NCBI GenBank assembly: GCA_030637655.1
Contig: DAOWGI010000116.1
Coordinates: forward strand, 1-18,478
Source: a candidate division FCPU426 bacterium
GTDB lineage: Bacteria; Oederibacteriota; JAAXVQ01; JAUVAV01
Length of the DNA: 18,478 nucleotides
Direction: 5' to 3'
Shown here: piece by piece, positions 1 to 18,478 of the stretch
Layout: each line of letters opens with the position of its first letter
Position numbering within the stretch: position 1 is the stretch's first letter
Notes under the pieces: model-generated
Databases searched by the model: none
What the model saw: the letters and a program-made list of their open reading frames with translations, nothing else
What the model was told of the DNA's origin: nothing
Translations under genes and position numbers: made by a program

Positions 1-87
1 CGGCAATCATTAAGCCGGGATCCAGTGACTTTAAAGCATTTAAAGATCAAAGCCACTGGATTCCTGCTAAAAACATGCAGGAATGAC
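1..87. repeat. GTCAT...ATGAC-type REP-like palindromic element, left end truncated by the window
   Basis: Hairpin CGGC(1-4)/GCCG(14-17); stem TCCAGTG(21-27)/CACTGGA(54-60); hairpin ATTCCTGC(60-67)/GCAGGAAT(77-84); ends in GAATGAC. Same architecture as 3891-3966. Confidence 0.75.
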
Positions 88-171
88 GATCTAAATAGAG
101 AAGTACTTTCAGTTAAGGATGTTGCAATATGAGTTACAATCCGCCAAAACAGATAGTAAATAAAAGAGGGC

Positions 172-200
172 TTGACAAGCCAAGTTGTGGTCTTTATTAT
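172..200 (+). promoter_or_regulatory. sigma70-type promoter for the GNAT gene
   Basis: TTGACA(172-177), 17-nt spacer, TATTAT(195-200). Confidence 0.7.
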
Positions 201-340
201 TGGCGTAATTTTAATGAAAAAATATTCATGAAAACTATTTTGTTTGAAATTTATTCTTAAATAAAAACATCTGTTTTTTCAAAGCGTATGTGTAAGCGGG
301 CTTGGTTGCGGTCAAAACGAGAAGAGGAAAGGATTTGAAT

Positions 341-1462
341 ATGCTTACAATTAAAGAGATTCATTCCAAAAAAGAAATTAAGGATTTTATTACCTTTGCC
401 TGGCAGATTTATAAAAATGATCCTAACTGGGTTCCGCCTTTAATTATGGATACCATGAATATGATGGACAAACAGAAATCCCCGTTTTTCAAGTTTAGTG
501 AAGCAGCTTATTTCATGGCCTATCGCGACGGAAAACCCGTGGGCCGGGTTACAGCACATGTGAATAACATGCACAATGAGTATCGCAAGGTTAAAGAGGG
601 TTTTTTTGGGTTTTATGAATGCCTGGATGATGATGAGGCAGCTGTGGCGTTAATGAAAGCAGCAGAAGATTGGGTCCGTTCCAAAGGCATGCTAAAGATA
701 ATAGGTCCGGAAAATTTCTGTATTTATGATGAGATCGGTTTTTTGGCAGCCGGCTGGAATGCTGATCCGGCCACGCCGGTAGTGCTGACAACATATACAC
801 CTAAATATTATTTGGACCACATGATCAAAGCGGGATATCAAAAAGAAATTGATTGGTATGCGTTCAAGGTGTCCGATGGTTTTCAGATTAAAGAGGTTTT
901 TCTGAAAATAAAGAACCGGCTGGAGCAACGCCGGGGACTTAAATTCCGGAATATTAATCTCAAACGTCTGGACCTTGAGCTGCCCAAAATAAAACATATT
1001 TTTCGCGATGCCTGGGATGAAAATTGGGGACACTTTCCTATGTCAGATAAACAGTTTGATAATGTTGCCGAGGCCTTAAAAATTGTTGCTGATGAGCGGG
1101 TCTGCTTTATGGTGGAAGATGGTGATAAACCGGTAGCATGTTCAGTATCCCTGCCGGATATCAATCCCTCGGTTAAAAAAATGAACGGGCGCTTTCTGCC
1201 GTTTGGTATTTTTCATTTCCTGGCTGCCAAGAAAAACGCCAAAGGTCTCCGGACTTTTATGCTGGGTGTGGAAAAAGAGTACCGTAATATCGGGATTGAC
1301 ATTGCACTGGTGGTGGAGACTTTTATACATGGTACGGCGGCAGGCTATAAATGGTCCGAATGTTCTCTGATTGTCGAGACGAATACCAAAATGATTGAAC
1401 CCATAAAAAAATGGGGCGGCCATGCCTACAAAACTTACCGCCTGGTAAGCAAGCAATTATAA
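341..1462 (+). CDS. YghO-like tandem-GNAT N-acyltransferase (family that includes bacterial ceramide synthase bCerS)
   Basis: Motifs IYKNDPNWVPPL, GKPVGRV, GFFGFYECLDD, AWDENWGHFPM, LPDIN, LGVEKEYRNIGI, YKTYRL. ATG at 341 follows a purine-rich RBS (AGGAAAGGA) and is preferred over TTG at 302. Confidence 0.8.
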   Translation: MLTIKEIHSKKEIKDFITFAWQIYKNDPNWVPPLIMDTMNMMDKQKSPFFKFSEAAYFMAYRDGKPVGRVTAHVNNMHNEYRKVKEGFFGFYECLDDDEAAVALMKAAEDWVRSKGMLKIIGPENFCIYDEIGFLAAGWNADPATPVVLTTYTPKYYLDHMIKAGYQKEIDWYAFKVSDGFQIKEVFLKIKNRLEQRRGLKFRNINLKRLDLELPKIKHIFRDAWDENWGHFPMSDKQFDNVAEALKIVADERVCFMVEDGDKPVACSVSLPDINPSVKKMNGRFLPFGIFHFLAAKKNAKGLRTFMLGVEKEYRNIGIDIALVVETFIHGTAAGYKWSECSLIVETNTKMIEPIKKWGGHAYKTYRLVSKQL

Positions 1463-1484
1463 CCATTTTATCCCTGAAAATAAT

Positions 1485-1511
1485 TGGAACCTTTTTCTGT
1501 TCTCAGACGTA
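1485..1511 (+). promoter_or_regulatory. candidate ECF-sigma promoter
   Basis: TGGAAC(1485-1490), 17 nt, CGTA(1508-1511); matches the generic ECF pattern of AAC at -35 and CGT at -10. Confidence 0.35.
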
Positions 1512-1576
1512 TTCCTTAGATCGGAAATTCAGCGCCTAAAAACTCAAACGATTTATTGGTGAATATTTTTTAATTC

Positions 1577-1610
1577 AAAAAAGGCCTTGTTTTAAGGCCT
1601 TTTTTATTTT
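1577..1610 (+). terminator. intrinsic terminator, probably bidirectional
   Basis: AAAAAAGGCCTT(1577-1588)/AAGGCCTTTTTT(1594-1605), followed by further T. Confidence 0.8.
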
Positions 1611-1635
1611 CTACACTTCTGTCTAATCTCCCTGA

Positions 1636-1661
1636 GAACCTGGCAAATCCCTTAGTGTCTA
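1636..1661 (+). promoter_or_regulatory. candidate RpoE/ECF-type promoter of the lipoprotein operon
   Basis: GAACC(1636-1640), 16 nt, GTCTA(1657-1661); similar to the sigmaE consensus GAACTT-N16-TCTRA. Confidence 0.45.
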
Positions 1662-1662
1662 C

Positions 1663-1701
1663 CCTCGTGAAGCTATTCACTGGCCAGATAGCTTCACGAG
1701 G
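1663..1701. other. perfect 14-bp stem-loop in the 5' leader
   Basis: CCTCGTGAAGCTAT(1663-1676)/ATAGCTTCACGAGG(1688-1701), 11-nt loop. Confidence 0.7.
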
Positions 1702-1755
1702 AAAAAACGAAACACGAAATTCGAAAAAAGATTGATAACCGAAGGGGTGAATGAA

Positions 1756-3120
1756 ATGAAAAAGATACTACTGATGATTTTAAGCGTCACCATATTTACA
1801 ACCGGATGCAGTATGCATGTGTACAAACGGAGTGACTCGCCATACACGCAATATACCCAATACACACCAACGCCGTATCCATATTATATCCCGCAAGAAA
1901 AACCACAACAGTATTCTTTGCCTGTGCAGGAACAATCCAGGACCGCAGCTTTGCCGGCACCGACTCCGCAATATACATCAAAACAGGTGGCAGCACCACA
2001 AGTTATTCACGTAGAATCTGAGCCTGAACCAATAGTGCAGGTGGTGGAAGAGGTTGTGGTTACCACAGCTGCGCCGGATCATATCTGGGTCAGCGCGCAG
2101 GTAATTGCAGATGATATCATTATTCCCGGATTTTATCGCCCCCAGGTACGGGTTGGATTTACCTGGACCAATGGCTATTGGCAGGGCGGTATTTATATCC
2201 CCGGTTTTTGGCGTCCAGTGAAAAAGCATGCTCGCGGCTATATGTGGGTGCCGGGTCATTGGTATGGCGGTCGTTGGGTCAAGGGACTTTGGCGTTATAC
2301 CCGGCGTTCGGGGTATGTTTGGATACCCGGACATTGGAATAATGAAGGTGTTTGGGCACATGGTCATTGGCGTCCCAAAAATCACAGACGCGGTTATGTA
2401 TGGATACCCGGGCATTGGGATCAGCATGAACATTGGAAATTCGGTCAGTGGCGTTTGAAACACCGCCAAGGATATGTTTGGGTGAAGGGACGCTACAATC
2501 GTCATGGTATATGGACTGCAGGTTCTTGGAAGAATGTTCCTAAAGGAAAAGTATGGGTGCGAGGGTATTGGAATCAGCAAGGGGGATGGGTTAAAGGCCT
2601 TTGGCGGGAGCAGTCCCGTCAGGGCTATAATTACAGAAAAGGGCATTATGACCGGAAAGGCCATTGGCAACCCGGCCGGTGGAAACCAAAACAGCGTCAA
2701 CCCAAATATGGGACCGGTACGTATGGCAGAAGCAAAACCAAAGTGATCGTGAACGAGTCTGCGTCCAAACGCTCAAAAATCAAGGATACCGTGGAAAAAC
2801 AGGAAGCACTGAAACAGTATGAAGATGCTGAAGATGAGTTTGAATACCAACAACATCCGCGCGGAGAACATAGAAAAAGCAAGGTAAAAAAAGTGGTTAT
2901 TACCACAGAGAAACGCAAACCCAAAGTGATTATTAAAAAAGACAGAAGAAATAAGAAAGTGGTTATTACCAAAAAAGAGAAGCAAAATAAGCATAAACAT
3001 AAAGACAAATATGGGCAGGAAAATAGAAAGCAAAAGAAAAAGACCGAGGTTATTGTGGAAGAGAAAAAACCGGGCAAATCCGGTAAATCCAAGATTAAAA
3101 AAATCGTTGTGACGAAATAA
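1756..3120 (+). CDS. lipoprotein with WxxGxW (YXWGXW-type) repeats and a Lys-rich C-terminal tail
   Basis: Signal peptide with lipobox MKKILLMILSVTIFTTG-C18; Pro/Gln/Tyr linker; about 15 [WY]xxGx[WY] motifs; charged tail. RBS AAGGGGTG upstream of ATG 1756. Confidence 0.85.
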   Translation: MKKILLMILSVTIFTTGCSMHVYKRSDSPYTQYTQYTPTPYPYYIPQEKPQQYSLPVQEQSRTAALPAPTPQYTSKQVAAPQVIHVESEPEPIVQVVEEVVVTTAAPDHIWVSAQVIADDIIIPGFYRPQVRVGFTWTNGYWQGGIYIPGFWRPVKKHARGYMWVPGHWYGGRWVKGLWRYTRRSGYVWIPGHWNNEGVWAHGHWRPKNHRRGYVWIPGHWDQHEHWKFGQWRLKHRQGYVWVKGRYNRHGIWTAGSWKNVPKGKVWVRGYWNQQGGWVKGLWREQSRQGYNYRKGHYDRKGHWQPGRWKPKQRQPKYGTGTYGRSKTKVIVNESASKRSKIKDTVEKQEALKQYEDAEDEFEYQQHPRGEHRKSKVKKVVITTEKRKPKVIIKKDRRNKKVVITKKEKQNKHKHKDKYGQENRKQKKKTEVIVEEKKPGKSGKSKIKKIVVTK

Positions 3121-3133
3121 GGAGGAAAATGTC

Positions 3134-3547
3134 ATGAGACGCTCATTTTTGTTGGCACTGGGAATTGCCATTCTTTCCGTAAGTATGATTGCCGGTTGCC
3201 GCGGGCCGAGTGGTCCGGTGGGACCGGAAGGTCCGGCAGGTCCTGGTACCCAGACCACCTATCTCTTCCGGATTATGCCCACTGACGCCAGTGGAACGTA
3301 TGCTGCCAATTGTCCGGTAGTTCATGTGGACAATGCCGGAGGCGAGTATTCCACAGTAAGTTGTTATTTGCACTTTGATGGTTTTGCTGATGCACCCTTG
3401 GTGCCATTCACAGATACTGAGACAGATGCCACGACCACCAAATATTTCTGTTCTCTGGAAGACGGCAAGGTCAATTTGGGATGGATAAATAGCGGGACAA
3501 CGATTCCTGCTGTTTTTGATTTGGTGGTTACAGTAGTAAATCCATAA
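3134..3547 (+). CDS. lipoprotein with a short collagen-like Gly-X-Y stalk and a small beta-rich domain
   Basis: Strong RBS AAGGAGG; lipobox IAG-C22; GPSGPVGPEGPAGPG; 13-nt gap after the previous gene suggests an operon. Confidence 0.8.
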   Translation: MRRSFLLALGIAILSVSMIAGCRGPSGPVGPEGPAGPGTQTTYLFRIMPTDASGTYAANCPVVHVDNAGGEYSTVSCYLHFDGFADAPLVPFTDTETDATTTKYFCSLEDGKVNLGWINSGTTIPAVFDLVVTVVNP

Positions 3548-3570
3548 TGGTATTCTAAGGCAAAAGGTGA

Positions 3571-3606
3571 CGTAGTAGGGAACAGTCCTGACTGTTCCCT
3601 ACTACG
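3571..3606. repeat. GTAG-type REP-like perfect palindrome
   Basis: CGTAGTAGGGAACAGTC(3571-3587)-CT-GACTGTTCCCTACTACG(3590-3606), 17-bp perfect arms. Confidence 0.8.
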
Positions 3607-3625
3607 GGGATTGGTTTTATTTTGT

Positions 3626-3854
3626 GTAACATATCAGTGAAGCAAGAAAGACATATGGTCTGCTAATTTATTTTTTCCCAGGGACGCGACTTGCCTCCGG
3701 CAAGTGCAAATTCAAAATTGCCAATCAGCTAAGTTATTTAGAATTTCGTATGCGGCTTGGGTTAGAGCGCGCTTCCCCCTTGGGAAAAAATAAATTAGCA
3801 GACCATATGTTTCCGGGTTATTTGACAAAACACAGCACTTCACTGACCTGTTAC
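3626..3854. mobile_element. non-autonomous MITE-like cassette A with IS66-type GTAAC ends
   Basis: Terminal inverted repeats GTAACATATCAGTGAAG(3626-3642)/CTTCACTGACCTGTTAC(3838-3854), 15/17 match; flanks TATTTTGT(3618-3625) and CATTTTGT(3855-3862), 7/8 direct repeat. Confidence 0.7.
3651..3810. repeat. 160-bp element with perfect 30-bp inverted repeats, nested in cassette A
   Basis: ACATATGGTCTGCTAATTTATTTTTTCCCA(3651-3680) is the exact reverse complement of 3781-3810; inner hairpin ACTTGCC(3689-3695)/GGCAAGT(3699-3705). Confidence 0.85.
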
Positions 3855-3862
3855 CATTTTGT

Positions 3863-4001
3863 GTAACATGTCAGTTATGGTTTTTTTTGTTTGTCATCCC
3901 CGAATGTTTGTATCGGGGATACGGTTCAAAAAACCAGATTCTCGATTAAACCCTCGGGAATGACAATCTTTGTTTAACTGCGCAGTTCACTGCCTGTTTC
4001 C
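3863..4001. mobile_element. degenerate cassette B with IS66-type ends, in tandem with cassette A
   Basis: Left end GTAACATGTCAGT(3863-3875) is near-identical to the left end of A; right end TTCACTGCCTGTTTCC(3986-4001) is a decayed copy of TTCACTGACCTGTTAC; flanked by identical CATTTTGT at 3855-3862 and 4002-4009. Confidence 0.55.
3891..3966. repeat. GTCAT...ATGAC-type REP-like element nested in cassette B
   Basis: Termini TTGTCAT/ATGACAA; hairpins ATCCCCGA/TCGGGGAT and TTCTCGA/TCGGGAA; central GGTT/AACC stem. Confidence 0.8.
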
Positions 4002-4047
4002 CATTTTGTTCAATTTCAACTTGTTTTTCCAGTCTTTTTTATTTATA

Positions 4048-4109
4048 GTAGGATCGCATGGCATGCGCCCAATCAACCTAACAGTATGGGCGTATTGCAT
4101 ACGCTCTAC
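4048..4109. repeat. inverted doublet of GTAG-type REPs (REPIN-like)
   Basis: GTAGGATCGCATGGCATGCGCCC(4048-4070) and GGGCGTATTGCATACGCTCTAC(4088-4109), each with an internal palindrome, GTAG/CTAC at the outer ends. Confidence 0.65.
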
Positions 4110-4137
4110 AAAGAACAGGAAGGTAGTGGAGAAAAAT

Positions 4138-5916
4138 ATGGAATTTAGTATGAAATTCAAACGAACCCATCATTGCACGGCCTTGCGCAAAAGTGATGTT
4201 GGAGCAGAAGTGGCGCTGGCCGGTTGGGTGGATTCCAACCGTGATCACGGCGGGCTGATTTTTATTGATTTGCGGGATCGGGAGGGAATTACTCAATTGG
4301 TTTTTGATCCCACGGAAGCTAAGGCGGAACATGAGACAGCCTCACATCTGCGCAGTGAATTTGTTATATTAGCCAAAGGCCGTGTGACCGCCAGAACAGC
4401 AGAAACTATAAATCCGAAATTACCGACCGGTGAGATCGAAATTCGCGTTTCTGAACTGCAAGTGCTAAATCGGGCTAAAACTCCGCCTTTTAGAGTGGAA
4501 GATGAAGTAAGCGTATCTGAGGATCTGCGCTTAAAATACCGATATCTTGATCTGCGGCGAAGAAAAATGCAGGAAAACCTGCGTTTGCGTCATAATATTG
4601 TCAAAACCACCCGGGATTATTTGGATGAAAAAGGTTTTTTGGAAGTAGAGACTCCGTATCTGCTTAAAAGCACACCGGAAGGCGCGAGGGATTATATTGT
4701 TCCTTCCCGTATCTATCCGGGTCATTGTTTTGCCTTGCCGCAATCTCCGCAAATGTTGAAACAGATTCTCATGGTTTCCGGCTGTGATAAATATTTTCAG
4801 ATTGCGCGTTGTTTCCGGGATGAGGATTTACGAGCTGACCGCCAACCTGAGTTTACCCAGATTGATCTGGAAATGTCATTTGTGGATATTGATGACATGC
4901 TAAGCATTGCCGAAGGTATGCTGGAAAATATTTTTAAGGCAGCCAAACTTCCGGCCCTGGCAACACCCCTGCCGCGTATCTCCTACCAGGAAGCCATGGA
5001 ACGTTTTGGCTGCGATAAACCGGATCAACGCTTTGGTATGGAATTGAAGGATATTACAGATCTTGCCAGTCAGGCGGAATTCAAAGTTTTCGCGGAAGTG
5101 GTAAAATCCGGCGGTTTTGTGAAGGGATTGTGTGTTCCTCAGGGGTCTTCTTTCTCTCGTATGGAAATTGATAATTTAATTGCCATGTCGCAAAAATTCG
5201 GCGCCCAAGGTATGGCCTGGTTCAAAGTGACTGAACAGGGATTGGAATCGAATTTGACCAAGTATTTCAAGTTGGAATTACTTGAAGCCCTAAAAGAACG
5301 TCTGCAAGGTAAACCGGGTGATTTGCTGGTCTTTATTGCAGACAAGCCGGCTATAACGCATGCTGTGTTGTCTCGTTTACGTCTGCATTTAGGCGATAAA
5401 TTGAACCTGATTCCAAAAGAGGAGAACCACTTAGGCTGGGTGGTGGATTTTCCGCTTTTCAAATATGATGAGGCCAACCGCTGCTGGGATCCGGAGCATC
5501 ATCCTTTTACTGCTCCTTATCCGGAGGATATTTCCCTATTAGATTCAGATCCTAGTAGAGTCCGTTCCTTGAGTTTTGACTTGGTTCTCAATGGAGTGGA
5601 GATTGCTTCCGGGAGTATTCGTATCCATCACTCTGCCCTACAATCCAAGATATTTGATTTAATAGGCATCAGCGACGAGGAAGTAAAAATAAAATTTGGG
5701 TTTTTAATAGAGGCTTTTGATTACGGCGCTCCACCGCATGGCGGCATGGCTATTGGTTTGGATCGTCTGGTCATGCTGTTAGCTGGGGAACATACCATTC
5801 GTGATGTGATCGCTTTCCCGAAAACTCAAAGAGCTCAGGATTTGCTCAGCCAAGCCCCGAGTAAGATGCATCAGGATCAATTGCAGGAGCTCAGTCTGAA
5901 AGTTATGCTGGACTGA
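4138..5916 (+). CDS. aspS: aspartate--tRNA ligase, possibly non-discriminating Asp/Asn type
   Basis: KRTHHC, RDHGGLIFIDLRD, RLKYRYLDLRR, STPEGARDY, ALPQSPQ, FRDEDLRADRQPEFTQIDLEMSF, HHPFT, GAPPHGG, IRDVIAFPKT. GGAG RBS at 4128-4131 supports ATG 4138 (alternative 4150). Confidence 0.97.
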   Translation: MEFSMKFKRTHHCTALRKSDVGAEVALAGWVDSNRDHGGLIFIDLRDREGITQLVFDPTEAKAEHETASHLRSEFVILAKGRVTARTAETINPKLPTGEIEIRVSELQVLNRAKTPPFRVEDEVSVSEDLRLKYRYLDLRRRKMQENLRLRHNIVKTTRDYLDEKGFLEVETPYLLKSTPEGARDYIVPSRIYPGHCFALPQSPQMLKQILMVSGCDKYFQIARCFRDEDLRADRQPEFTQIDLEMSFVDIDDMLSIAEGMLENIFKAAKLPALATPLPRISYQEAMERFGCDKPDQRFGMELKDITDLASQAEFKVFAEVVKSGGFVKGLCVPQGSSFSRMEIDNLIAMSQKFGAQGMAWFKVTEQGLESNLTKYFKLELLEALKERLQGKPGDLLVFIADKPAITHAVLSRLRLHLGDKLNLIPKEENHLGWVVDFPLFKYDEANRCWDPEHHPFTAPYPEDISLLDSDPSRVRSLSFDLVLNGVEIASGSIRIHHSALQSKIFDLIGISDEEVKIKFGFLIEAFDYGAPPHGGMAIGLDRLVMLLAGEHTIRDVIAFPKTQRAQDLLSQAPSKMHQDQLQELSLKVMLD

Positions 5917-5981
5917 TAGGTCTAAAAAAACGGTATTTTATGATTTAATAATAATCTAACCTGCCGTAAATTAAGTAAGAC

Positions 5982-6009
5982 TTGACAAAAAGGAACCGTA
6001 CATGATACT
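5982..6009 (+). promoter_or_regulatory. sigma70-type promoter for the LysM gene
   Basis: TTGACA(5982-5987), 16 nt, GATACT(6004-6009). Confidence 0.5.
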
Positions 6010-6181
6010 TTACACAAAACATTTATTTTATTATACAGAGGATTTAATATCCTATGTGCAGGAAACAAAAAGGAAACCAGTTTGGTGTTGCCGGGTAGTC
6101 AGAGTATTGTTTTAAACTAGGTTTTATAGGTGGTTCTCAAGAAGGAAAACCACCCTAATACTGGAAGGAGGTGAAAAACGT

Positions 6182-6607
6182 ATGCAGTTCAATGAAATGG
6201 TTAAATTGTCAGTGGTAGCGGTTTTGGTAGGTGGAATGGTGGGGATGGTTGGTTGCGCTGGAACACAAGAGGTGCAACCGGAACTAACTCCAGTTATGGA
6301 AGCAGCACCTGAGCCGGAACCAGAACCAGAACAGGAGATGCAGCGGTACACTGTTATGCAGGGTGATACACTCTGGGATATTTCCGGGAATGCGGATATC
6401 TATGGAGACAACTTCCAGTGGCCCTTGGTTTTCAAAGCCAACCGCGACCAGATCGAGGATCCTGATATTATTGAAATTGGTCAGGATTTAGCGATTTCAC
6501 GTGAGTTTACACAGGAAGAAGTGGAAATGGCGATCGAAAATGCCAAAAGAACTCCGCGCTATGTGCCACACACCACACCGCGTCGGACCTTGCCGATCGA
6601 GTACTAG
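6182..6607 (+). CDS. LysM peptidoglycan-binding lipoprotein
   Basis: RBS AAGGAGGTGA; lipobox MVG-C25; PEPEPEPE linker; LysM motif YTVMQGDTLWDIS...QWPLVFKANRDQIEDPDIIEIGQDL. Confidence 0.9.
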   Translation: MQFNEMVKLSVVAVLVGGMVGMVGCAGTQEVQPELTPVMEAAPEPEPEPEQEMQRYTVMQGDTLWDISGNADIYGDNFQWPLVFKANRDQIEDPDIIEIGQDLAISREFTQEEVEMAIENAKRTPRYVPHTTPRRTLPIEY

Positions 6608-6616
6608 AAATAACTT

Positions 6617-6657
6617 AGTTAAAAAAAGGGGCCTTCCGTTGGCCCCTTTTTTTAACT
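6617..6657 (+). terminator. bidirectional intrinsic terminator
   Basis: AGTTAAAAAAAGGGGCC(6617-6633)/GGCCCCTTTTTTTAACT(6641-6657), perfect 17-bp arms. Confidence 0.9.
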
Positions 6658-6886
6658 GCAATGCTCCAGGAGCAAGGCCCGGGAGATACTAAATGTATAC
6701 GATTCTGATGAAGGCTGATATAAGGTCAGCCTCAAAGGAGAAGTAGATACCATTTGAGTAACACATTATTACTCTCAGGTTTTTATAGACCAACGCAGTG
6801 CAAAAACCATCAAGCCTATCGAAACTTTCTTTTCAGGGAAGCTATTGCTTCCGTATACATCCCTGAGACTGTCCTGGCTGTATTGT
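6658..6886 (+). ncRNA. candidate structured RNA of unknown family
   Basis: Closing stems GCAATGC/GTATTGT (with G-U), CCAGGA/TCCTGG and ATGTATACG/CGTATACAT; internal hairpins AGGCTGA/TCAGCCT, GAGTAA/TTACTC, GGTTTTT/AAAAACC, GGAAGC/GCTTCC. Confidence 0.4.
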
Positions 6887-6967
6887 TTTCTCAAAGCAAG
6901 CCGGGGTTCGGTTATTTAATAAATACTTCACTGCGGATAATATCAATTGGTTCAAGGATGGATACGT

Positions 6968-7417
6968 ATGCCTATTCAAATTAGAAATGAATATAAGGCC
7001 ATACGCGTTAATCAAAAAGCGGTTATGGTATTATTGGAAAAATGCTTGCGAAAAATGAAAATGGCCAAAGCTGAAATCTCAGTCCTGCTCACAAGCGATA
7101 AAACTGTTCAATCCTTGAATAGGGCACATCGCGGAAAAAATCAATCAACGGATATTCTTTCCTTTGGTATGCGTGAACAAAAAAAAACCAACGAACCTTT
7201 GCCTCCACATCCGGAAGTGTTAGGAGATTTAGTGGTTTCGTTGCCGACCATAAAAAAACAGGCCGGCACTCGTGGTGTTTCTGTACAAACGGAATTGCAG
7301 TTTATTTTAATTCATGGTTTCTTGCATCTGCTTGGTTATGATCATGCCACTCAGACGCAACAATTGCGCATGGAAGCCTTACATTCCAGCTTGTTGGCAA
7401 CATGTCAGAAGAAATGA
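6968..7417 (+). CDS. ybeY: rRNA maturation endoribonuclease YbeY
   Basis: LNRAHRGKNQSTDILSF, LGDLVVS and the zinc motif HGFLHLLGYDH; ATG 6968 follows AAGGATGGA. Confidence 0.95.
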   Translation: MPIQIRNEYKAIRVNQKAVMVLLEKCLRKMKMAKAEISVLLTSDKTVQSLNRAHRGKNQSTDILSFGMREQKKTNEPLPPHPEVLGDLVVSLPTIKKQAGTRGVSVQTELQFILIHGFLHLLGYDHATQTQQLRMEALHSSLLATCQKK

Positions 7418-7423
7418 GGAATT

Positions 7424-8725
7424 GTGGACGTACTGATACTGAATGACACAATTATTCTGGTAATACTCTTCTTTTTTTCCGGTTTTTTTTCTGCCAGTGA
7501 GACAGCCTTGATGGGTCTGGGACGCAGCCGTTTGGCTCATGCCATTGAAAAGGGAGGCGCCCAAGGGCGTGCTTTGGAGTGCTGGAAAAATGATCCCAAC
7601 AAATTATTAACCACCATTTTGATTATGAATAATATGGTAAATATTACTGCTACCACAGTCGCTGCGTTTTTGGCTGTGCATATTTCAGAGATTTTGCAGT
7701 ACAGTCGTGGTCAGATGGGAGCTCTGGTTGCTGCTGTTGTGACAGTAGTGATTATTATTTTCGGTGAAGTTACACCAAAAGTATTGGCCATTCACAAATC
7801 GGAAAAAATCGCACTGCTGGTTATCCGTCCCCTGGTGTTGCTGGCCAAAATTCTGCACCCCTTAAGCCGTTTTCTGGTTTTTATTGCCAGTATATTTTTA
7901 CGTCCTTTTGGGCTCAAACCCGGAAGTTCGATACCCATGGTGACCGAAGAGGAGATACACGCTCTGATCAAAATAGGCGCGGATGAAGGAGTGCTGGAAG
8001 ATCAAGAACACCAAATGATTCATGGTGTTATTAGTTTGGGTGAGACCCAGGTACGCGAAGTAATGGTTCCCAGAACAGAGATGGAATGCGTTAATGCTGA
8101 TCACAGTATGGATCGGATCATTAATCAAATTGTACAAGCCGGGTATTCGCGTATGCCGGTATATAAGGGTAGTGTGGATAATCTTGTGGGTGTGGTCTAT
8201 TCCAAAGATGTTATTTCAGTCCTGCAAAACAAGGAACTGATTGTATTGCAGGATATTTTACGTATCCCCTATTTTGTGCCTGAGACCAAAAAGGTCGATG
8301 AATTATTGCACGAATTTCAGCGCGGGAAACTGCATTTGGCGGTTGTGGTCGATGAATATGGCGGAACCTCAGGCTTGGTTACCCTGGAAGACTTGATTGA
8401 GGAAATCGTCGGGGAAATTCGTGATGAGTACGATGTGGAAGAAAAAAACATTGAGAAAACCGAAGATAAAACCTGGTTGGTTAATGCCCAAACCGATATA
8501 AAAGAAATTAACGATGTTCTGGAAATAGAGCTCCCGGATATGAAAGATTTAAATACCATCGGTGGTTTTGTGATAAATTTATTGGGCCACCTGCCGAAAA
8601 AGGGCGAACAAATCATTCATCAAAATCTTCATTTCACTATTATAGCTGCCAGTAGCCACAAAATCGATAAAATTCAAATCCGCATGTTAGATAAACCAAT
8701 AGACACCCCTGCTGCTGAAGCATGA
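7424..8725 (+). CDS. CNNM/HlyC-CorC family transporter (DUF21 + CBS pair + CorC domain)
   Basis: SGFFSASETAL, IFGEVTPK, VREVMVPRT, GYSRMPVY, PYFVPETK, AVVVDEYGGTSGLVTLEDLIEEIVGEIRDEYD; GTG start after GAGGA. Confidence 0.93.
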   Translation: MDVLILNDTIILVILFFFSGFFSASETALMGLGRSRLAHAIEKGGAQGRALECWKNDPNKLLTTILIMNNMVNITATTVAAFLAVHISEILQYSRGQMGALVAAVVTVVIIIFGEVTPKVLAIHKSEKIALLVIRPLVLLAKILHPLSRFLVFIASIFLRPFGLKPGSSIPMVTEEEIHALIKIGADEGVLEDQEHQMIHGVISLGETQVREVMVPRTEMECVNADHSMDRIINQIVQAGYSRMPVYKGSVDNLVGVVYSKDVISVLQNKELIVLQDILRIPYFVPETKKVDELLHEFQRGKLHLAVVVDEYGGTSGLVTLEDLIEEIVGEIRDEYDVEEKNIEKTEDKTWLVNAQTDIKEINDVLEIELPDMKDLNTIGGFVINLLGHLPKKGEQIIHQNLHFTIIAASSHKIDKIQIRMLDKPIDTPAAEA

Positions 8726-9402
8726 TGTTGGTGTGGGAAAATCTGGCCTGGGCAGTATGTGCCCGGCAAGAATCGCACTTGTTTTGCCTTGGGGAGTACA
8801 CCCTGGCTTTTTGCGCTCGGTGCACTGCTTGGTACGGCGGTATGGGAATTTCCTTCCTATTGCTTATCGTATTCAAGCGTTTGCGACACAGTAGTCTGCC
8901 TTCCGGGATTGTCACCAGCTGGAGCATTGTATGGCTGCTGCTGCTGGGCTTGGATGCTATTACTGATTTGCTGGGATGGCGCGCCGCTACGCCGGGAACC
9001 CGGATTATTACAGGATTTATGGCCGGTACGGGCATTCCCCTGCTGTTGCTGCCGGTTGCCGCCTCTTTCAGAGATAAACATTATCCGCAACCTGTGATTC
9101 GTATCCCGGAAGCTATTCTGTGGTGGGGTGTGGTACTGTTGCATGGAATAGGCTTGCTCTTGGCAAATAAGACAGCAGGGCTGTGGGCCTTTATTTTATC
9201 GAGCTATTTCACTCTCTGCTCGTTATTGGGACTGGGTTTTTTGATGTATACGGTAAGTCGTATGTTGCTCCATCTGACAGCCAATAAGACCTTACTCAGT
9301 TCACGTATTGGTACTTGGATATTCTCTTTCATTATGCTGAGCGTATTGTGGACACTCCATTCAGTAGTGTCACATATTCTTGGGCGTTTTGTGGAAAGAT
9401 AA
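8722..9402 (+). CDS. DUF2085-like integral membrane protein
   Basis: N-terminal C...LAFCARCTAWYGG, LDAITDLLG and RIITGFMAG motifs; several hydrophobic segments; ATGA overlap with the upstream stop codon. Confidence 0.7.
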   Translation: MMLVWENLAWAVCARQESHLFCLGEYTLAFCARCTAWYGGMGISFLLLIVFKRLRHSSLPSGIVTSWSIVWLLLLGLDAITDLLGWRAATPGTRIITGFMAGTGIPLLLLPVAASFRDKHYPQPVIRIPEAILWWGVVLLHGIGLLLANKTAGLWAFILSSYFTLCSLLGLGFLMYTVSRMLLHLTANKTLLSSRIGTWIFSFIMLSVLWTLHSVVSHILGRFVER

Positions 9403-9417
9403 AAAAACTGATTTTTT

Positions 9418-9631
9418 GTAACTACTCAGGTGGGTAAAAAAAGTATTCAAATGTTCACGCCTGGCAGGTCACTTTGGTCTTTTTTCAAGCATTGCAAAGC
9501 GGAAAACCAAGGTCCAGGCTGATAACGGGCAATAAGGGGATATGCTTTTCTAAACCACATCTTCGCAGTTACCGCTGCTACGCTTGAAAAAAGACCAAAG
9601 CGCCCTGTTCCTTGCAGACCTGAGTAGTTAC
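9418..9631. mobile_element. 214-bp MITE-like cassette C with IS66-type ends
   Basis: Perfect 14-bp inverted repeats GTAACTACTCAGGT(9418-9431)/ACCTGAGTAGTTAC(9618-9631); perfect 8-bp direct repeat GATTTTTT(9410-9417 and 9632-9639); internal perfect 19-bp inverted repeat 9472-9490/9582-9600. Confidence 0.85.
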
Positions 9632-9661
9632 GATTTTTTTCCATTAAATTATAGTTTTATA

Positions 9662-9697
9662 TTGACTTTCGAAAAGATCAATGATAACTTGTATAAT
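9662..9697 (+). promoter_or_regulatory. sigma70-type promoter for the Yip1-like gene
   Basis: TTGACT(9662-9667), 17 nt, TAACTT(9685-9690) with an upstream TG; a TATAAT also lies at 9692-9697. Confidence 0.5.
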
Positions 9698-9743
9698 AAT
9701 ATGTTAATAAAATTTACACTATATAGAAAATAGGGGGTAGACA

Positions 9744-10268
9744 ATGGCAGGCTTTCTTCGTAATTACTATGACACAGGTAAAAAGGTACTGCTAAAACCG
9801 GTTGAATTCTTTAGAGAAATGCCAACCACCGGTGGGTACAAGGATCCATTGATTTTCGCCATTATTACGGCAGTTATCATGGGCGTTGGTTTAACGGCTA
9901 TTACCTTGGGTGTTGGTTTTTTAGCAATTCTTTTTGCGCCTATCGCTGTTGCAATCAGTATTTTCTTGGCAGCTCTGTTGCTGTTAGTCTGTGCCAAAAT
10001 AGTGGGTGGAACCGGCACTTATGAAGCAACCTTGAGGGTTGCCGCGTATGCCAATATTGTCAATATCATTGGTTGGATTCCAATTGTTTCGGTTTTGGGC
10101 TCCATTTATGGTTTGGTTCTGACCATAATCGGCATGAAAGAAATCCACAGCCTGTCCACGGTTAAAGCCATCATTGCTGTTGGTATTGCTATTGCAATTG
10201 TTTTCATTATAGTTGTGTTGTTGGCCATCATCGGGATCGGCATCACCGGTTACGTTCCTGCCGGTTAA
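9744..10268 (+). CDS. Yip1-family membrane protein
   Basis: VLLKPVEFFREM, GGTGTYEATLRVAAY, WIPIV, IYGLVLTIIGMKEIHSLSTVKAI; about 5 TM segments; RBS AGGGGG. Confidence 0.85.
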   Translation: MAGFLRNYYDTGKKVLLKPVEFFREMPTTGGYKDPLIFAIITAVIMGVGLTAITLGVGFLAILFAPIAVAISIFLAALLLLVCAKIVGGTGTYEATLRVAAYANIVNIIGWIPIVSVLGSIYGLVLTIIGMKEIHSLSTVKAIIAVGIAIAIVFIIVVLLAIIGIGITGYVPAG

Positions 10269-10303
10269 TTGAACACACGTTATTGAATTACAGTTATCAG
10301 TTC

Positions 10304-10343
10304 GGGGAACCACGTTCTTGTCTTGGCAGGGGCGTGGTTCTTC
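10304..10343 (+). other. 18-bp RNA hairpin with six G-U pairs and a CUUG loop; possible terminator or stabiliser
   Basis: 10304-10321 pairs with 10326-10343 without mismatch only on the + strand; weak U tail. Confidence 0.6.
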
Positions 10344-10359
10344 CATATTGAGGTAAGCC

Positions 10360-10731
10360 ATGGTACCCCGTAAAAGCAAATCTAAGCCGGCATCAGAGCC
10401 TGCCCGAGAACCGCGTCGTATTTCTAAACGAAAAAAATCAGAGCCTGATATAGAGTCAGGTGCGTTCCATCCGGAAAAACCTGCTTTGCAGGCACCACAG
10501 GGATGGTTAAAATGTTTGGGTTATCTCTGTTCGTTATTTCCTCCCGGGGGGTTTGCTTTGGGGGTTGTTTACTATTCACAGCTTGATCCCAAGGCCAAGT
10601 GCTTTGGTCAAAATTGTATGATCACAGCCGGCTTAGGTCTGATTGCACTCTGCTTCTGTTGGGGCATCTTAGGCCTGGTAAAAGCCCTTGGCAATGCGGA
10701 AACCACCGGGCTGGTAGGCGGATATTTTTAG
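10360..10731 (+). CDS. small hypothetical membrane protein (basic disordered N-terminus, about 2 TM, Cys-rich)
   Basis: RBS GAGGT; fills the gap before recO; hydrophobic segments LGYLCSLFPPGGFALGVVYY and ITAGLGLIALCFCWGILGLV. Confidence 0.7.
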   Translation: MVPRKSKSKPASEPAREPRRISKRKKSEPDIESGAFHPEKPALQAPQGWLKCLGYLCSLFPPGGFALGVVYYSQLDPKAKCFGQNCMITAGLGLIALCFCWGILGLVKALGNAETTGLVGGYF

Positions 10732-10740
10732 GAGTTACCA

Positions 10741-11484
10741 GTGCCATCCTATCGCTCCTTAGTTGTTATTTTACGTTCCTACGATTATTCAGAAGCTGAC
10801 CGTATACTCGTTGTTTTTTCAGAAAAATATGGCAAATTCCGGGCAGTTGCCAAAGGGGTGCGGAAAATCCGTAGTCGCTTGGCCGGCTGCACAGCTTTGT
10901 TGTCGCAGGCAGAACTCCAGTTTTATGGAAAACCACACCAGGAACTTTATTTAATTACTCAAGGCCAATTGGTAACAGCCTATCCCAACCTAAAAGCGGA
11001 TCTCTCCCTCCTGGGTCAGGCAGCCAGGATGAGTGAATTGGTGGATCGAATGACTACGGATCACCAGTCCTTGCCGGAGATTTTTAAATTGTTGCTGTCC
11101 GGTCTGGAACTTTTGGAAAAAGGAAGATCATCTGTTTTAGCTGGGATTTGGTTTGAAATAATACTTTTGGATTATATGGGATATCGCCCAACTCTGACGC
11201 ATTGTTTATACTGTAAAAAGGACGCGGATCATATGGCCTATGTGCCCGAACAGGGTGGCGTAGTATGCCAATCGTGCGGTTCGCACAGTCTTTTGCGTAT
11301 ATCCAAGGGTGCACGCGTTTTGCTGAAAAAACTGCGTTCTCTGGAAGCGCAAAAAATAGACCGAATTCGCCTGCACCCTGCGCAAGAGCAGGAAATGAAA
11401 ACAGTATTGAATTCCGCTTTTCAGTACCAACTGGGAAGGAATTTAAATTCTGAAAAATTTCAAAAAGCCGTAGCCAAAGTATGA
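10741..11484 (+). CDS. recO: DNA repair protein RecO
   Basis: [34 protein letters not shown]; zinc finger CLYC...CQSC; GTG start after AGGAG. Confidence 0.95.
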
Positions 11485-11509
11485 TCCGGAAGCAAAGGGA
11501 GTCAAATGT

Positions 11510-12400
11510 ATGACGTTTCAAGATATTATTCAAAAATTACAAGCGTTTTGGGCCCAGCGTGGTTGTCTGATTGTCCAACCGTATGATTTGGAAAAAGGCG
11601 CCGCCACTTTTAATCCAGCCACATTTTTGCGTGTTTTGGGCCCGGAACCATGGGCTTCAGCCAACATTGAACCATGCCGGCGTCCCAAAGACGGCCGTTT
11701 TGGTGATAATCCCAACCGGACACAGCATTATTATCAGTTTCAGGTAGTCATCAAGCCAACTCCTAAAAATATTCAAGACCTCTATCGGGAGAGTCTGAAA
11801 GAAATTGGTTTGGATATTGCTGCGCATGATGTGCGCTTCACAGAGGATGATTGGGAATCACCTACCTTAGGTGCAGGTGGTTTGGGTTGGCAGGTGTGGT
11901 TGGATGGCTTGGAAATCACCCAGTTTACGTATTTTCAACAGATGGGATCCATTGATCTGAATCCCGTGACTGTGGAAATTACCTATGGTTTGGAACGCAT
12001 TGCCATGTTTTTACAGGGCGTTAAGTCCATGTTTGATATCACCTGGGGAGAAATCAACGGTCAGAGCATAAGTTATGGAGAACTTTTTCATGACAATGAG
12101 GTACAGTGGTCCAAATATAATTTTAAGGCTTCGGATGCCGAATACTTGTTTGCGGCCTTCAATAGCGCGGAAAAAGAGACGCGGCGTCTTATTGATGTAA
12201 ATTTGGTCTTGCCGGCCTATGATCAGTTGGTGAAGAGTTCTCATCTTTTCAATCTGCTTGATGCCCGCGGCTCAATCTCAGTGACTGAACGGGTCGGGTA
12301 TGTTACGCGACTGCGGAATTTGGCCAAATTGGTGGCCCAAGGACATATTCAAAGGCGCGAGGAATTGGGATTTCCGTTAAAAAAGGATTATACGGGATGA
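11510..12400 (+). CDS. glyQ: glycine--tRNA ligase alpha subunit
   Basis: [80 protein letters not shown]. Confidence 0.98.
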
Positions 12401-12422
12401 AATCAAATAAAAAATAATATGT

Positions 12423-12447
12423 GTAGGGGCGAACCTGGTGTTCGCCC
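12423..12447. repeat. GTAG-type REP between glyQ and glyS
   Basis: GTAG followed by GGGCGAAC(12427-12434)-CTGGT-GTTCGCCC(12440-12447). Confidence 0.75.
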
Positions 12448-12470
12448 GATCAATACCTAAGGATATCATT

Positions 12471-14606
12471 ATGTCAAATTCGAAAGAAAAACGCGCAGAT
12501 GCTTTATTCGAAATCGGTTGTGAGGAATTGCCTCCAGGATATTTTCAATCTGAAAATTTCGAAGAATTGCCAGGCAGAATCGATGGTTGCCTGGTTGCGT
12601 ATCGATTGAAAGAAGCCAAAGACATAAATCGTAAGTTTGAAGTATTGGGCACTCCCAGAAGGATAGTTTTCAAAATTCTTGATCTTGTTACACAACAACC
12701 TGCAACCACCAAAGAATTATTTGGGCCAAAAAAATTGATTGCTTATAATGCAGCCGGCTCGCTCACCAAAGCAGGACTTGGATTCATTCGAAAAGCCGGG
12801 GTAACTCCTGAGGAAGTTCAAATAAAAGATGAAAAATTATTTGTATTGAAGGAAGAACCAGGGAAACCCACAATTGATCTTCTGCCAAAGATGTTTATGC
12901 ATTTGTATGAAAGAATTCAGTTTACCAAGACAATGCGTTGGGAAGCGACAAATACACGATTTGCGCGTCCTATTCGTTGGATTGTGGCTTTGTTTGGTGA
13001 TAAAGTTGTTGATCTTGAAATAGCGGGTGTTCGTTCAGGACGTGTTACCTGTTTGCATCCTTTAAACGAGCCAAATCAAATAGAAGTAAAAAATTTAAAT
13101 GATTATGAAGCAAAAGTACAAGCAGGAAAAGTTGTTTTGTCTTCCAGAAATAGGGGAGAACGCATTAGAACTTTGTTGGATAATGCCGCCAAGGAGTTAC
13201 AAGGACAACGTTTGTTAGATGGAGATAGTCAATTATTGGTTCAGCAAGTATCCAACCTGGTTGAATATCCGCAAATTTTGGTTGGGAAAATAGATGAAAA
13301 GTTTATGAGTTTGCCGTCTGAGGTGCTCGTGACGGCAATGCGGGAACACCAACAATATTTCGCAATACATGATAGTAAGAATGATTTGATGCCTTATTTT
13401 CTGACTGTGTACGATAATCCATTATCCGATGGAACAGCCATGAAATCGGGATTTGAAAATGTCCTGGTCGCCCGTTTGCAGGACGCGCAATTTTTCTATG
13501 CCGAAGATGTCAAACATTCATTGGCTGAGCGTGTGCCTGAGTTGGATCGGGTACGCTGGGTCAGGGGTCTGGGAAGTCTGCTGGATAAAACTAAACGCTT
13601 GGAATTTTTGGGTGTCTGGTTTGCTCAAGCATTGGATCCGGCAGCCAGGCAGGACACAGTGGCTGCCGCCCGGTTGGCCAAAACAGATTTGATTACCAAT
13701 ATGGTTCAGGAAAAAGAATTCACATCTTTACAGGGTATTATGGGTAGTATTTATGCACAAGCTCAGGGACTGCCGGAATCTGTAGTCAAAGCCATGGCTG
13801 AGCAGTATTTACCGCGTTGGGCAGGTGACAAGTTGCCGGAAACACCAACCGGTCGACTATTGTCTTTGGCGGACAAATTTGACCATATCATCGGATGCTG
13901 GGGAGCAGGATTTGCTCCGACCGGCGCTAAAGATCCGTATGCCTTGCGTCGGGCCGTACAAGGGGTTATCGCAATTACCCTGGATGCAGGTTATCGCTAT
14001 TCCTTGCCGGCTGTCTTGGAACAGTGCCTAAGCCAATTTGAGACCTTGCGTGAAAAAGCGGATACCATCATTTCCGAGGTCATCGGCTTTATCCAAGGAC
14101 GGATGGAAACCGAACTGGCCAATCGTGAGATTGCGCCTGATCTCAGCCAGGCGGTACTGGGTGTATGGTGGAACGATATCTCGGCAGTGGTGCAAAAGGC
14201 CGAAGCCATTCACCAATTGCGATCAAATCAAGGATTTAATGCGAGTATTGTCACCTTCTCCCGAGTAGTAAACATTCTACCCAAAGGGACCCCACGACAG
14301 GTTGCACCTGAGGAACAGGATTTGCCCATGCGGCAGGATTTACTCACGCAGCCGGCGGAAAAGGAATTGTATGCGGCTTATCAGGAGATTGGGCAGACTA
14401 TTGCTGATCTATCGCAAAAAGGAGATTTTATTACGTCTTTTAAAACCCTGGGGCAGTTGAAAACCAGTGTGGATCAGTTTTTTGATGATGTCCTGGTAAT
14501 GGACAAAAATGAGGAAATTCGAGAAAATCGCCTAAATTTATTGACAAATCTGGCACGCAAGATCTGGTCTTTGGCTGATTTTTCCAAGCTTGTTGTATCC
14601 GAATAA
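12471..14606 (+). CDS. glyS: glycine--tRNA ligase beta subunit
   Basis: LFEIGCEELP, TPRRI, MRW...FARPIRWIVALF, LVEYP, ARLQDAQFFY, LQGIMG, EQYLPR, PTGAKDPYALRR, FFDDVLVM...ENRL. ATG 12471 follows AAGGA. Confidence 0.96.
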   Translation: MSNSKEKRADALFEIGCEELPPGYFQSENFEELPGRIDGCLVAYRLKEAKDINRKFEVLGTPRRIVFKILDLVTQQPATTKELFGPKKLIAYNAAGSLTKAGLGFIRKAGVTPEEVQIKDEKLFVLKEEPGKPTIDLLPKMFMHLYERIQFTKTMRWEATNTRFARPIRWIVALFGDKVVDLEIAGVRSGRVTCLHPLNEPNQIEVKNLNDYEAKVQAGKVVLSSRNRGERIRTLLDNAAKELQGQRLLDGDSQLLVQQVSNLVEYPQILVGKIDEKFMSLPSEVLVTAMREHQQYFAIHDSKNDLMPYFLTVYDNPLSDGTAMKSGFENVLVARLQDAQFFYAEDVKHSLAERVPELDRVRWVRGLGSLLDKTKRLEFLGVWFAQALDPAARQDTVAAARLAKTDLITNMVQEKEFTSLQGIMGSIYAQAQGLPESVVKAMAEQYLPRWAGDKLPETPTGRLLSLADKFDHIIGCWGAGFAPTGAKDPYALRRAVQGVIAITLDAGYRYSLPAVLEQCLSQFETLREKADTIISEVIGFIQGRMETELANREIAPDLSQAVLGVWWNDISAVVQKAEAIHQLRSNQGFNASIVTFSRVVNILPKGTPRQVAPEEQDLPMRQDLLTQPAEKELYAAYQEIGQTIADLSQKGDFITSFKTLGQLKTSVDQFFDDVLVMDKNEEIRENRLNLLTNLARKIWSLADFSKLVVSE

Positions 14607-14631
14607 AGAATTTATAATGTCTTAATAAAAA

Positions 14632-14661
14632 GTAGGGGCTTAGGCTAAGCCGTGCCCCTAC
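14632..14661. repeat. GTAG-type REP palindrome between glyS and ppdK
   Basis: GTAGGGGC(14632-14639)...GCCCCTAC(14654-14661), with inner GGC/GCC. Confidence 0.75.
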
Positions 14662-14672
14662 AAATATATTCC

Positions 14673-14718
14673 TTGCGAATACTATACCGAGTGTGTTAAA
14701 ATCGCGCAAAATTTGCGC
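14673..14718 (+). promoter_or_regulatory. ppdK promoter with an overlapping palindromic operator candidate
   Basis: TTGCGA(14673-14678), 18 nt, extended -10 TGtTAAAAT(14694-14702); palindrome GCGCAAA-A-TTTGCGC(14704-14718). Confidence 0.45.
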
Positions 14719-14771
14719 TTTTTTATTCATTTAAAAGCATTAAATCTAAAAAGGAAGGGGTATTACTAAGG

Positions 14772-17594
14772 ATGGGTTCAACAAAAAAAGCAGCGAGCAA
14801 GAAAAAATTCGTCTATTTCTTTGGAAATGGAAAAGCCGAGGGTAACGGCACTATGCGTGATTTGCTGGGAGGCAAGGGTGCAGGCTTGGCGGAGATGACC
14901 AATGCGGGAGTTCCAGTACCTGCCGGTTTTACCATTACTACTGAAACCTGTAATCTGTACTACGCGAATAAGAGAAAAGTACCTGTTGGTTTGGATGATC
15001 AGATCAAAACCAATCTGGTCAAACTGGAAAAAGCCATGGGTAAAAAATTCGGAGATCCGAAAAATACGCTTTTGGTCTCAGTTCGTTCCGGTTCCAAGTT
15101 TTCCATGCCCGGCATGATGGATACCATTTTAAACTTGGGACTCAACGATGTCACTGTACAGGGTATAGCAGCCGCAACCGGCAATGATCGTTTTGCCTAT
15201 GACAGCTATCGTCGCTTTATTTCCATGTTCGGAAGCGTTGTTTTGGAAATAGAAAAAGACATCTATGAAAAAGCACTCTCTGCCAAAAAGCGGGAACTGG
15301 GTATCAAATTGGACACAGACCTTTCGGCTGATGATCTTAAAGATCTGGTTATGAAATTTAAAAAGATTACCCGCGAAGAAGCGGGCAAAGATTTTCCTCA
15401 AGATACTATGACGCAGCTCAATATGTCACGTGACGCGGTATTTCGCTCCTGGAACAATGATCGTGCCATCTACTATCGCAAAATGCATGATATCGCCGCC
15501 AACCTGGGTACAGCAGTTAATATTCAGGCCATGGTATTTGGAAACATGGGTAATGATTCCGGGACCGGTGTCGGCTTCACCCGCAATCCTTCCACTGGTG
15601 AAAATGTTTTTTATGGCGAATACTTGACCAACGCGCAAGGTGAAGACGTGGTGGCTGGTGTGCGAACTCCTAACCCGATTGCCAAGTTGGAAGAAGAAAT
15701 GCCGGCAGTATTCAAACAATTGCACGGCATTACCAAGCGCTTGGAAAAACATTATAAAGATGTTCAGGATTTTGAATTCACCATTGAGAAGGGCAGATTG
15801 TACATGCTGCAGACGCGTGCCGGAAAACGTACTGCGCAGGCAGCGATCCGTATTGCCGTGGAAATGGTAAAAGAAGGCTTGATCAGCAAAGATATGGCGA
15901 TTCAGCGCGTGTTGCCCAAAGATTTGGATCAATTGCTCCATCCGATCATTGATCCCAAAGCGGATTTGACGGTTTTGGCTAAAGGCTTGCCGGCCTCTCC
16001 AGGGGCTGCTGCCGGTAAGATCGTCTTTACCGCGGGAGATGCCGTGCGCTGGGCTGAAGAGCTGGATGAGGATGTCATCTTAGTTCGGGAAGAAACCTGT
16101 CCGGACGACATTCACGGCATGGAGGTGTCCAAAGGTATTTTGACTGCCCGCGGCGGTATGACTTCCCACGCGGCCGTGGTGGCGCGCGGCTGGGGCAAAT
16201 GCTGCGTGGCCGGTTGCGAAGATATTAAAATTGCTGAAGACGGCAAGTCTTTTGAAGTCAATGGCAAAACCTTCAAAGAAGGCGACTGGATTTCACTCAA
16301 TGGTGCTACCGGAGAGTTGTTGGAAGGCAAAGTGCAGACCATGGATCCGGAACTCTCCGGTGAATTTGCTGAATTCATGAACTGGGCTGATCAGTATCGC
16401 AAACTCAAGGTTCGCGCTAATGCGGATATTCCGCGTGATGCGAACAAAGCCCGCGAATTTGGAGCTGAGGGTATCGGACTCTGCCGCACTGAGCATATGT
16501 TCTTTGCTGAAGATCGTTTGCCGCACATGCGGGCCATGATTTTAGCTACAGAAGAAGAGGCTCGCCACGAAGCATTGCGGCAGTTGTTGCCCATGCAGCG
16601 TTCGGACTTCAAAGGTTTGTTTGACAGCATGCAAGGCTTTCCAGTTACCATTCGTTTGCTGGATCCGCCTTTGCACGAATTCCTGCCCAAACGCGAAGAG
16701 TTGATGCTTGAAGTAGCTAAACTTGAAGCTGCCAATCCGGATGCGCCTGAATTGGAGGAAAAGAAAAAAATATTATCACGCGTGCAGGAATTACATGAAT
16801 TAAATCCCATGTTGGGACACCGTGGTTGCCGTCTGGGGATATCCTATCCGGAGATCACCGAGATGCAGGTCCGCGCCATTGCTGAAGCAGCAGCAGAATG
16901 CCATGCCGAAGGCAATAAAGTAGTGCCTGAAATCATGATCCCGCTGGTTGGCAATGTGCTTGAGTTCAAAGACCAGAAAGAGATCGCAGAACGCGTTGTT
17001 AATGAGGTTAAAAAAGAAAAGGGCGTGAAGTTTGATTACCAGATCGGGACCATGATTGAATTGCCGCGTGCTGCCTTGACAGCGGATGAAATTGCCGAAC
17101 AAGCGCAGTTCTTTTCCTTTGGCACCAATGATTTGACGCAGACCACCTTGGGCTTTTCGCGCGATGATGCCGGTAAAGTGATTGCCTGCTACGAGGAAAA
17201 GAAAATCCTGAAAAAGGATCCTTTTCAGACCATTGATGTTGCCGGTGTGGGTCAGTTGGTTCAGATGGCGGTGGACAAAGGCCGCATGGCTCGGCCAAAC
17301 ATCAAATTGGGTATCTGCGGTGAGCATGGTGGAGATCCGGCTTCGGTTTATTTCTGTCACAAAGTCGGTCTGAACTATGTTTCTTGCTCTCCGTATCGGG
17401 TGCCAATTGCCCGCCTGGCAGCAGCGCGGGCAGCATTGGAAGAAAAATTGGCTGCCAAAAAGCCCAAAGCAGCGAAGAAGAAACCGGCTGCCAAACCGGC
17501 AAAAAAGGCTGTCAAAAAAGCGGTTAAGACCGTGAAGAAGGTAAAAAAGGCAGTGAAAAAGGCAGTAAAGAAAGCAGCTCCAAAAGGAAAGTAA
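14772..17594 (+). CDS. ppdK: pyruvate, phosphate dikinase with a Lys/Ala-rich C-terminal extension
   Basis: LLGGKGAGLAEM, LVSVRSG, SMPGMMDTILNLG, NAQGEDVVAGVRTP, phospho-His motif GGMTSHAAVVAR, GIGLCRTEHMF, FSFGTNDLTQ, GICGEHGGDP, VSCSPYRVPIARLAAA. Confidence 0.98.
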   Translation: MGSTKKAASKKKFVYFFGNGKAEGNGTMRDLLGGKGAGLAEMTNAGVPVPAGFTITTETCNLYYANKRKVPVGLDDQIKTNLVKLEKAMGKKFGDPKNTLLVSVRSGSKFSMPGMMDTILNLGLNDVTVQGIAAATGNDRFAYDSYRRFISMFGSVVLEIEKDIYEKALSAKKRELGIKLDTDLSADDLKDLVMKFKKITREEAGKDFPQDTMTQLNMSRDAVFRSWNNDRAIYYRKMHDIAANLGTAVNIQAMVFGNMGNDSGTGVGFTRNPSTGENVFYGEYLTNAQGEDVVAGVRTPNPIAKLEEEMPAVFKQLHGITKRLEKHYKDVQDFEFTIEKGRLYMLQTRAGKRTAQAAIRIAVEMVKEGLISKDMAIQRVLPKDLDQLLHPIIDPKADLTVLAKGLPASPGAAAGKIVFTAGDAVRWAEELDEDVILVREETCPDDIHGMEVSKGILTARGGMTSHAAVVARGWGKCCVAGCEDIKIAEDGKSFEVNGKTFKEGDWISLNGATGELLEGKVQTMDPELSGEFAEFMNWADQYRKLKVRANADIPRDANKAREFGAEGIGLCRTEHMFFAEDRLPHMRAMILATEEEARHEALRQLLPMQRSDFKGLFDSMQGFPVTIRLLDPPLHEFLPKREELMLEVAKLEAANPDAPELEEKKKILSRVQELHELNPMLGHRGCRLGISYPEITEMQVRAIAEAAAECHAEGNKVVPEIMIPLVGNVLEFKDQKEIAERVVNEVKKEKGVKFDYQIGTMIELPRAALTADEIAEQAQFFSFGTNDLTQTTLGFSRDDAGKVIACYEEKKILKKDPFQTIDVAGVGQLVQMAVDKGRMARPNIKLGICGEHGGDPASVYFCHKVGLNYVSCSPYRVPIARLAAARAALEEKLAAKKPKAAKKKPAAKPAKKAVKKAVKTVKKVKKAVKKAVKKAAPKGK

Positions 17595-17609
17595 AAAGTC
17601 GTTATAGCC

Positions 17610-17644
17610 AAAAGCCCTGCACCGTCTGGTGCAGGGCTTTTTTT
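17610..17644 (+). terminator. intrinsic terminator of ppdK
   Basis: AAAAGCCCTGCACC(17610-17623)-GTCT-GGTGCAGGGCTTTT(17628-17641) plus T run. Confidence 0.92.
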
Positions 17645-17668
17645 AATAAAATAAAAAAAACCATAGGC

Positions 17669-17697
17669 TTGACAAATTTTAGGCGCCTGTCTAGACT
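17669..17697 (+). promoter_or_regulatory. sigma70-type promoter
   Basis: TTGACA(17669-17674), 17 nt, TAGACT(17692-17697); RBS GGAGG downstream. Confidence 0.7.
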
Positions 17698-17723
17698 TAT
17701 ATCAGGACTCCAGGGAGGCTAAA

Positions 17724-18281
17724 ATGGATAAAGTCAAGGGAACCGGTGTTTTAATGCTGAAGAAGCTCATTAAAGACCGGGGTGAGGCCTTTGAGCAGGA
17801 ATTCATGTCCCGACTGGACGTTGAGTCCAGGCAACAATGGGAAATCACTACCTGGGCGAGTTCCTGGGTCCACGCAAAGTTAGATGGTCCTGGCACCCTG
17901 CTGTACGAGACGGCCCTAAGCCTGTTTCCCGGGGACAATAACCGAGCCTTGCGTGAGCTGGGAAAGGTTATGGCCAAGAAGGGTTTGCCGCGGTTTTATC
18001 AGGTTTTTATCCGTATTCCCACGCCCCAGTTTGTGTTTAAACGCGTAGCTGCGTTGTGGGGGCGCTTCTATGATACAGGTGATGCCGGTCTTGAGAACTT
18101 GAATAAAAGCGGGGCGACGTTCGTGCTAAGGAATTATCCCGAGTACCCGTCTTACATGCGCGAATACATGGTGGGCTATTTATTGGGTTTAGGAGAAATA
18201 CTTCACTTGCGCGGTCATACAGTGAAAAAAGTAGAGGATAATCCCCAGGCCTGGCAATGGATTCTTTCCTGGAAAGTCTAG
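17724..18281 (+). CDS. DUF2378/TIGR02265-like standalone protein (possible V4R/H-NOX-related ligand-binding fold)
   Basis: VKGT at the N-terminus, ASSWV, LRELGK, FYQVFIRIPTPQFVFKRVAALWGRFYDTG, MVGYL; own promoter and RBS. Family call is by resemblance only. Confidence 0.6.
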   Translation: MDKVKGTGVLMLKKLIKDRGEAFEQEFMSRLDVESRQQWEITTWASSWVHAKLDGPGTLLYETALSLFPGDNNRALRELGKVMAKKGLPRFYQVFIRIPTPQFVFKRVAALWGRFYDTGDAGLENLNKSGATFVLRNYPEYPSYMREYMVGYLLGLGEILHLRGHTVKKVEDNPQAWQWILSWKV

Positions 18282-18333
18282 GAGCCTGTCCTGAGCAAAG
18301 CCGAAGGACTTCGAAATGACATGCGAAGGGCTC
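18282..18333. repeat. REP-like structured remnant
   Basis: GAGCC(18282-18286)/GGCTC(18329-18333) encloses GTCCT-GAGCAAAGCCGA-AGGAC and TTCG/CGAA. Confidence 0.4.
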
Positions 18334-18478
18334 GGAATGGGCATAATACTCAAAAAGTGTTGGTTTTTTGATGCCCTTTAAAGTAACAGTACCACCTCAG
18401 ATACGATTGTTTATGTGATTCAGAGAGACCTCGATGTCTTCTGAAATCAGCTTTAAGCCTAGAAAAGAAACTTTCAAG

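Follow-up and report, generated by a model that had tools for sequence, protein, structure and literature searches.

Probable MITEs with ISBst12/IS66-type ends share one 8-bp target upstream of aspS

Bacteria and archaea carry MITEs, among them Correia/NEMIS, Nezha and MITEAba12, together with REP and REPIN elements, which are mobilised by RAYT transposases, and mobile insertion cassettes (MICs), in which IS ends surround passenger DNA. Head-to-tail IS dimers with a spacer of the length of the target duplication are known for IS21 and IS30. To our knowledge, neither a head-to-tail dimer nor an insertion beside a resident end has been described for IS66-type elements. Integron attC sites, which also delimit arrays, have the core sequences RYYYAAC and GTTRRRY.

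Within the IS66 family, ISDge4 of Deinococcus geothermalis belongs to the ISBst12 group and has the ends GTGACTACTCAGCA and GTAACTGCTCAGCA, a direct repeat of 8 bp and one 449-aa transposase, according to the available portion of PMC12898284; the available portion of PMC8369957 gives its length as 1469 bp and its copy number as 8. An IS66-like copy in Geobacillus kaustophilus pHTA426 has a single 485-aa ORF that matches DDE_Tnp_IS66 (1.9e-64) and NF033517 (333.7 bits against a cut-off of 180), its ends are GTAACTATTCAGCCC and GTATCTATTCAGCCC, and it is flanked on both sides by GACGAGTT. When the pHTA426 transposase was used as a tblastn query, 190 plasmid records were obtained, and we examined seven plasmid loci with single-ORF IS66 copies, being six of these records and pHTA426 itself. 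Five of the seven have ends of the form GTAAC/GTAAG/GTTAC-N3-(T/C)CA(G/A), and four of those five lie within perfect 8-bp duplications. Such duplications surround the copies on plasmids of Acaryochloris (ends GTTACTGCCCAGGCT), Octadecabacter (GTAACTCCCAAG) and Streptomyces (GTAAGCATTCAGAAGG). The Bacillus thuringiensis plasmid copy, with GTAACTACTCAGCTT at both ends, is without a perfect 8-bp duplication; the sequence GTAACTACTCAG found at both of its ends is identical over the first 12 nt to element C, described below. No ends of this form could be defined for the Pseudanabaena and Deinococcus QL22 plasmid copies. In B. thuringiensis pLM4 (L127), further solitary ends, one of them GTAAGCATTCAGTG, were seen at ~583 and ~2365, no more than ~110 bp from a full single-ORF IS66 element around which no duplication is present; elements of the family are clustered or nested there.

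The stretch of DNA analysed here (the window) comprises 18,478 nucleotides from a candidate division FCPU426 bacterium, and three elements that we call A, B and C are present at two sites within these 18.5 kb (Table 1). Reading positions 3618-4009 in order confirms the alternation of target, unit A, target, unit B and target that an earlier note on this DNA had described. A and B have the same orientation, head to tail, and three copies of YATTTTGT, which vary at a single position, separate and flank them. The sequences on the two sides of an element agree at 8/8 positions for B, 7/8 for A and 8/8 for C. YATTTTGT alone is common in the window (5 found against 3.29 expected), and what is non-random is its exact position at all three unit borders. 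Moreover, the two-ended pattern GTAACWNNTCAGKK-N(180-210)-MMCTGANNWGTTAC matches A and C in the window and was obtained 0 times in 200 shuffles.

Table 1. Positions of the array upstream of aspS, of element C and of associated features in the window.
Feature	Position	Strand	Details
Hairpin, perfect 17-bp stem	3571-3606	+	3' of ORF 3134-3547; followed by T-rich tract
Target copy 1	3618-3625		TATTTTGT
Probable MITE A, 229 bp	3626-3854		Ends GTAACATATCAGTGAAG, opposite strand GTAACAGGTCAGTGAAG
A interior, 160 bp	3651-3810		33-nt inverted-repeat arms, 97% complementary
Target copy 2	3855-3862		CATTTTGT; common to A right end and B left end
Probable MITE B, 139 bp	3863-4001		Left end GTAACATGTCAGT intact; right end decayed (...CACTGCCTGTTTCC)
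B interior, two REP-like hairpin units in inverted orientation	3891-3966		GTCATCCCCGA...TCGGGGAT; other strand GTCATTCCCGA...
Target copy 3	4002-4009		CATTTTGT
Probable MITE C, 214 bp	9418-9631 (with duplications 9410-9639)		Both ends GTAACTACTCAGGT
C target duplication, perfect 8 bp	9410-9417 and 9632-9639		GATTTTTT

The insertion target of the array lies within the T tract behind the hairpin at 3571-3606, which looks like a terminator of the upstream gene; terminator-like sites with the tail TGGTTTTATT were found at 3594-3611. The gene aspS, encoding aspartyl-tRNA synthetase, is located 128 bp downstream of the array. No transposase is encoded by any of the 15 window ORFs, and A, B and C are without a transposase gene, the ORF list giving just short or read-through frames at these positions, in agreement with the earlier description of the units as non-autonomous. 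No Rfam family was matched in the window, a tRNA scan of the window found no tRNA genes, and blastn of positions 3560-4060 against plasmids gave no match. An integron cassette array was considered and rejected, given that the right junction reads GTTACCA, not GTTRRRY, and that no integrase is present among the window ORFs. Three side observations concern the surrounding DNA. Between the array and the aspS start (~4040-4100), short palindromes are visible by eye (GCATGGCATGC; GCGCCCA...TGGGCG) that could be an aspS leader or operator, with no Rfam match. On the minus strand at 5988-6019, just past the aspS stop, TTTTGT is followed by GTAAAGTATCATGTACGG, a stretch with 75% similarity over 32 nt to the flank and left end of B. 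Either a solo end that has decayed or chance could account for it; its end-matrix score does not exceed those of shuffles, and we have taken it as chance level. Finally, three 63-nt direct repeats that are 63-71% identical occur at 2311-2607, within ORF 1732-3120, which encodes a WXXGXW repeat protein.

The terminal inverted repeat of A is 17 nt long and 88% complementary (15/17 positions), and the DNA of A is predicted to fold into a single long interrupted hairpin (-58.3 kcal/mol, z -10.0). A 23-mer from the inner arm has no second occurrence in the window, and no relative of the 160-bp interior of A is present in the 1.04 Mb of scan loci among the matches listed (see below). This interior may be a palindromic core that is integral to A, or else a second element nested in it, and we lean slightly toward an integral core because C and most relatives share that build. 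The left end of B, GTAACATGTCAGT, matches that of A at 12/13 positions, and with the preceding flank it is 95% identical to its counterpart in A over 20 nt. The right end of B is a decayed copy of the right end of A (79% identity over 28 nt including the flank), so that B is probably immobile now. The interior of B has 19-nt arms (GTCAT.../...ATGAC) that are 84% complementary, and unit B as a whole has a predicted fold of -22.7 kcal/mol (z -4.5). Units related to the hairpins of B are found at 7591-7677 of a locus from a Nitrospirota bin (L009), outside any GTAAC element. Since these interior hairpins belong to a family that also occurs alone, B probably acquired, or was invaded by, such a REP-like unit. 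The hairpin family common to B (3893-3964 of the window) and L009 has the form GTCATYCCCGAATG...ATCGGGRAT, with compensatory changes in the stems, and its presence in both gives a hint as to relatives of the source organism. As in REP and REPIN elements, the interior of B consists of two short imperfect palindromes in inverted orientation and has a related unit with compensatory changes in L009; in contrast to REP and REPIN, a single such pair is present in the window, and it is the one in B.

The earlier note had regarded A and B as related shells around different contents. Only termini of transposase type are common to the two, however, amounting to 13 nt at the left end and ~22 nt at the right end, and with A and B alike at the termini alone there is no conserved shell. 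When the termini are counted in, none of 2000 shuffles attains the similarity score observed, whereas no signal is left without them, and no similarity between the interiors of A and B was found in either orientation. Element C is situated 5.4 kb from A and B, with a DUF2085 gene on one side and a Yip1 gene on the other. It has the architecture of A, in which an end stem leads through an asymmetric internal loop to a long inner stem topped by an apical region, and its interior contains a 32-nt inverted repeat.

We scanned genome contigs with the pattern GTAACNNNTCAGKK-N(178-208)-MMCTGANNNGTTAC, which covers total lengths of 206-236 bp. At least 119 stretches were obtained, compared with ~17 expected by chance on our own estimate, calculated for a 40-bit pattern with 31 gap lengths in 596 Gb of uniform base composition. 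From the matches listed, 118 loci totalling 1,044,248 bases were analysed, giving 123 unique elements when those of the window are included; individual loci are designated by L numbers. On a rough reading of their titles, the matches listed come from several dozen assemblies in many bacterial and archaeal phyla. The bacterial taxa in this list include Opitutales, Ekhidna, Saprospiraceae, Chloroflexia, Anaerolineae, Nitrospirota, Brocadiaceae, Desulfobacterales, Thiotrichaceae, Pseudanabaena, Microcystis and Peptococcaceae, and the archaeal matches listed are from Methanosarcinales and other archaeal bins. No 30-mer is common to the window and any of the 118 loci listed.

That other GTAAC-bounded copies with 8-bp duplications should exist had been anticipated, and both C and the public genomes bear this out. 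Among the matches listed, the 8-bp flanks agree at 8/8 positions in 49 elements and at 7/8 in 14, or 63 of 120 testable elements; the other 57 of these 120 are without a good duplication. As a control, the right 8-mer was displaced by 20 bp, and 0 of 119 elements listed then reached 7 matches. Empty sites rebuilt for 112 of the elements listed and searched for in the loci gave 10 junction-spanning matches. In the three that we inspected (L003, L064/L019 and L105/L022), an uninterrupted paralogue or orthologue has a single copy of the 8-bp target. Filled sites therefore have two target copies and empty sites one, which demonstrates insertion with 8-bp duplication directly for elements of the superfamily other than A and B. 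At positions left free by the pattern, the consensus end of the matches listed has TAC at 6-8 (79%, 81%, 75%) and GT at 13-14 (88%, 84%), and the ends of C are identical to this consensus. A and B have a rare variant of the end, with A at position 6 (3% of the ends in the matches listed) and T at position 13 (12%). In L010, L012, L034 and L118, TCAGTG/TT variants are accompanied by perfect duplications. The targets in the matches listed are moderately AT-rich (67%, compared with 60% in the flanks) and have no strict consensus.

The interiors fall into 63 clusters among 126 elements (the matches listed, with B included), and A, B and C are all singletons; according to blastn, end sequences are all that lineages in the matches listed have in common. 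When the three elements of the window and their interiors were compared with the scan loci listed by blastn, the matches were likewise confined to the termini of C, apart from short REP-like matches to B. An inverted repeat within the interior scores above all 10 shuffles in 76% of the 123 elements from the matches listed (median score 17.5, compared with 9.2), so that these MITEs normally have an interior that is palindromic and specific to a lineage. End pairs that lie 40-6000 bp apart in the scan loci listed and have flanks agreeing at 7/8 positions or better are all 205-442 bp long, and the longer variants in L001, L008 and L028 consist of a short MITE plus an internal segment. The interiors are not inert, as these variants, the IS nested in L044 (see below) and the hairpins of B illustrate. 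A few loci have features of their own. Thirteen GTAAC-N3-TCAG ends are packed very densely into 19.7 kb of a Thiotrichaceae bin (L031), where they adjoin a gene for a PtuA-like defence ATPase and a HEPN gene. In L052 (4740-5016), the 8 bp before the left end of the second element, GTTTGGTA, are the reverse complement of the first left flank, TACCAAAC, which points to recombination between two copies, with inversion as the result; events of this sort may explain some of the 57 elements without a duplication. L061, L094, L100 and L101 form one cluster in which no element has a duplication and extra internal end motifs are present, the left flank TAACAACG being common to L061, L100 and L101, and the GTAAC-N3-TCAG motifs there look like repeats within a larger element.

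What had been claimed for the locus about IS66-type ends and an 8-bp duplication agrees with ISDge4, as given in the available part of its description, and with the single-ORF IS66 copies on plasmids. A tblastn search of the 1.04 Mb of scan loci among the matches listed with the pHTA426 transposase returned nothing, and since IS66 transposases are absent from both the window and these loci, the link between the MITEs and IS66 comes from the ends and the duplication length rather than from co-occurrence. On this evidence, assignment of the ends and 8-bp duplication of A, B and C to the IS66 type, and to the single-ORF ISBst12 group within it, is supported. By this measure, both ends of A and C, and the left end of B, are of IS66/ISBst12 type, the right end of B being decayed. 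Like ISBst12-group elements, A, B and C have GTAAC-N3-TCAG ends and an 8-bp target duplication. They differ in being 139-229 bp long and without a transposase gene, whereas full elements of the group measure ~1.5-1.65 kb and encode one transposase of 449-485 aa; in A and B, the ends are also of the rarer type, with A at position 6 and TCAGTG/TT. A parent in the IS4 family was considered because a 1641-bp element with GTAACTATTCAGGTA ends in L044 contains an IS4-like transposase. This candidate was rejected because alignment to neighbouring MITEs and a perfect internal 28-bp inverted repeat show nesting: an IS4-family IS (1799-3439) with its own perfect 28-bp ends and a 389-aa transposase, in which a Y-2-R-3-E-6-K motif can be recognised by eye, sits inside a GTAAC-ended host MITE with intact outer ends. 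An origin from IS4-type (DDE_Tnp_1, YREK) elements was likewise discarded, six distant plasmid homologues of the L044 transposase having other ends. Text passages, Table 1 and supplement text of an IS4 review (PMC2266710), in which the end alignments are images, contain no matching end consensus.

Taken together, we consider it probable that A, B and C are MITEs with ISBst12/IS66-type ends and that A and B came to lie at one target by re-insertion. At the ends, a single-ORF DDE transposase of the IS66 family (ISBst12 group), presumably supplied in trans by a full-length copy elsewhere in the genome, would bind and cut; it would recognise a terminal inverted repeat of ~14-17 nt (GTAAC-N3-TCAG-K-K) and insert by an 8-bp staggered cut, with AT-rich intergenic DNA as its preferred target. 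A and B would then be two different members of one end-subfamily that were inserted at a single 8-bp target within the T tract, the second insertion perhaps re-using the target copy beside the resident end and so giving the order target-A-target-B-target, and their palindromic interiors would be the usual anatomy of such MITEs. The elements resemble other bacterial and archaeal MITEs in being small and non-coding, with terminal inverted repeats and a target duplication, and in being intergenic and hairpin-forming, with many unrelated interiors behind one type of end; they differ in the end type, which here is IS66/ISBst12. Literature searches (IS66 with MITE; ISBst12/ISDge4) turned up no account of MITEs that have such ends, and a full-text literature search for GTAACTACTCAGG gave no match. 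As in MICs, IS-type ends bracket DNA that is unrelated to the parent IS; passenger genes are absent here, however, and the interiors are short palindromes. The two units are non-coding transposon relics, ordinary in kind although this kind is very widespread, and the evidence favours MITEs of the ISBst12/IS66 end type over the undescribed system for which the earlier note had named them a candidate.

The one unusual feature of the locus is the head-to-tail arrangement, which is uncommon. The junction between A and B is the sole case in which two ends are separated by exactly 8 bp, with no such case among the other 123 elements from the matches listed, where the nearest end-to-end neighbours are 21 bp (L031) and 30 bp (L052) apart. 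In the absence of a strict target consensus, sequence preference alone does not explain the exact re-use of 8 bp. The junction resembles IS21 and IS30 dimers in that a right and a left end are spaced exactly by the length of the target duplication, but the interiors of A and B are unrelated. These dimers count in favour of a tandem duplication, by which one MITE and its target were copied, through slippage or unequal exchange between the 8-bp copies or as a head-to-tail dimer made by the transposase, and the copies later diverged and had their interiors replaced. The near identity of the target copies, which differ at 1 position, and the common orientation of A and B fit such an event, as does the finding of no second re-insertion at the same target among the other 123 elements from the matches listed. 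This explanation also keeps some weight because A and B have rare, side-specific end features in common (ACAT(A/G)TCAGT on the left, ACAGG(T)CAGTGAA on the right). Past the left-hand 13 nt and the right-hand ~22 nt, however, similarity is zero, even outside the inner palindromes (3639-3650 in A, 3876-3890 in B), and so complete a loss fits badly with near-perfect target copies. We therefore regard a tandem duplication as unlikely, and re-insertion into the target copy beside a resident end is favoured because nothing outside the termini is common while the target copies are almost perfect.

It is less likely still that IS66-ended shells carry or receive palindromic mobile elements, with the composites moving and building arrays. 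Some support for such a modular shell-plus-cargo system, which had been the original proposal for this locus, is provided by the REP-like hairpins within B, whose family stands alone in L009, by the IS4-family IS that lies with its 28-bp ends inside a MITE with intact outer ends in L044, by the internal segments of the longer variants in L001, L008 and L028, and by the nearly perfect inner repeat of A compared with its outer ends (15/17). The proposal is nevertheless not supported: A and B have no conserved shell, the interiors of the matches listed are spread over 63 unrelated clusters among 126 elements, and inverted repeats occupy the interiors of C and of 76% of relatives among the matches listed, which are single-family elements. 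In addition, the matches listed contain no composite at two places and no second array. A non-mobile origin, in which the region serves aspS as a structured leader or in its regulation, or consists of palindromes arisen by chance, would suit its position directly upstream of aspS and its strong folding but is very improbable, as no Rfam family matches and the same end pair with an 8-bp duplication is present at an unrelated site in the window and in many genomes among the matches listed.

Returning to re-insertion as the preferred reading, one can speculate, at rather long odds, that ISBst12-type transposases are drawn to the target copy flanking a resident end, that MITEs with different interiors would thereby stack head to tail on one 8-bp target, and that their hairpin cores recruit REP-like units. 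If true, such end-targeted stacking and recruitment would yield chimeric elements that could be moved by two unrelated transposase systems. For the window itself the finding carries little weight, the region being intergenic transposon debris upstream of aspS. More widely, MITEs marked by the 14-nt end GTAACTACTCAGGT and an 8-bp duplication are present in several dozen assemblies, by a rough reading of the titles of the matches listed, and the MITEs so marked among these matches belong to many bacterial phyla and to archaeal methane-oxidiser lineages and have dozens of unrelated interiors. With one end and an 8-bp duplication as a simple signature, annotators can recognise a common repeat that goes unannotated, and this signature ties the repeat to a poorly studied group of transposases.
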